Shown here: positions 1 to 64,000 of the stretch, piece after piece
Numbering within the stretch: the stretch's first letter is position 1
Layout of the letters: each line of letters begins with the position of its first letter
DNA from: Amylibacter sp.
Lineage (GTDB): Bacteria; Pseudomonadota; Alphaproteobacteria; Rhodobacterales; Rhodobacteraceae
DNA: 64,000 nucleotides
Assembly (NCBI GenBank): GCA_037625035.1
Contig: JASJIO010000030.1
Location: 11,778-75,777, forward strand
Direction: 5' to 3'
Notes under the pieces: model-generated
The model's database searches: none
The model's input: only the letters and a program-made list of their open reading frames with translations
What the model was told of the DNA's origin: nothing
Program-made: the position numbers and the translations under genes

Positions 1-734
1 AAATACGCGAAGGGTTGCACTGTGCTTGCCTCCACTTTTTCATAGGCTTTGATCAACAAGTAATGCCCCGACGCGCCTATCACGCACAGTAGCGCCATCC
101 ACCACCAATCTGGTCCCGCCATTGGCTCCCAGTAGTGCGGCCCGATGACGGTCATGATTACAAACCCGCCAAGGCCGGTCCAAAAGAAGCTGGTCGCGGC
201 ATTGTCCTTGGCCGCCGCCAACCGTGTTAGAAGGTTATAAAGCGCGAACAGAACCGCTCCGCCAATGGCAATTAAGGCGTAGGGCGAAAACACTTTGAAC
301 CCCGGTTGCAGGATTATCAGCATCCCAACAAACCCGATTGAAATCGCGCCCCAGCGCCGCCAACCGACAGACTCGCCCAACACTGGTCCAGACAACGCTG
401 CCACCATCAAGGGGTAAATTGCGAAAATGGCATGGGCTTCGATCAGGCCGAGATAGGTGAACGCCAGAACCGTCACAAGTATTTCGAGGGCCAGCAAAAC
501 GCCGCGAATGAGCTGTAAGATGGGTTGTTGGGTACGCGCAGTCGCCATAACGCTGCCGCTTCGAATGCGCGACACGGAGACGACAAAAAACAGAAAAAAC
601 CAGTAGCGGATCATCACGATCATAAAGACGTTGTAACTTTCGGCTAGATGGCGCGAAATGCCGTCCTGAACCGCGAAAATAAACGTGGCGACCACCATCA
701 GCCAAATACCCGCGCGTGCATTCGCCTGTGTCAT
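1..734 (-). CDS. DMT (EamA-like) family transporter; C-terminus runs off the window
   Basis: Absent from the ORF track because it is open at the window edge. Manual translation from ATG 734..732 gives MTQANARAGIWLMVVATFIFAVQDGISRHLAE... and stays open to nt 1. It has many hydrophobic helices. Its start overlaps the stop of the upstream gene (ATGA). Confidence 0.7.
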   Translation of the reverse strand, partial: MTQANARAGIWLMVVATFIFAVQDGISRHLAESYNVFMIVMIRYWFFLFFVVSVSRIRSGSVMATARTQQPILQLIRGVLLALEILVTVLAFTYLGLIEAHAIFAIYPLMVAALSGPVLGESVGWRRWGAISIGFVGMLIILQPGFKVFSPYALIAIGGAVLFALYNLLTRLAAAKDNAATSFFWTGLGGFVIMTVIGPHYWEPMAGPDWWWMALLCVIGASGHYLLIKAYEKVEASTVQPFAY

Positions 735-1408
735 GCCAAAACTCCGCGCGTCATGTGGCGTTTGCGTCCGAACCCTTTGATCCGTTCCACTGTGAACCCT
801 GCTGCGGCCAGTGATTGGCGCACGTGGCCCACTGCGGTGTAGGTTGCGAATGTTCCGTTTGGTGCGGTGTGTTTGCCCACTTCAGCCATTAAATCAGCGC
901 CCCACAGTTCTGGGTTTTTTGCAGGTGAAAATCCATCCAAAAACCACGCATCCGCCGCTCCGTCCCAATCGGTCAAAGTTTCGCGCGCATCACCACTGAT
1001 TACTCGCGCATCCAACGTTTCTGACTGTGCAATTCCAGCATCTTCATCCCAAATTTGTGCAAACGCATCTGCTTGCTTCTCCAATTCAGGCCATGCAGAT
1101 TGCGCCAACGCCATATCCGCAGGCGTCATCGGGAATGCCTCAAAACTCGTGTATTTCAGCGGTGTCGAATGCCCCGCATCCAACCATGCTTTCCATGTAC
1201 ACAACAGGTTCAGCCCTGACCCGAATCCCAGTTCTGCCACATGAAAATCTGCGGCAAAACGCACTGGCAGATCGTTGCCACCCAGAAACACAAATTCCGT
1301 TTCCGCCATTCCGTTATCAAGCGAAAAATACGGGTCATCGAAACGCAGCGCGATCGGGATTTTCCCGTCTCGCCATTCCAACTTTGCATATTCAATCTGG
1401 TCGCTCAT
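731..1408 (-). CDS. SAM-dependent tRNA mnm5s2U34 methyltransferase; stand-alone homologue of the MnmC methyltransferase domain (DUF752-like)
   Basis: 225-aa ORF. Motifs VAELGFGSGLN and DAWFLDGFSPAKNPELW are typical of the MnmC methyltransferase half. It is divergent from an FAD oxidoreductase. Confidence 0.7.
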   Translation of the reverse strand: MSDQIEYAKLEWRDGKIPIALRFDDPYFSLDNGMAETEFVFLGGNDLPVRFAADFHVAELGFGSGLNLLCTWKAWLDAGHSTPLKYTSFEAFPMTPADMALAQSAWPELEKQADAFAQIWDEDAGIAQSETLDARVISGDARETLTDWDGAADAWFLDGFSPAKNPELWGADLMAEVGKHTAPNGTFATYTAVGHVRQSLAAAGFTVERIKGFGRKRHMTRGVLA

Positions 1409-1451
1409 GCCCCAATGCTCTAGGTCATGATGCGAACAAGGGGAAGTCGCA

Positions 1452-2528
1452 ATGCGCGTGATCGTGGTTGGTGCTGGAATATGGGGATTGGGCTGCGCCT
1501 ATGCATGCGCACGTCGTGGCGACGAAGTTTCCGTTTACGATGCAGGCCATGTTGGTGATGGTTCAAGTGGCGGAATTGTCGGCGCATTGGCGCCGTATGT
1601 GCCCGATGAATGGACCCACAAAAAGCAATACCAGTTTGAGGCTTTGGACACCGCCGATGCATTTTGGGAAATGGTGGATGCCCTTTCGGGTTTGGCGTCA
1701 GGATATGGGCGCATCGGTCGCTTGCAGCCCTTATTGACGCCAAAGGCAGTTGCGCTCGCACATGCCCGCGAGGTTTCCGCACAAGAATTATGGCAAGGAC
1801 GGTTTGAATGGCGCGTTGAACCCCGCCCCGATACAATGACCGAACGCGCAGCCCCTTTGGGTGTGGTCCATGATACGTTATCCGCCCGCATCCACCCTGC
1901 AAAAGCAACGGCATCTTTGGAGGCCGCCTGCCAAGCATTGGGCGTGACCTTGTTCGAAAACCATCCCGTCACGTGTATTTCTGATAATGCCATTTCTGGG
2001 CAGTGGGGCAAAGCCAGCGCAGACGCCGTGGTCGTTGCAGCAGGGGTTGCAGGCTTTGACATGATCGCACCTTACACGCCGTTGCATCCAGGGTCAGGCG
2101 TAAAGGGGCAAGCCGCCGTTTTAGGCGCAGATATGACGGGCCATCCGCAGATCTATGCAGACGGTGTTTACATTATTCCACATGCAGATGGCGCAGTCGC
2201 CGTTGGTTCCACATCGGAAAAAACTTGGGCAACGGATGGCATTGATGAACAACTCGATGCTGTTATCACAAAGGCCCGCGCCATTTGCCCGATTTTGGAA
2301 AACGCACCCGTGCAACAAAGTTGGTCAGGCATCCGACCAAAGGCGCGGCGGCGTGATCCGATGTTGGGCCCAGTTCCAAACCTCAAGGGCGTTTACACGG
2401 CCCTCGGCGCATTCAAAATCGGCTTTGGGTTATCGCATAAAATCGGTGAAACCATTGCCAGTCAAATCCGCGATGAACCCGTCGATATCCCCGACTGTTT
2501 CATGCTTGATTGGCACATGGTCAAGTAG
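1452..2528 (+). CDS. FAD-dependent oxidoreductase (DAO family; MnmC oxidoreductase-domain or glycine-oxidase-like)
   Basis: 358 aa. N-terminal Rossmann motif MRVIVVGAGIWGLGCA. DAO-type C-terminus. Confidence 0.7.
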   Translation: MRVIVVGAGIWGLGCAYACARRGDEVSVYDAGHVGDGSSGGIVGALAPYVPDEWTHKKQYQFEALDTADAFWEMVDALSGLASGYGRIGRLQPLLTPKAVALAHAREVSAQELWQGRFEWRVEPRPDTMTERAAPLGVVHDTLSARIHPAKATASLEAACQALGVTLFENHPVTCISDNAISGQWGKASADAVVVAAGVAGFDMIAPYTPLHPGSGVKGQAAVLGADMTGHPQIYADGVYIIPHADGAVAVGSTSEKTWATDGIDEQLDAVITKARAICPILENAPVQQSWSGIRPKARRRDPMLGPVPNLKGVYTALGAFKIGFGLSHKIGETIASQIRDEPVDIPDCFMLDWHMVK

Positions 2529-3333
2529 CGGTTGCGCTTAAACACATCCGCCCATCAGGGCCACGCGCCCAGAGCGAAATTCCCTCTGAGTCGGGCCTTG
2601 CACAAAACGCAGCCTCTTCGAAATCAAACAGTGGTGCCGTTGCTCGAAAGCGGAATGTTTTAACCGTTCCAAGCAGGCTTTGCGCCAAGTTCAAAAGGTT
2701 TTGGGCAAGCAGAGGGCCGTGCACGATAAGACCCTCGTATCCTTCCACATTCATCGCATAGTCGCGGTCATAATGGATGCGATGGCCGTTGAAAGTTAAC
2801 GCAGAATATCGAAACAAATCGGTGCTGGTATACCTGCGCGTTTGCTTGACAGTTTCATCTGTTGGCACGACCGGAGGCACGGGCTTTGGGGTATTCAGAT
2901 CCGCATCGCCGCGATAAATCAGCGACTGTTCTTCGGTAACACACACGCGGCCGTCTTGCGATATTTCATGGCGCAAAGTCACAATTGCCAGCGCTCCCGT
3001 CCACGCATCTTTACGCGCTACATTCACAATCTCGGTCTTTTTCAGTGCTGATTGCCCGATGATCAATGGCGTATCAAATTGCAGATTTCCACCCGCCCAC
3101 ATGCGGCGCGGTAGGCCCAAATCTGGAATGAAATCACCCGTGCGCGGATGCCCATCACGGCCCAATTCAGCGGGACGTAGACCCTCCCAGAAGTAGGCGT
3201 AATGCCAGAATGGCGGCAACGCATCGCCTGCGCCAGGTGGTGGCCCTGCCAAATCTAACATCGCGTGCATTGCGCCAGCGCGTGCAGGATCCAACTGATC
3301 AGTAACTTGTTTAGATTTCCCAATATTGTCCAT
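2521..3333 (-). CDS. MaoC/HTD2-like double hot-dog hydratase
   Basis: 270 aa. PPFWHYAYF... and ...HRIHYDRDYA..EGY.GLIVHGPL motifs resemble the HTD2/MaoC dehydratase family. Confidence 0.55.
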   Translation of the reverse strand: MDNIGKSKQVTDQLDPARAGAMHAMLDLAGPPPGAGDALPPFWHYAYFWEGLRPAELGRDGHPRTGDFIPDLGLPRRMWAGGNLQFDTPLIIGQSALKKTEIVNVARKDAWTGALAIVTLRHEISQDGRVCVTEEQSLIYRGDADLNTPKPVPPVVPTDETVKQTRRYTSTDLFRYSALTFNGHRIHYDRDYAMNVEGYEGLIVHGPLLAQNLLNLAQSLLGTVKTFRFRATAPLFDFEEAAFCARPDSEGISLWARGPDGRMCLSATAT

Positions 3334-3398
3334 AATGCTATTCTTGGCTCAGAAACAACGTTATACGCAAGAGGGATCAACCAGATGAGGATCAAATT

Positions 3399-3791
3399 GT
3401 GAAAGTTACGGCCATTGATCATTTCGTTCTTACTGTTGCCGACATCGGGCGCACGGTGGCATTTTATACGGATGTTCTGGGAATGACGGCGCAGTCGTTT
3501 GCTGTCGCTGATGGGTCTACGCGAACAGCACTTTTTTTTGGTATTCAGAAAATAAACCTGCATTCGGTCAACACGCCCTTTGTTCCACATGCGGGCAAAC
3601 CGATGACTGGCACGGCTGATCTGTGCCTTTTGGCAACGGATACATTGGCCGAATGGATAGATCATATCACTACATTGGAAATTGGAATTCTAGAAGGCCC
3701 CGTCGCAAGAACGGGTGCACAAGGGCCAATCACGTCTATTTACCTACGCGACCCTGATCAAAATTTGATCGAGATTTCGACGTATGACTGA
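3399..3791 (+). CDS. VOC (glyoxalase/bleomycin-resistance/dioxygenase) family protein
   Basis: 130 aa. IDHFVLTVADIGRTVAFYTDVLGM is a typical VOC N-terminus. GTG start. Confidence 0.8.
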   Translation: MKVTAIDHFVLTVADIGRTVAFYTDVLGMTAQSFAVADGSTRTALFFGIQKINLHSVNTPFVPHAGKPMTGTADLCLLATDTLAEWIDHITTLEIGILEGPVARTGAQGPITSIYLRDPDQNLIEISTYD

Positions 3792-4533
3792 CCTCCTTTC
3801 GCGATTAGACATCAGCTTAACTGTTTGGCTCACTTGCTTTTTTACCGTCACACTTTCATCAGGCATCCAGCGGCTTTCTGGCCAAGCCTTTGGCATAGTT
3901 GCGGCCCCACTCATCGCACTTGTCGCGCCGCAATTCTTACCCGCAGGTCTCTTGTTGCTTGGAATCACAGTCGGCCTAACGTCTACAACGGTGGATTTTT
4001 CCGCGCTCACCCGCGCCGAAATCATCCCCGGTTTCTTTGGCCGTGCCTTGGGCGCAGTGATCGCTGCAATGATCGCAGCGTCGATCACCAACGTTGACTT
4101 GATCGCTGGATTAACAGGCATGGCTGTGCTCATTGGCATCGCGCTCAGCCTTTCAGGATTACGCATTGCGATCCGCCCTATCAGCCTGGTCATCGCAGGG
4201 ATTACCGCAGGGCTTATGGGAACAATCACCGCAGTTGGCGCGCCGCCAATGTCGTTATTGTACCAATACGAGCCCGCCAAACGCGCCCGCGCGATGCAAA
4301 ACGCATTCTTCTTTTGGGGGATGTGCGTGTCCGTTCTCGCACTAACTTGGCAGGGATTGATCACGTCAAAACACTTGATCTTTGCGGCCAGTTTACTACC
4401 CGCCATCGTCCTTGGCTTAGCGGTTTCAATGCCACTTGCAAAACGATTGGAACGCCATGCAATTCGGCCCTACGCGCTGGTTCTTTCGATCATTGCAGCA
4501 ACCACGTTGATCGCGCGATTGCTGCTGAATTGA
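3784..4533 (+). CDS. TauE/SafE (TSUP, DUF81) family membrane transporter
   Basis: 249 aa and highly hydrophobic, with about 7-8 helices. Overlaps the VOC gene by 8 nt. Confidence 0.65.
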   Translation: MTDLLSRLDISLTVWLTCFFTVTLSSGIQRLSGQAFGIVAAPLIALVAPQFLPAGLLLLGITVGLTSTTVDFSALTRAEIIPGFFGRALGAVIAAMIAASITNVDLIAGLTGMAVLIGIALSLSGLRIAIRPISLVIAGITAGLMGTITAVGAPPMSLLYQYEPAKRARAMQNAFFFWGMCVSVLALTWQGLITSKHLIFAASLLPAIVLGLAVSMPLAKRLERHAIRPYALVLSIIAATTLIARLLLN

Positions 4534-6759
4534 TTATTTCTTACGACGGCGGCCTTTAACAATTTTGCGACCTTTGTGTTTGATCCGGCTGCGCTTGCCA
4601 CTGTCGGATTTCGGCATCGACTTTCCGCCAACTTCCAACAACTCTAGCAGCAAACCACCCGTCAATGGCATGGCCTCGGCCAAACGCACAGTGGCTGGCA
4701 TCCCAACAGAAATTACGCGGCCTGAACGCTCGCCCGTTAGTGATTTCATTTCGTCGTTATAGACCCAATATTCGCGGCCCAAAGACGACAAGGGAATCAT
4801 CCCATCCGCACCAGATTCGTCCAGTTTCACGAACAAGCCAAAACGTGCGATTCCTGAAACACGGCCCAGAAATTCATTCCCGACCCGTTCGGACAGAAAC
4901 GCCGCGAGATACCGATCCGTGGTATCACGCTCCGCCAACATGGATCGTCGTTCCGTCTGGGAAATCCATTCGCCCGTTTCTTGCATTTGTTCCACGTCTT
5001 CGGGCAAAATTCCGTCGTCGCCCCAACCATGCGCTTGGATCAATGCGCGGTGCACAATCAGATCGGCATAACGGCGAATGGGTGATGTGAAATGCGCGTA
5101 ACGGCGCAGATTCAACCCGAAATGCCCCATGTTTTGCGTCCCATAATACGCCTGTGTCATCGAACGCAGCACGGTCATGTTGATGACCTCTGCGTCCTCT
5201 GTTCCTGCCGCTGCATTCAACAAATTGTTCAGATGCATCGTCTTCAGCACCTGTCCTTTGGCCAATTGCAAACCGACGCTATCCGCCGTTTCACGCAATG
5301 TTTCCAGCTTCTCGGGCGAAGGTTCTTCGTGCACGCGGTACAAGAACGGACGCTGCTTTTGTTCCAGCGTTTCGGCCGCACACACGTTGGCCATAACCAT
5401 GAATTCTTCGACCAATTTATGCGCATCGAACCGATCACGGAATGCCACGCTCATAACCTGTCCTTCGTCGGACAAAATGACCTTGCGTTCTGGCAGATCG
5501 AGGTTCAGCGGTTGGCGTTCATTTCGCGCTTTCGTGGCGCTTGCGTAAGCTGCAAACAAATCCGCGATTGGCCCTGCCAGTGGTTTCGTCACATCATCAA
5601 ACCTGCCATCCGCCGCCGCTTGCGCCTGTTCATAAGACAACGACGCAGGCGAACGCATCAGACCACGGTGAAATTCATGTTCCAGCCGCTTGCCCGCAGA
5701 ATTTAGAACAATCCGCAGGGCCAAACAGGCACGATCCACACCTTCATGCAGGGAACACAAATCACCCGACAAGGCATCGGGTAGCATCGGAACAACACGA
5801 TCAGGGAAATAGCTGGAATTGCCGCGTTTGCGCGCCTCTTTGTCCAACTGCGAGCCAGGCCGCACGTAATGCGCCACGTCTGCAATCGCGACCCAAACGA
5901 TGTGGCCGTCTGCGTTTTTTGGGTCATCATCAGGCAGCGCACAAATCGCATCATCGTGGTCGCGTGCATCTGACGGATCAATCGTGAACAACGGCAAATG
6001 ACACATATCGGTGCGTTTGCCCAAGGCGACAGGTTCCGCTGCCTCTGCCTCCACAATCACATCGTCCGGGAAATGATCGGGAATGCCATGTTGATGGATT
6101 GCGATAAGCGAGATAGATCTTGGCGCCATCGGATCGCCCAAAACCTCGACGATGCGAACCTTGGCCAAGCCTGCGTGGCGCTGTTTGCCCAGCTGTTCTG
6201 CCTCGACCAATTCGCCGTCTTTGGCGCCAGCTGTTTCACCAGCTGGCACGATAGATTCGCGATCTGATTTTTTATCAACAGGCATCAATCGCCCGCCTTC
6301 TGATCCAACGCGGTAGATCCCCAACAGGCGTTGTGGGCCTGATCCGATGCGGCGGATTAAACGGGCCTCGTATTCGAAATCTTCGTCTGTGGAGGGCGAA
6401 AGTCGTGCCAGAATTTGATCGTTTGCGCCCAGCGCAGGGTCGCCTTTTTGCGACATAATCAGAATGCGCGGCGAATCGCCTTCGCCTTTCCATTCCAACG
6501 GTTTTGCCGTTAGATCACCGTTCGCATCAGGCGCAAGCACCATCAATACTGATACGGGCGGCAATTCATCCGATCCGCTGTAGGTGCGGCGCTTCTTTGC
6601 AAGAAGGCCATCTGCCGTCAGCTCTTTGAGCATCCGTTTCAGCTCAATTCGATCGCTACCCTTGATCCCAAACGCACGACCCACGTCGCGTTTATTGGTT
6701 TTGCCGGGGTTCTCTTTGATCCAGTCTAGGATCTGTTCTTTGGTCGGTATTTGTTTCAT
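4534..6759 (-). CDS. rnr: Ribonuclease R
   Basis: About 741 aa. It has an RNB catalytic core (DPSDARDHDDA, FTSPIRRYADL), a C-terminal S1 domain and a basic tail. ATG 6759 is preferred over the track's TTG 6768. Confidence 0.9.
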   Translation of the reverse strand: MKQIPTKEQILDWIKENPGKTNKRDVGRAFGIKGSDRIELKRMLKELTADGLLAKKRRTYSGSDELPPVSVLMVLAPDANGDLTAKPLEWKGEGDSPRILIMSQKGDPALGANDQILARLSPSTDEDFEYEARLIRRIGSGPQRLLGIYRVGSEGGRLMPVDKKSDRESIVPAGETAGAKDGELVEAEQLGKQRHAGLAKVRIVEVLGDPMAPRSISLIAIHQHGIPDHFPDDVIVEAEAAEPVALGKRTDMCHLPLFTIDPSDARDHDDAICALPDDDPKNADGHIVWVAIADVAHYVRPGSQLDKEARKRGNSSYFPDRVVPMLPDALSGDLCSLHEGVDRACLALRIVLNSAGKRLEHEFHRGLMRSPASLSYEQAQAAADGRFDDVTKPLAGPIADLFAAYASATKARNERQPLNLDLPERKVILSDEGQVMSVAFRDRFDAHKLVEEFMVMANVCAAETLEQKQRPFLYRVHEEPSPEKLETLRETADSVGLQLAKGQVLKTMHLNNLLNAAAGTEDAEVINMTVLRSMTQAYYGTQNMGHFGLNLRRYAHFTSPIRRYADLIVHRALIQAHGWGDDGILPEDVEQMQETGEWISQTERRSMLAERDTTDRYLAAFLSERVGNEFLGRVSGIARFGLFVKLDESGADGMIPLSSLGREYWVYNDEMKSLTGERSGRVISVGMPATVRLAEAMPLTGGLLLELLEVGGKSMPKSDSGKRSRIKHKGRKIVKGRRRKK

Positions 6760-6790
6760 GCCCCCCAATTATCATGGAGGGCATGAAACG
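6753..6790 (-). promoter_or_regulatory. Stem-loop that sequesters the rnr Shine-Dalgarno-like G-run and start codon
   Basis: 14-nt arms with one mismatch: GTTTCATGCCCCCC (6753-6766) pairs with GGAGGGCATGAAAC (6777-6790), with a 10-nt loop. The 3' arm in the mRNA is GGGGGGCAUGAAAC and contains the AUG. Confidence 0.4.
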
Positions 6791-6817
6791 TCATTGCCAA
6801 TCGTTCACGGGTGTTGA

Positions 6818-7823
6818 TTAAGCCTCGCTTACCGAAATGGGCGCAGGTATGGCGCTATATGCCAGCACAAATGCCCCAAGCACACCCGACATTAGCGAAC
6901 CAACCAACACGCCCAAACGGACAAGGTTTTGGTGTTCAACGTCTTCAAACGCCAGCCCACCAATGAACAGCGACATGGTAAAACCGATACCCGCCAACAG
7001 CGATGCGCCGTACAATTTGTGATATGTGATGCTGTCAGGTTTAATCGCGAGGCCCGCTTTAATCGCAACCCAAGGATGCAGCGCATGTTCGTAGTCTTGC
7101 AGCAACGAGCTCCCGTCTTTGCCAGGGGCCAACGGGATTGCAAACCCAAGCGCAACACCCGCAAGCGTGGCATGCACACCTGATTTCAGCACCGAAGCCC
7201 AAAGGATCAAGCTGAGGATAATGTAGGGCGCACCTTTGGTAACGCCCGTGCGGTTTAGGATAACCAAACCAGCCAAAGCCATCCCAGCAACCGTCAACGC
7301 GTAGAACGACAAAAATGATGTAAAAAACACCGCGATAATCATGATCCCGGCCAAGTCATCGACCACTGCCAACGCTAGCAAGAACGTTTTCAACTTGGAC
7401 GGAATTCGATCCCCAGCAAAGCAAGAACACCCAGTGCAAACACAATATCTGTGGCGGCAGGGATCGCCCAATCGCGCGCCTCGGCGGTGTCGATGCCAAC
7501 GATGGCGACAAAGACCAGGGCGGGGGCAACGATCCCGCCGATTGCTCCGTAAACAGGCAACGCCGCGCGGGACCAAGTGGACAACGCCTCGCGAATGACC
7601 TCGCGTTTAATTTCCAACGCAACAAGGAAAAAGAAGATCGCCATCAACCCGTCATTGATCCACAACAACAGTGGTTTTGAAATTTTGAAATCGCCAATCG
7701 CGACGGTCGTTTTCAAGTTTAGCAACGCATCATAAATCGGCGCTAAAAACCGATATTTTCAAAAAGCAAACCTAGCAAAGCACCAATTGCAAGGGAGATA
7801 CCCCCTGCCACTTCTGCTGACAT
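6818..7823 (-). pseudogene. nhaA: Na+/H+ antiporter NhaA, inactivated
   Basis: Three frame-separated pieces match NhaA ([50 protein letters not shown]). There are 1-nt deletions at the A5 run 7745-7749 and the C4 run 7411-7414 (plus-strand view). About 51 codons are missing in frame near 7064, judged against my recollection of E. coli NhaA. Confidence 0.8.
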
Positions 7824-7940
7824 CCCAAAACCCGCGTAGCCATTGAATTCTCCTATTTTGGCGTGCACTTGCACCAAGTTTAGGGCGATTTTGAAGGCTT
7901 CAAGATAAACATGACAAAATTACTTATGTATGAGACATAA

Positions 7941-8531
7941 TTACGCAGGACGAAGGCGATTGAGGTCCTCAAACGTGTCGATATCCTGCAAAACGTCAAT
8001 CTTCGCGATAGACAAAGAACCTAGTGTTTGAAGCGTGTCTTGCAGCGCAAATTCACTGCTCCACCGTACATTATCAAACAGTGTATTTGGCACAGCACGC
8101 ATATTTTTCAGGCCGATCAACCAAAACCCGCCATCTGGTGCAGGCCCGATTACAGCGTCATGATTGCCCAGCGCGCGGAATGCTTTCGCAATCAAAAGTG
8201 GTGAAATATCTGGGATATCTGCCCCGACAATCACCACAGGACCAGCGGGCGCAGATCGAAAAATACGCGCCATGCGATCCCCTAAATTGCCAGTTCCTTG
8301 CGGCTGACGAATTACAGACGGGGGCCAAACACGGCTCGCAATTCCCTCCGCATCAGGGGACACCGCCAGCATCGTCTGCCAACGCCGATCAACTGACAAT
8401 CGCAGGATCAGTTTCTTGGTTTGATGACGAAACCACCACGCCGCGCGCGTATGGCCCAGATCCCGACCCAACCGCGTTTTCACACGTCCCGGATGGGGTT
8501 CCTTCACCATGATGTACAGCTGCGGCGTCAC
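7941..8531 (-). CDS. DUF2064 / TIGR04282-type glycosyltransferase-like protein
   Basis: 196 aa. [14 protein letters not shown]... and GADIPDI...[11 protein letters not shown] motifs. The GTG start overlaps the dapE stop (GTGA). Confidence 0.55.
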
Positions 8532-9679
8532 GCGAAATAGTCAGTGAGGATGCGTGTATAGATGGATTTCAACTGATGGATTTGCGCCACTTCAACACGT
8601 TCGTCCACTTGGTGCATGGTTTTCCCAACCAGCCCAAATTCTACGACGGGGCAATGGTCTTTTACAAACCGCGCATCGGATGTACCGCCCGTTGTGGACA
8701 TCTCTGGCTCTACCCCGGTTTCAGCCTTCACCGACTTTGCGATCAAGGCTGACAATTCGCCGGGGGGCGTGAAAAAACTCTCGCCTGATACTTGTGTTTT
8801 CATATCAAATTCGATGTCGAATAGGGCGGCAACACCCTGCATTTCGCGCGTCAGCCATTTTATCAAAACCTGCGACGACCACGTATCGTTGAAGCGAATG
8901 TTCACCGTTGATCGACACTGCGCTGGGATCACGTTGTTTGCGGTATTGCCCGTATCGATTGTGGTCACTGCCAAAGTAGACGGATCAAAATGTTGCGTCC
9001 CGTCATCCAGCGAGTGCGCCGCCAAAGTTGCCATCAATTGCGCCATCGCAGGCAGCGGATTTTTCGCGCGGTGCGGATAGGCCGAATGTCCCTGCACGCC
9101 AGTCGCCGTGAAATACGCGGTCATCGAGCCACGACGCCCAATTTTCATCATCTCGCCCATTGTATTTGGGCATGTTGGTTCACCCACAAGACAATGATCA
9201 ATCCGTTCATTGTTGGCAGCCATCCAATCCAACAGCGCGACAGTTCCATCAAGCGCGACGCCTTCTTCATCCCCAGTGATTGCCAGAACAATCGAGCCGT
9301 CAGGCGGAGTGTTTGCTACAAAATCAATCGCAGCAGCCGCGAACGCGGCAACGCCAGACTTCATGTCCGTGGCGCCACGCCCATACATAAACCCGTCTTT
9401 GATTTCTGCACCAAAGGGATCAACGCTCCATGCGGCGGCGTCTCCAACTGGTACAACATCTGTATGCCCATTAAACCCGAACGTGCGCCCGTTGGCACCC
9501 TGCCCCCAGCGGGCAAAAAGGTTGGATACGTCGCCGCGATCCGCGCGGCTGCATGTAAATCCAGCGTCGGATAATACCCGCTCCAATAAGACCAATGCGC
9601 CCCCTTCTATCGGTGTGACAGAGGCACATTTAATCAAATCTGCAGTAAGCTGTGCGGGATCAACGGGCGAATGTGGCAT
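8528..9679 (-). CDS. dapE: Succinyl-diaminopimelate desuccinylase
   Basis: 383 aa, M20 peptidase. GHTDVVP, TGDEEG and GTSDARF motifs. The length is typical of DapE. Confidence 0.9.
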
Positions 9680-9730
9680 GGGGAAACTCCTTTGCCGCCA
9701 GAGTTATCGCGCCACCCGCGCCGCTGCAAG

Positions 9731-10447
9731 TCAGCGTCGTTTAAAATCGCGACTTACGGTGCCTTTGAAACAGCGTGGAAAGAACGTATAGCTGTCTGTC
9801 ACGAAATAGACATAGGTTCCATTCACCATGCTACCGTTGCATTCATCCAAATTTCCAGCGCCTTTTGCATAGCTCCAATCTTGCACATACGCGCCATCAA
9901 AGCTGCCGTATGGCGCGGTGGGTCGTTTGCCAGAATTCAAAACATAAGATGAATTTGCCTTGCTGGCGACATAATGGATTTCAAATCGATCTGCCGCAGA
10001 TCCCATCAATGATTTTCCATTAATGTTGATCAACGCCGCTGGCATCCCGTGATAATGATACACGCCACGATTATCGACATACGTGTTATTTGCATCAATG
10101 CCAAGCTGCTGCGAACTGCCCATGCCTTCCGAATTCCAACCAGAAGCGCGATCACGACTGAACCCGCGACGGCTGCTTGCATCAAACCAATCCGCGGTTC
10201 CTGGGCGAATGATGATGCCGGTCAGCGTAACCCCTGAAACTGGAACACCACCGACTGTTTTACCTGTCAACGCGGGCGTGGCATCGACACAAAGCGAAAC
10301 TTTGCGGGCTTTAAAGCTGTTTGGGTTGCCCTTATTTGGGAACTGCCCGATGGCGTGGTTCGGCGTTCCATTCGATTTGATACATCGCTGATCGCCCCAC
10401 ACTTTCATCGAAACTTGATTGGATTGGGATGCGCCTGCCAACAACAA
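9731..10447 (-). CDS. YHYH-domain secreted protein; the start is disrupted (see finding)
   Basis: Contains GVYHYHGMP. The in-frame upstream sequence encodes a signal-peptide-like KTFAVTISIFALAAASLLLAGA, but the SD-preceded ATG at 10500 is one frame off across an A6 run. Confidence 0.6.
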   Translation of the reverse strand: MLLAGASQSNQVSMKVWGDQRCIKSNGTPNHAIGQFPNKGNPNSFKARKVSLCVDATPALTGKTVGGVPVSGVTLTGIIIRPGTADWFDASSRRGFSRDRASGWNSEGMGSSQQLGIDANNTYVDNRGVYHYHGMPAALININGKSLMGSAADRFEIHYVASKANSSYVLNSGKRPTAPYGSFDGAYVQDWSYAKGAGNLDECNGSMVNGTYVYFVTDSYTFFPRCFKGTVSRDFKRR

Positions 10448-10539
10448 AGAAGCTGCAGCAAGGGCGAAAATTGATATGGTGACTGCAAAGGTTTTTTCAT
10501 TTTATATCCTGACTGGTGTGTTGTGCGAGTGATACGTGA

Positions 10540-11211
10540 TCAATCCGTTAGTTCCGTCGAAGAAAACTCACAAGCGGCGGTTACGCAAACAGGATCCACT
10601 TGATTAGGCAAGACCACTTCCAGTGAATATGCATGCAAAAGCAATCGGTTAGATTGCTTTGAAACAGTTTCATCGGCATAAAATAAATCCCCAAATATAG
10701 CATGCCCAAGGGCCGCCATGTGAACCCGCAACTGATGCGTGCGCCCTGTTTCGGGGATCAATTCAACGATACAACTATCTGTTTTACGCGCTAACACACG
10801 CCAATGCGTCACCGAAGGTTTACCGTTTTCATCCACTTTTTGCAGCGGACGGTTTGGCCAATCACGCATCAACGGCAGATCGACCGTTCCTGATTGCCCA
10901 ATCTGTCCAGTGACCTTGGCGAGATAGGTTTTTTTCACAGTTCGTCGCTCAAACTGCCAATTCAGCTCTTTTTGTGCCTGCGCCATTTTCGCGAAAACCA
11001 TCACGCCAGACGTGTCCATATCCAAGCGGTGGATCAGCAGGGTTTCGGTATTTATGCTCTGCAAGCGGCCAAGCAAATTATCTTGGTGTTCAGGCAACCT
11101 GCCTGGGACCGCCAGCAATCCAGATGGTTTGTTCACAAAGATTAGTTCTTCGGTTTCAAACAAAATGGGGATCGGATCAGTCGGTGGATTATATATGAAC
11201 GGCGGGCGCAT
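10540..11211 (-). CDS. RluA-family pseudouridine synthase
   Basis: 223 aa. HRLDMDTSG catalytic motif and GRTHQLRVH motif. Confidence 0.85.
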   Translation of the reverse strand: MRPPFIYNPPTDPIPILFETEELIFVNKPSGLLAVPGRLPEHQDNLLGRLQSINTETLLIHRLDMDTSGVMVFAKMAQAQKELNWQFERRTVKKTYLAKVTGQIGQSGTVDLPLMRDWPNRPLQKVDENGKPSVTHWRVLARKTDSCIVELIPETGRTHQLRVHMAALGHAIFGDLFYADETVSKQSNRLLLHAYSLEVVLPNQVDPVCVTAACEFSSTELTD

Positions 11212-11314
11212 AAGTTTGGCTTAACTTGAACCCCGCAAAAGGGAAAGCGGGCAATCTAGCGTTTTGCGCCCCGCTAGATTAGGTTGGTGGCAATTCAGCG
11301 GAGCAAGGCGGCCA

Positions 11315-12643
11315 ATGGCGATGACACGACGAACACTCACTAAAGCCGCCGTTTCCAGCGCGGCGCTCGTTGGCACGGGAACGTCAGCCAAGGCAGCCGA
11401 CGTCGATGTTGTGGTCATAGGCGCAGGCGCTGCAGGGCTCAGCGCGACAGACGCGTTGGTGAAGGCAGGCTATTCCGTAACCTGTGTAGAAGCCGCAAAT
11501 CGTATCGGCGGACGCGTTCACACAGACACATCAACTTTTGGCGTGCCCTTCGATCATGGCGCACATTGGCTGCACAATCGCGCAGTCAATCCGTTTGTAA
11601 ATATGGGCAAAAAGTTGGGGATGAACGTCTACAAAGCGCCATCTAACGAGCGTGTTTTTATCAAGGGCAAGGGACCATCCGATGCAGATAGCGCAGCTTT
11701 TTGGGGAGAGTATAAACGTGTGACGCGAGCGATCGCATCTGCTGCGAAAAAACGCAAAGATATCTCTGCCGCTGATGCTGTGGAATTGCAGAATGAATGG
11801 ACAAATACCGCTTTTGCACTCGTCGGATCACTGTCGATGGCGCGGGATATGGATCATGTTTCCGTCATGGATTGGTACAGCGCAAAAGACGGCAAGGATT
11901 GGTTTTGCGCCCAAGGATTTGGTGCGCTTCTTTCAAAACAATGGGCCAACGTACCTGTTTCACTAAACACCGAAGTCACTGCAATTGACGCATCGAGCGA
12001 TGCAGTCACATTTCAAACCACAACAGGATCAATCCACGCCAAAGCGGCAATCGTGACCGTTTCCCAAGGTGTGTTGGCCAGTGGTACAATCAAATTTTCA
12101 CCAACAATGGACAGCAAGATGAAGGATGCGATCAGCGGCATCACTATGGGCAGTTACAACCATATCGCCTTGCAGTTCGCAGGCGGTACAATTGATGTAA
12201 AACCTGACAGTTGGATCGCCTATCAGCTTAGCGAAGGGCAAGGTGGCAGGCCAAAAGGCGGCGGAATTCTGGCGAATGTCAGCGCAACTGGCGTGTGTTA
12301 TTTCGAAGTGGGCGGAGGGTTTGGTCGTTTACTTGAACGACAAGGCAAAGCGGCAATGGTAGATTTTGCGCTTGGCGAAATGGCCGCGCTGTTTGGTGCA
12401 GATATTCGCAAGGGGTTCATCAAAGGCACCGCAACGCAATGGGGATTGAACCGACACGTCCTTGGGTCCTATTCAGGTGCGGAACCGGGCAAAGCCGCGA
12501 GCCGCCAATACCTGCGCGATCCAATCGCAGATCGGATATTCCTTGCAGGTGAAGCAACCAGTTTTGGCGAACAAGCCACCGTGTCGGGCGCCCATAAAGA
12601 GGGGCTCCGAGCAGCGGCAACAGTATCCGATTTGTTGGCTTAG
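11315..12643 (+). CDS. Flavin-containing amine oxidase with a Tat signal peptide
   Basis: MAMTRRTLTKAAVSSAALVGTGTSAKA (twin-arginine) followed by VVVIGAGAAGLSA and IGGRV motifs. ATG 11315 is chosen over the track's upstream start. Confidence 0.8.
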   Translation: MAMTRRTLTKAAVSSAALVGTGTSAKAADVDVVVIGAGAAGLSATDALVKAGYSVTCVEAANRIGGRVHTDTSTFGVPFDHGAHWLHNRAVNPFVNMGKKLGMNVYKAPSNERVFIKGKGPSDADSAAFWGEYKRVTRAIASAAKKRKDISAADAVELQNEWTNTAFALVGSLSMARDMDHVSVMDWYSAKDGKDWFCAQGFGALLSKQWANVPVSLNTEVTAIDASSDAVTFQTTTGSIHAKAAIVTVSQGVLASGTIKFSPTMDSKMKDAISGITMGSYNHIALQFAGGTIDVKPDSWIAYQLSEGQGGRPKGGGILANVSATGVCYFEVGGGFGRLLERQGKAAMVDFALGEMAALFGADIRKGFIKGTATQWGLNRHVLGSYSGAEPGKAASRQYLRDPIADRIFLAGEATSFGEQATVSGAHKEGLRAAATVSDLLA

Positions 12644-15087
12644 GCTTTCACGCGCTCGCCTTTGGGATCATAAAACGGCTTGCTTGAAACCTCTGCTTCA
12701 ACACGAACGCCAGCCACTTCGATCTCGAATGTTGACGCCAGAACATCGGCCAATGCTTCGCCTTCGCAAGGCACATACCCCATGCCCATCGCAGCACCCA
12801 AATGATGGCCGTAACCGCCAGACGACAGGTATCCGACAATCTCGCCGTTACGAATTACGGCTTCGTTATGATACAACAAAGGTTCTGGATCCTTCAGCTT
12901 AAACTGAAGCAAACGCTGGCTTAAACCGGTTTCCTTTTTACGCAGAACTGCATCGCGACCGATAAAGTTTTCCTTTGCCGTTTTCACCGCGAACCCTAGC
13001 CCTGCTTCCAGAACGTGGTCTTCGCATGTGATGTCATGGCCAAAGTGACGGAACCCTTTTTCGATGCGACACGTGTCCATCATGTGCATCCCGCACAGCT
13101 TCAAATCAAAATCCTGACCAGCCTCGGACAACGTTTCAAACACATGCCCACACTGATCTGCAGAAACGTAAATTTCCCAACCCAATTCGCCCACATAAGT
13201 CACACGGTGTAAACGGGCTTGCCCCATACCGATTTCGATATCTTGCGCCGTGCCAAACGGGTTCACATCGTTAGAAAAATCATTCGGTGAAACGGCTTGC
13301 AGCACTTCACGCGACCTTGGCCCCATGATCGCCAGCACACCTTCACCAGCCGTCACATCAGTGATCACCAAGTTGTAATCACCACGATTGCGTTCCATCC
13401 AAACCTGATCGGCAAGGCGTGTCGCCGCAGGGGTTACCACCAGATACGCGGTTTCAGAAATGCGGGTCACGGTCACGTCGGCCTCGATACCAGCACGATC
13501 ATTCAGGAATTGCGTGTAGACAATTTTGCCGATTGGAACGGAATAATCCCCGCCACCGATATAGTTCATAAACGCCTCCACATCGCGACCCTCTACGCGG
13601 ATTTTACCGAACGAAGACATGTCATACATGCCAACATTTTGACGCACGGCCATGTGTTCGTCGCGCACATTTTCAAAGAAGTTTTGGCGCGACCAGCTGT
13701 ACTGATATTGTACATCTTGGCCTTCACGCGCGAACCAGTTCGCCCGCTCCCAACCCGCGATTTCGCCCATCACGCCACCGCGTTCCAGCATGTGATGATG
13801 AAATGGTGTTCGGCGCACACCGCGCGCTGTTTCTTTCTGACGGAACGGAAAGTGATCTGCATAAAGAAGGCCCAGCGTCTCTTTGGATCGCTCATACAAA
13901 TAGGTTTTATTGCCTTGGAACGGTTGCATGCGACTGATGTCCACATCACCCAGATCGAACGGTTTTTGCCCCTCGTCCATCCACTGTGCCAGCGCCATAC
14001 CAGCGCCACCAGCGGATTGAATTCCGATAGAATTAAACCCAGCAGCGACCCAGAAATTATCCAATTCTGGCGCCAGTCCAAGGTGGTAGGCATCATCAGG
14101 GGTAAACGATTCAGGCCCATTAAAGAACGTGTGAATGCCAGCTTCTGCCAACAGCGGCAACCGTTCACAAGCTGCCTCAAGGATCGGTTCAAAGTGGTCG
14201 AAATCTTCGGGCAATTGATCAAACTCAAAGTCTTTGGGAATCCCTTTCATCGCCCACGGCTTCGCATTTGGCTCAAACGCACCTAGCAGATATTTACCCG
14301 CATCTTCTTTGTAATATGCGCATTCATCTGGCACCCGCAGAACCGGCATTTGGGTCAATCCAGGAATCGCTTCGGTCACAATGTAAAAGTGTTCACAAGC
14401 ATGCAGCGGCACATTCACGCCTGCCATACGGCCAACTTCATGGCCCCACATACCGCCACAATTCACGACCATGTCGGCTTTTATATGGCCGCTTTCGCCG
14501 TTTTCATCTGTCCAATTGACGCCGGTAACGTTACGGCCTTCTTTTGTGATCGCCGTTACCGCCGTGCGCTCAATAACCTTGGCGCCGCCATTGCGCGCGC
14601 CTTTGGCCAATGCCAACGCGATATTCGCAGGATCGCCCTGCCCATCGAGCGGCAGGTAAACGCCAGCGGTCACACCGTCGATATTCAAATGCTCATAATG
14701 CTCCTTCACTTCAGAGGGTGAAATCTCTTCGACTTCTACCCCAAACGCACGTGCCATCGACGCCTGTCGGAAAATCTCTTCTTTGCGCTCGTCAGTCAAC
14801 GCAACAGTGATCGAACCGCAACGTTTGAACCCAGTCGCAACGCCTGTTTCAGCTTCCAGATTACCATACAATTCTTGGCTATACTTCGCCAATTTGGTCA
14901 TGTTCGCCGTCGCACGAAGTTGCGCGATCAGACCCGCAGCATGCCAAGTTGTGCCGGATGTCAGCTGCTTACGTTCCAGTAAGACCACGTCTTTCCAGCC
15001 AAGTTTCGTTAGGTGGTACGCGACTGAACAGCCAATAACGCCACCGCCAACTATGACGACGCGGGCTTGGGTTGGGACATTGCTCAT
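12640..15087 (-). CDS. Dimethylglycine/sarcosine dehydrogenase-type FAD oxidoreductase fused to a GcvT folate-binding domain
   Basis: 815 aa. VVIVGGGVIGCS, SGTTWHAAG (covalent-FAD His context), and a C-terminal aminomethyltransferase-like half. Confidence 0.85.
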   Translation of the reverse strand: MSNVPTQARVVIVGGGVIGCSVAYHLTKLGWKDVVLLERKQLTSGTTWHAAGLIAQLRATANMTKLAKYSQELYGNLEAETGVATGFKRCGSITVALTDERKEEIFRQASMARAFGVEVEEISPSEVKEHYEHLNIDGVTAGVYLPLDGQGDPANIALALAKGARNGGAKVIERTAVTAITKEGRNVTGVNWTDENGESGHIKADMVVNCGGMWGHEVGRMAGVNVPLHACEHFYIVTEAIPGLTQMPVLRVPDECAYYKEDAGKYLLGAFEPNAKPWAMKGIPKDFEFDQLPEDFDHFEPILEAACERLPLLAEAGIHTFFNGPESFTPDDAYHLGLAPELDNFWVAAGFNSIGIQSAGGAGMALAQWMDEGQKPFDLGDVDISRMQPFQGNKTYLYERSKETLGLLYADHFPFRQKETARGVRRTPFHHHMLERGGVMGEIAGWERANWFAREGQDVQYQYSWSRQNFFENVRDEHMAVRQNVGMYDMSSFGKIRVEGRDVEAFMNYIGGGDYSVPIGKIVYTQFLNDRAGIEADVTVTRISETAYLVVTPAATRLADQVWMERNRGDYNLVITDVTAGEGVLAIMGPRSREVLQAVSPNDFSNDVNPFGTAQDIEIGMGQARLHRVTYVGELGWEIYVSADQCGHVFETLSEAGQDFDLKLCGMHMMDTCRIEKGFRHFGHDITCEDHVLEAGLGFAVKTAKENFIGRDAVLRKKETGLSQRLLQFKLKDPEPLLYHNEAVIRNGEIVGYLSSGGYGHHLGAAMGMGYVPCEGEALADVLASTFEIEVAGVRVEAEVSSKPFYDPKGERVKA

Positions 15088-15129
15088 AGGTAACTCTCCG
15101 AATATTTCGCCATGTTACGGGCTGTCATA

Positions 15130-16005
15130 TTATTTAAATCTACGCGCCAATTCCGCGATATGGGCTGGGCCGACTTCGCAACAACCACCGATGATTGTTG
15201 CGCCTGCATCTACCCATGTTTGGGCGAAATCAGCGTATTCATCTGGGCCGAGGTCTTTGCGGGCCGTCAACACATCAACTGTCGGGCTGTCTTTCAAAAA
15301 CGCACCATCGATATCAGTGAATCCATTGGCATATGCGCCAAACGGCTTGCCCGCTTTGGCAATAATTTTCAGCGCATCTTTCACGCTTTCTGGGCGGGTG
15401 CAATTGATCAAAATCGCCTCGACACGTTTGGCATCCATCAGGGACACAACATCGGCCAAATCCTCACCCGAACGCAGTTTCGTGCCGTCATCATCTGTTA
15501 CGCTCAGGCCAATCCAAACGGGTTTGTCCGAATGAAACGCGATTGCATCGATCACATTTCGTGCCTGTGCCACTGACGAAACAGTCTCTGCTATCAGGAA
15601 GTCCACGTCGCTGTTCATCGCGCTAATCACATCGCCATACAACGCGCGTGCATCCTCAACCGTGTGATCAAAATCAGTACGATACGATGCACCCAAAGGC
15701 CCAAGCGCACCCGCAACTTTGCCGGATCCATGTTGATCACGCGCCTCTTTTGCCGCGCTTGCCGCTGTTTGAACCAACTGCGTTAACTGATCCTCGAACC
15801 CAGACCCGTCGAGCCGATCGGGCAGAACGGGATAGGTGTTCGTGGTCGCGATATCTGCGCCCGCCGCAAAGTAATCAGCGTGCAATTTATGCACCAAATC
15901 TGGCTGCTGATACATCACGCTGGTGGACCAGTAAGGCGTCGAAGCCACATCAGAGCGATGCACCAATTCTTGCCCGATTGACCCATCTAAAATCGTAATT
16001 GTCAT
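15130..16005 (-). CDS. Homocysteine S-methyltransferase family protein; candidate betaine-homocysteine methyltransferase
   Basis: 291 aa, Pfam S-methyl_trans-like. It has the Zn-ligand pattern ...INC... and GGCCEVGP. Its start overlaps the stop of the upstream dehydrogenase (ATGA). Confidence 0.8.
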   Translation of the reverse strand: MTITILDGSIGQELVHRSDVASTPYWSTSVMYQQPDLVHKLHADYFAAGADIATTNTYPVLPDRLDGSGFEDQLTQLVQTAASAAKEARDQHGSGKVAGALGPLGASYRTDFDHTVEDARALYGDVISAMNSDVDFLIAETVSSVAQARNVIDAIAFHSDKPVWIGLSVTDDDGTKLRSGEDLADVVSLMDAKRVEAILINCTRPESVKDALKIIAKAGKPFGAYANGFTDIDGAFLKDSPTVDVLTARKDLGPDEYADFAQTWVDAGATIIGGCCEVGPAHIAELARRFK

Positions 16006-18455
16006 GCACGGATCCGATCATTTGCAGGGTCCCAAAGTGGCTCATCTTTTTGCACAACCGCTTTGTACCGTGCGCCAAAAATTTCCACTTCCAGCTCGGT
16101 TCCTGGCGCAGCCAAATCAGCCCGCACCATGCCCAGCGCCACGGATTTGTTGATCCGATAGCCCCAGTCACCTGATGTGGTTTCACCAACAACTTCGTCG
16201 CCGTTCCACAACGTCGACATGTACGGCGCATCCGCGTCACCTGCATCAACGATCAACGTCACAAACGACTTTTTCACCCCTTGCTGTTTTTCGGCCAATA
16301 GCGCTGCTTTACCGGGGAAATCTTGTGGTTTGTCAAAACGAATGAACCGCTCAATGCCGCCCTCAAGCAAAGTGTAATCCGTGGACAGATCACCCTTCCA
16401 CGTACGATACCCTTTTTCGATCCGCATAGAATTCAGCGCATACATGCCAAATGGCGTGGCCCCCGCATCACGAACAGCGTCGTAAGCTTGCTTCGCATCA
16501 CCAAACGAGGTGTGAACCTCCCAGCCCAGCTCACCCGCAAACGAAATGCGCATCAGTTTCGCCGGCTTCCCTGCAAACGTTGCGCTTTGCAGGCTCAACC
16601 AACCCAGCGACAAGTCCGCTTCAGGGGCCAATCCCGCGATCAAATCGCGCGATTTCGGGCCAGTCACAATCATTGTAGACCAATCGGTCGTGATGTCTGT
16701 CAAGGACAGCGACCCATCTTCTGGCAACGCCTTTTTCAAGAACTCAAAATCGTGCCACTGCGCGACTGCCGCTGTCATCAACCAGAAATCATCCTCACCC
16801 CAACGGATGATCGTCACCTCTGTTACAATGCGCCCGCGGCTATCTGCGAAATAGCCCAAATTCATACGGCCCGCTTTTGGCAACGCACCCGCGATCTGGC
16901 AACGTAACCATTCCGCAGCCCCTTCGCCCATCAACGTGTAGCGCGAAAATCCTGGCATATCGAGCACGCCAACATTGTCGCGAACCGCTTCAACTTCGTC
17001 TTTGATCCGCGCCGACCACGGCCCTTCACGGTTCCACGTTTGCGTGGCTTCATGGGAGGTATCATCACCGTCTTTGGCAAACCAATTTACGCGTTCCCAA
17101 CCGTTATACGCCCCAAATTGCGCGCCTGATTCCAACAAACGCGCGTGGTTTGGTGAAAGTTTTTTGTCACGCCCAGCAGGCCATTCGTGATGCGGGAAAT
17201 GCATCGCGTATTCATGGCCATATGTTTCCATCGCCTTAGACAGGCAATAATCGTGATCCGCAAAATCCGTGTAACGCCGCGCATCAGTTGCCCACATGTC
17301 CAGCTCAGTTTCACCATGCATGATCCATTCCGACAGGACTTTGCCCGCACCGCCGCCTTGGGCAATCCCAAACGTAAACGAGTGTCCCTCGAACGCATTT
17401 TTAACACCGGGCATCGGGCCAATCATCGGCAAACCATCGGGTGCATAGGGGATCGGGCCGTTAATATTGCGGCTAATTCCAGCGGTTTCCAAAAGGGGAA
17501 CACGCGCCATCGCGTCCTCAATGTAAAACTCCAACCGTTCCAGATCATCGGGGTAAAGTTGAAAGCTGAAATCTTTGGGCATCGGATCTTGGGGGGTAAC
17601 CCAATGGGCTTTGCAATTGCGCTCGTACGGGCCGAGGTTCAGGCCGTTTTTATCCTGGCGCAGATAATAACTGATATCAACGTCACGGATCAAAGGCATC
17701 TTATGGCCTTTTTCTTTGGTCCACGCCGCCAATTCAGGGATTTCTTCGCTAAGGAAATATTGGTGCGACATGACAATCATCGGCACTGTGCGCCCGCCAA
17801 ATGGCTTGAACATTTCGCCAACGCGCTGCGCATAATAGCCCGCACAGTTTACAACGTACTGCGCGCGAATTTCGCCTTTTTCGGTCTTAACGATCCATTC
17901 ATCCCCGTCGCGATCTAAACCAACAACAGGACAGAACCGTTCAATCCTTGCCCCCGCATCGCGCGCGCCTTTGGCCATCGCTTGAGTAAGCTGTGCAGGG
18001 TCAATATCGCCGTCATACGGATCCCACATGCCACCTTCTAAATCATGGGTTTCCAGAAACGGATTGTGTTCCTTCAACTCATCAGTCGTCAGAATATCCA
18101 TTTCGATGCCCTGATAACGGCCCATGCCAGCAACCCGTTCAAATTCCTGCATGCGTTCTTTGGAGTGCGCCAAACGTACGGAACCCGTCACGTGATAATT
18201 CATCGGGTAATCGACATCATCCGCCAAGGTGCGATACATTTCCAACCCATACCGCTGCATGTTCATAACCGCCCAAGAGCTGGAAAAATTCGGGCAATTG
18301 CCTGCTGCGTGCCAAGTGGACCCCGCTGTTAGTTCGTTCTTTTCCAAAAGAACGCAATCGTCCCAGCCTGCTTTGGCCAGGTGATACAAAGTGGATGTGC
18401 CAACGACACCGCCACCGATAATGACCACGCGGGCCGTAGTTGGAAATTCGGACAT
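16002..18455 (-). CDS. Second dimethylglycine/sarcosine dehydrogenase-type FAD/GcvT fusion protein (paralogue)
   Basis: 817 aa. VVIIGGGVVGTS, AGSTWHAAG and a GcvT-like C-terminal half. Confidence 0.85.
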   Translation of the reverse strand: MSEFPTTARVVIIGGGVVGTSTLYHLAKAGWDDCVLLEKNELTAGSTWHAAGNCPNFSSSWAVMNMQRYGLEMYRTLADDVDYPMNYHVTGSVRLAHSKERMQEFERVAGMGRYQGIEMDILTTDELKEHNPFLETHDLEGGMWDPYDGDIDPAQLTQAMAKGARDAGARIERFCPVVGLDRDGDEWIVKTEKGEIRAQYVVNCAGYYAQRVGEMFKPFGGRTVPMIVMSHQYFLSEEIPELAAWTKEKGHKMPLIRDVDISYYLRQDKNGLNLGPYERNCKAHWVTPQDPMPKDFSFQLYPDDLERLEFYIEDAMARVPLLETAGISRNINGPIPYAPDGLPMIGPMPGVKNAFEGHSFTFGIAQGGGAGKVLSEWIMHGETELDMWATDARRYTDFADHDYCLSKAMETYGHEYAMHFPHHEWPAGRDKKLSPNHARLLESGAQFGAYNGWERVNWFAKDGDDTSHEATQTWNREGPWSARIKDEVEAVRDNVGVLDMPGFSRYTLMGEGAAEWLRCQIAGALPKAGRMNLGYFADSRGRIVTEVTIIRWGEDDFWLMTAAVAQWHDFEFLKKALPEDGSLSLTDITTDWSTMIVTGPKSRDLIAGLAPEADLSLGWLSLQSATFAGKPAKLMRISFAGELGWEVHTSFGDAKQAYDAVRDAGATPFGMYALNSMRIEKGYRTWKGDLSTDYTLLEGGIERFIRFDKPQDFPGKAALLAEKQQGVKKSFVTLIVDAGDADAPYMSTLWNGDEVVGETTSGDWGYRINKSVALGMVRADLAAPGTELEVEIFGARYKAVVQKDEPLWDPANDRIRA

Positions 18456-18466
18456 TTTAGTCTCCC

Positions 18467-19090
18467 TTAGTCGAGCACGAGTTTAGCAGCGAGGCCGCCA
18501 AACAATATTGAAGTTATCTTGTTCAAGATTTTAACGCGGGTGCGTAGGGTGTTTGAAAACACCCCAGCAGCCACACCAAGCGAAAGGCTGAAGGCAAAGC
18601 CGAACAGCAAAAATATTATCCCAAGGATCAGGATTTGCATCCAAATTGGGCCAGTGGCAGGATCAGTAAATTGCGGAATAAACGCAAAGATAAACAGTAC
18701 CGTTTTGGGGTTTAACACGTTGGTCAAAAACCCTCGTTTAACGGCCGCGATCAGGTTCGGGGCAGCGCGCCCATCGGCAATATCGCCCGTTGCACGCCAT
18801 GCCTGAACCACGAGATAAATTAAATACGCCACGCCAAGATATAGGATCGCATCATAAGCCACAGGATAGGCCAACAGCAACGCGGACACGCCAGCGGCCG
18901 CCAAAACGATGTGTACCGCCACACCCAAATTCACACCAAGCGCTGCCGCCATTCCCGTTTTAGGGCCACCAGAAATACCAGAGGCAGACACGAAAACAAA
19001 ATCCGCGCCGGGTGTTATGTTCAACAACAATCCGGCTCCAATAAACGCGAGCAGAAATGCCGGGTCAAAACTGGTCACCACATCCCGCAT
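18467..19090 (-). CDS. LysE/RhtB family amino-acid (or amine) exporter
   Basis: 207 aa with six hydrophobic helices. The ITPGADF motif is typical of the LysE family. Confidence 0.8.
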   Translation of the reverse strand: MRDVVTSFDPAFLLAFIGAGLLLNITPGADFVFVSASGISGGPKTGMAAALGVNLGVAVHIVLAAAGVSALLLAYPVAYDAILYLGVAYLIYLVVQAWRATGDIADGRAAPNLIAAVKRGFLTNVLNPKTVLFIFAFIPQFTDPATGPIWMQILILGIIFLLFGFAFSLSLGVAAGVFSNTLRTRVKILNKITSILFGGLAAKLVLD

Positions 19091-19488
19091 CAGTATTGCG
19101 CCACCTGTTCAACACCGTCTTCAATGTCATAATAGTCGCCCTTATCCGCGACAAAGATATGCAGTTCGGTTTTCAAACCCGTCGAACCATCCATCGTGCC
19201 TGTGGCGATGTACGTCGTGTCCTCTTTATCCAACTGCAAAAACATCAATGATCCGCATTCGCTACAAAACCCACGCTGTGCGGTGTTTGATGAGCGATAC
19301 CACTTCAGCCCATCATCCTTGGTCACTGTAAACTTATCAGTCAGAACCTGCATCGCGCTCCAATAAAGCCCGCTGGTTGTTCGACACTGCGTGCAATGGT
19401 ATGTCATTGACGGGCGCAACGCACCCATAAAGGTATACGATACCGCACCGCACAAACATGATCCTGATTTCATATCACCCTCCATCAA
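19090..19488 (-). CDS. GFA (glutathione-dependent formaldehyde-activating / CENP-V-like) family protein
   Basis: 132 aa. Cys pattern GSCLCGAV...HCTQCR...CSECGS. Confidence 0.8.
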   Translation of the reverse strand: MMEGDMKSGSCLCGAVSYTFMGALRPSMTYHCTQCRTTSGLYWSAMQVLTDKFTVTKDDGLKWYRSSNTAQRGFCSECGSLMFLQLDKEDTTYIATGTMDGSTGLKTELHIFVADKGDYYDIEDGVEQVAQY

Positions 19489-19497
19489 TACGCGTCC

Positions 19498-20079
19498 TTA
19501 ATACACAGGCGGGGCGATAACCCAGATCGCCACGGCCTCTTCATCCCACGGATTTGACCAGCGATAAGGCTCACCTCGAATGCGGAAGCTATCGCCCGGT
19601 TCCACATCGAATTGACGCACCCCAACCCACAAACGCAGCTTGCCCGAAATCAGATATCCGACTTCTTGGGTGGGCCGTTCATCAAAGGTGCGCATTTCTG
19701 CACCCGCTTTGAATGTGGAATAGAACATCTCAAAATCATCTGTCAGATCGGGCGATAACAATTCTTCGGTCAACCCGTTTTCACCGCTCCCCACACGTCG
19801 CCGCGCTTGGGATCGAACCACGTAACCCTCTTCTTCAGGGATCGCGGGGGCTTGCCCAAAAAAGATCGATACCGAAACATCCAGTGCCAGTGCCAACCCT
19901 TTCAGCTCTTCGATTGAAGGATGAGAAATGTCGCGTTCTACTTGGCTCAACCACCCAACAGATTTTCCGCACCGCTCGGCCAATTCTACCAATGTCACAT
20001 GCCGCGCCTTACGCAACGAACGCAAATCGGCCCCCAAAGACGCAGAAAGATATGTCGATGTGTCAGGCATGATTCCCAT
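19498..20079 (-). CDS. XRE-family HTH regulator with a C-terminal cupin domain
   Basis: 193 aa. N-terminal HTH_3-like LRSLRKARHVTLVELAERCGKSVGWLSQVERD, then a cupin-like C-terminus. It is the first gene of the minus-strand operon. Confidence 0.8.
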   Translation of the reverse strand: MGIMPDTSTYLSASLGADLRSLRKARHVTLVELAERCGKSVGWLSQVERDISHPSIEELKGLALALDVSVSIFFGQAPAIPEEEGYVVRSQARRRVGSGENGLTEELLSPDLTDDFEMFYSTFKAGAEMRTFDERPTQEVGYLISGKLRLWVGVRQFDVEPGDSFRIRGEPYRWSNPWDEEAVAIWVIAPPVY

Positions 20080-20120
20080 TTCATGAAATTATACATGAAA
20101 ATTTCACCATTTATTTCACC
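20078..20120. promoter_or_regulatory. Cluster of TGAAA/TTTCA half-sites in the divergent XRE-cupin / Crp-family intergenic region
   Basis: 12-bp perfect palindrome ATTTCATGAAAT (20078-20089). TGAAAATTTCA at 20096-20106. Direct repeat ATTTCACC at 20101-20108 and 20113-20120. Confidence 0.35.
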
Positions 20121-20233
20121 AAAGCAAGTCAAAAAACGACGTCATTTCCGTTTTTTTGGTGTTTCTGCACTTTTCCGTTTGCATTGTACGCCAGCGCACA
20201 CACCCCTATGCTGCCCCAAACGGGAGAACTAAA

Positions 20234-20929
20234 ATGCAGCGCAACGACCTGACCTTTCCAAAAACGACCTTTCTTGGCTGCATTGATGATAAATCATGGG
20301 AAGAACTGTCATCCCTTTGGACCGTCCGAACATATCCTGCGCGCCATTTCATTATTTCTGCGGAAGACCGTGAAAGTGACGATGTGTTTTTCGTCATAAA
20401 CGGGGTTGTGCGCGCCACGATTTATACCGACGCAGGGCGCGAAGTGTCGTTTCTGTCATTTTCGAACGGCGATTCCATCGGCGAATTCTCAGCCATCGAC
20501 GAAGCACCCCGTTCCAGTGACGTGGTTGCTGAAAAAGAGAGCCTGATTGCAAGATTACCGGCCGAGCAGTTTCGCAACTTGGTTAAAACCAACCCAAACG
20601 TCAGCTATGCTCTTTTGAAACTAATGATCAGCCATTTGCGCCTTCTGTCCAAACGGGTTGTGGATTTCAACGCAAAAACTGCCGATGAACGTTTGCGCGA
20701 GGAAATCCTCACGCTTGCGCGCACGCATGCAGGGGACGCGGATGAAGTGTTGATTGATCGTCCACCGACCCAATCCGAGCTGGCCTCGGTTGTGTTTTCG
20801 TCGCGCGAAAGCGTTGCGCGGGAAATGGGGCGGATGCGCAATGCAGGCGTTGCGCTTCGGGTTAAACGCAGCATACACATTCCGAGCATTCGAAAATTCA
20901 AAGCCTACATCGAACGTTCCGCGCCTTAG
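20234..20929 (+). CDS. Crp/Fnr-family transcriptional regulator
   Basis: cNMP-binding-like N-terminus and a C-terminal HTH (SRESVAREMGRMRNAG). ATG 20234 has a GGGAGA SD 6 nt upstream. Confidence 0.8.
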   Translation: MQRNDLTFPKTTFLGCIDDKSWEELSSLWTVRTYPARHFIISAEDRESDDVFFVINGVVRATIYTDAGREVSFLSFSNGDSIGEFSAIDEAPRSSDVVAEKESLIARLPAEQFRNLVKTNPNVSYALLKLMISHLRLLSKRVVDFNAKTADERLREEILTLARTHAGDADEVLIDRPPTQSELASVVFSSRESVAREMGRMRNAGVALRVKRSIHIPSIRKFKAYIERSAP

Positions 20930-20957
20930 CCTATTTCTGGAACGATTTTGGATAGCT

Positions 20958-22220
20958 TCACAGACGCAATCGAAACAGCTCGTAAATCGCCAACATCACC
21001 GCGACCCCACCAGCCAATGCATAGGGCAGACGCAACGCAAATTCACGGCCGAACCCCGGTTCCGCAAGCGTAACAACCAATCCTGCCAGCGAAGCCCCAA
21101 CAGGCATCAAGCCCCACCCAAAGAACCGGTAAATGCTGTTCACGCGGCCCAACAAATGATCAGGGATCAATCGTTGGCGATACGAAACCGTCACCACATT
21201 CCACAGCAAACCCGCGAACATTTCAACAAACAACGCAGCTGCCACCACCCAAACATTAGATGTCAGAAAAATCACGACGAACATCATTGGGAACAACAGC
21301 AGAACCGCTTGCAAACTTTGTTCCGAACCAAAACGTTGGACAATTGCGGGGCAAACCAATCCCCTGATCACGCCGCCAGCGGCACCCGCCGTCAGTAATA
21401 ATCCGTGACCAAAGCCAGACAGGTGCAAAATCTCGTGTGAAAACAGGACCAAGATCGTTAACGCCATGATCGCTAGCATGTTTGAAACGCCCAACATGAT
21501 CGCCAAACGAAGCAATTTTGGATGCTGCCACAGCCGAGAAAAACCCTCTTTGGCCTCCGCGATAAATGGCCGTTTTACCGGCGCACGGCGTGGTGGCACG
21601 GTGATCAACCAGACAACCCACGCCGCCAATGCAAAGGTAATCGCATCCAACGCAAAAGGTGCAGGGACGGCATAAGCAATCAGAAAACCAGCCAATGGTG
21701 GGCCAATAAAGCTGCCCATAATCGGCTCGATGCTCCAGATTTGGCCGTTCGCACGCTCTAAATCATTGGATTCCACAACAGATGGCAAGGCAGTTTGCGC
21801 CACGTTATCGCGCACCACCTCGGCGGATCCCAGCAGAAATGCCAAACACGACAAGGCAAAAATATACCAGCCAGCACCGCTTGGCGGCGGCAAATCTGGA
21901 AGCGTAACGATCAGTGCAACGACCCCAGCAGTAAGCAAAAAGCGCAACAAATCGGCCATGACCATCAAACGTTGGCGATCGCCACGATCGGTAATGACAC
22001 CCGCCGGTAGCGAGAAAAGCATCCAAGGCAAACGGGTCGCCAACGCCACAGTTGCAATCAAAAAAGGATCGCGGGTTATCAACGATGCCAGCCACGGAAA
22101 CGCCAATGCAGACACGCCGTCTCCTAGGTTGGAAATGGCAGACGCTGAAAACAAAAGCCGATAATTACGGTTGGTCGCGAGCAAAGACATAAAGGCCAAT
22201 TGCTGCTTTCTGTAAAACAA
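20958..22220 (-). CDS. MFS transporter
   Basis: 420 aa with about 12 hydrophobic helices. Confidence 0.8.
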   Translation of the reverse strand: MFYRKQQLAFMSLLATNRNYRLLFSASAISNLGDGVSALAFPWLASLITRDPFLIATVALATRLPWMLFSLPAGVITDRGDRQRLMVMADLLRFLLTAGVVALIVTLPDLPPPSGAGWYIFALSCLAFLLGSAEVVRDNVAQTALPSVVESNDLERANGQIWSIEPIMGSFIGPPLAGFLIAYAVPAPFALDAITFALAAWVVWLITVPPRRAPVKRPFIAEAKEGFSRLWQHPKLLRLAIMLGVSNMLAIMALTILVLFSHEILHLSGFGHGLLLTAGAAGGVIRGLVCPAIVQRFGSEQSLQAVLLLFPMMFVVIFLTSNVWVVAAALFVEMFAGLLWNVVTVSYRQRLIPDHLLGRVNSIYRFFGWGLMPVGASLAGLVVTLAEPGFGREFALRLPYALAGGVAVMLAIYELFRLRL

Positions 22221-22292
22221 TGTTAACTACTTAAAGTTGAATACCTCATCCATTTTGATAAATACAGGATCGTAGTAAAAACTTTCACAGAA

Positions 22293-23057
22293 TTACGCAG
22301 ATTTACGAGTGAACGTCAGGTTAGTTTCATCTGATAGCTTCGGTTGAAACTTGTACCCATCCAGATCGAAATCCTTCAGCCCCTCAACCACTTTAACACG
22401 ATTTTGGATCATGTAGCGCGCCATCGCACCGCGTGCGCGCTTCGCAAAAAAACCAATCATTTTCAGCTCGCCATCGCGATCCTCTTTGAACGACGGCGTA
22501 ATCACGGGCGACTTCATCGCCTTTTGATTTGCCGCTTTGAAATATTCGCTGCTGGCACAGTTCACAACTGGCGCGCCATCCGATGCAACGTCCACCGCCT
22601 TGGCCAATTTCGTGCCCCAATAGGCATACAGCGACGGGCCTTCTTTGTTGGCCAAACGACTGCCCATTTCCAAACGATAAGGCTGAATACGATCCATCGG
22701 GCGCAGCAATCCATACAGCCCACTTAAAATACGCAAATGATCCTGCGCATAAGTTTGATCTTGCGAACTGAGGTTTTCCGCATCCAAACCAACATAGGTA
22801 TCACCTGCAAACGCCAACATTGCTTGCTTGGAGTTCTGATCAGTCGATTCCTTTTGGAACCCAAGAAACCGCTTTCGATTCAATTGCGCCAAGTCTTCGG
22901 AAATCTTCATCAGATCACACAGCTCAGACACGCTCAGTTTTTTGGCAATACGCGCAAGCCGATTTGCATCCGTTTGATATTCTGGCAAAGTTTCAAGCAC
23001 ACCTTCAGACGTGTCTTCAAAATTTAACTTCTTCGCAGGGGACAGAACTGCCAGCAT
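22293..23057 (-). CDS. yaaA: Peroxide stress protein YaaA (UPF0246)
   Basis: 254 aa. MLAVLSPAKKLNF N-terminus and GLYGLLRP motif. Confidence 0.85.
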   Translation of the reverse strand: MLAVLSPAKKLNFEDTSEGVLETLPEYQTDANRLARIAKKLSVSELCDLMKISEDLAQLNRKRFLGFQKESTDQNSKQAMLAFAGDTYVGLDAENLSSQDQTYAQDHLRILSGLYGLLRPMDRIQPYRLEMGSRLANKEGPSLYAYWGTKLAKAVDVASDGAPVVNCASSEYFKAANQKAMKSPVITPSFKEDRDGELKMIGFFAKRARGAMARYMIQNRVKVVEGLKDFDLDGYKFQPKLSDETNLTFTRKSA

Positions 23058-23159
23058 ATTTCGGCTCCAAAATGTGTTATCATCTTATAGATAAATTAGC
23101 GCCAAACCGCCAAGTGTAAAGCATGGTCAAAGCGGCAAAAGATCACTTTTTGGTGCTTT

Positions 23160-25217
23160 TTATTCAGCCGCGATTTCCTCAAAAAATGCGAAACCAAACC
23201 GTTCGGCTTTGATATCACCAACACCTGCGATCCGCGCCAAAGCTTCCATGTTTGCTGGTTTCTTTTGCGCGATCTTTGACAGAGTCGAATTTGAACAGTT
23301 CAGAAACGTATCCATCCCGCTTTCCCCACGACTTAACCGCACTTGCGCTGCTTGCAATCGATCAAATAATTCGCCAGCATCTCTGCCCGCCAATTTGCGC
23401 CGTGCAGGGTGCACATCTTCTGCCGCACCATTAATAACTTCTAAAAATGGGGCTGCATATCGTTTCAACTTCACCGCGCCCACACCAGGCAATTTCGCAA
23501 AACCATCAATGTTTTTGGGCCGCGCTTCTGCCATTGAAATCAACGTTGCATCCGGAAACACAACATAAGCAGGGGCTTGCATCGCTTCTGCCAACGCGCG
23601 GCGTTTTGCCTTTAGCGCAGACAGCAACGCCTCGTCTTCATCCGCAATCATCGCCTTAACGCGGGTGCGCGACCCGCGTATTTTCACCACCGTATCTTTG
23701 CGAAGCTCGATGGTTTCTTCGCCGCGCAAGATCGGGCGCGCCTTTTGTGTCATGCGAAACGCACCATGCCGCTCCATATCGGGGCGAATTAAATCATAGC
23801 CCATCATCTGGCGGAAAATACCCTGCCACTGTGATTTGTCGTATTCTTTGCCAATCCCGAATGTGGGTAAATCATCGTGCCCACGTTGTTTGATCCGATC
23901 CGTTTTTGTGCCACGCAGCACGTCAATCAGATGACCCGCACCAAAATATTCACCTGTTCGCAAAACCGCCGACAACGCCTTGCGAACGGCTTCTGTTCCA
24001 TCAAACACTTTGGGTGGATCGGCGCACAGATCACAATTTCCACAACCATCGGTCTCATCGCCAAAATACCGCAACAAAACACGTCGCCGACATCGTCTTG
24101 CTTCGGCCAAACCCAACAGGGCGTTCAAACGGCCATGATCCGCCGCTTTCCGCTCCGGTGGGGCTAAACCTTCGTCGATTTGCGCACGGCGCAATCGAAC
24201 ATCATCCGCCCCATACAACGTTAGCGTATCCGCAGGCGCACCATCGCGCCCAGCACGGCCAATTTCCTGATAATAGCTTTCCATCGACTTGGGCAAATCC
24301 GCGTGCGCAACCCAGCGAATATCGGGCTTATCCACCCCCATCCCAAACGCGACAGTTGCAACAACGATTAATCCATCTTCGCGTTGAAACCGTGTTTCGG
24401 CCAATCGACGGGCATCTTTTTCCATGCCTGCGTGATAAAACAGCGCCGAATGCCCAGCATCGCGCAGCGCAGTTGCAAGCGTTTCACATTTGTTGCGCGA
24501 CGAACAATACACAATGCCAGATTGGCCTTTGCGGGCATCCACAAAATCCAAAAGTTGTTTGCGCGGGCTGTTTTTAGGTTGAAATGCTAGATGAATGTTC
24601 GGCCGGTCAAACCCTTGCAAAAACGTCGTAGGTTGCACGCCACCAAACAAACGCTCAACAATTTCATCACGGGTTTCGGCATCCGCCGTCGCAGTAAAGG
24701 CAGCTAACGGCACGCCCAAATCATCACGCAACGTTCCAATTCGCAGGTAATCTGGTCGAAAATCATGGCCCCATTGACTGACGCAATGTGCCTCATCCAC
24801 GGCGATTAATCGCGTATTTACTTTGCGCAACAGCATCACCGTGCCAGGGTTCGCCAACCGTTCAGGCGCGATATACAGCAATTTCAAACGCCCTTCTTCA
24901 AGCGCTTGGAACACCTCTTCAGTTTCTTCTTCTGTATTTCCAGAGGACAACGACCCCGCCGACACACCAAACGCATTCAGCGCGCGTACCTGATCCCGCA
25001 TCAACGCAATTAAGGGTGAAATGACAACTGTGACGCCATCCATACACAGTGCAGGCAATTGAAAACACAAAGATTTCCCACCACCCGTCGGCATAATTGC
25101 AAGCGTGTTTTCCCCTGCAATAACGGCATCCACAACCGGTCGCTGACCATCGCGAAACTCCGCATGGCCAAACACTTCTGACAACAACTTTAAGGGGGTG
25201 TCCTGATCGTCCAACAT
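23160..25217 (-). CDS. recQ: ATP-dependent DNA helicase RecQ
   Basis: DEAH box (VDEAHCVSQWGHDFRPDY), an RQC region and a C-terminal HRDC. Start placed at MLDDQD (25217); the track ORF extends to 25307. Confidence 0.9.
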   Translation of the reverse strand: MLDDQDTPLKLLSEVFGHAEFRDGQRPVVDAVIAGENTLAIMPTGGGKSLCFQLPALCMDGVTVVISPLIALMRDQVRALNAFGVSAGSLSSGNTEEETEEVFQALEEGRLKLLYIAPERLANPGTVMLLRKVNTRLIAVDEAHCVSQWGHDFRPDYLRIGTLRDDLGVPLAAFTATADAETRDEIVERLFGGVQPTTFLQGFDRPNIHLAFQPKNSPRKQLLDFVDARKGQSGIVYCSSRNKCETLATALRDAGHSALFYHAGMEKDARRLAETRFQREDGLIVVATVAFGMGVDKPDIRWVAHADLPKSMESYYQEIGRAGRDGAPADTLTLYGADDVRLRRAQIDEGLAPPERKAADHGRLNALLGLAEARRCRRRVLLRYFGDETDGCGNCDLCADPPKVFDGTEAVRKALSAVLRTGEYFGAGHLIDVLRGTKTDRIKQRGHDDLPTFGIGKEYDKSQWQGIFRQMMGYDLIRPDMERHGAFRMTQKARPILRGEETIELRKDTVVKIRGSRTRVKAMIADEDEALLSALKAKRRALAEAMQAPAYVVFPDATLISMAEARPKNIDGFAKLPGVGAVKLKRYAAPFLEVINGAAEDVHPARRKLAGRDAGELFDRLQAAQVRLSRGESGMDTFLNCSNSTLSKIAQKKPANMEALARIAGVGDIKAERFGFAFFEEIAAE

Positions 25218-25377
25218 CTTGCTTTTTGTATCTGCTCTTTGGGGATAGTTTTGACAGGTTGCTGATGGCTTAACAACCCGTCTCCACCCCCCATTTCCAT
25301 CCTCCAAACCTTACGATAAAATCGCACTTTAAATGGCTGACAAAAAAACCAAATCCCTATTTTACTTCGCGCATTAA

Positions 25378-26205
25378 GTGCCGATTGCGTCCATGATTGG
25401 CGTGTCGCATTCGTTGCCATTTAATGCACGATGCGCCGTATTCAGCCGCGTTGCTGGTTGGGCCATTCGATGGCTACCGCAATTCCGAATGCGCGTCGAT
25501 GAAGGCCTGAAACGGGTCTATCCGAACCTGTCGCGCCATGAACGCGGCCGCATTGCAGGTCAAGTCGGACGTAACGTTGGGCGGACGTTAACAGAAATTT
25601 TACACAACACAGAATTTGGCACAAAGCTAGATCGCTTCGTTGCACAAGGCCCAGGCCTTCAAGCACTGTTTGAAACTAAAGCCGCGGGCAAAGGCGCCAT
25701 CGTAATATCGGGTCACTTCGGCCAGTGGGAAGCGATCCGCCACTACCTCAAATCCCAAGACCTGGAAACTGGCGCCGTCTATCGCTTCAACTCAAACCCG
25801 TTTTACGAGCCCCATTTCCTTGCGGGGATCACGCAGGGTGGCGCGCCGATTGTTTCAAAAGGCAGTGCTGGAACCATGCAAATGGTCCGTCACCTTCGTA
25901 AAGGCCGGTTCTTTGCCATCCTCGCCGACCAATATGTACAAAAATCCAAAAACATCGCGTTTTTAGGCCATGAAACGCTAACCACGACTTCCTTCGCAGA
26001 GCTGGCTTTGAAATACGACATTCCACTGGTTCCTGCCTTTGGTTTGCACGATAAAAATGCGACCGACATCCACATCACATTCGAAGAACCGATCCCACAT
26101 TCCGACCCCATCACCATGATGACAGAGCTCAACGCGCGCATCGGTGCGCAAATTATCGCAAACCCCAGTCAGTGGTATTGGCTGCACCGTCGTTGGAAAC
26201 ATTAG
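25378..26205 (+). CDS. Lipid A biosynthesis (LpxL/HtrB-family) lysophospholipid acyltransferase
   Basis: 275 aa. GHFGQWE and ADQ motifs of the family. A 14-codon ATG-led in-frame leader is cut off by TAA 25375-25377. Confidence 0.7.
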   Translation: MPIASMIGVSHSLPFNARCAVFSRVAGWAIRWLPQFRMRVDEGLKRVYPNLSRHERGRIAGQVGRNVGRTLTEILHNTEFGTKLDRFVAQGPGLQALFETKAAGKGAIVISGHFGQWEAIRHYLKSQDLETGAVYRFNSNPFYEPHFLAGITQGGAPIVSKGSAGTMQMVRHLRKGRFFAILADQYVQKSKNIAFLGHETLTTTSFAELALKYDIPLVPAFGLHDKNATDIHITFEEPIPHSDPITMMTELNARIGAQIIANPSQWYWLHRRWKH

Positions 26206-26271
26206 GCAAGCCTTTACAAAGACGCCTAAAATCAGCCAAAACAGGGAACACTTTTCCATTGAGGTTGCTGC

Positions 26272-27495
26272 GTGTTGTTGATCCGATTGCTCACACTGAT
26301 TGTGGCCTTGCCGTTGCGCATTTGGGTGCTCGCTCAACGTGTCACTGGTAAAATCACGCCTCAAACTGCCCAAAACCGACTTGGCCGTGCGACCACACCT
26401 AAACCCGATGCGCCCGTGATTTGGATTCACGCAGCCTCCCTAGGTGAGCTTTCTTCGGTGCGTCCCTTTCTCAGCCATCTTTGTGAAACACAGCCAAATC
26501 ACCGTTTGCTGATCACAACCAACAATCCTGCGGCGCTGGGTGTGGCCGCGCAATGGCCCAAAATTCCAGCTATATTACAAACGGCACCGCTTGATATTCC
26601 CGCTGTTTTACGAAATTTCCTGCACCATTGGCAGCCGGTCGCTTTTGTAAATGTTGAAACAGAAGTGTGGCCAAATCGTTTCGCAGCCCTTGCCGCACGT
26701 AACATCCCATGCATCGCCCTTAATGCGCGCATGTCCGCAAAATCCGCGAAACGGTTCACAAAAATTGGCCAATCTATTGGCCTTCACCACTTCAAGGCGA
26801 TCTATGCGCAAAACGCCAGCTCGGCCGAGAATTTTCGCAAAGTTCTAGGGCCAAAAGCAATGATCGACGGGATACCGAACTTCAAATCGATGGTAAAATT
26901 GCCCAACACCGACCCAGTCTTGGTGTCTCGTTTTGATCATAAAAACACCGTCCTTGCCGCCTCCACACACGAAGGCGAAGACGTAATCATTTTGTCTGCA
27001 TTTTCCAAATTGGCCGCAAAAGACAAAGCGTTAAAATTGATAATCGCGCCGCGTCATCCAGATCGTTGCGCAGACATTTTCAAAATCGCGCAGGACATGG
27101 GATTCACACCCAAACCGCTAAATGACCCATCCGAAACAAACATCTACATTGTCGAACAGCTTGGCCAACTCCCACAACTCTATGCCCTTTCCGCTGCAAC
27201 ATTTGTGGGCGGTTCTCTGGTTCCAGGTATCGGCGGACACACGCCTTACGAACCGATCCGCGCGGAAAGCGCGATCATCACGGGTGAATTCACCAACAAT
27301 TTCTTTTCCGAATACGCTGCATTAAACGATGCAACCGCTTGCCAAATCACAGACCCAGAAACGCTGCGCCAAGCCTTTGCAAAGGCACTAGAAAACCCCA
27401 GCCAATATGCAAATAATGCGCGAGCTATTTTGCCGCCCGTTGAAAATTCAGACGCCTTATTCGCAAAAATCATTCGGTCTATGGGGCTCACATGA
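26272..27495 (+). CDS. waaA: 3-deoxy-D-manno-octulosonic acid (Kdo) transferase
   Basis: 407 aa, GT30-like. WIHAASLGE motif and ...FVGGSLVP.GGHTP.EP. Confidence 0.85.
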   Translation: MLLIRLLTLIVALPLRIWVLAQRVTGKITPQTAQNRLGRATTPKPDAPVIWIHAASLGELSSVRPFLSHLCETQPNHRLLITTNNPAALGVAAQWPKIPAILQTAPLDIPAVLRNFLHHWQPVAFVNVETEVWPNRFAALAARNIPCIALNARMSAKSAKRFTKIGQSIGLHHFKAIYAQNASSAENFRKVLGPKAMIDGIPNFKSMVKLPNTDPVLVSRFDHKNTVLAASTHEGEDVIILSAFSKLAAKDKALKLIIAPRHPDRCADIFKIAQDMGFTPKPLNDPSETNIYIVEQLGQLPQLYALSAATFVGGSLVPGIGGHTPYEPIRAESAIITGEFTNNFFSEYAALNDATACQITDPETLRQAFAKALENPSQYANNARAILPPVENSDALFAKIIRSMGLT

Positions 27496-28118
27496 ACATG
27501 TTGTCCTATTCAATAAACCGCGCCCTAAAAGGAGATCCCTTTTTACAGAGTTTCTCTGCAGATCAATCAACCCTTTTGGGTGAACTTTCCGGCAAAACCG
27601 TAGCCGTTATTGGAAACGCTCGCAGTCTCTCAAAACAAATCCACGGCGCAAATATCGACTTATGTGATATCGTCATCCGAATGCACGCCGCACCATTGCC
27701 GCAAACTAAAAGTCACGGCACAAAAACCACGTGGCTCGCGCTTGGAATGCCCGTTGATCGGGCCATTATTTTTGAACGCGCTCCAAGCCGTTTGTTGTGG
27801 ATGGCCAAAAAACGTAAGCGGCTTAAGTATCGGTATGCGAGAGCCAAAGGGTTCTACTTGCACCCCAAATCAGATTGGAATGCGATGGCGCAAATCCTGG
27901 GCGCACCCCCAACGACAGGGGCAATGTTGATAGACCTTGCTGCCCGTTCGGACGCGCAAAAAATCAACCTTTTTGGCTTTGATTTCTTTGCCAGTTTATC
28001 TTTATCTGGTCGAAGAACCGCTGCACAAGTTCCCCACGATTTTTCCGCAGAAAAGCGCTTTGTCACAAAGTTGATGCAAAATGATGCGAGGGTTGTACTG
28101 CATGGCCAGACCCACTAA
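27492..28118 (+). CDS. GT29-like (sialyltransferase-motif) glycosyltransferase; candidate ulosonic-acid (Kdo?) transferase
   Basis: 208 aa. Motif L-like: VAVIGNARSL..HGANIDLCDIVIRMH...GTKTT. Motif S-like: PTTGAMLIDLAARS..KINLFGFDFF. Motif VS-like: HDFSAE. ATGA overlap with waaA. Confidence 0.65.
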   Translation: MNMLSYSINRALKGDPFLQSFSADQSTLLGELSGKTVAVIGNARSLSKQIHGANIDLCDIVIRMHAAPLPQTKSHGTKTTWLALGMPVDRAIIFERAPSRLLWMAKKRKRLKYRYARAKGFYLHPKSDWNAMAQILGAPPTTGAMLIDLAARSDAQKINLFGFDFFASLSLSGRRTAAQVPHDFSAEKRFVTKLMQNDARVVLHGQTH

Positions 28119-28148
28119 TCCGAATACAAGCAGATACAAGAGGGCAAA

Positions 28149-29138
28149 ATGGATCGAAGCGCATCAATTGCTGACGTAATAGACACTAATCTGTCAGGGT
28201 TGGAGTCATTGAAATCCGCCCTTAATACACCAGAACTTGCGACGGCATTAAACGATGCGCTGACCTTGATTGCTGACATGAAAGGCCGGTTGATCGTGGC
28301 TGGCGTTGGCAAAAGCGGACTGATCGGGCGCAAACTTGCCGCCACCTTTTCGTCAACAGGAACGTCAGCTTATTTTGTGCATCCTGCCGAAGCAAGCCAC
28401 GGCGACCTCGGAATGATTCATTCACAAGACGTGATTATGCTGCTCAGCTGGTCTGGTGAAACAAAAGAGCTCTCTGATATCCTGGGATACGCCCGTCGTT
28501 TTGGGGTTCCCGTTATTTCGATCACTGGCGGCAAGGACAGCACGTTGGCACGATCTTCGGATGCAGCACTGATTCTGCCCAAAGTAGACGAAGCTTGCCC
28601 ACACAACCTCGCGCCGACCACTTCAACCCTTTTGCAGCTCGCCATTGGTGACGCCTTGGCGATTACATCGCTTAAAATGAAAGGCTTTACAGAAGCTAGT
28701 TTTCGCAATTTTCACCCAGGCGGAAAACTTGGCGCTGCGCTCACTCCTGTCAGTGATATCATGCACCAAGGCGACGATATTCCAACAGTCGATATCGATG
28801 CTCCAATCATGCAAGTCCTCGGAGAAATTTCCCGTAAGACACTTGGCATCGTCGGGGTCACCAACAAAGATGGCACCCTTCAAGGTGTGATTACAGATGG
28901 TGATATTCGCCGTCATCTTGAAGCAAGCTCTGAAGGTTCGATGAAAGAAGCAATGTGGAACACACATGCGCACGCGTTGATGACACCTGGTTCTATTCTA
29001 ATTGAGCCAGAACGCTTAAGCGCTCGTGCTTTGCATGTTCTACAGAGCAATAAAATTTCCGCTGCGTTTGTTGTAAAAGACAATAAACCCATCGGCGTAG
29101 TCACGCTTATGCAACTTCTTACAATGGGTGTTGCGTAG
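28149..29138 (+). CDS. kpsF: Arabinose-5-phosphate isomerase (KpsF/GutQ; SIS plus tandem CBS domains)
   Basis: 329 aa. GVGKSGLIGRKLAATFSSTG and a CBS pair at the C-terminus. Confidence 0.9.
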   Translation: MDRSASIADVIDTNLSGLESLKSALNTPELATALNDALTLIADMKGRLIVAGVGKSGLIGRKLAATFSSTGTSAYFVHPAEASHGDLGMIHSQDVIMLLSWSGETKELSDILGYARRFGVPVISITGGKDSTLARSSDAALILPKVDEACPHNLAPTTSTLLQLAIGDALAITSLKMKGFTEASFRNFHPGGKLGAALTPVSDIMHQGDDIPTVDIDAPIMQVLGEISRKTLGIVGVTNKDGTLQGVITDGDIRRHLEASSEGSMKEAMWNTHAHALMTPGSILIEPERLSARALHVLQSNKISAAFVVKDNKPIGVVTLMQLLTMGVA

Positions 29139-30442
29139 ATTTGGCGCCAATCGCACCCCTAGACAGCAACGACCTGACCCAATTTGATTTGGTCGAAATT
29201 GATTCAATCAACGTCGCCTGAAGCGTTTTACTTTTAAATTGTGCGCGTATTATCGAAGCCGTTGACGTGCCGAGCAAAGCAATGCCGTTACCCGGATTTG
29301 CTAATAATTTTTGGCTTTCTTCTGCCAGCGCAATCTGGGCGACTGCGTAATCCACACCCGTTTCGCTATCTGCTGCGGACCAATGTTCAATCATCCCATT
29401 CAGTAGCGGTCCATTTTCTGTAAACCCCGCAAATGAAACAGTAACGCGTGTCCCCACGGTAAGGATCGAAACCTGCGGGAGTGGAACACGCAGATCCACT
29501 ACAAATTGCGCTGCATCGACTCCATGGATTTTCATAATCGTTTCGTCGCTATCAAATCGTGCCCCTGCTTGCACTGGCCTAATACGGCTGACGTGGCCAT
29601 TTTGCGGAACCATAAAACGTGGGTTTTCCAAATACGTTTCAAGTACCACTTTTTGCGTAATCTTTAGCGCAACATCGGAAGACAATTGTGTAATCCGCAT
29701 AAGGCGCGCGCGATCTTGTTTGTTGCGGACCATATCCAATTCATTATAGAGCGTATTCAAATCATGTATTAACGCGTTGCGTTCAAGTGCACTGTTACAC
29801 TGGCATGTGCGCGCAAAACGGGATGCACGTCATTTTTTCATTTTTCACGTGAACGCCTAAAACCATTGCAAGCTTTTGGTTCAATAGCGCCAAGCGAGCT
29901 TGCAAGACGTTTAAAGCACGCTCTAATCGGAGAAACTTAGTTAGGTCTTCGCGCTGTCCCGCAACAGAGTCTGCTTTGGCGGCGCGAACGAGCAAATCTA
30001 GTTCTTGGTCTCCATTTGTATGAATCGGAATCACCGCCTTATTTTCATCACAGGATACGGTTGCTACATTTCGCGTCTCGTCAGATCGCAAGAGGCATGC
30101 CCGCAGAACATTGGCAACGACAATGCTACGATTGATATGTGAAAGTTGCGCGCGCATCGCAGCTTCATCCAGCACAGCGACAGTTTGACCAGCGCGTACC
30201 AATTCGCCTGGCTTCACAAGTAATGCTTTCAGCGGCACACCAGCAGGTAACTGTAATTTTTTCGGTGTTTGGTTCGGTTGTAACGTCCCAACAAACCGTT
30301 CGGTCTGAGGAGCCGTTTTCAAACTGGCCAAGAAAAAACTCCCAAGGATCAAAGTCCCCAATCCTAGGACAGCCCACGTAAGCCACAAAAAGGGCAGGAC
30401 ACCAATGCGTGCTTTGGGGGTGGGATCATGCGTTTGTCGCAT
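29119..30442 (-). pseudogene. HlyD-family membrane fusion protein, frame-disrupted
   Basis: The N-terminal half (30442..29795) has a TM helix, the lipoyl-like VKPGELVRAGQTVAVLD and a coiled coil. The C-terminal half (29760..29119) has a beta-barrel/MPD-like region but lies in another frame. The junction is between about 29772 and 29838, beside T6/T5 runs. The 3' end runs 20 nt into kpsF. Confidence 0.65.
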
Positions 30443-32462
30443 TGTCGCCTACTCCAGCTGAACTACTATTTTTCTGTACATCAGCAGGAGGTCTGCCACC
30501 TGTTTTACGAGGATCATAAGTATCTAACCGGCCTAAAATAACGCACTGATCTTGTTCAACCGTAGCGTCCACTTGCGAACACAATTTAAAAACAGCGGCA
30601 AGTGGAGACAGGCGGCCTTGGCCGTCGATTTCTTCTGCTTCGGTTTCTGCGCGCGTTAAGACACCCGAGGAAACAGGTAAGTCGCGATCAATGAGCTTCA
30701 TCAAACAATGACCCTCAAAATGCTTAAACTCAAAACTCACAGATTGATGACTTAGGGGTTCAACATTTTGACACGAAAAGGCTAACAGTTCAGCCGCAAC
30801 GACACAGGCGTTTCTACGGTTTACCTCGTCTCCGTCACGCTTGAAATGAGAACGTACCCAAGTTTCTAAGTTCTCTTCGGTTTCGAGGCTCCGAGCACCC
30901 ACAAACCGCTGCCAGCCAGACGATTGACGCGCCCGAATTTCGTGAGCTGGGCCAAAATCGATGACTCGCCCTTCTTGCAGCATCAACAACTTATCACAGA
31001 AATCCAACATCGCCCGAATTTCTTTTACGACAATAAAGCTACGGCCCACACGACACTCTTGGCGCATCCGTGCAACCAAAGCCCCCATTAATTTTTCTAA
31101 AACTCCGTCCTCAGGCCAATCAATCAGATGAAGATGTGGGGACATTAAAAATCCACGCGCGAAGGCTAGTGCTTTTTGCTCAGATGCTGAAAAATGCGTC
31201 GCGTTCTTTGCGTTGCAAATTTTCTCAACACTATCGATTGCAAAAACCAGTTGTTCTAAAATGCGTTTTCCTTGGTCCAGCACCGAGCCTTGCTCAAAAA
31301 AGGCCAAATTGTCTTGACCTGACGTTGGCAAAATTAAGGGGACTGATGGAAACATTAAAGCTGGGACATGCGCAGGTTTATTTGAACGTTCCCACAAATC
31401 TGTTTCTGCCAACCGAACTGCCCCACAAACATTTAGACCCATCAAGTCATACGGCCTAATTATCGCTTGCATTAATGTGGTCTTCCCTGAACTGGGTGGG
31501 CCAATTAATCCCAGCACTTGACCAGGTTCTATTTGGAAACGAACATCCGAAAGAATGGGCTGTTGATCGCCATTGAATACAGTCAATCCCTCAACCCTCA
31601 AACCTCCCACGTGGAGCTCCACATCGGGATCAGGCGCAACACGTATCCGTGTAACAGATGCCACCAACCCGTCTTCGATTGAGTTTGTCGTCGCACCTTG
31701 GACGATGAATTTGCCAACTGCTCGGACCGACCAAAACGTTATAAGCGCAACAGCAACTGTCGGAGTAGGGGCGACAATTTCATATGCAGCTAACCAACTG
31801 CTACACCCCAAAGAAAGGATCATGGAAAACTACGCCACCGCTACGATATATCCACTCTGCAATGCGGGTGCAGTCGGGGTCTTTACTGACAGCTTAGCGC
31901 CAATTTTGTCGAGACCGGCAAAAATCGAAATTGCTCCAGATGGTAAAAAATCCCCCATCGGTTCAAGTTGCGAAAAACGCGCAAGCATTTGTGTGATACC
32001 GTATATAAAAGCCACCCCTAAAGGAATCGCTATTCCCAAAAGAGGATGCACAACCTCCAACATCACAAACACGACCATAGCAACAGCCGCTTGGGCAACT
32101 ACTGTATTTTGTTCTCTAAATACACGATACCCGACCAAAGTTTTAGCATGAGAAAACTCAAAAATCAGCAGGCCAATGATCGGAATACCACCAATTCCTG
32201 TCAATAGAATCGCCATCAACGGTTGTTGTGCACGAACTGATTAATCCGTAAAAAAGATCGTTAAAACACATATACTTAAAATACAAAGAGCAGATCTTGT
32301 CGCGAAAAACTACGACAACGGACGCGCCCAAGTTGGGGCAGATCGATCGATCATTTGTACTGGGTCGAGCAAAATATCCTGTGAATCAACCCCCGCAGTG
32401 TAGTCAATTTGAGGTTGCTCTATAGTAGTGCCCATTTTTATTGAATGCGCCTTATGCGACAT
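30426..32462 (-). pseudogene. ABC exporter (6-TM TMD plus NBD plus a C-terminal extension of about 155 aa) with three in-frame stop codons
   Basis: One continuous frame runs from the SD-preceded ATG 32462 to TGA 30426. It is interrupted by TAG 32310-32312, TAA 32241-32243 and TAG 31830-31832. Walker A GPPSSGKTT is intact. The signature (FSASEQ), Walker B (LIDWPED) and H-loop are non-canonical. Confidence 0.65.
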
Positions 32463-32566
32463 GGTTTCAACTTTCCTAACTGCTCGTACACCTCTTTCTC
32501 TAGGGCTTTTCGGTTAACAATAACCCTGATGAGTTTAAGTGCTGTCAACGAGAGGATTAACTTCGG

Positions 32567-33642
32567 ATGCAGCAGAATCACTCATTGAATGGAAAAACAC
32601 GGAGCTCGGCTGGTTTTGGAACAGACGTTCTTATTGCGTCCATCCTTGTCCCAGCTGGCACCATTTACACCATCGGCAGTACGGCCAAAATCATTTTCCT
32701 AGCACAAGAAGAAGAGATTATACCCATCATCGTGGGCAGTGATCTCGACCAAATTCCGGCGTTGTTGCGTGGCAACCTCCCGACCGTAACTACCAGCTTG
32801 ACACATAACCTCCCGAAACGGGAGAACCCCCCACGTATGTGCGAAATGAACGAAGATTATTTCGAAAAAATTGACCGTGGAAAATCGCAACCTGTGGGAT
32901 ATACAGTCCGCAACGAATATGTGCAGCCATTTCGCGATCGTCGCGGGTTTCTCAATGAACGGGAATTACGCGCGGCCAAAGTTGCCTGGCACTACTTTGA
33001 AAAATTCACCCAAGAATCGACTAGCCTTGCGAATTTGGTTGGGAATTACCCTTCAACCACGATGTGGGACACCGCTTCTTATATCGTGGGAACAGTTGCA
33101 GCCTTTGAATTTTGTCTTATCGAAAAACCAGAGTTTGATCGCCGCATCATCCAACTTTTAACAACGGTAAAAGAGTTGGAATTATTCCGCAAAGAAATGC
33201 CTAACAAAGTGTACCATACCAAGACAGGTGCCAAAGTTGATTCTACAAACAAACCTGGTGAAATCGGATTTTCAGCATTGGATATCGGTCGCTTTTTGGT
33301 TTGAATGCGTATCCTTAAAAATCGATATCCACATCTTTCAAATACGGTTGATTCGGTGTTGCTCAAATGGGATTTTGTAAACACTGTTGATAAAGAAGGT
33401 CTTCTTTTTGGCGCCTACGTAGATAAGGAATCGGGCGAGACGGTTTACGCGCGAGAAGGGCGTCTTGGGTATGAAGAATACGCAGCTAAAGGCTTCGCTC
33501 TTTGGGGGTTCCGCCCATTGTTGGCACACCGTGCAGAACCGTTTTTGACGGCATCCATTTTTGGCATTCAAGTACCCTACGACGGGCGCAACCCCCGCGT
33601 CTTTCATAGCCAGAACTATGTGGTGACCGAATCATACCTACA
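32567..33642 (+). pseudogene. DUF3131-like (six-hairpin glycosidase-fold?) membrane-anchored protein with a nonsense codon, 3'-truncated
   Basis: ORFs 32567..33304 and 33305..33682 share one frame, split by TGA 33302-33304 (...GRFLV*MRIL..., probably W -> stop). Family-like sequence ends near 33642, where the IS3 fragment begins. The family assignment is from memory only. Confidence 0.5.
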
Positions 33643-33868
33643 ATACTGTCTTCACCGCGAAGGCCTTCCAGGACGATCCTAATCTTCTCTTCAGAGGATT
33701 ATTGTTTGCGAGTTGCGCGCTTGATGTCTCTGACGATCTTCTCGCAAGGGCTTTTGCGTGTTCCAGTTGTTTGTCTCATCTTCCACTCCTCAGTGGTTAC
33801 GATGAGCCAAGGACACTCTCTTATCAAATACCGCTATTTGGACCCGTAGGCGCTGAACCGCCGTGTCA
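33643..33868 (-). mobile_element. IS3-family remnant: left end plus the first ~45 codons of orfA
   Basis: Minus strand, from ATG 33779: MRQTTGTRKSPCEKIVRDIKRATRKQ*SSEEKIRIVLEGLRGEDSI. This matches the conserved IS3 OrfA N-terminus, with an in-frame TAA at 33699-33701. SD GGAG lies upstream. The putative terminal TGACACGG... at 33868 is a guess. Confidence 0.7.
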
Positions 33869-33984
33869 CGATCTATGCGCGAAAATGCCCGACTCCCTAA
33901 CTCACCTAATGATCGAGTATTAGACGCCACCTACATTTTGATGCTAAGTCATTGTAGGATTAATACCAAATTGTTTGGCTAGAA

Positions 33985-34869
33985 ATGATGCTTTCCCCAA
34001 ATATGCGCGGCGCGGCCTTGATGTCTGCTTCTATGGCAGGCTTTGCGCTGAACGATACTGCCTTAAAATATGGTGGCACGGATCTGGGGTTATTCCCTGC
34101 CATTTTCGTACGCGGTATTTTCGCAGTTTGTTTTATGAGCATCTTCGCTTATGCATTTGGCGCATTTTCCAACCTACCCAAAGCAAAAGATATACGCCTC
34201 ATTGGCATAAGATCCTTTGCAGAAATCGGCGCAACACTCGCGTTTCTTACCGCGCTTTTCAACCTTCCACTCGCGAACATCACCGCACTTTTGCAGGCCA
34301 CGCCACTTTCCATTGCCCTCGCCGCAGCCATATTCTTAAGCGAACCAATAGGACGCAAACGAATTGCTGCAATCGTGGTCGGTTTTATCGGCGTAATGAT
34401 CATTGTTCGCCCGGGGCTTGATGGGTTCAACGCCTACGCCCTCCTCGGTTTGGTCGCAGTTGCCTTTGTCACGTTACGCGATCTAACCGCGCGCCAACTC
34501 AGCCCAAAAGTACCAACTTTACTGGTCGCATTCGTCGCCTCTGTCGCGATCATGCTAACGGGTGGCGTCGGCATCCTCGTCACTCAAACTTGGCAAACGC
34601 CCACCCCGTTTGAACTTTCGATCCTCGGACTATCCGCAGTTTTCCTCATGATCGGATATTACTGCTCGGTCGCAACTATGCGCATCGGTGACGTCGCAAT
34701 CGTCTCGTCCTATCGCTATACGGTGATGATCTGGGCCATCGCACTCGGCTGGCTCGTCTTTGGCGATATCCCAGATCGGTGGACCATAATTGGCATGCTC
34801 GTCATCTTATCCGCAGGGCTTTTCACAATGTGGAGAGAGCGGAAATTGGCCAAATCAAAACGTAGCTAA
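33985..34869 (+). CDS. DMT (EamA) family transporter
   Basis: 294 aa with ten hydrophobic helices in two EamA-like halves. Confidence 0.85.
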   Translation: MMLSPNMRGAALMSASMAGFALNDTALKYGGTDLGLFPAIFVRGIFAVCFMSIFAYAFGAFSNLPKAKDIRLIGIRSFAEIGATLAFLTALFNLPLANITALLQATPLSIALAAAIFLSEPIGRKRIAAIVVGFIGVMIIVRPGLDGFNAYALLGLVAVAFVTLRDLTARQLSPKVPTLLVAFVASVAIMLTGGVGILVTQTWQTPTPFELSILGLSAVFLMIGYYCSVATMRIGDVAIVSSYRYTVMIWAIALGWLVFGDIPDRWTIIGMLVILSAGLFTMWRERKLAKSKRS

Positions 34870-34916
34870 CCCAGCCCCATTTCGGCATGACTATTCAGCA
34901 CAGAGGAAAACTCCCG

Positions 34917-35315
34917 ATGGCACAGAACATCACCAAACACGTCAAAGATATGGTCACCCAGGCCAACACGCAGATCGAAACCATTCCGACGGCGGATGCA
35001 ATCAATCTGGTTGGCAATGAGGACCACGTCATCGTCGATCTACGCGACCCACGTGAATTGAAACGTGGCGGCAAAATTCCAGGGGCGTTTTCATGCCCGC
35101 GCGGCATGTTGGAATTCTGGATCGACCCCGCCAGCCCCTATCACAAAGATATTTTCAATCAGGACAAAAAATACGTCTTTTATTGCGCCAGCGCATGGCG
35201 CTCCGCCCTATCTGCACAACTGGCCCAAGACATGGGGCTCAAACCAGTAGCTCATATCGAAGGTGGTTTTGGCGCATGGGTCAAAGTAGATGGCCCGGTC
35301 GAGGCTGTCGATTAA
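34917..35315 (+). CDS. Rhodanese-domain protein
   Basis: The active-site loop YCASAWRS fits a CxxxxR rhodanese loop. ATG 34917 has a GAGGA SD; the track start is 34887. Confidence 0.7.
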   Translation: MAQNITKHVKDMVTQANTQIETIPTADAINLVGNEDHVIVDLRDPRELKRGGKIPGAFSCPRGMLEFWIDPASPYHKDIFNQDKKYVFYCASAWRSALSAQLAQDMGLKPVAHIEGGFGAWVKVDGPVEAVD

Positions 35316-37357
35316 ACGTCCTTCATGAACCGCAAACCATCATAAATCGCGGCGTGCGTATTGCGCGCCGCAACCGCATCCCCGATCCGAAACAGTTGAA
35401 ACGCACTCTCCGAATTTCGCGTCACGTTTTGTGGTTCACCCGCAATCAACGCATCGTAATCCACCTCGCCCAAATTACGGCTTAACGGCACCAAATCAAA
35501 ATACAAATCGGCATTCGGCAGCGTTCCATAATTCACCACAATCTGATCATAGGTCTGGCGTTTCACAAAATCGCTGTAATCTGTCCCCACCAGCGCGGTT
35601 AACTTATTCCCGTCCTGCTCCACACCTTTTAATCGGCGCGTCACTGTGAACGTCACATCTTTGTCTTGCAAGTTGCGCATGTAAGGTACCAAATTCATCG
35701 CCATTACATCAGGCGCAAACGTGCGATCAGGGGTCATCACTTCAACCTTCGCACCCGCAGCGGCCACTGTTTCTGCGGCCATTAACGCAGGGTGATCCCC
35801 ACTTTCATCATAAATCAAAACATGGTTCGCAGGCTTCACATCACCCGAAATAATGTCCCACGCGCTTACCACATGAGGGGCGTCTTCGCCCGTTTCGAAC
35901 AATTCTATATTTGGCAAACCACCCGTCGCCACGATCACGACATCGGGCGAAAGCGCTGTAATATCCTCGACCACAGCCCAAGTATTAAACCGAAACTCCA
36001 CATCGCGCGCAGCACATTGCGCCATGCGCCAATCAATGATCGAAATCATCTCGGCACGGCGTTTGTTCAGCGCGGTCAAACGCAGCTGCCCGCCCGCATC
36101 TGGCTGGGCCTCGAACACAGTCACACTATGGCCCCGTTCCGCTGAAACCCGCGCGGCTTCTAATCCCGCCGGTCCAGCACCTATAATCACAACCTTTTTC
36201 GCCACCTCGGCAGGGGTAATTTCATGAGGCATCGTCAACTCGCGACCCGTCGCCGCATTGTGAATACACAAGGCCTCACCCGCGCCATAAATCCGATCCA
36301 AACAGTAGGTCGCACCAACGCAGGGGCGAATATCTTCTTCGCGCCCTGCAATGATTTTCTGCACAATCATCGGATCCGCCATATGCGCCCGCGTCATGCC
36401 AACCATATCCAACTGCCCGCTTTGTACGGCATATCGCGCCGTCGCCACATCGGGAATACGCGCTGCATGAAATACAGGCATGCCCGTCGCCGCACGGATT
36501 GATCCCGCCAAATTCAAATGCGGCGCAGATGGCATGCCCTGAACGGGGATCATATCCGTCATCGCTGGGTCGGTATGAATGCGCCCCCGATTGACGTTGA
36601 AATAATCTAACAAACCGCTCGCTTTCAAATGTTCAGCGATCTTCAAACCTTCGTCAGGTGTGATCCCACCTGCCTCTGCCTCGTCTGCACCCATGCGAAT
36701 GCCCAGCACAAAATCATCGCCAACCCGTTCGCGAACCGCAGTTAGAACGTCCATCGTCAAACGCACTCGATCCTCTAGCGAACCGTTCCCGTACGGCCCA
36801 TCCAATTGATTGCTAAGGGGCGAACAAAATTGATCCAGCAGGTGACCGTGGTTCATAATTTCGACGCCGTCCATGCCGCCCGCCTTCATGCGTTCGGCAG
36901 CATCTGCAAAATCGGAAATGATACGCCAGATATCCCATTCCTCGGCCAGCTTCGAAAACCGCCGATGCGCAGGTTCGCGGTCATGCGTGGAACTAACGGC
37001 GGGCAACCATTCGCCTTTGTCCCACCCAGTGCGCCGTCCAAGATGCGTCAACTGGATCATCGCCGCACAACCATGTTCATGCAACCCATCCGTCAACCGC
37101 TGAATCCACGGCACGACCTCGTCTTTATAGGCCAAAATATTGTTGAAAACGGGCGGGCTGTCACGGCTTACCGCCGCCGAACCAGCTGTCATCGCCAGTG
37201 CAATCCCTGCCTTGGCCCGCATCGCATGATACGCAATATAGCGTTCTTTTGGCATGCCATCTTCGGGATACGCAGGTTCATGGCTCGTCGTCATGATGCG
37301 ATTTTTCAACGTTAAATGCTTCAGTTGAAACGGCTGTAAAAGTGGATCGCTAGACAT
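35312..37357 (-). CDS. Two-domain OYE-like FMN plus FAD/NAD(P) oxidoreductase (2,4-dienoyl-CoA reductase / N-methylproline demethylase / DgcA-like family)
   Basis: About 681 aa. N-terminal TIM-barrel OYE motifs and a central VVIIGAGPAGLEAA. ATG 37357 is preceded by GGGAGGGA. Confidence 0.8.
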   Translation of the reverse strand: MSSDPLLQPFQLKHLTLKNRIMTTSHEPAYPEDGMPKERYIAYHAMRAKAGIALAMTAGSAAVSRDSPPVFNNILAYKDEVVPWIQRLTDGLHEHGCAAMIQLTHLGRRTGWDKGEWLPAVSSTHDREPAHRRFSKLAEEWDIWRIISDFADAAERMKAGGMDGVEIMNHGHLLDQFCSPLSNQLDGPYGNGSLEDRVRLTMDVLTAVRERVGDDFVLGIRMGADEAEAGGITPDEGLKIAEHLKASGLLDYFNVNRGRIHTDPAMTDMIPVQGMPSAPHLNLAGSIRAATGMPVFHAARIPDVATARYAVQSGQLDMVGMTRAHMADPMIVQKIIAGREEDIRPCVGATYCLDRIYGAGEALCIHNAATGRELTMPHEITPAEVAKKVVIIGAGPAGLEAARVSAERGHSVTVFEAQPDAGGQLRLTALNKRRAEMISIIDWRMAQCAARDVEFRFNTWAVVEDITALSPDVVIVATGGLPNIELFETGEDAPHVVSAWDIISGDVKPANHVLIYDESGDHPALMAAETVAAAGAKVEVMTPDRTFAPDVMAMNLVPYMRNLQDKDVTFTVTRRLKGVEQDGNKLTALVGTDYSDFVKRQTYDQIVVNYGTLPNADLYFDLVPLSRNLGEVDYDALIAGEPQNVTRNSESAFQLFRIGDAVAARNTHAAIYDGLRFMKDV

Positions 37358-37426
37358 GAAAATCCCTCCCAAAGACACATGCTTTGAGAGAGATTAAGAC
37401 GTTACAAATATGACTTGTAAAGAAAC

Positions 37427-38269
37427 TTATTCAGTCTCTTTCGCATCCTGAATAACATTCATACCAGCCAACCCACTGTTGCCCAGCGTAACAGATGCAA
37501 ATGGCCCACCGTGGCACATGTGGCCTGCATCTTGCGGATCATTTTGCGGCTCATTTGCCAAAACTTCTGCCGCCACATCTTCGGCATTATCCTTCGGGCG
37601 ATACCCCAGAAAAGACGCCTTAGAATTGTCGACAGGCGTGCGATCATTGTTCGAAACACCATAAATAACCGAAAAACCCGTCACAGGCGTATCCAAACAG
37701 CGCGTCACCAATTGGATCAAATCATCATAGGACAAATACGATCCCAAAGCCCGCGCATTGTTGGCCTGCGCACAGGAAAGGATGCGCATGTGAACGCTCT
37801 CCATCCCGCGTTTTTCCCAATACATCCGGCCCAAATCTTCGGTGAAGCATTTGGCCAAACCATAAAAAGTATCAGGGCGATGCGGCACGTCCACGCCAAT
37901 AAATTCGTTCTTTGGATACATCCCAACCGCATGAATAGATGACGCGTAAACCACACGGCGCACGCCGGATTTGTAACCAGCTTCCCACACATTGTACGAC
38001 CCGACAAAGTTCGGCCCCAGCAGTTGTTCGAACGGCCCTTCATCCACAAACGCGCCCATGTGGACAACCATTTCAGCGCCTTCCATCACCTTGACCATAT
38101 CGTCCATGCTGGCCAAATCGCCCTGCATATACACTTCGCCGTCATAGGTTTTGCCAATGTCATCTTTGATATCCGTAGACACCAATTCATCACACATCTT
38201 GCTCAACGGCTCACGCAAATACGATCCCAAACGGCCAACAGCCCCTGTCAGTACAATCTTTTTCATCAT
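37427..38269 (-). CDS. NAD-dependent epimerase/dehydratase-family SDR (uronate-dehydrogenase-like)
   Basis: 280 aa. KIVLTGAVGRLG Rossmann motif and ASSIHAVG. Confidence 0.7.
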   Translation of the reverse strand: MMKKIVLTGAVGRLGSYLREPLSKMCDELVSTDIKDDIGKTYDGEVYMQGDLASMDDMVKVMEGAEMVVHMGAFVDEGPFEQLLGPNFVGSYNVWEAGYKSGVRRVVYASSIHAVGMYPKNEFIGVDVPHRPDTFYGLAKCFTEDLGRMYWEKRGMESVHMRILSCAQANNARALGSYLSYDDLIQLVTRCLDTPVTGFSVIYGVSNNDRTPVDNSKASFLGYRPKDNAEDVAAEVLANEPQNDPQDAGHMCHGGPFASVTLGNSGLAGMNVIQDAKETE

Positions 38270-38291
38270 CTCATCCTTTTGATTTCTGGCC

Positions 38292-39068
38292 CTACGCCAT
38301 CTTACTTTTCACTGTCGCCAACAAAGCATCCGATGCCTTTGCCAGCAATCCCGTATCCGACCCACAGGCCACAAACGTAAATCCTTCGTTCAACAAATCC
38401 GCCGCAAATTCAGGGTCCATCACCAACGTCCCCACAGGCACGCCCTTGGCCATCAACTTCTTCGCTGCACCCTTGATTAAGTCCCAAACCTCTGGGTCCA
38501 TCGGCTTGCGAACTTTGCCCATATCCGCCGCAATATCCGCAGGACCAAAGAACACGCCAGACACGCCGTCGACCGTGCCAATCGCCTCGGCCTGTGCCAC
38601 CGCGCTCACTGTTTCCAATTGTAAAATCACCGTGGTTTCATCGTCCACACGCACCACGTAATCAGACACACGCCCAAACTTATTTGCCCGTGTATTGCCC
38701 GAAACACCACGCACGCCGTGTGGCGGATACCGCGTCGCTGCAACCGCCTTTTCTGCTTCTTCAACGCTTTGGATCATCGGGAACAACAACCCTTGAACGC
38801 CCAAATCCATCAGCCGTTTCACCACAACCGTGTCATTCCAATCAGGTCGCACAATCGCCGTGGTTCCGCAGCTCGCAAACACCTGCAACTGCGCCAAAAC
38901 CGAATGATAATCATTCGGCGAATGCTCCATATCAATCAACGCCCAGTCAAATCCAGACGGCGCAGTCACCTCTGCGCCAAAGCCACTGCACAGGCTAATC
39001 CACAACCCCAGTTGTTTTTCGCCAGCCTTGATCGCCGCTTCAAACATGTTCTTTTCCAGTTTCATCAT
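38292..39068 (-). CDS. HpcH/HpaI-family 2-keto-3-deoxy-acid aldolase
   Basis: 258 aa. WALIDMEHSP and VRP motifs typical of HpaI/GarL-type aldolases. ATGA overlap with hyuB. Confidence 0.8.
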   Translation of the reverse strand: MMKLEKNMFEAAIKAGEKQLGLWISLCSGFGAEVTAPSGFDWALIDMEHSPNDYHSVLAQLQVFASCGTTAIVRPDWNDTVVVKRLMDLGVQGLLFPMIQSVEEAEKAVAATRYPPHGVRGVSGNTRANKFGRVSDYVVRVDDETTVILQLETVSAVAQAEAIGTVDGVSGVFFGPADIAADMGKVRKPMDPEVWDLIKGAAKKLMAKGVPVGTLVMDPEFAADLLNEGFTFVACGSDTGLLAKASDALLATVKSKMA

Positions 39069-40774
39069 ACGTCTTCTCCCGCTGTAACCGCTGCCTGAAC
39101 CGCTGTAATATCCGCAGCCAACAAACCATAATCCCGCGCTGCAACCTGCGGCGAAATATACCCCCGCGCTAAATCGCGCTTCACCGAGGCAGGGTCACGA
39201 TCCGCCGCTGCGCCGTATCCCGCACCACCTGGAAACGCCATCATCACCTTGCGCCCGTGGGCCACAAACTGTTTGCCCTTACCGTTCATTTTGGCTCCAT
39301 CATCTTGCGCAATCGTCGTCGCTGCTCCCTCGCCACCACCACGTCGACCCCGCGCAGGATGATCGACCCGATCAAACATCGCCTGAATATCAAACTCATG
39401 CCCCTCGCGCGCGCCCACTTCCATAAACTGTCCCAAGCCACCACGGCGCTGCCCCGCACCACCGCTATCTGGGCGTAATTCTTTGCGCCAAATAATAATT
39501 GGCCCCGCATGTTCCGTCGCCTCCACTGGCATGGTCATCACACCCGATGGAAACGCGGTTGCATTCAGCCCATCATGTTCTGGCCTCGCACCCGACCCGC
39601 CCGAATTGAACGTCAAAACCTCAGAACGCACAGCATTCGCGGGCGCAGGCGCATCGGTACGGGGCCGCAGTGAAACTTGGAAATTACACAAACACCCAGC
39701 GCCCTCGGCTGGCACCAATCCGGGCACAATTTTATCAAACGCATTGTACACCGCATCTGGCACGAAATGCCCCACGATATGGCGCAACGCCACGGGCGCG
39801 GGATGCACGGCATTCACAATCGTACCTTCGGGTGCTTCAATTTCAAACGGCGCAAGGGAGGCTGCATTGTTCGGAATCTCAGGCGCAATCGCCACCTTCA
39901 GCGCGTAACAAGCGTACGCTTTGGCATAGACCAACGGACAATTGATCCCCTTCTTATCCACCCCAGACGTACCCGTGAAATCCGAGATTATTCGATCTTC
40001 GTGAACAGTTACTTTTACCTTCAACGTGATTGGTTTATCGAACCCATCGACCGTCATTTCACCCGTCGCAGATATACGTGGCAGGGCCGCAATCCGTTCC
40101 AACGTGGCGCGGCGCGAATTATCCAGAATGAACGCCGCGATCCCGTCCAGATCATCCAGCTCAAACTCCATCATCATGTCGATCAATCGACGATGCCCGA
40201 TCTCATTACAACTGGTCAGCGCGAAAATATCCCCGACCAGTTGATCAGGCTCGCGCACGTTGCCACGAATGATGCGAACCAACGTTTGATCCACTTCACC
40301 TCCGACGGCGAACTTCATGATTGGAATATACAATCCCTCCTCATAGACACTTGCGGCATCCGCCCCAAAACCACGCCCACCGATATCCACGACATGCGCG
40401 GTACAGGCGAAAAACCCGACCAGAACGCCCTTGTGAAACGACGGCGTCACCCTCGTAATATCGTGCAAATGGCCTGTGCCCTCCCACGGATCATTGGTGA
40501 TATACACGTCCCCATCAAAGATGTTTGGCCGCCCAATTCGACGAATAAAATGCGCCACCGCATCGGCCATTGCGTTCACGTGTCCGGGCGTTCCCGTCAC
40601 CGCCTGCGCCAGCATTCTGCCGTGCGTGTCATAGACCCCCGCCGACAAATCGCCCGCTTCACGAACAGATGTGGAAAACGCCGTGCGCACTAACGCCTGC
40701 GCCTGCTCCTCGACCACGGAAATCAAACGGTTCCACATCACCTGATACGCGACTGCTGATTTTTTCTGAGCCAT
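39065..40774 (-). CDS. hyuB: Hydantoinase B / oxoprolinase family protein
   Basis: 569 aa. VMWNRLISVVEEQA and NDPW.GTGHLHD motifs. Confidence 0.85.
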   Translation of the reverse strand: MAQKKSAVAYQVMWNRLISVVEEQAQALVRTAFSTSVREAGDLSAGVYDTHGRMLAQAVTGTPGHVNAMADAVAHFIRRIGRPNIFDGDVYITNDPWEGTGHLHDITRVTPSFHKGVLVGFFACTAHVVDIGGRGFGADAASVYEEGLYIPIMKFAVGGEVDQTLVRIIRGNVREPDQLVGDIFALTSCNEIGHRRLIDMMMEFELDDLDGIAAFILDNSRRATLERIAALPRISATGEMTVDGFDKPITLKVKVTVHEDRIISDFTGTSGVDKKGINCPLVYAKAYACYALKVAIAPEIPNNAASLAPFEIEAPEGTIVNAVHPAPVALRHIVGHFVPDAVYNAFDKIVPGLVPAEGAGCLCNFQVSLRPRTDAPAPANAVRSEVLTFNSGGSGARPEHDGLNATAFPSGVMTMPVEATEHAGPIIIWRKELRPDSGGAGQRRGGLGQFMEVGAREGHEFDIQAMFDRVDHPARGRRGGGEGAATTIAQDDGAKMNGKGKQFVAHGRKVMMAFPGGAGYGAAADRDPASVKRDLARGYISPQVAARDYGLLAADITAVQAAVTAGEDV

Positions 40775-40777
40775 GTC

Positions 40778-42862
40778 TTAACCCTCCGCTTTCACGTTTA
40801 TGTCGATACATCCATCTGGTTGGCGGATCGCATTTCGACTGCTTGGAATGATAATCGTCGTCTCATCTTCGAAAATGGCACCGGGCCCTTGGACAAAGTC
40901 ACCGACCTCCAAAAGCGTGCGATCATATTTGTAACAGCTCACAAATTCTTCCTTCGCAGGGTCAAAAAATGCACGCTTCCCATTCATCACCGCCGTCTTG
41001 CCAGTGTCATGCTGCGCCACTTGCGCCACTTGTTCTGGCGGCGTTGTCGCGTTCACCGACCAAACCGTAATCTCAATATCGAGCCCCGTCACAGTGCGCC
41101 CAAACAGCTTGATATAATCCTCTTCAAACAACCACTCAAACGTCTCCGCCTTCGGGTTCATCGCTTGCTCCACGTTCAACACAATCGGGATTTCCCAACC
41201 CTGCCCCGTGTAACGCATGTAGACTTTAAACTCCGAAAGAATTTCGGCATCACCGTCGCAATTGCGCACAAAACCCGTCGCTTCAGCTTGCAAATCTGCC
41301 AGTAAATCCTGAATTTGCGGCGCATCAAAATCCGACAGCCTCATGTAAACAGAACGGTTCGCCTCAAACGAAAATGGCGCGCGTAAAAACCCGATTGCCG
41401 ATCCGACGCCAGCACCTTCTGGCACCAACAACCGATCCACACCCAGCTTTTCACACAATCGCCCAGCATGCAGCGGGGCTGCCCCGCCAAACGCGATCAT
41501 CGTGTATTCAGACAGGTCTTCGCCGTTTTCCACCGCATGAACCCGCGCCGCATTCGCCATATTTTCATCCACAACTTCGGCCAACCCAAACGCCGCCGTT
41601 TGCGCGTCCATATCTAACGGCGCACCCAAAACAGTTTCTAACGCCACCTTAGAATCGTCCTTGTGCAGCTTGATCGAACCACCCGCAAAATGATCACCAT
41701 CCAACTTACCCAAAACCAAATCCGCATCCGTCACCGCTGGTTTATCACCGCCACGCCCATAACACGCAGGCCCCGGCTCCGACCCCGCACTTTCAGGCCC
41801 AACCCTGATCTGACGCATACTGTCCACATGCGCGAGCGATCCGCCCCCCGCACCAATCTCCACCATGTCGATAACAGGTATCGAAATCGGCATCCCAGAC
41901 CCTTTCTTAAACCGATAGGTTCGCGCCACTTCGAACACACGACTGGTTTTTGGCGTCTGGTTTTTGATCAAACAAATCTTCGCCGTGGTGCCACCCATAT
42001 CAAACGACAACACCTTATCCAGCCCGTAGCGCGCCGCGATGTGGGCTGCAAAAACCGCACCACCCGCTGGCCCAGATTCCACCAAACGCACGGGAAAATC
42101 CGCAGCATTTTCGATAGAAATAATCCCACCACCAGAATGCATGAGGAATATATTGCAATCGACCCCTTCGTCCTTCAACCGCCCCTCAAGGCGCCCAAGA
42201 TACGACTTCATCAACGGCTTGATATATGCGTTCGCCACCACAGTATTGAACCGTTCGTATTCGCGCATTTGCGGCGACACTTCGGAAGAGATTGAGATCA
42301 TCGCATTTGGCATTTTCTCGGCCACGACATCTGCGACCATCTGTTCATGCGCATCGTTCAAATACGAATGCATCAACCCAATCGCAACGCTTTCATACCC
42401 AGCCGCCGCGACCGTATCGACGACTGCTTCAACCTCGGCACGATCCAACGGGATCAACACAGCACCCGTCGCATCCACGCGTTCTGTCACAGTGTACCGC
42501 ATCTGCCGCGCCAACAGCGGTTCGGGCAAATTCAGGTTCAAATCATATTGCTCAAACCGGCTCTCGGTGCGCATTTCGATCACATCGCGAAACCCGTTTG
42601 TGGTGATCAACGCAGTCTTGGCCCCGCGCCGTTCAATCAACGCATTCGTCGCCAGCGTAGTGCCATGAATGATCTGCCCGATGTCGGACGGCGCAACATT
42701 CGCCTTGGCTAAAACCTGATGCATACCGTCAATAATTGCGTTTTCTGGCGCGATGTAGGTGGTCAAAACCTTGGTTGAAAAACTCTCGCCACCGTGTTCC
42801 AGCACCACATCCGTGAACGTGCCACCTATATCCACACCCAATCGAACCGAACTCGTTTTCAT
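40778..42862 (-). CDS. hyuA: Hydantoinase A / oxoprolinase family protein
   Basis: About 694 aa. LGVDIGGTFTDV N-terminus. ATG 42862 has an AGGTGAG SD; the track start is 42910. Confidence 0.85.
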   Translation of the reverse strand: MKTSSVRLGVDIGGTFTDVVLEHGGESFSTKVLTTYIAPENAIIDGMHQVLAKANVAPSDIGQIIHGTTLATNALIERRGAKTALITTNGFRDVIEMRTESRFEQYDLNLNLPEPLLARQMRYTVTERVDATGAVLIPLDRAEVEAVVDTVAAAGYESVAIGLMHSYLNDAHEQMVADVVAEKMPNAMISISSEVSPQMREYERFNTVVANAYIKPLMKSYLGRLEGRLKDEGVDCNIFLMHSGGGIISIENAADFPVRLVESGPAGGAVFAAHIAARYGLDKVLSFDMGGTTAKICLIKNQTPKTSRVFEVARTYRFKKGSGMPISIPVIDMVEIGAGGGSLAHVDSMRQIRVGPESAGSEPGPACYGRGGDKPAVTDADLVLGKLDGDHFAGGSIKLHKDDSKVALETVLGAPLDMDAQTAAFGLAEVVDENMANAARVHAVENGEDLSEYTMIAFGGAAPLHAGRLCEKLGVDRLLVPEGAGVGSAIGFLRAPFSFEANRSVYMRLSDFDAPQIQDLLADLQAEATGFVRNCDGDAEILSEFKVYMRYTGQGWEIPIVLNVEQAMNPKAETFEWLFEEDYIKLFGRTVTGLDIEITVWSVNATTPPEQVAQVAQHDTGKTAVMNGKRAFFDPAKEEFVSCYKYDRTLLEVGDFVQGPGAIFEDETTIIIPSSRNAIRQPDGCIDINVKAEG

Positions 42863-42916
42863 CAGACTCACCTTGTTATGATCACGCCCATTTTGAAGGC
42901 AGCGCCGCACAGCCGC

Positions 42917-42951
42917 AAATTATTTATTGCGATATGCGTGATAAATATTCT
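42917..42951. promoter_or_regulatory. Candidate LysR-type operator upstream of hyuA
   Basis: Imperfect inverted repeat: AAATTATTTAT (42917-42927), a 13-nt spacer, then ATAAATATTCT (42941-42951), with 9/11 complementary. It lies in the 94-bp gap between the LysR remnant and hyuA. Confidence 0.3.
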
Positions 42952-42956
42952 TTATC

Positions 42957-43855
42957 CTATACCTCAGCTAAAACCTCGGCTGCCAGCTGCGCAGAATGTG
43001 CCACAAACCCTGCCACACGTTCCGCCTGATACCGCGCCGCAAACCGCAATGGAGCAGGTGTCCAGTCTACTTGAACCCCTTGCAATCTACCTCCCACCAA
43101 ATCCGCTTCCACCAAAGATCGCGGTAACAGCGCAATCCCCAGCCCGTTAATCGCCATCTGCACGCAGGCAGCCATGCTGTTACTCGGCACAAACCGCGTT
43201 GTCGGCAGCGATCGCGCTTCGGCATATTCCACCAATTCGCGGTAGGCTTGCGTGTTACGCGCATGGGTCAAGATCGAACGAGGGATCAGCTCCGCAACAC
43301 CCACGCGCCCCGCCAAACCGTCCAAACTTTCGGCCGTTCCAACCCAAACATATTCGAACGTCCCCAGCTCGATAATGCCACTGGCTTTACTCACAAACGG
43401 CGCGGTTTGTATCGTTAAGACCAACGTCCGCACGCTCAATTCTCGATCCAGTTTGCGTGACAGATCGACCGTTAACTCAACGCTCACCGCTGGATAGGCA
43501 TCTTTCAAACGACGTAAATAGGTGTGTAACCACGTGGAAGCGACAGTTCTGTCACGCCCAACAGCAACCGATCCTCGATCAAATCAGGCCGCTGTGCCAC
43601 CTGCAAAAGCCCCTCGGATTGCCGCTATAATTTGCGCGCCTCAACCAAGATATCCGCGCCTTTTGCCATCATCCGAACAGACCCGGCATCGCGCTGCATC
43701 AACACAACACCAAGGCTAGTTTCCAGCCCCGCAATCCGCGACGAAATATTGGGCTGCGTCGTGTTCAAATGCGCCGCCGCCTTGCGAAACGTGCCAAGAT
43801 CAGCAACTCAAACAAGCGCCTCTAGCTGTTTCAAGTTAAACACATTACCGATCAT
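42957..43855 (-). pseudogene. LysR-family transcriptional regulator, inactivated
   Basis: HTH region MIGNVFNLKQLEALV*VADLGTFRKAAAHLNTTQPNISSRIAGLE. In-frame TGA at 43808-43810 and in-frame TAG at 43625-43627. A 1-nt deletion near 43541-43546 breaks ...GVTEL/ASTWLHTYLRRLKDAYPAV. The corrected length is 300 codons. Confidence 0.8.
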
Positions 43856-43976
43856 CAACCGCACCTCTGATGGAATTTGCCAATGCCCCATAACTACTCC
43901 CAGACAATCAAAAATCCTAATCCTTTTATTACACTTCAGAACCTCCTAAAATCGCCCCAACCTAAAGGAACACATC

Positions 43977-44524
43977 ATGCTTCTCGACACTCCAATCTGT
44001 GATTTTGGCTGGCAAGCACCAGACTTCACGCTCAGCGATCCAACCGGAAAATCAGTCACAATGTCCGACCAGATAGGCGAAAATGGGCTGCTGATTATGT
44101 TCATCTGCAACCACTGTCCCTACGTGAAAACCATCGGCAATCGCCTTGCAGCAGATACAAAAAATTGATGTCAGAGGGCGTAAACGTGCTGGCCGTTATG
44201 TCCAACGATTACCACGATTACGCCGAGGATAGCCCCGAAAACATGTTGAAATTCGCAACACTTTATGGGTTCGAATTTTCTTACCTGATCGACGAAGATC
44301 AATCCGATGGCAAAGCCTACTGCGCAGTTTGCACACCCGATTTCTTTGGCTTCAACTCAGATGGCGGCTTGCAATATCGCGGCAGATTGGATGACGCAGG
44401 CATTGGCCAAGAAACCGCCAACACACCCTAATTGTTAAACGCAATGCGCCAAATCGCCAAAACTGGCCAAGGCCCAAAAGATCAAATCGCCTCGATGGGC
44501 TGTTCGATCAAATGGAACAGCTAA
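43977..44524 (+). pseudogene. Thioredoxin-fold (AhpC/TSA-like) protein, inactivated
   Basis: FICNHCPYVK motif. Frameshift at the A6 run 44159-44164, where A7 would restore ...ADTKKLMSEGVNVLAV. In-frame TAA at 44429-44431 before a conserved-looking tail ...MGCSIKWNS. Confidence 0.7.
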
Positions 44525-45786
44525 ACCTTCGTGTCCAAAGCTGGCGCGTAATCTAAATATGTTTGTTGCGTCGAAATATGATCCGCCACGAATTTCGCAT
44601 CGTGCCAAACACCCCAAATAAACGAAGACCCACGCCGCGATTGCCAGGGCAGCCCAAGGAAATAAACGCCCTGCTGATCTGAAACACCCCGTTTGTGAAC
44701 GGGCTTACCGTTCGCATCAAACACATCAGCATCCAGCCAATCGTATTCTTGCACAAACCCCGTCGCCCAAATCACAGAGGTAACCCCCTCTGCCTTTAAA
44801 TCAATTTGGCGAATAGGATCAGACAGGCACGCAGGCTGTGGCCACTGCTTTCGCGCGTCAGGTTCCAGCGGCAAATCCAACCCATTTAGCGCAATGTATT
44901 CATCTGCCTCATCCAGTACCGACAGATAATTCGCGTCGCCATTGGCCACGTTATCAACCAGATCAGATGCGAAATGCAAAACGCAATCGCTGAATTGTTC
45001 GGTCCGCCCAACCAACTGCATTCCAGCATCTGCAAAACGGCGGAAATCCACCGTCGTACCGCCATTTGCACCGCTTACTGCAATCGTAACATGCTCTGCC
45101 CCCAGCGGCGGCGTCTGCATATCCCACTTGCCCAAAACACCCAACCACCAGACAAAATCACGGTTGCGATAGGCACGCGGCGGGCGATCATGCGGGCCAA
45201 CAGACAGGAAAACTTTGCGCCCAGAATTCATCAATTCCTCTGCGATTTGCGCACCCGAAGATCCCGCTCCAACCACCAAAACACCGCCCTCTGGCATCTG
45301 ATCAGGGTTACGGTAGGTGTTGGAATGCATTTGCATTACATCCGTATTCGCAGGAATTATTTGCGGAAAAACGGGTTTTTGAAACGGGCCAGTCGCAGCA
45401 ACAATATTCTGCGCCTCGATCACACCGTTCGATGTTTCAACCCTAAACCCAGAACTGTTTTCACGCCGCTGCGCATTCAAAACTTCTACACCACAGCGAA
45501 TGGGCGCGTTAATCTGCTTGGCATAATCAACAAAATAATCGGCCACTTCTTCTTTGCCCGGAAATCCTTCTGGCCCACACTCCGTGAACTCTAATCCAGG
45601 AAAACGATCATGCCACGCAGGGCCGTTTGCTACCAAACTATCCCACCGCGCCGTGCGCCACCGCGCTGCGATACGATCCCGCTCCAACACAATATGCGAG
45701 GTTCCGTTGTTGCTCAAATGCTCGCTCATCGCCACGCCAGCCTGCCCCGCACCGACTACAAGGGTATTTATCTTTTCAACTGGCAT
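44521..45786 (-). CDS. NAD(P)/FAD-dependent oxidoreductase (flavin-containing monooxygenase / CzcO-like)
   Basis: 421 aa. LVVGAGQAGVA and a second VVGAGSSGAQIA dinucleotide motif. Confidence 0.75.
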   Translation of the reverse strand: MPVEKINTLVVGAGQAGVAMSEHLSNNGTSHIVLERDRIAARWRTARWDSLVANGPAWHDRFPGLEFTECGPEGFPGKEEVADYFVDYAKQINAPIRCGVEVLNAQRRENSSGFRVETSNGVIEAQNIVAATGPFQKPVFPQIIPANTDVMQMHSNTYRNPDQMPEGGVLVVGAGSSGAQIAEELMNSGRKVFLSVGPHDRPPRAYRNRDFVWWLGVLGKWDMQTPPLGAEHVTIAVSGANGGTTVDFRRFADAGMQLVGRTEQFSDCVLHFASDLVDNVANGDANYLSVLDEADEYIALNGLDLPLEPDARKQWPQPACLSDPIRQIDLKAEGVTSVIWATGFVQEYDWLDADVFDANGKPVHKRGVSDQQGVYFLGLPWQSRRGSSFIWGVWHDAKFVADHISTQQTYLDYAPALDTKV

Positions 45787-45878
45787 TGCGCCGCTCCTAC
45801 ATTTGATCTGGCACTCAAGAACATAAATTCCAAAAAGCCAAGTTAGAATTCATTTTTTCATCAATTAGGAGGAGGATA

Positions 45879-46949
45879 TTACGCAAATATTTTCGAAAGC
45901 GCATCAGTGTCGATACCTTTGCAGGTGTGGCCCTTCGGCTTGAATGTTGGCACGTCCTCGCCTGCAACAATTGCGTTTACGACCGCTTCTTCCACAGATT
46001 CCACAACCCCAAGATAGAATGGATCCAGCAGATCGGCGTTCAATTCTTGGCGCGTTATCATTGCAGCATCTTTTTGTGGCATTGGGCGATCATTGGCCGT
46101 TGAAAAGGCAAGAAAAATATCGCCAGAATTATTGCCCCCAGGGCTGCCACCACGCCCCACGCCAAGGGCCGCACGTTTTGCGATTTGGCGCAAAGACAAC
46201 GCCGACAGCGGCGCATCCGTACCAAGGATCACGATAATGGACCCGGTTTCTTGGCCTAGCAACCGCCCCTCAGTCAGCATCTCACCAACAGGTTTGCCCA
46301 AGATGTTCAGCCAAGGACGAATACCGTGATTGGCCTGAACCAACGCGCCCACGGTATAGGTTTCACCGCCGACCTTCACCAGCCGAGATGTCGTGCCAGT
46401 GCCACCTTTGAATTCATAACAAATCATCCCGTTGCCGCCACCGCTCGACCCTTCGATCACGGAGCCCGATTTAGCCGCGTTCAACGCCTTCATCGCGTGG
46501 TCAACATTCACATGTTGGCCATTGATATCGTTCAAAACACCATCATAGGTTTCGGCCACGACAGGCATGGCCCAAACATGTTCATCCCGAAAATAATCAG
46601 CATAGGTGTCGATCATCCAACGGGTCGCACCGTGATGAACCATGCCCACAGAATGCGTGTTGGTGATGCAAATCGGGCCAACAAAATACCCCGCATCGTT
46701 AATCCAATGCGTGCCCGTCATTTCACCGTTGCCATTCAGCGCATATTGCCCTGCCCAAACGGGTTTCGGCTCGCTTGCACCACCACGCGGAATAATCGCC
46801 GTTACCCCCGTGCGAATACCTTTTTTCGCGTCCGTTAGTGTCGTGAAACCAACATGAACACCAGCCACATCGGTTATCGCATTATTGGGGCCAGTCGTGC
46901 CGCGAAACGGCAGGCCAAGATCACGCGCGCGGGGTTTTGTGTTGGTCAT
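45879..46949 (-). CDS. P1/S58-family peptidase (DmpA-type aminopeptidase)
   Basis: 356 aa. GVTAI, ...NSGD... and an autoprocessing-type GSS/GxT region typical of DmpA/BapA-like Ntn hydrolases. Confidence 0.75.
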   Translation of the reverse strand: MTNTKPRARDLGLPFRGTTGPNNAITDVAGVHVGFTTLTDAKKGIRTGVTAIIPRGGASEPKPVWAGQYALNGNGEMTGTHWINDAGYFVGPICITNTHSVGMVHHGATRWMIDTYADYFRDEHVWAMPVVAETYDGVLNDINGQHVNVDHAMKALNAAKSGSVIEGSSGGGNGMICYEFKGGTGTTSRLVKVGGETYTVGALVQANHGIRPWLNILGKPVGEMLTEGRLLGQETGSIIVILGTDAPLSALSLRQIAKRAALGVGRGGSPGGNNSGDIFLAFSTANDRPMPQKDAAMITRQELNADLLDPFYLGVVESVEEAVVNAIVAGEDVPTFKPKGHTCKGIDTDALSKIFA

Positions 46950-47095
46950 ATCTGTTCCAATTCTCTGTACTCTAGGATTTTACACCACAGCGCATCAATG
47001 TCTCTCAATATTTGCAACCAGCCCAACGCGCCGGTAAATTCTACCGCTGTGATCAATGACAATATCGCAGATATCTGCTTTCCCCTTCCGATTTA

Positions 47096-47555
47096 TTGTT
47101 GAGTTGTCGTAGTGTTGAAAATACAATATTTGTGACGACCTGGAACACACGCCCATCTTGCAAAGTTGGTACCGATCACCGCTCCCAGCAACAGGTTAAA
47201 TCACAATTGCAAACATTTCAGATCAAATGGAACCGCCGCGATAAGATCGTGAATTCGTTCTGGCACGGTGGGCGTTTAACTTGGATTGAACGCGCTTGTA
47301 TCCGCTCCTTTCAGGCCCAAGGCATGCAATTTCGCCTGTACGCTTACGGTAAATTGGAAGGTGTTCCTGACGGTGTTCTGCTTGAAGATGCCGCCAAAAT
47401 TTTACCAGAAACAGAAATCATTACCTACGAAGGTGACGATCTGCCCGATGCCAAGGGAACCCCCGCACTGTTTGCAAATCTGTTTCGCCACGAAATGCAA
47501 AGGCTCGGCAAAGGCATTTGGGTTGATTGCGATGTCTATTGCCTGAAACCCTTTC
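47096..47555 (+). pseudogene. DXD-type glycosyltransferase (Gly_transf_sug-like), 3'-truncated by an IS scar
   Basis: SFWHGGRLTWIERACIRSF...WVDCDVYCLKPF, after which the reading continues into IS-derived sequence. The start codon is uncertain; GTG 47133 is possible. Confidence 0.5.
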
Positions 47556-47810
47556 TGTCCGTCGTCAGGGTTTTTGGCACCTAGAGCAGCTTAAACTAAG
47601 AGAGAGTTTGGCTCATCTGTTTGATTACATTATGCGGCGCGTTGTCTGTGATGCAAGCAGCGCGTTTCGAGTGTCTTTCGTTTGATCCTTTCCCTTTGTT
47701 GCAGAATGGCTTTGTCGCGCCCGAAGTAGGGTCAGACGGCGTGACGTTGTTCAGGCTCTCATGGTAGCGTTGGTGATTGTAGTGATCGACGAAGGCTGGT
47801 CGTCCTTGCC
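47556..47810 (-). mobile_element. IS3-family remnant: 3' end of orfB (integrase core tail) plus the right end
   Basis: Minus strand reads ...AFVDHYNHQRYHESLNNVTP.D. After a 1-nt frame slip it reads YFGRDKAILQQRERIKRKTLETRCLHHRQRAA* (stop 47630-47632). Both boundaries are approximate. Confidence 0.7.
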
Positions 47811-47814
47811 TAAC

Positions 47815-48318
47815 GATGAACAGGGCGCCTGAAATCGCGCCAGGGCGTCCGCTACCTGCCGCTCGAAGGGCTTGATGTGCTGGACCCTGATACACTGGAA
47901 CCCGTCCCGCGCGACGGCGAAACCATGTTTCGCGGCAACGTTGTGATGAAAGGGTATTTTCGTAACCCCGTCGCCACGCAAAAGGCGTTTGAGGGTGGCT
48001 GGTTTCATTCCAGCGATCTGGGCGTGATCCATCCAGACGGTTATATCCAGCTCAAGGACCGCTCGAAGGACATCATCATTTCAGGAGGCGAGAACATTTC
48101 CTCCATCGAGGTGGAAGAGGTGCTCTATAGTTACCCAGGCGTAGAAATTGCAGCGGTCGTCGCCATGCCCAATGACAAATGGGGCGAAACGCGCTGCGTA
48201 ATTGGTGCCGTGACAGGCTCGTGGCCTAAAAAGTTGCGGGTAAGTTCGTCGTGACGAGTATCCCCAGAACCTCAACTGTAAGATACAGAAATTCGTCCTG
48301 CGTGAGCGCACGAAATAA
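47815..48318 (+). pseudogene. AMP-dependent acyl-CoA synthetase, 3' fragment with frameshifts
   Basis: ...[41 protein letters not shown]...[21 protein letters not shown]... The tail ...TSTGKIQKFVLRERTK* can be recovered only after frame corrections. Confidence 0.65.
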
Positions 48319-48434
48319 CAGTTTGCAGTAATTTGAACCAAACCAAAAATTGGAGACCAGACCAATTTAGCTTCCTATGATCACTCTAAACGCCCGTGTC
48401 ACACCTCCATTGCAATATAGGCTATTTGGATCGG

Positions 48435-48509
48435 TAGCAGCCATTCGAACACCCCGCAGCATCGGTCACTTTGGGCTCCTAGCCGCCGTTCGTTGCACTG
48501 CAGCATCGG
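48435..48509. repeat. Two imperfect direct repeat units (about 30 nt, period 45) in a non-coding scar region
   Basis: TAGCAGCCATTCGAACACCCCGCAGCATCGG (48435-48465) against TAGCCGCCGTTCGTTGCACTGCAGCATCGG (48480-48509), about 22/31 identical. An inverted partial copy GATGCTGC is at 48572-48579. Confidence 0.3.
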
Positions 48510-48878
48510 GGCAATTCTTATCACCTACCACCGACACGAACGGCCTATAACTGCCGTTCAATGATCAGCTTGATGCTGCGATGCAGCTTCACCAAAGCAG
48601 ACATTCGCTGCACAGTAACAATTTCATGACAAACGATGGCCCATAAGTGGGATAAGCCTGCTAAGCAATTGCAAGCCTTTATCCACCGTCGCGGTTAATT
48701 TGCGGAGCGCTACTTCCCAGTAGATAACAAATTCACCAAAAAGCGCATGTCTTTTTTGAAAGTAGTGCGAGTTAGTCTGGCATTACTCAGATAAAGAGTG
48801 GTCTGCAAAAATACCGAGGAGGGCAAGTGAACAATAAACTACTAAGGCACGCATTCATTTAACGGTTTAACCTGTGTT

Positions 48879-50027
48879 TCATTTATCCGATAAGTCATCC
48901 ACTGCAATTATTATGGTCGCAAGATCCTGTGCAACTTCACCCATATACACGTCATCATAGCCGGCGTCATTTTCCAAAACGCTCATAAACGCAACAACCA
49001 CGCCTGTTTCGATATTTGCAAAAAGATATTGCCCACCATACCCAGCGTGCCCAACAATATAACCGTTTGTCATCAAGTGGTTGGTGTAACGCAACCACCC
49101 TTTGGGCGGGGTTAGCGGTTTGGAGCGCCTTGTTATACTATGGGTAAGAAAATCACCGGAACCAACTTGTGTTTGTGTGCAGCCAGCGCCGCGCCGTGTG
49201 AGTAGGAGGCCAAAGCGCGCTAGATCGATGGCACTGATGCAGCCACCGCCTGAAAATGCTGGCATTTGGTCTGAGCTAACACTGATATGAAAAGAGCCTT
49301 CATATCCAGCAGCGTCAACGATGTCTTCGATGATCGCGTTTAGGGGGCGTGGGCTCACCCACGAGCAGATCAGAGTTAAGACATCAGTGTTCGCAGATTT
49401 ATAATCGGCAGTCTCCGATGAGTTTCGCATGTCTGTCCCTGTAATGCCTGCGGTGAACTCGGCAAGTGTAGGTTCTTTTGCGTCACCAGAAGGCAACCGC
49501 CATCCCAACGCCATTTCTTCAGCGTAGCAATCACTGCTTGGGTCTGCGTAATCTTCAGAAAAATCGTTTGCGACATTCATATCGAGCAACATTTGCAACG
49601 TTGCATCGGCGTAACCGGTGCCAATGTCAGGCAGATAATAGCTAACCTTTTGGCCCAACTCGAGCAGGCCTTGGTCGAGCAACTGGCCGACAATCAAATG
49701 TATGTGCAGTTTGGTCACGGATTGAATCGAATGTGGCTGAAAAATCGAGAAATCTTTTGCAGACTTCGAATAAACAACAGTGTCATTTTTCAGCACAACA
49801 AGCGCGGAAAACGCAGGATGATCTGTTAAACGTGCAATTTCGGGGAATGTGTTTAGTTCTGAAATGGGCGCATCTTTTAACTCTAACACGTTTTTAGCGC
49901 GGAACATCCAAGAGCGGCGAAACAAGGTGTGGGCATTGTGAAAGCCGTGGCGGCGATGGGCAGGGTGGTTCCACCGTTGTTTGTTGTCCTCTAGAACGCT
50001 CAGATCGGGGTTTGGATGCGTTTTCAT
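48879..50027 (-). CDS. Beta-lactamase-fold serine hydrolase (class C / EstB-like esterase)
   Basis: 382 aa. SxxK nucleophile motif SVTK. ATGA overlap with the upstream CoA ligase. Confidence 0.75.
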   Translation of the reverse strand: MKTHPNPDLSVLEDNKQRWNHPAHRRHGFHNAHTLFRRSWMFRAKNVLELKDAPISELNTFPEIARLTDHPAFSALVVLKNDTVVYSKSAKDFSIFQPHSIQSVTKLHIHLIVGQLLDQGLLELGQKVSYYLPDIGTGYADATLQMLLDMNVANDFSEDYADPSSDCYAEEMALGWRLPSGDAKEPTLAEFTAGITGTDMRNSSETADYKSANTDVLTLICSWVSPRPLNAIIEDIVDAAGYEGSFHISVSSDQMPAFSGGGCISAIDLARFGLLLTRRGAGCTQTQVGSGDFLTHSITRRSKPLTPPKGWLRYTNHLMTNGYIVGHAGYGGQYLFANIETGVVVAFMSVLENDAGYDDVYMGEVAQDLATIIIAVDDLSDK

Positions 50028-52123
50028 TTGGAACCTGTGGTTTGGATCAGGGTATCAACTGCGAGTACGTGATCTTGGTAGACAAAAAGTGGATTTATTT
50101 CGATGTCTCCGATACCAACTGTGTTTGTTTGCACAGCGGTACACAGCGTCAAAATGATTTGCGAAAGAGAGGTTAAATTCACTTTTTCCACCCCGCGAAA
50201 TCCATTTAGAAGTTTCGAAACTTTCAGAGATTGCAACGCGGTCTCAATGTCCAATTGCGTAGCGGGGAGCAAAAGAGTTTTGGCATCGCCTATCAATTCA
50301 ACCAGAATGCCACCACTACCCAAAGTAAGCACCCAGCCAAATTGCGGATCATTGCGCAGTCCGACCACAAGTTCCGCAAGCGGTGAAGCTGCCATGACCT
50401 CGACCAAAAAACTGTCTGTGACAGCGCTTTGATCGTATGCAGACACGGCCTTGGACATGGCTTGAATCGCACGACCCACGTCTTGTGGAGTGCGTAAATT
50501 GAGGGATACTGCGCCAGCTTCGGTTTTGTGGGCCAGCTTGCGGCTCATCATTTTCAAGACAACGGGAAAGCCGAGGTTCTGCGCCGTTTGTGCGGCTGTT
50601 TGTGTAGTTGCAAGCGTGCCCTCTGGAACTGGAAAGCCAGCCTCGTGGAGCCAGCTTTTCCCTGTGGCCTCATCCATATGGTTTGTGTTCGCGCTGATTG
50701 CACCAGCTTCCAATGGTTCGGGAGGGTTTTGCAGGATCGCATCGCGCCGCGATGACCACCAAACTGTTTGGGCAATTGCATTCAAAGTCTCGTGGATGCC
50801 TTGCATCGGTGCAACGCCTGCTTCGATTAATAATTCACGGGTCTGTGCATCCATATTTTCAGGCAAGGTGGCACAAATAGCCGCTGGGGTGCCTGATTTC
50901 TTGGCGGCTTTGGCAAATGCGGCTGCATCGTTTTGATAGTAAATCTTGCTCTCGTCCAAACCTGTGGCAGGGTAATCTTGCACCAAAACAGCCGCGTCAA
51001 CAGTGTTGCAAGAAATTGCCAAGTCAAAGACGGGTTCGGTGAATTCGGGCTGACCCCAAATCGGGGTGGTGTAATCCAACGGGTTTGAAACCGTCGCAAT
51101 TGGGGGCAGGGCCGTTTCCAGTTCTGATGTTGTTTGCGGGCTGAACGCGGGAAACTGCAACCCAATGTCTTCGCCGTGATCGGCGAGCATCGTGGCCCCG
51201 CCGCCAGAACAGGTGAAACCGGCAATGCGATTGCCCTTTGGTCGATCCACAACGCAAAGATATTTTAGGGTTTCAAGCATTTGCGCAGGATTTGTCACGC
51301 CGATCACGCCTGTGCGGTCAAACAACGCCTCGTACAATTCATTTGAGCCTGACAATGACCCCGTGTGACTGATGGTTAGGGTGCTTCCGATTTCAGAACG
51401 ACCCGTTTTAAAGGCCACGATTGGGGTGTTGTGCTTTAGCGCTTTAAGTGCAGCGCGTTCAAACTTTGGAATGTCAGACAGACCCTCGATATGAACTCCG
51501 ATGGCGCGCGTGGCAGGGTTTTCGCTCAAGATGTCGATGAAATCCTCCAGCCCCATAACGGCTTGGTTGCCTGCGGAAATCATGTGAGTTAGCGGGAGTG
51601 AGCGTTGCGACATAGAAATGTCGGACGAAAACATCCCTGATTGCGTGATGATCGCGGCACCATATCCTGGAGAGCTTCCACCATGCGCAAACGGCCAGAG
51701 GGCGACGTTGTCGAGGTAGTTCACAAGGCCGTAACAATTGGGACCGATCAACGCCATGTCTCCGACAGCATCGCGTAATTCTGTTTCCAGTTGCTGACCC
51801 CTGCCGCCCGCTTCTTTGAAGCCAGCGGAATAACAAACGATCCCGCCTGCGCCCATGTCGGCGAGCTGTGCGACCGCATCAACAGCAGGCGCGGCAGGTA
51901 TGGCTAGGAACACAGCATCAGGTGCTTCTGGCAGGTCGTCGATGCTGGCAAAACAAGTCAGGCTTGCCAGGGTTTCACGTTTTGGATTCACCGCCCAGTA
52001 TTCACCTCCAAAACCACGCCGTCGGGCTTCACCGATCGCGACAATGGCGTCTGTGCCGCCAATAAAGGCGATATGGCGTGGAGACAGTAACCTGTCAAAG
52101 TTTTTACGTTGTGCAGGTGTCAT
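50024..52123 (-). CDS. ADP-forming acyl-CoA synthetase (fused CoA-binding plus ATP-grasp; acetate-CoA ligase family)
   Basis: 699 aa. N-terminal CoA-binding/succinyl-CoA-synthetase-like domains and a C-terminal ATP-grasp. ATGA overlap with the ACAD. Confidence 0.8.
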   Translation of the reverse strand: MTPAQRKNFDRLLSPRHIAFIGGTDAIVAIGEARRRGFGGEYWAVNPKRETLASLTCFASIDDLPEAPDAVFLAIPAAPAVDAVAQLADMGAGGIVCYSAGFKEAGGRGQQLETELRDAVGDMALIGPNCYGLVNYLDNVALWPFAHGGSSPGYGAAIITQSGMFSSDISMSQRSLPLTHMISAGNQAVMGLEDFIDILSENPATRAIGVHIEGLSDIPKFERAALKALKHNTPIVAFKTGRSEIGSTLTISHTGSLSGSNELYEALFDRTGVIGVTNPAQMLETLKYLCVVDRPKGNRIAGFTCSGGGATMLADHGEDIGLQFPAFSPQTTSELETALPPIATVSNPLDYTTPIWGQPEFTEPVFDLAISCNTVDAAVLVQDYPATGLDESKIYYQNDAAAFAKAAKKSGTPAAICATLPENMDAQTRELLIEAGVAPMQGIHETLNAIAQTVWWSSRRDAILQNPPEPLEAGAISANTNHMDEATGKSWLHEAGFPVPEGTLATTQTAAQTAQNLGFPVVLKMMSRKLAHKTEAGAVSLNLRTPQDVGRAIQAMSKAVSAYDQSAVTDSFLVEVMAASPLAELVVGLRNDPQFGWVLTLGSGGILVELIGDAKTLLLPATQLDIETALQSLKVSKLLNGFRGVEKVNLTSLSQIILTLCTAVQTNTVGIGDIEINPLFVYQDHVLAVDTLIQTTGSK

Positions 52124-53280
52124 GCACCAAGTGGCCGAAGAATGGCGCGCGTGATGATGTGGCGCTGAATTTCTGATGTGCCGTCCCAGATGCGTTCTAA
52201 ACGGCTGTCACGCCAAAGGCGTTGAATGGGGAGTTCCTCCATCAAGCCCATGCCACCAAAGATTTGAACCGTGTCATCGGCAACTTTGTTCAGCATTTCG
52301 GAGCAGTAAACCTTGACCATCGCTGCATCCATATCTTCCATGCGGCCTTCATCTGCACGCTTCACCGCATCTGCCACCAACAAATCCGCCGTGCGCAGGC
52401 CAATAGCCGCATCTGCTAGACGGAATCCTGTGGCTTGAAAACTGCCAATGGGTTTGCCGAATTGTTTACGGTTTGCAGCCCAGTCTGTGCCCATTTCCAA
52501 TAGGCGTTCTGCTTTGCCACAACAGGTTGCACCGACCCAGATGCGCCCCATTCCTAACCACTTGCCGGACAATTCCAATCCACGACCTTCTTCACCCAAA
52601 ATTTGATCCGGCCCGAGGCGTACATTGTCAAAGCTCAATTGAAAGGTTTTGTAGCCACGGTAGCTTACGCATTTGTGGCCTTCGCTACAGTCAAACCCAC
52701 GTAGGCCCACATCCACCAAAAACGCAGTGACACGTTTGCGCGGGCCACTTGGTGTTTCGTCGATACCAGTGGCCGCAAAAACAATAGCGAAATCTGGCAT
52801 GACGGGGCCAGAGATGAAGTGCTTAGAGCCATTTAAAATCCAGTCGTCTCCGTCACGGCGTGCATTGGTTTTCATGCCCATGACGTCAGAGCCCGCTTCA
52901 GGTTCGGTCAGGGCAAACAGCTCGCGCTTTTCTCCAGTAACGCATGGATCAAGGTACCGAGCAATCTGATCGCCTTCGCACGCCAGCAATAACTCTGTTG
53001 GGCGGGCGATCCATGAATGAAGCGCATGGCTAGTCTTGCCGTATTCCCGTTCAACCACAGACATCGCGGTGTAGTTCAATCCGCCTCCTCCCACGTGTTC
53101 CGGCAAATTTGATGCAAAAAGTCCGACTTCCTTGGAACGTTGTTCGATTTGGTGACCTAATTCGAGAGGGACTTCACCAGCACGATCAACCTCTTCCTCA
53201 TGGGGATAAATTTCTGCTTCAAGGAAGGATTGAACCGTTTTGAGCAGCAGTTCGTTTTCATAGGACACGGCAGTATTCAT
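52120..53280 (-). CDS. Acyl-CoA dehydrogenase
   Basis: 386 aa. LTEPEAGSD motif and ...IFGGMG...RIWDGTSEIQ ACAD signatures. Confidence 0.9.
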   Translation of the reverse strand: MNTAVSYENELLLKTVQSFLEAEIYPHEEEVDRAGEVPLELGHQIEQRSKEVGLFASNLPEHVGGGGLNYTAMSVVEREYGKTSHALHSWIARPTELLLACEGDQIARYLDPCVTGEKRELFALTEPEAGSDVMGMKTNARRDGDDWILNGSKHFISGPVMPDFAIVFAATGIDETPSGPRKRVTAFLVDVGLRGFDCSEGHKCVSYRGYKTFQLSFDNVRLGPDQILGEEGRGLELSGKWLGMGRIWVGATCCGKAERLLEMGTDWAANRKQFGKPIGSFQATGFRLADAAIGLRTADLLVADAVKRADEGRMEDMDAAMVKVYCSEMLNKVADDTVQIFGGMGLMEELPIQRLWRDSRLERIWDGTSEIQRHIITRAILRPLGA

Positions 53281-53295
53281 AGGAGTGCTCGTTTT

Positions 53296-54093
53296 TTAGG
53301 TGTGATCAGGTTGGGTGCGACGACGCGAAATTAGAGCCGACACGACAAAGGCGATGAAGGTGATTGCAATCAGGACAACGGCTGCGGCGGCTACCGTCGG
53401 GTCGGTGTTTTCACGGATCCCGTTCCACATGCGTCGGGGCAGAGTGTAGACCTTGAATTTAGATATGAACAGTGTGACTACGATTTCATCCCAAGACAGG
53501 ATAAACGCGAACAACGCGCCAGCCATTACACCGGGGCGAACTGAGGGCAGGATCACACGGCGCATGGTAGTCCAGTTGGAAGCACCAAGATTGCGAGAGG
53601 CTTGTTCTAGTTTTGGATCAAAATTGGCGAGCGAGGCGCTGACTGTAATGAGAACCATTGGCGCTGCAAGAATCGTGTGGGCGATGATCAGGCCAGAATA
53701 GCTATCCAGAAGGCCCATCGGGATCCACAAACGATAAAATGCCATGGCAGAGATGATCTGCGGGATAATGAGCGGCAGCAGTAGGAAGGCGCGCACGACC
53801 TCGGAGTATTTGGATGAAATTCGCCACAATCCGATGGCGCACAGCGTGCCGAGAGCAGTTGCTAGAAACGATGTGCTGGACGCTATGACAGCACTTTGAC
53901 CAAAACTGGATAGCCAATCTTCGCTGGTGAACAGTTTTTCAAAATGGCGCAGCGAGAATTCGCCTTTGGGCATCGAAAGGAACCGTTTGGGCGTCAAGGA
54001 AACTGGAATTGCGATCAAGGCGGGCAGCACCAGAAACATCAGCAAGACCCAAGCGCCAGCGCGATTGAACAGGGATAGGAACGACGGTTTCAT
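53296..54093 (-). CDS. ABC transporter permease (PotC-like)
   Basis: About 265 aa. EAA-loop-like ASRNLGASNWTTMRRVILP. ATG 54093 overlaps the upstream stop (ATGA). Confidence 0.85.
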   Translation of the reverse strand: MKPSFLSLFNRAGAWVLLMFLVLPALIAIPVSLTPKRFLSMPKGEFSLRHFEKLFTSEDWLSSFGQSAVIASSTSFLATALGTLCAIGLWRISSKYSEVVRAFLLLPLIIPQIISAMAFYRLWIPMGLLDSYSGLIIAHTILAAPMVLITVSASLANFDPKLEQASRNLGASNWTTMRRVILPSVRPGVMAGALFAFILSWDEIVVTLFISKFKVYTLPRRMWNGIRENTDPTVAAAAVVLIAITFIAFVVSALISRRRTQPDHT

Positions 54094-54938
54094 GACGTTG
54101 CTCCGCCAAAGACGGTGCTGAGTTTCATGAACCTGTTCATAACCCAAAGCATGACCAACACGCCGAACAGCATCAGGGCTGCTAGCATGGCCGCGATGCC
54201 CCATTTCAGCGTGATAAGCAGTTGGACGGATATGTATTCGGCGACCATAAGCACTTTGCCACCGCCAAGCACGGCTGGAGTAACGTAGAACCCAAGGCTT
54301 AGGATAAAGACCAGAAGGACCGAAGCAACGATGCCGGGTTTGGTCATTGGTAAATAGATGCGGAAAAACGTTTGAGCGCCTGTGGCGCCAAGATTGCGAG
54401 AGGCGGACATAACCCGTTGGTCCAGCGTTTGCATGTTCACCAACAGTGGCAGCACCGCGTAGGGCACCATGTAGTGGACCATGCCTATTAAAACGCCAAG
54501 TTCATTGCGCATAAACGCGATGGGTTCGGAAATAATGCCAATGGCATCCAGCCATTCATTCACCAACCCTTTGCGCCCTAACAGCATGAGCCACGAAAAC
54601 GTGCGCACAAGGATGGAAATCCAGAACGACACCAACAAGAAAGTCAGCATCATGTTCTGCTCTTTGCGATAGGCATGTACCATCGCGTAGGCCAAGCAAT
54701 AGCCAAGACTTACAGACAAAAGCGTGGTGATGATGCATATGCGCACGGTGGTCCACATGATCCGTGGCAGTGCTTCGCTCTCAAACAGTTTAGCATAGTT
54801 GCCAAGACCGGGTTCAGGGTCAGACACACTTAGCCACAAAATATTCATCAAAGGCCCAAGGTACAAACACGCCACCATCACCAAAAACGGCGCAACAAGC
54901 CACCATCCGGGGCTGATATGTTTGCGAAGTTTTTGCAT
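54090..54938 (-). CDS. ABC transporter permease (PotB-like)
   Basis: About 282 aa. ASRNLGATGAQTFFRIYLP motif. The start is uncertain (ATG 54938 or GTG 54974). Confidence 0.85.
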   Translation of the reverse strand: MQKLRKHISPGWWLVAPFLVMVACLYLGPLMNILWLSVSDPEPGLGNYAKLFESEALPRIMWTTVRICIITTLLSVSLGYCLAYAMVHAYRKEQNMMLTFLLVSFWISILVRTFSWLMLLGRKGLVNEWLDAIGIISEPIAFMRNELGVLIGMVHYMVPYAVLPLLVNMQTLDQRVMSASRNLGATGAQTFFRIYLPMTKPGIVASVLLVFILSLGFYVTPAVLGGGKVLMVAEYISVQLLITLKWGIAAMLAALMLFGVLVMLWVMNRFMKLSTVFGGATS

Positions 54939-55007
54939 GGGTGTCTTTGTTTCCTTTAAAAAATGTTTGGGCACGCAGAGGTAAATAACGCGCCCAAACT
55001 GGTTTGT

Positions 55008-56117
55008 TTAGCTGATTGCCTCAAGGAAAGCATTCACAGCATCACCGCCGTTTTTGCCCCACCATTCGGGATCGTTGTAAACGATTTTGTCGATGTTCAT
55101 CGCCGAAGTGATGGCATAGGGCTGCTGATCTTCTGGAATACTGCCAAACGCGGCTGGGTTCGACGGTGTCATGCCTAAGCAATCCAGCAGTTTCAGCTGT
55201 GCATCTACCTCTTGTGCCGTTGCAATGAATTGCATAACCGCCTCACGGCCTGCAGGGTTGCCCTTTGGAACAATGTACGCACCTGGCATCGCAATGGCTT
55301 GGTTGTTCACCAATTTATAGCGACCATCGGTGTCATTTTCGATGTTGCGGCCGCGGTTTTGCCAAATCATTACCATCGAAGCTTCGCCGTTCACTGCCAT
55401 GGAATGCGCTTCAGAGCCAGAACCCCAATACAAGCTGTTATCCTTAATGGATTTAATCTTGTTTAGTGCGCGATCCATATCGAGCGGATACAGCGCATCG
55501 GCGGCAACACCGTCGGCCAGTAAGGCCGCTTCTAGTGAACCATTGGCCCATTTGTAAAGCGCACGTTGGCCGCCGAATTTTTCGGTGTCAAAGAAATCAG
55601 CCCAGCTTGTTGGTGGATTATCACCATAGGCTTCTGTGTCATATACAAACGCATAGCCGTAAAGGATGATCGAAACACCATGTTCCAGGGCATAGCCTGG
55701 GAGTGTTTTGTCCTTGGACACAATTGAATAATCAATGGCTTCCAAATGACCGGTTGGGCCAAGCGATACGGCGTTGAACAGATCGGCGTCAGCGACATCA
55801 GCGGTTACGTTGCCGCTGTTCACCATTTCTTTGATCTTGCCTTCCAGCGGACCAGAGGTGTCAAACTTCAAGCCTTTGCCAGTTGCGGCGGTGAATGCTT
55901 CACCAATTGCAGATCCGTGGCATTCTTCTGATTGGCCACCCCAGTTCCACATTACCACATGATCAGCTGCGGCTTCTGCATCGCCAGCCATAACAGTCGC
56001 AGATACAAAACCAGTTGCACCACAAAGTGTTAGAAAGGTACGGCGGTCCATCTTGCCAGCCTTGAAGGCATGTGCACCCTCTACCAGCGTTTCACGCATA
56101 AATTGTTTATCACTCAT
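55008..56117 (-). CDS. Periplasmic substrate-binding protein (PotD/PotF-like) with a Tat-type signal
   Basis: MSDKQF...MDRRTFLTLCGATGFVSATVMA. ATG 56117 is preceded by AAGGAG. Confidence 0.85.
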   Translation of the reverse strand: MSDKQFMRETLVEGAHAFKAGKMDRRTFLTLCGATGFVSATVMAGDAEAAADHVVMWNWGGQSEECHGSAIGEAFTAATGKGLKFDTSGPLEGKIKEMVNSGNVTADVADADLFNAVSLGPTGHLEAIDYSIVSKDKTLPGYALEHGVSIILYGYAFVYDTEAYGDNPPTSWADFFDTEKFGGQRALYKWANGSLEAALLADGVAADALYPLDMDRALNKIKSIKDNSLYWGSGSEAHSMAVNGEASMVMIWQNRGRNIENDTDGRYKLVNNQAIAMPGAYIVPKGNPAGREAVMQFIATAQEVDAQLKLLDCLGMTPSNPAAFGSIPEDQQPYAITSAMNIDKIVYNDPEWWGKNGGDAVNAFLEAIS

Positions 56118-56192
56118 TTGTCTTCTCCTTTTTGTCGGTTTCAAAATTATGTGCTGCACCATGTGCCCGGCGCTTGAGAACTCCTCGGTGTG

Positions 56193-57200
56193 TTAATTTT
56201 CGGTCCGCTCCAGTTGAACGACTGCCTTGTCTTCCCACATTAAATCAACGGTTTGGCCCTCAAAAAAGGGCTCTGGACTACGCCAACTGTCGATGTCCAC
56301 TTCCAGCTCGCCTGCGGCTTGGGTGTCCACCATGATCCGCTGCATTGACCCGAAATAGGTGACAGAGCGGATGGTTCCTGACATGCGTGGCCTGGTTTTG
56401 CCTGTGCCAGTCGGCGCTAGGTCGATCTTTTCGGGGCGCAGGGCATGGGTACCATCTGACGTGCGCAAAAAGTTGCTTTTCCCTAAGAAAGACGCCGCAA
56501 ACTCAGACTGCGGGCGTTCATACAGCTCCTTTGGTGTGCCGACCTGTTCCACCGCGCCGTCGCGCATGATCACCACGCGATCAGACATGGACAGCGCCTC
56601 TTCTTGATCGTGGGTGACGTAGATGAATGTGGTTCCGACACGTTTGTGGATGTCTTTTAGCTGTTCTTGAACCTCGACCCGCAGCTTTTTATCAAGCGCG
56701 CCAAGCGGCTCATCCAGTAGCAAGACCGGAGGCGCAAAACACAGTGCACGGGCAAGGGCGACACGTTGTTGTTGACCGCCAGAAAGCTGCCCCGGTTTAC
56801 GGCCTGCAAAGTCTTGCAATTGCACAAGATCAAGCATTTCATCGACGCGTTTGTTGATATCTGCCTTTGGCGCCTTGCGCACTGATAACGCATACCCAAT
56901 GTTGTCGCGCACGCTCATATGCGGGAAAAGGGCATAGCCTTGAAACACCATACCAAAGTTGCGTTTTTCTGCTGGAGTATTGGAAATAGACGTTCCATCC
57001 AGCGCGATATCACCTGCTGAAATGCCCAAGAAACCTGCGATCATCATCAAAAGCGTGGTCTTTCCTGATCCCGAAGGCCCAAGCAACGTCAAGAATTCGC
57101 CTTTTTGGATATCCAGCGAAATATCGTCCACCGCACAAAAAGTACCGAACATCTTGCGTAGATTTTTAATCTGCAATGCGCCTTGGGTGGTTTCAGGCAT
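56193..57200 (-). CDS. ABC transporter ATP-binding protein (PotA-like)
   Basis: 335 aa. GPSGSGKTT, LSGGQQQRVALARAL and LLLDEPL. Confidence 0.9.
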   Translation of the reverse strand: MPETTQGALQIKNLRKMFGTFCAVDDISLDIQKGEFLTLLGPSGSGKTTLLMMIAGFLGISAGDIALDGTSISNTPAEKRNFGMVFQGYALFPHMSVRDNIGYALSVRKAPKADINKRVDEMLDLVQLQDFAGRKPGQLSGGQQQRVALARALCFAPPVLLLDEPLGALDKKLRVEVQEQLKDIHKRVGTTFIYVTHDQEEALSMSDRVVIMRDGAVEQVGTPKELYERPQSEFAASFLGKSNFLRTSDGTHALRPEKIDLAPTGTGKTRPRMSGTIRSVTYFGSMQRIMVDTQAAGELEVDIDSWRSPEPFFEGQTVDLMWEDKAVVQLERTEN

Positions 57201-58091
57201 TTAGCTGTCGGCCCCCCGTAGGTTGAGTTTATTGCGCGCTTCTTGCGGGGTTAGCGCTCGACCGCCCATGCGTTCGATGATTTCCACGGCACGGGTTACC
57301 AGTTGCCCGTTTGATGCAAGCACACCGCGATCCAGATAAATGTTGTCTTCCAATCCAACGCGCACGTTGCCACCAAGGGCGACGGAAGCTGCAGCCATAG
57401 GCATTTGGCCACGGCTGATGCCAAAGCTGGCCCAGCTTGCGCCTTGCGGCAGTTGGGATTTCATCGCAACCATGGTTTCTACGTCTTGATCAGCACCCCA
57501 AGGAATACCAAGGCAAAGCTGGAACATGGGTGGGGAATCAATCAGGCCTTCTGCAACCATCTGCTTGGCAAAACGGATGTGGCCAAGGTCAAAGACCTCA
57601 AGTTCGGGTTTTACACCCCATTCCTGCACCATAGACGCCATTTTGCGCAGCGATGGGGGAGTCGAAATGTAAATCATATCCGTGTCAGAAAAATTCAATG
57701 TGCCACAATCCAGTGAGCAAATCTCAGGTTGGCACAATTCGACATGGGCAAGGCGTTCTTCTGGGCCAATCATATCTGTTCCTGGGCCGGGCATTGCCGG
57801 ATCGTCAGGCGATGAAATCCAATCGCCACCCATTCCAGCCGTCAAGTTCATCACTACGTCTGTGTCGCTGTCACGCACACGATCCACGATCTCTTTGAAC
57901 AGCTTTGGATCACGCGAACCTTGGCCAGTTTCTGGATCACGTGCATGGATATGGGCAACGGCAGCTCCGGCCTTTGCCGCCTCTATGGCAGCGTCAGCGA
58001 TTTCTTTGGGAGTCACAGGAACATGGGGGCTGCGGCCCGTTGTATCTCCTGCACCTGTCACTGCGCATGTAAGCACGACGTCGTAATTCAC
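57201..58091 (-). CDS. BKACE-family (DUF849, 3-keto-5-aminohexanoate cleavage-like) enzyme; candidate dehydrocarnitine cleavage enzyme
   Basis: 296 aa. [10 protein letters not shown].....PVTP.EIA......GAA..H.H.RD pattern. GTG start preceded by GGGAGG. Confidence 0.8.
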
Positions 58092-58145
58092 CCTGAACCT
58101 CCCTTAAATGTCCTTTCATCTTGGAAACGCGAAAGTCTTGACAGT

Positions 58146-58200
58146 GTCGATTTTTCGTCATTACTGGTTTCAGGGTGGCGATTTTTCGTATTTTTCGACT
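58146..58200. promoter_or_regulatory. Direct repeats in the BKACE / cdhR-like divergent promoter region
   Basis: CGATTTTTCGT at 58148-58158 and again at 58179-58189 (31-bp period). TTTTTCGA at 58191-58198. Confidence 0.35.
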
Positions 58201-58214
58201 TAAAATGAGATGTA

Positions 58215-59252
58215 ATGATGGAATGTGATTTGCGAACGAATATTTATTATCTGCTGATTCCTCGTTTCAACATGTTTTCTTTGTCAAACGTGATGGAACC
58301 GACGCGCATTGCGAATTACCTTTCCAAAGATGAGGTTTATGGCCACAGTTTCATAAGTTTTGACGGTAGTGACATTTCGGCCAGCAATGGAATGAAAGTC
58401 CGATGTGAAGTGGCGCCTCAACGGGTCGAGCGCGACGAGATGGTGTTTGTTTTAGGAAGTTGGGGAGCAGAACATTATGCCAACAAGCCATTGTTTTCTT
58501 GGTTGCGTTTGCAGGCTCGCAATGGGGTTCGAATATTTGCGATTGAAATGGGGGCGTACATCTTGGCCCGCGCAGGTTTGTTGGCCAAACGAAAAGCGAC
58601 GACCCATTGGTCCTATCTCGCTGGATTTCAGGAACAGTTTCCAGAAATAGAAGTCAGCGAACAGCTTTATACGGAACAAAACAGAATATTTTGCAGTGCG
58701 GGTTCAACAGCGGGTTTGGATTTGATGCTTCATTTGATCGAAGATACTTATGGAACAACTCTGTCGGCCGAAGTTTCAGACATAATGCTCCACAGCGGAG
58801 CGCGGGCTGGAGCAGAACCACAACGCAAAACGTTAGGGCGCGGCACTGAGGCTCTTTTGCCAAATGTGCGCGAAGCGATTGCGTTGATTGAAGGAAATAT
58901 CAGTGAACCTTTGACCATACCAGAAATTGCAGTTGAAATTGGACTGTCTCAAAGACAATTAGAACGGCAGTTTAACAAGGCGGTAGGGTGCAGCATTGTT
59001 CAATTCGGTCTGTTGGTCCGGTTGCAACATGCTCGAGTTTTGTTAATCTCTACAGACTTAGGTGTGCGCGAAATTGCAACGGCTTCTGGATTCAATTCGC
59101 TGTCCCATTTTGCTTTTGCGTTCAAGAAATGCTTCGGGCGCAGGCCAAGCGAATATCGAAATGCATGGCCAGAGGGGGACACCGCTCCCCATTGGCCAGG
59201 TACACTAGGCCGGTTTTTGGAAACACTAAAGCCAATTAAAACAGCAGGCTAA
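58215..59252 (+). CDS. GlxA-family regulator (DJ-1/PfpI-like domain plus AraC HTH), CdhR/GbdR-like
   Basis: 345 aa. N-terminal amidotransferase-like domain and a C-terminal AraC-type double HTH (...SGFNSLSHFAFAFKKCFGRRPSEYR). Confidence 0.8.
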   Translation: MMECDLRTNIYYLLIPRFNMFSLSNVMEPTRIANYLSKDEVYGHSFISFDGSDISASNGMKVRCEVAPQRVERDEMVFVLGSWGAEHYANKPLFSWLRLQARNGVRIFAIEMGAYILARAGLLAKRKATTHWSYLAGFQEQFPEIEVSEQLYTEQNRIFCSAGSTAGLDLMLHLIEDTYGTTLSAEVSDIMLHSGARAGAEPQRKTLGRGTEALLPNVREAIALIEGNISEPLTIPEIAVEIGLSQRQLERQFNKAVGCSIVQFGLLVRLQHARVLLISTDLGVREIATASGFNSLSHFAFAFKKCFGRRPSEYRNAWPEGDTAPHWPGTLGRFLETLKPIKTAG

Positions 59253-60190
59253 GCCGTGTCGCGAATGGCCCGCAGGACCGCCACGATTTGCTCATCTCGT
59301 TTGGCTGCCATATCTTCAAACCCACGTGAGCCAGCAATCTCGTTACAGCCATCCACCATACGATCGCGCAATTCTTTTGTCAGCTCAGGGGCTTCCAAGC
59401 GGGTCCAAGGCAGTTTTAGCGCTGGGCCAAATTGATCAAGGTTTGTTGCCATGCCACCGGCACCACAGGCAACATGAAACGCCATACATTGACCCTGGAT
59501 AGCCATGCGAGGGGCAGGGCCATTGATAAGGGCAGTGTCGATATCTGCTGGTGTTGCCTCGCCACTTGCTACCATGTGCAAGGCTTCACGCCACAGGGCT
59601 TCCTGCAAGCGAGTTGCCACAAAACCAGGAATTTCCTTTTTCATGATCAACGGCGCTTTGCCAGCTATTTCATAAAATTCACTGGCCCAAGCAACGGCCG
59701 CAGCGTCTGTGGCTTTGCCGCCAACGATTTCAACAAGCGGCAATAGATAGGGGGGGTTGAAAGGATGCCCTATCACGCAGCGGCCCGGTGTGTCACATTT
59801 GGCCTGTATATCTGTCATTGTTAGACCCGAAGTTGACGACCCGATGATGACATTAGATGGAACAATTTGCCCAAGTTGGGCATAGAGTGTCTGTTTCATC
59901 TCAAGATTTTCAGGCGCACTTTCTTGTATGAATTCAGCGCCTTTTACGGCATCTTTTAAGTCGGTTGAGACGCGCAGCCGATCTCTTGATGCACCCGGTG
60001 CAAGCCCAAGATCCGTCAGGCTTTTCCATGCGGTGTCTAAAATCGCTTCAAACGCGGGTAATTCCGCGATGTCATGCAAATAGATCGTCACATCAAAGCC
60101 ACGCGCCAGAAAATGCGCCGACCAGCCACCACCGATTGGCCCACCTCCGATAGAGGTAACGCGCGTAACTTTACTTAGGTCTGGATACAT
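59249..60190 (-). CDS. L-carnitine dehydrogenase-like 3-hydroxyacyl-CoA-dehydrogenase-family protein
   Basis: 313 aa. IGGGPIGGGWSAHFLARGFDV and GHPFNPPYLLPLVE motifs. Confidence 0.75.
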   Translation of the reverse strand: MYPDLSKVTRVTSIGGGPIGGGWSAHFLARGFDVTIYLHDIAELPAFEAILDTAWKSLTDLGLAPGASRDRLRVSTDLKDAVKGAEFIQESAPENLEMKQTLYAQLGQIVPSNVIIGSSTSGLTMTDIQAKCDTPGRCVIGHPFNPPYLLPLVEIVGGKATDAAAVAWASEFYEIAGKAPLIMKKEIPGFVATRLQEALWREALHMVASGEATPADIDTALINGPAPRMAIQGQCMAFHVACGAGGMATNLDQFGPALKLPWTRLEAPELTKELRDRMVDGCNEIAGSRGFEDMAAKRDEQIVAVLRAIRDTA

Positions 60191-60192
60191 TG

Positions 60193-60996
60193 TTATTCGC
60201 CCTTAAAGTTTGGTTCGCGTTTTTCAACAAAGGCTGCAACACCCTCGGCCGCATCGATCGATTTCAACATTTTGCGATACGTTGGCATCGGGTCCGTGCG
60301 CATTTTGTGAAACGCTTTTTCTAACGGCTCGCATTCAATGGCACGTTGTACTTCCTTTACGCTTTGCATGGCCAGTGGAGCGGACCAAGCAATCGAAGCG
60401 GCCCATTCTCGCGCAGCGTCCATCAGATTTTCCTTTGGTACCACTTTGTTGACCAAGCCGTAGTGTGCCGCCTCGATAGCGGTCATGCGACGACCCAGCA
60501 AAAACATCTCCATTGCAATATTATGTGGAATTCGGCGCGGTAGTCGCTGTAACGCGCCAGCGTCTGGAACAATACCTAAAGGCATTTCAGGCAGGCCAAA
60601 TTCAACGTGATCCGCGGCGATAATCAAATCACAGGCCAGCGCCATCTCAAAGCCGCCGCCAACAGCCAAACCATTGATAGCGCAAATGACAGGCTTGTTC
60701 AGTTCCCAATTTTCTGTAAGCCCGGTAAACCCGCCTTCGCCGTAATCATCAGATTCCCACCAGTTATCTAACTGCATGTCACCGTCATTCAGTGCCTTCA
60801 AATCCCACCCAGCTGAGAAGATTTTCTGCCCGCCGCCTGTCAAAATCGCAACACGCAAGCTTTTGTCTTTGCGGAACTGGCTAAAGGCCGCAGCCAAGGC
60901 TTGGGACGTGGGTACGTCGATTGCGTTTACTTTGCCCCGCGCCAAAGTCACTTCCATCACATGGTCGACAATCTTTACGTCTACTTCATTACTCAT
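60193..60996 (-). CDS. Enoyl-CoA hydratase/isomerase (CaiD / crotonobetainyl-CoA hydratase-like)
   Basis: 267 aa, crotonase fold. FSAGWDLKA and NGLAVGGGFEMALACD. Confidence 0.8.
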   Translation of the reverse strand: MSNEVDVKIVDHVMEVTLARGKVNAIDVPTSQALAAAFSQFRKDKSLRVAILTGGGQKIFSAGWDLKALNDGDMQLDNWWESDDYGEGGFTGLTENWELNKPVICAINGLAVGGGFEMALACDLIIAADHVEFGLPEMPLGIVPDAGALQRLPRRIPHNIAMEMFLLGRRMTAIEAAHYGLVNKVVPKENLMDAAREWAASIAWSAPLAMQSVKEVQRAIECEPLEKAFHKMRTDPMPTYRKMLKSIDAAEGVAAFVEKREPNFKGE

Positions 60997-61007
60997 TGGA
61001 AATTTCC

Positions 61008-62045
61008 TTATTGGAATGCGGGAATGACTTCGTCACAGAACAGTTTTAAGGACCGTTTTTGCGCGTCGTGGCTCAGCCCCATAGAGGCGTAGTATATGTA
61101 TTCATCCACCCCAAGCTGTTCATATTTTTTGATTTTTTGGATCACCGTGTCAGGCGAGCCAAACATTAAATTCTCTTCCAGCATTACAGGGTCGTACTGT
61201 TCGCGCCCCTCCAGCTCGGTCAGCGGAATTTCCTTGGGGAAGCCGTTTGTTACATCATCCAAGTTGCGATATAGGTTTTCAAACTGCCCCAAAACACGGG
61301 TAATTGCGGCAATCGCTTCGTTGCGCCCCGCATCATTTTCATAAAGCGCAGTGTGACGCATCAAAGCGAATATCGGTTTGGCCGTGCCGCCCTGTTTGGC
61401 AATCGCCTCGTCTAGCTGGCGTTTATACAATTCCGCTTCTGCGTGGGGGCGGGTAAAAGGCCAACACATGACGTTTGCATTGTTGGCAACTGCGTAGTCA
61501 TAGGTAATCGGTGAACGGGCTGCGACCCAGATCGGGGGATGGGGTTGTTGTAAGGGTTTTGGCACAGACGTGGATGTTGGAAACTGCCAATATTCGCCAT
61601 CATGAGCATAATCGCCTTGCCACAAGTTCAGCAAAGCCGGCAGCATCTCCTGCATGTATTTATAGCCATCAGATTGTTTTAAACCCGGCTTCATTCGGTC
61701 AAATTCACGTTGATACGCGCCTGATCCAATTCCAAACTCCAATCGCCCGCCACTTATCAAATCAAGGAATGCGGCTTCGCCTGCGAGATTGATCGGATGC
61801 CAATAGGCCGCCGTTGCAACAGCGGTGCCGAGGCGAATTTTACTGGTTTCCGCCGCCCACCAAGTGAGTATTTGAAACGGATTAGGCGCGATGGTCATTT
61901 CGAGCGCATGGTGCTCTGCTGACCAGACAATACCAAAGCCACCGTCTTCAGCCATTTGCACCATCTCAAGCGTGTGGCGCGCGACGTCTTGCATATTAAG
62001 GCTGTTGTCCAGCCGCTCTAGGTTCACTGCAAGTTGGAATTTCAT
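61008..62045 (-). CDS. LLM-class (luciferase-like) flavin-dependent monooxygenase/oxidoreductase
   Basis: About 345 aa. MKFQLAVNLERL...FGIVWSAEHH. ATG 62045 is preferred over the track start 62075. Confidence 0.8.
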   Translation of the reverse strand: MKFQLAVNLERLDNSLNMQDVARHTLEMVQMAEDGGFGIVWSAEHHALEMTIAPNPFQILTWWAAETSKIRLGTAVATAAYWHPINLAGEAAFLDLISGGRLEFGIGSGAYQREFDRMKPGLKQSDGYKYMQEMLPALLNLWQGDYAHDGEYWQFPTSTSVPKPLQQPHPPIWVAARSPITYDYAVANNANVMCWPFTRPHAEAELYKRQLDEAIAKQGGTAKPIFALMRHTALYENDAGRNEAIAAITRVLGQFENLYRNLDDVTNGFPKEIPLTELEGREQYDPVMLEENLMFGSPDTVIQKIKKYEQLGVDEYIYYASMGLSHDAQKRSLKLFCDEVIPAFQ

Positions 62046-62064
62046 ATCTGTCTCTCTTTCTTGC

Positions 62065-63207
62065 TCACGAAGCAATCATCTGCGTGGAGTACCAGTGGGC
62101 AAATCCAGCTACGTTTGGTTCTAAAAGTGGTTGGAAGCGTCCTTGTTTGGCATCAGGAGACGAAAACCCGCGGTGTTGGTTCACCAGAGCAGGGATGTCT
62201 TCGGCCAGAGCTGCATCCAATCGAATGTGATAGGCGGCGAGTTTTTCTTCGGCGCCATCTGTGCCCAAAGTTTCAGGAGGAAAGCAGGCAGTTTGCACAA
62301 CATGACATTTGTTCGGGCCAAGTGGGTAGGCCTCATAAACCCAAAGCGCATCGGTGCCAGCGGCAAAGGTCATATTGGGAAACAACCATGTATAGCGCAC
62401 TCCTGTTTTTGCTTCGCCAGTAAGGCCGGGAATGGGCGGTAGCGCTTTGTCCTGTTCGGTTTGCAACAGGCCACCGGTTCCTTCGGTGCGCCCGAACTGG
62501 CTGACAAATGCGCCATTGGTTTCGTTAGGGGACTCTGGCTCGTTGTACACATCATCAATACTGTCTGGATGCACGAAGGGCAGGTGATAATATTCGTTGA
62601 ATACCTCCAAAAACGCTTTCCAATTACAATCCACCGTCATTTCCCACCGCCGTGTTGTCGTCAGGGATTCCAGCGGCCATGGTGTGTGCATCTGTGAAAA
62701 ATCACCCAGAACATCGTCGATATCTGGCGCATCGAGGTTCAGGCATAGAAACACAAAACCGTCTCGTTCCGCTGTTCGATACTCAATCAGATTAAAATTC
62801 TCGCGTTCGAAACCTGCCACATCTTGCATGTGCGGGGCCGCAACAAGCGTGCCATCTAACTTATAGGCCCAAGAATGAAATGGACAGCGCAGACCACGGC
62901 ACTGGCCTTGTCCATCCTGCAGACGAGCAGAGCGGTGACGGCAGGTGTTTGCAAAGGCTCGTAGCTTAGTGTCACGGCCACGCACCAATAAAAGTGCTTG
63001 CCCAGCGATATCCATGGTAATGAAGTCGCCCTCATTTGCGGCGACGTCACTGCGACCCGCGCCAAACCAAGATTTTCGAAACAGCAAGTCCAATTCTACC
63101 TCTGTTACAGAAGGCTCGACATAACAAGCAGGAGGTAGGCTGTGGGCGTGCTCTGCGGGCTGCTGACAGGCCGCAAGCCCTGTTTTCAGGACGGTATCAA
63201 AAGCCAT
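62065..63207 (-). CDS. Rieske [2Fe-2S] non-heme-iron oxygenase alpha subunit
   Basis: 380 aa. Rieske motif CRHRSARL...CPFHSWAY and a mononuclear-iron motif NEYYHLPFVH. Confidence 0.85.
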   Translation of the reverse strand: MAFDTVLKTGLAACQQPAEHAHSLPPACYVEPSVTEVELDLLFRKSWFGAGRSDVAANEGDFITMDIAGQALLLVRGRDTKLRAFANTCRHRSARLQDGQGQCRGLRCPFHSWAYKLDGTLVAAPHMQDVAGFERENFNLIEYRTAERDGFVFLCLNLDAPDIDDVLGDFSQMHTPWPLESLTTTRRWEMTVDCNWKAFLEVFNEYYHLPFVHPDSIDDVYNEPESPNETNGAFVSQFGRTEGTGGLLQTEQDKALPPIPGLTGEAKTGVRYTWLFPNMTFAAGTDALWVYEAYPLGPNKCHVVQTACFPPETLGTDGAEEKLAAYHIRLDAALAEDIPALVNQHRGFSSPDAKQGRFQPLLEPNVAGFAHWYSTQMIAS

Positions 63208-63210
63208 GGA

Positions 63211-64000
63211 TCACCTCATCACAAACGGATTGGCTATTGGTTCATCCGATGTGTTCATCCAGATCGTCTTGGGACGCGTGTAATCATACATGGCTTGGAA
63301 ACCGCTTTCACGTCCGTACCCCGAACCTTTCACGCCGCCAAATTCGGCAATCGGGGACACAACGCGGTAGGTGTTCACCCAAACGATACCAGCACGTACG
63401 GCGTCCGCCACGCGCAGGGATCGTGCGCTGTTTTGGGTGAAAATTCCTGCCGCCAACCCGTGTTCTGTATCATTGGCCAGCGCAATGACCTCTTCTTCGG
63501 TTTTGAAACGCTGAACGCAAAGGACGGGGCCAAACAACTCCGTATCCACGATGCGTAAATCTTGTCTTGGACAGTCGATGATTGTGGGTTCGTAAAATAG
63601 ACCATAGCCTGTGTTTTCAGGCTGCTTGCCACCTGTTAAAATAGTTCCGCCTTCGCTTTGGGCATGGGCGACTTCGGTTTGAATGTGGTCCAACTGTCCT
63701 TGAGTACACAGTGGTCCCATCTGCGTTTCGTCGTCCAACGGATCACCAATTACGATTGCCTTGGTTTGCTTGGTTATGCGTTCGAGAAACTCGTCTGCAA
63801 TGCCTTCGTGCAGATACAACCGCGATCCCGCGACACAACTTTGCCCTGTTGCACCAAAAATACCCGCGATTGAAGCATTCACGGCGCTTTCAATGTTTGC
63901 ATCATCGAAGACAATAAACGGGGATTTACCGCCGAGCTCCAGCGAGACTTCGGCAAAATTTCGTTTTGAGTTTTCAAGCACATGGCGCGCTGCATTGGGG
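63211..64000 (-). CDS. NAD(P)-dependent aldehyde dehydrogenase; N-terminus beyond the window
   Basis: ELGGKSP and GQSCVAGSR (catalytic Cys) motifs. The frame stays open to the window end. Confidence 0.85.
   Translation of the reverse strand, partial: PNAARHVLENSKRNFAEVSLELGGKSPFIVFDDANIESAVNASIAGIFGATGQSCVAGSRLYLHEGIADEFLERITKQTKAIVIGDPLDDETQMGPLCTQGQLDHIQTEVAHAQSEGGTILTGGKQPENTGYGLFYEPTIIDCPRQDLRIVDTELFGPVLCVQRFKTEEEVIALANDTEHGLAAGIFTQNSARSLRVADAVRAGIVWVNTYRVVSPIAEFGGVKGSGYGRESGFQAMYDYTRPKTIWMNTSDEPIANPFVMR

Follow-up and report, generated by a model that had tools for sequence, protein, structure and literature searches.

A GT29-fold glycosyltransferase gene in a lipid A-Kdo gene cluster of Amylibacter sp. 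and its possible role in ulosonic-acid transfer to the lipopolysaccharide inner core

The window, i.e., the whole 64-kb stretch of DNA from Amylibacter sp. that was analysed, contains on its forward strand a co-directional gene cluster related to the biosynthesis of the lipid A-Kdo region of lipopolysaccharide (LPS). The cluster opens with an lpxL-like gene (25378..26205, +) encoding a lipid A secondary acyltransferase (PF03279 Lip_A_acyltrans, E 9.9e-38; weak matches to NCBIfam lauroyl acyltransferase models), followed by waaA (26272..27495, +), the gene of the Kdo transferase of family GT30 (PF04413 Glycos_transf_N, E 4.3e-42), which scores at most 229.6 bits against the NCBIfam models for lipid IV(A) Kdo transferases, under their equivalog cutoffs. 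The gene under study (27492..28118, +) encodes a GT29-fold glycosyltransferase of 208 aa. The start codon ATG of this gene (27492-27494) and the stop codon TGA of waaA (27493-27495) overlap in an ATGA of 4 nt, read directly at 27492-27495, and the stop codon of the GT29 gene lies 30 nt before the start, at 28149, of a gene (28149..29138, +) for an arabinose-5-phosphate isomerase of the kdsD/kpsF family (TIGR00393 kpsF, 282.6 bits for a cutoff of 203.7; PF01380 SIS and PF00571 CBS domains). Isomerases of this family catalyze the first committed step of Kdo synthesis. The overlap, the spacing and the identities of the neighbours agree with the preliminary description of the locus. Scans of the operon for promoters and terminators were uninformative, with terminator-like sites fewer than the shuffle expectation.

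The assignment of the 208-aa protein to family GT29, initially based on the recognition of the sialylmotifs L, S and VS, is upheld by profile comparisons. The Pfam profile PF00777 (Glyco_transf_29) matches the protein at 40.7 bits, above the gathering threshold of 23 bits (E 2.4e-10), the match spanning only residues 29-81, which correspond to motif L. A profile built from 32 homologues retrieves exclusively GT29 sialyltransferases from the PDB, namely ST3Gal-I (E 5e-7), ST8SiaIII (E 4e-5), ST6Gal1 (E 2e-4) and ST6GalNAc2 (E 1e-3), and GT42 chains are absent from its PDB matches at E values up to 1. Motif L, extending approximately over residues 33-80, aligns residue by residue with residues 96-144 of ST3Gal-I; in the clade of the window protein, His65 replaces the usual Asn of the R-x-N element. 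Motif S covers residues 139-166, in which a further, sub-threshold stretch of the PDB profile search pairs PPTTG...LFGFD with YPSTG...LYGF of ST3Gal-I and ST8SiaIII, and motif VS reads H182-D-F-S-A-E187 (H-x4-E). Judging from the order of the motifs, H182 would be the equivalent of the catalytic His319 of ST3Gal-I. Sialylmotif III, (H/Y)-Y-x-(E/D), is not recognisable by eye in the 18-residue segment that separates F163 from H182 (DFFASLSLSGRRTAAQVP), a stretch where the loop of the structural model is of low confidence. The sole cysteine residue, C58, occurs at neither of the disulfide positions of motifs L and S, in agreement with the absence of the motif cysteines of the animal enzymes noticed earlier. 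Since no transmembrane segment occurs (maximum 19-residue hydropathy of 1.0), the protein is presumably cytoplasmic, as had been proposed. It is also strongly basic, with 29 Lys and Arg residues versus 14 Asp and Glu residues and a basic patch at K106-R110. No NCBIfam model matches the protein, and the MptE-like profile PF01973 gives a weak match below its cutoff (E 0.0028). Homologues are named "glycosyltransferase family 29 protein" by NCBI. The gene is genuine and is a further member of a known, functionally uncharacterised family.

The conservation of these motifs has been evaluated on 127 representatives of the family, obtained by clustering at 50% identity. Residues G41, N42, R63, G76, P140, G143, G162, F163, D164, H182 and E187 are each at least 90% conserved; the motif L residues G41, N42, D56, D59, R63, G76 and T79 range from 87 to 99%, and the motif S residues P140, G143, G162 and F163 from 91 to 98%. 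The catalytic-type His of motif VS, on which the initial proposal depended, is conserved as well, since H182 exceeds the 90% level (97%, with 96% for E187), and both residues are invariant in 32 close homologues. The gene evolves under purifying selection, with dN/dS values of 0.16 and 0.09 relative to the orthologues L005 and L006, respectively, and a syntenic GT29 gene occurs in at least 331 species.

The AlphaFold2 model of the protein (pLDDT 89, pTM 0.86) confidently predicts the GT-A variant fold of sialyltransferases. When the model is compared to the PDB with Foldseek, the top 24 matches all consist of GT29 enzymes (query-normalised TM-scores of 0.55-0.63), headed by 2wnf (E 1.6e-7, TM-score 0.63), and the closest resemblance is found with the mammalian ST3Gal-I, ST6GalNAc2, ST8SiaIII and ST6Gal1, which substantiates the GT29 fold suggested earlier. 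The GT42 enzymes Cst-I and Cst-II (E 1e-4 to 1e-2) are ranked under all GT29 structures, and the MptE-like HPPK of Methanocaldococcus jannaschii (E 4.6e-4) also comes after them. Residues 165-180 form a flexible loop of low confidence in the model.

Depending on the locus, the immediate upstream neighbour of the GT29 gene is waaA, an lpxL-like gene or, most commonly, a GT4 gene, as found in a context survey of about 80 Rhodobacterales genomes. The order lpxL-waaA-GT29(-kdsD) is shared by the window and 18 related loci, and the lpxL-like gene upstream of waaA is kept in every waaA-linked relative. The waaA-GT29-kdsD arrangement, whose survey across Rhodobacterales had been suggested, does occur in 11 related loci, including outgroups of the clade with a nonulosonic acid cassette discussed below, but the adjacency of kdsD is limited to one subclade, and most homologues display the order GT4-GT29-asd, with no Kdo genes nearby. 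In two Albidovulum-type loci an lpxL-like gene lies directly 5' of the GT29 gene, and in most other loci this position is occupied by a GT4 gene, 43 of these loci showing a 4-nt overlap. Natural fusions of GT29 to GT4 (P0243) and to GT8 (P0347) were also encountered. The partners in most genomes are the GT4 gene and one or two MFS transporters, not lipid A genes, and in one relative a pyruvyl-transferase-like gene stands beside the GT29 gene. Neither an initiating phosphoglycosyl transferase nor Wzy or Wzz was found near any GT29 locus examined. A GT29 homologue is also carried by Paracoccus denitrificans. Synteny across Rhodobacterales supports a role of the GT29 gene in the LPS inner core.

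Three metagenome-assembled genomes (L018, L090 and L091), whose GT29 proteins are 63-65% identical to that of the window and group as a single clade in the GT29 tree, contain a cassette for the synthesis of a nonulosonic acid (NulO) of the legionaminic/neuraminic type. Genes for NeuB/LegI, a CMP-synthetase and the epimerase NeuC/LegG are inserted between the GT29 gene and kdsD, co-directionally with both, and a LegC-type aminotransferase and an AsnB-like amidotransferase gene are located just past kdsD; the cassette also includes a MurJ/Wzx-like flippase. No other candidate transferase occurs within 10 kb of the three cassette loci. The juxtaposition of the cassette and the GT29 gene corresponds to one evolutionary event, and the same cassette is found elsewhere in Wzy-type clusters for undecaprenyl-linked polysaccharides, which possess their own initiating transferase. 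The GT29 proteins of the cassette clade differ from those of their cassette-less relatives by three clade-specific positions only (F17Y, A38S and G85A); the active site is therefore shared, and these substitutions are too few to be read as the signature of a changed donor. In the window, as had been noticed, neuABC-type genes are missing: none of the ORFs tested over the 64 kb turned out to be a homologue of NeuB, CMP-synthetase or NeuC, and the cassette genes yield no match there at 1e-8. The HpcH/HpaI aldolase gene of the window (38292-39068), considered as a possible remnant of such a cassette, is not homologous to the HpcH-like gene of the cassette. No NulO synthesis gene was found within 6 kb of the GT29 gene in the other waaA-linked loci. 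In the NulO cluster of Fuscovulum, the unknown proteins show no Pfam match pointing to a transferase.

In the mechanism proposed here, the GT29-fold enzyme would act as a soluble, basic component of the LPS inner-core pathway, probably peripheral on the membrane. After WaaA has placed Kdo on the lipid A precursor, the enzyme would take a CMP-activated 2-keto-3-deoxy-ulosonic acid and transfer it, with inversion, to a hydroxyl of the Kdo region, yielding a third acidic ulosonic residue on this region. Motifs L and S would bind the CMP moiety of the donor, the general base may be His182 from the H-x4-E motif, and the conserved Ser/Gly/Arg-rich loop 165-180 could close as a lid over the substrates. 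The donor, by a marginal preference, would be a CMP-NulO of the legionaminic/neuraminic type, with its synthesis encoded elsewhere in the genome. With a probability of roughly 45%, this inner-core transfer from CMP-NulO is the reading we favour. The preliminary description had put forward a decoration of the inner core with CMP-Kdo: the inner-core part fits the synteny of the relatives, but CMP-Kdo is not established as the donor. Since kdsD is adjacent in one subclade only and a NulO cassette occupies the locus in three genomes, a donor of the sialic acid type appears at least as likely as Kdo, which is nevertheless regarded as a possible, if more doubtful, donor. Animal GT29 enzymes that have been characterised take CMP-sialic acids as donors. 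The product of the proposed transfer would resemble the α-Neu-(2→8)-Kdo unit of the lipooligosaccharide of Loktanella rosea, a member of the Rhodobacterales, which consists of α-Neu-(2→8)[α-Kdo-(2→4)]-α-Kdo-lipid A (PMC3210612). No protein of this organism (Yoonia/Loktanella rosea) appears among the listed GT29 homologues, and the tie of the structure to the GT29 gene is therefore circumstantial. Paracoccus denitrificans, in addition, reportedly produces 4-5 nonulosonic acids of bacterial type (PMC8157484).

Several observations speak against a NulO donor and lend some weight to Kdo. The lack of NulO synthesis genes in the 64-kb window, and within 6 kb in the other waaA-linked loci, the single event that brought the cassette beside the GT29 gene, its recurrence in Wzy-type clusters and the presence in it of a MurJ-like flippase, needless for a lipid A-core sugar, all weaken the link between both. 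Moreover, NulO pathways are usually patchy, and a conserved GT29 gene, syntenic and under purifying selection in at least 331 species, would rather fit a universal donor such as CMP-Kdo. The enzyme could accordingly be envisaged as a CMP-Kdo-dependent transferase which extends the Kdo2 of WaaA with a third Kdo, a role like that of WaaZ in Escherichia coli and KdoT in Acinetobacter baumannii but fulfilled by a GT29 fold, kdsD being co-transcribed to supply the extra Kdo. The position of the gene between waaA (4-nt overlap) and kdsD (30-nt gap), common to the 11 related loci, is consistent with this possible, though tentative, alternative. The LPS of Rhodobacter sphaeroides ATCC 17023 has been reported to comprise Kdo, glucuronic acid and threonine and to lack sialic acid. 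Further parallels come from the plant GT29 protein RCKT1, needed for Kdo in RG-II (PMC11288761), from Maf enzymes of a related MptE-like fold, for which Kdo transfer has been reported (bioRxiv 10.1101/2020.06.03.131540), and from A. baumannii, where the KdoIII step is followed by a GT4 sugar-acid transferase (PMC12856342), reminiscent of the GT4-GT29 pairing. Homology to E. coli WaaZ (GT73) was considered and dismissed, as hhalign with the 32-sequence profile gives a probability of 0.35%; only a weak MptE-like Pfam match common to both proteins (E 1.5e-6 for WaaZ, E 0.0028 for the window protein) is left to connect them. The adjacency of kdsD, on the other hand, may just echo an older lpxL-waaA-kdsD cluster, most homologues having no nearby Kdo gene; if the enzyme transfers a third Kdo, the insertion of the cassette after GT29 and before kdsD in three genomes, none of them with another transferase nearby, would be a coincidence, and P. 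denitrificans, which makes NulOs, would need another transferase for them. A less likely possibility conciliates the two donors: a CMP-Kdo-dependent or CMP-ulosonate-promiscuous enzyme would transfer Kdo where NulO synthesis is missing and, in cassette-bearing genomes, a legionaminic-type acid, ulosonate transfer onto the Kdo of LPS being the ancestral job of GT29. If true, an LPS-core enzyme of Alphaproteobacteria would be the progenitor of both the plant Kdo transferases and the animal sialyltransferases, and would represent a third independent solution to the "KdoIII" problem, after WaaZ and KdoT.

It is improbable that the protein, as a true ulosonic-acid transferase, acts outside the lipid A-core, e.g., on undecaprenyl-linked units of O-antigen or capsule, or on some other membrane glycolipid, with its LPS neighbours merely reflecting a general clustering of envelope genes. 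The GT4 and MFS partners of most genomes, the pyruvyl-transferase-like partner of one relative, the MurJ/Wzx-like flippase of a cassette that belongs elsewhere to Wzy-type clusters, and the Leucothrix GT29 of the supplement of Petit et al., whose long C-terminal extension reads as putative KpsC-like capsule domains, would be in line with such an acceptor. Yet three lipid A/Kdo genes (lpxL, waaA and lpxL-like) are direct neighbours of GT29 in separate lineages, the loci examined are devoid of an initiating phosphoglycosyl transferase, Wzy and Wzz, and a lipid acceptor of anionic character would fit the strongly basic patch on the surface. That the protein is no glycosyltransferase at all, being either a relative of the MptE-like pterin diphosphokinases or an inactive remnant, seems very improbable: the PF01973 match (E 0.0028) and the fold match with the M. 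jannaschii HPPK (E 4.6e-4), which would suggest it, are far weaker than the GT29 matches in both sequence and fold, the His/Glu pair of sialyltransferases is 96-97% conserved, dN/dS amounts to 0.09-0.16, and the genomic surroundings concern envelope glycans instead of folate or pterin metabolism.

In the literature searched, none of the bacterial GT29 proteins was found to have a function assigned by experiment. The locus and its relatives point to a specific task for this family that can be tested. The identity of the donor transferred onto lipid A-Kdo, Kdo or a sialic acid-like sugar, would define a new step of LPS inner-core synthesis in Rhodobacterales, including the model organisms Paracoccus denitrificans and Cereibacter sphaeroides, would possibly reveal the enzyme that builds the unusual Neu-Kdo core in Loktanella rosea, and would indicate the ancestral activity of the GT29 fold.

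Compared to the animal GT29 enzymes, such as ST3Gal-I (2WNB), ST6GalNAc2 (6APL), ST8SiaIII (5BO9) and ST6Gal1 (4JS2), the window protein has in common the GT-A variant fold, motifs L, S and VS and, presumably, the inverting transfer from a CMP-ulosonic acid. However, it shares only about 16-18% identity with them, is roughly 100 residues shorter than their catalytic domains, lacks the anchor, the L/S disulfide and a recognisable motif III, and is presumably cytoplasmic; its likely acceptor is a Kdo-lipid, whereas theirs are Gal, GalNAc and Sia glycans. The bacterial Cst-I and Cst-II of Campylobacter jejuni (GT42), also presumably cytoplasmic, belong to the same fold superfamily. Their reaction attaches a nonulosonic acid, activated with CMP, to the lipooligosaccharide, with α-2,8 linkages made by Cst-II. 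These enzymes differ by their own GT42 motifs and by outer-core Gal/Sia acceptors instead of Kdo, and no match with the window protein occurs at the sequence level. WaaZ (GT73) and KdoT are dedicated third-Kdo transferases. If a third Kdo is transferred, the role assumed for the window protein is likewise that of a second enzyme extending the Kdo2 of WaaA, with a GT4 enzyme acting next, but the ELM1-like GT-B fold of A. baumannii KdoT (PMC12856342) is a different one. A precedent for the use of CMP-Kdo is offered by RCKT1/MGP2 of Arabidopsis, a GT29 protein described as a putative CMP-β-Kdo transferase for RG-II, with an activity deduced from genetics that points to Kdo rather than sialic acid (PMC11288761); unlike the window protein, it is a type II membrane protein of the Golgi with a pectin acceptor.

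The closest counterparts are the bacterial GT29 sequences, mostly alphaproteobacterial, described by Petit et al. in 2018 (Sci Rep 8:2946; PMC5811610), with examples from Paracoccus sp. (WP_010391983.1) and Limimaricola (Loktanella) pyoseonensis (SDE00283.1). The "Loktanella" of these authors is now named Limimaricola pyoseonensis. The Paracoccus sequence is 54% identical to the window protein over its full length (E 5e-75), and this precedent, together with the naming of homologues by NCBI, overturns the earlier view that GT29 is exclusively eukaryotic or viral and its bacterial use undescribed. According to the same work, all bacterial GT29 are devoid of the disulfide cysteines and of the type II membrane topology, motif III is generally retrieved in them, and they have been put forward as the origin of every eukaryotic sialyltransferase (PMC5811610). 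The disulfide and the type II topology characterise the eukaryotic branch and do not define the fold. The window protein resembles them in its length (about 205 aa), its motifs and the missing transmembrane segment and disulfide cysteines, without any structural difference. Their description is phylogenetic and does not deal with gene context or function; the position in a waaA/kdsD operon, the coupling and fusions with GT4 and the NulO cassette of the relatives are the additions of the present analysis.

The GT29-fold protein (208 aa) is encoded on the forward strand at positions 27492..28118, within a run of four co-directional genes comprising an lpxL-like lipid A acyltransferase gene (PF03279, E 1e-37), waaA directly upstream of the GT29 gene (PF04413, E 4e-42), the GT29 gene itself, and downstream kdsD, which codes for a KpsF/GutQ-family arabinose-5-phosphate isomerase (TIGR00393, 283 bits vs a cutoff of 204). 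The ATG of the GT29 gene shares an ATGA (27492-27495) with the TGA of waaA, and 30 nt separate its stop from the start of kdsD; the overlap and both neighbours, the second under the name kpsF, had been read correctly in the preliminary description. The contig is of marine metagenomic origin, with Amylibacter and Neptunicoccus as the closest named relatives. Codon 267 of the lpxL-like gene (26176-26178) specifies Tyr in the window and a stop in the otherwise matching locus L001, which costs the acyltransferase its last 9 residues; the gene calls of loci L002-L004 stop at the same position.

Other features were recorded in the window. A conserved minus-strand block (29119-32219) converges on kdsD and contains two ORFs of 213 and 215 aa and another of 129 aa, all devoid of any significant Pfam match, together with a 465-aa protein in which a long N-terminal part without assignment precedes an ABC ATPase domain. 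Its first three ORFs (213, 215 and 465 aa) also occur in four other loci (L005, L007, L012 and L020), with 40-87% identity. At 33302-33304, an in-frame TGA cuts a DUF3131 (PF11329) gene into parts of 245 and about 125 aa, whereas L002, a near-identical contig from another sample, has TGC (Cys) at that codon and a single 371-aa gene; the TGA is either a nonsense polymorphism or an assembly/sequencing difference. Finally, a 252-aa minus-strand ORF (6818-7576) matches the Na+/H+ antiporter 1 profile in two stretches, the best covering positions 136-257 of 374, and this partial match points to an nhaA-like gene that has been truncated or frameshifted.

Judged by sequence family and modelled fold, the window protein belongs to GT29. 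The Pfam profile Glyco_transf_29 matches it over motif L (40.7 bits, cutoff 23, E 2.4e-10), and a profile of 32 homologues compared with all PDB sequences retrieved exclusively GT29 sialyltransferases, namely ST3Gal-I (5e-7), ST8SiaIII (4e-5), ST6Gal1 (2e-4) and ST6GalNAc2 (1e-3), with motif S as a second, sub-threshold aligned stretch. The same four enzymes are the top structural matches (E 1.6e-7, probability 1.0, TM 0.55-0.63) of the AlphaFold2 model (pLDDT 89, pTM 0.86), ahead of GT42 CstII and the MptE-like HPPK, and the kinship proposed earlier thus stood up to both the profile search and the structural comparison. The family is large: it comprises 2318 representatives (50% identity clusters) at E<=1e-3, of which 521 remain under a threshold of E<=1e-10. 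A sub-threshold MptE-like Pfam match (E 1.5e-6, 28.5 bits vs a cutoff of 34.6) occurs in waaZ of E. coli K-12 (L089:4346-5197), whose product is a GT73 enzyme implicated in KdoIII addition; it hints that WaaZ may share a fold superfamily with sialyltransferase-like enzymes.

The residues conserved at 87-99% among 127 representatives coincide exactly with those of the sialylmotifs, i.e., G41, N42, D56, D59, R63, G76 and T79 in motif L, P140, G143, G162, F163 and D164 in motif S, and H182 and E187 in motif VS. All three motifs previously read in the ORF are thus populated by conserved residues, the VS histidine included. The window protein has no recognisable sialylmotif III and no transmembrane segment; it carries a net positive charge, with a basic stretch K107-R-K-R110 that is invariant or nearly so, and its single Cys is not one of the motif cysteines, in agreement with the reported absence of the animal-type motif cysteines. 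Residues 165-180, the sole low-confidence region of the model, contain S168, S170, S172, G173 and R175, invariant among close homologues, and may form a substrate lid. The dN/dS values of the gene against two orthologues (0.16 and 0.09) show purifying selection. The Asn of the motif L R-x-N, 96% conserved elsewhere, is replaced by His at codon 65 (27684-27686) in the window protein and the entire waaA-linked clade, including three genomes with a nonulosonic acid (NulO) cassette; His65, M64 and A105 are the only positions setting this clade apart from the remaining family.

A bacterial use of the GT29 fold had been put forward as poorly described or undescribed, but undescribed it is not: Petit et al. 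2018 (PMC5811610) reported sialyltransferase-like members in Proteobacteria, 19 of the 23 from Alphaproteobacteria, and noted that they lack the transmembrane domain and the cysteines; in NCBI annotation the homologues already go by 'glycosyltransferase family 29 protein'. The supplement of that paper includes a Paracoccus sequence 54% identical to the window protein over its full length, as well as Thioclava and 'Loktanella' (now Limimaricola) members. The protein is therefore a member of a family known from literature and annotation, for which the literature searched yielded no functional assignment, and the novelty resides in the gene context, not in the protein family.

The synteny analysis covered about 80 genome loci. 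In the clade linked to waaA (GT29 identity of at least 56%), the order recQ / lpxL-waaA-GT29 is shared by 17 genome loci and, in addition, by L091 and L095, mostly with kdsD directly after GT29; the waaA-GT29-kpsF arrangement noticed in the window therefore recurs, but the kdsD link is restricted to one subclade. Paracoccus, Cereibacter sphaeroides 2.4.1 and many others display a GT4 gene, GT29 and asd, preceded by one or two MFS genes, and GT4 and GT29 overlap by 4 nt in 43 loci. Depending on the lineage, the upstream neighbour is an MFS gene (Thioclava), an lpxL-like acyltransferase gene (two Albidovulum-type loci) or a pyruvyl-transferase-like gene (one relative). GT29 is also fused to an N-terminal GT4 domain in P0243 (574 aa) and to a GT8 domain in P0347 (600 aa). 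The context supports a role in the LPS inner core: GT29 directly adjoins, in separate lineages, three different genes for lipid A/Kdo, and glycosyltransferases of the core type occur coupled to it or fused with it. A large group of representatives of 340-400 aa (P0250-P0256 and about 35 others) begin with roughly 170-210 additional residues before the GT29 domain, an N-terminal extension for which no Pfam match was found.

When proteins of the NulO pathway were searched by tblastn against every locus retrieved, a legionaminic/neuraminic-type NulO module unexpectedly came up directly after GT29 in three related MAGs with a GT29 identity of 63-65%: L018 (6618-12375), L014/L090 (L090:10637-20568) and L091 (8334-18122). 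Genes for a MurJ-like flippase (minus strand), NeuB/LegI, a PseF-like CMP-synthetase and a NeuC/LegG epimerase lie between GT29 and kdsD, with a minus-strand HpcH-like gene just past kdsD in L090 and L091. L091, the fullest copy, continues with an AsnB-like amidotransferase and a LegC-family aminotransferase; L090 stops inside the amidotransferase gene and L018 just past kdsD. In the GT29 tree, the three MAGs form one clade nested among plain waaA-GT29-kdsD lineages, which is most simply explained by a single gain of the cassette. No other candidate transferase occurs within 10 kb in these MAGs, and their GT29 differs from its relatives at three clade-specific positions only. Since the same module resides in Wzy-type clusters with an initiating phosphoglycosyl transferase in Fuscovulum ytuae (L092) and a marine contig (L096), its arrival beside GT29 could be recruitment or coincidence.

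With respect to the donor, a NulO is tentatively preferred, at a probability of about 0.45. Independent support comes from P. denitrificans, which has a GT29 homologue and is reported to produce 4-5 nonulosonic acids of bacterial type (PMC8157484), and from Loktanella rosea (Rhodobacterales), whose LOS is alpha-Neu-(2->8)[alpha-Kdo-(2->4)]-alpha-Kdo-lipid A (PMC3210612). CMP-Kdo, the donor originally proposed, is a somewhat weaker candidate: it accords with the waaA/kdsD position, with the broad and syntenic conservation of the gene, with the plant GT29 RCKT1, with fold-superfamily relatives reported to transfer Kdo, with the weak MptE-like match of WaaZ, and with the 64-kb window, in which no NulO synthesis genes were found, as already stated for neuABC-type genes; the confinement of the kdsD association to one GT29 subclade argues against it. 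Transfer to a different acceptor seems unlikely, and a protein that is not a transferase at all highly improbable.

With the GT29 fold, motifs L, S and VS, the conserved His and Glu and the LPS-operon position established, a NulO or other ulosonate transferase might operate as follows. The basic patch would hold the enzyme to the inner membrane on its cytoplasmic side, motifs L and S would bind the CMP-beta-ulosonate, and His182 would serve as the base activating a Kdo hydroxyl on the WaaA product, an alpha-ketosidic bond being made with inversion; where a GT4 is coupled, as in most relatives, it would act on the same core. Either donor would provide, as far as the literature searched shows, the first functional assignment for bacterial GT29, and would also bear on where eukaryotic sialyltransferases came from. 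If the donor is a NulO, the protein would resemble the GT42 Cst enzymes in its action as a LOS sialyltransferase, though not of the same family; alternatively, its functional likeness would be to WaaZ and KdoT, the dedicated KdoIII transferases, outside whose families it stands.
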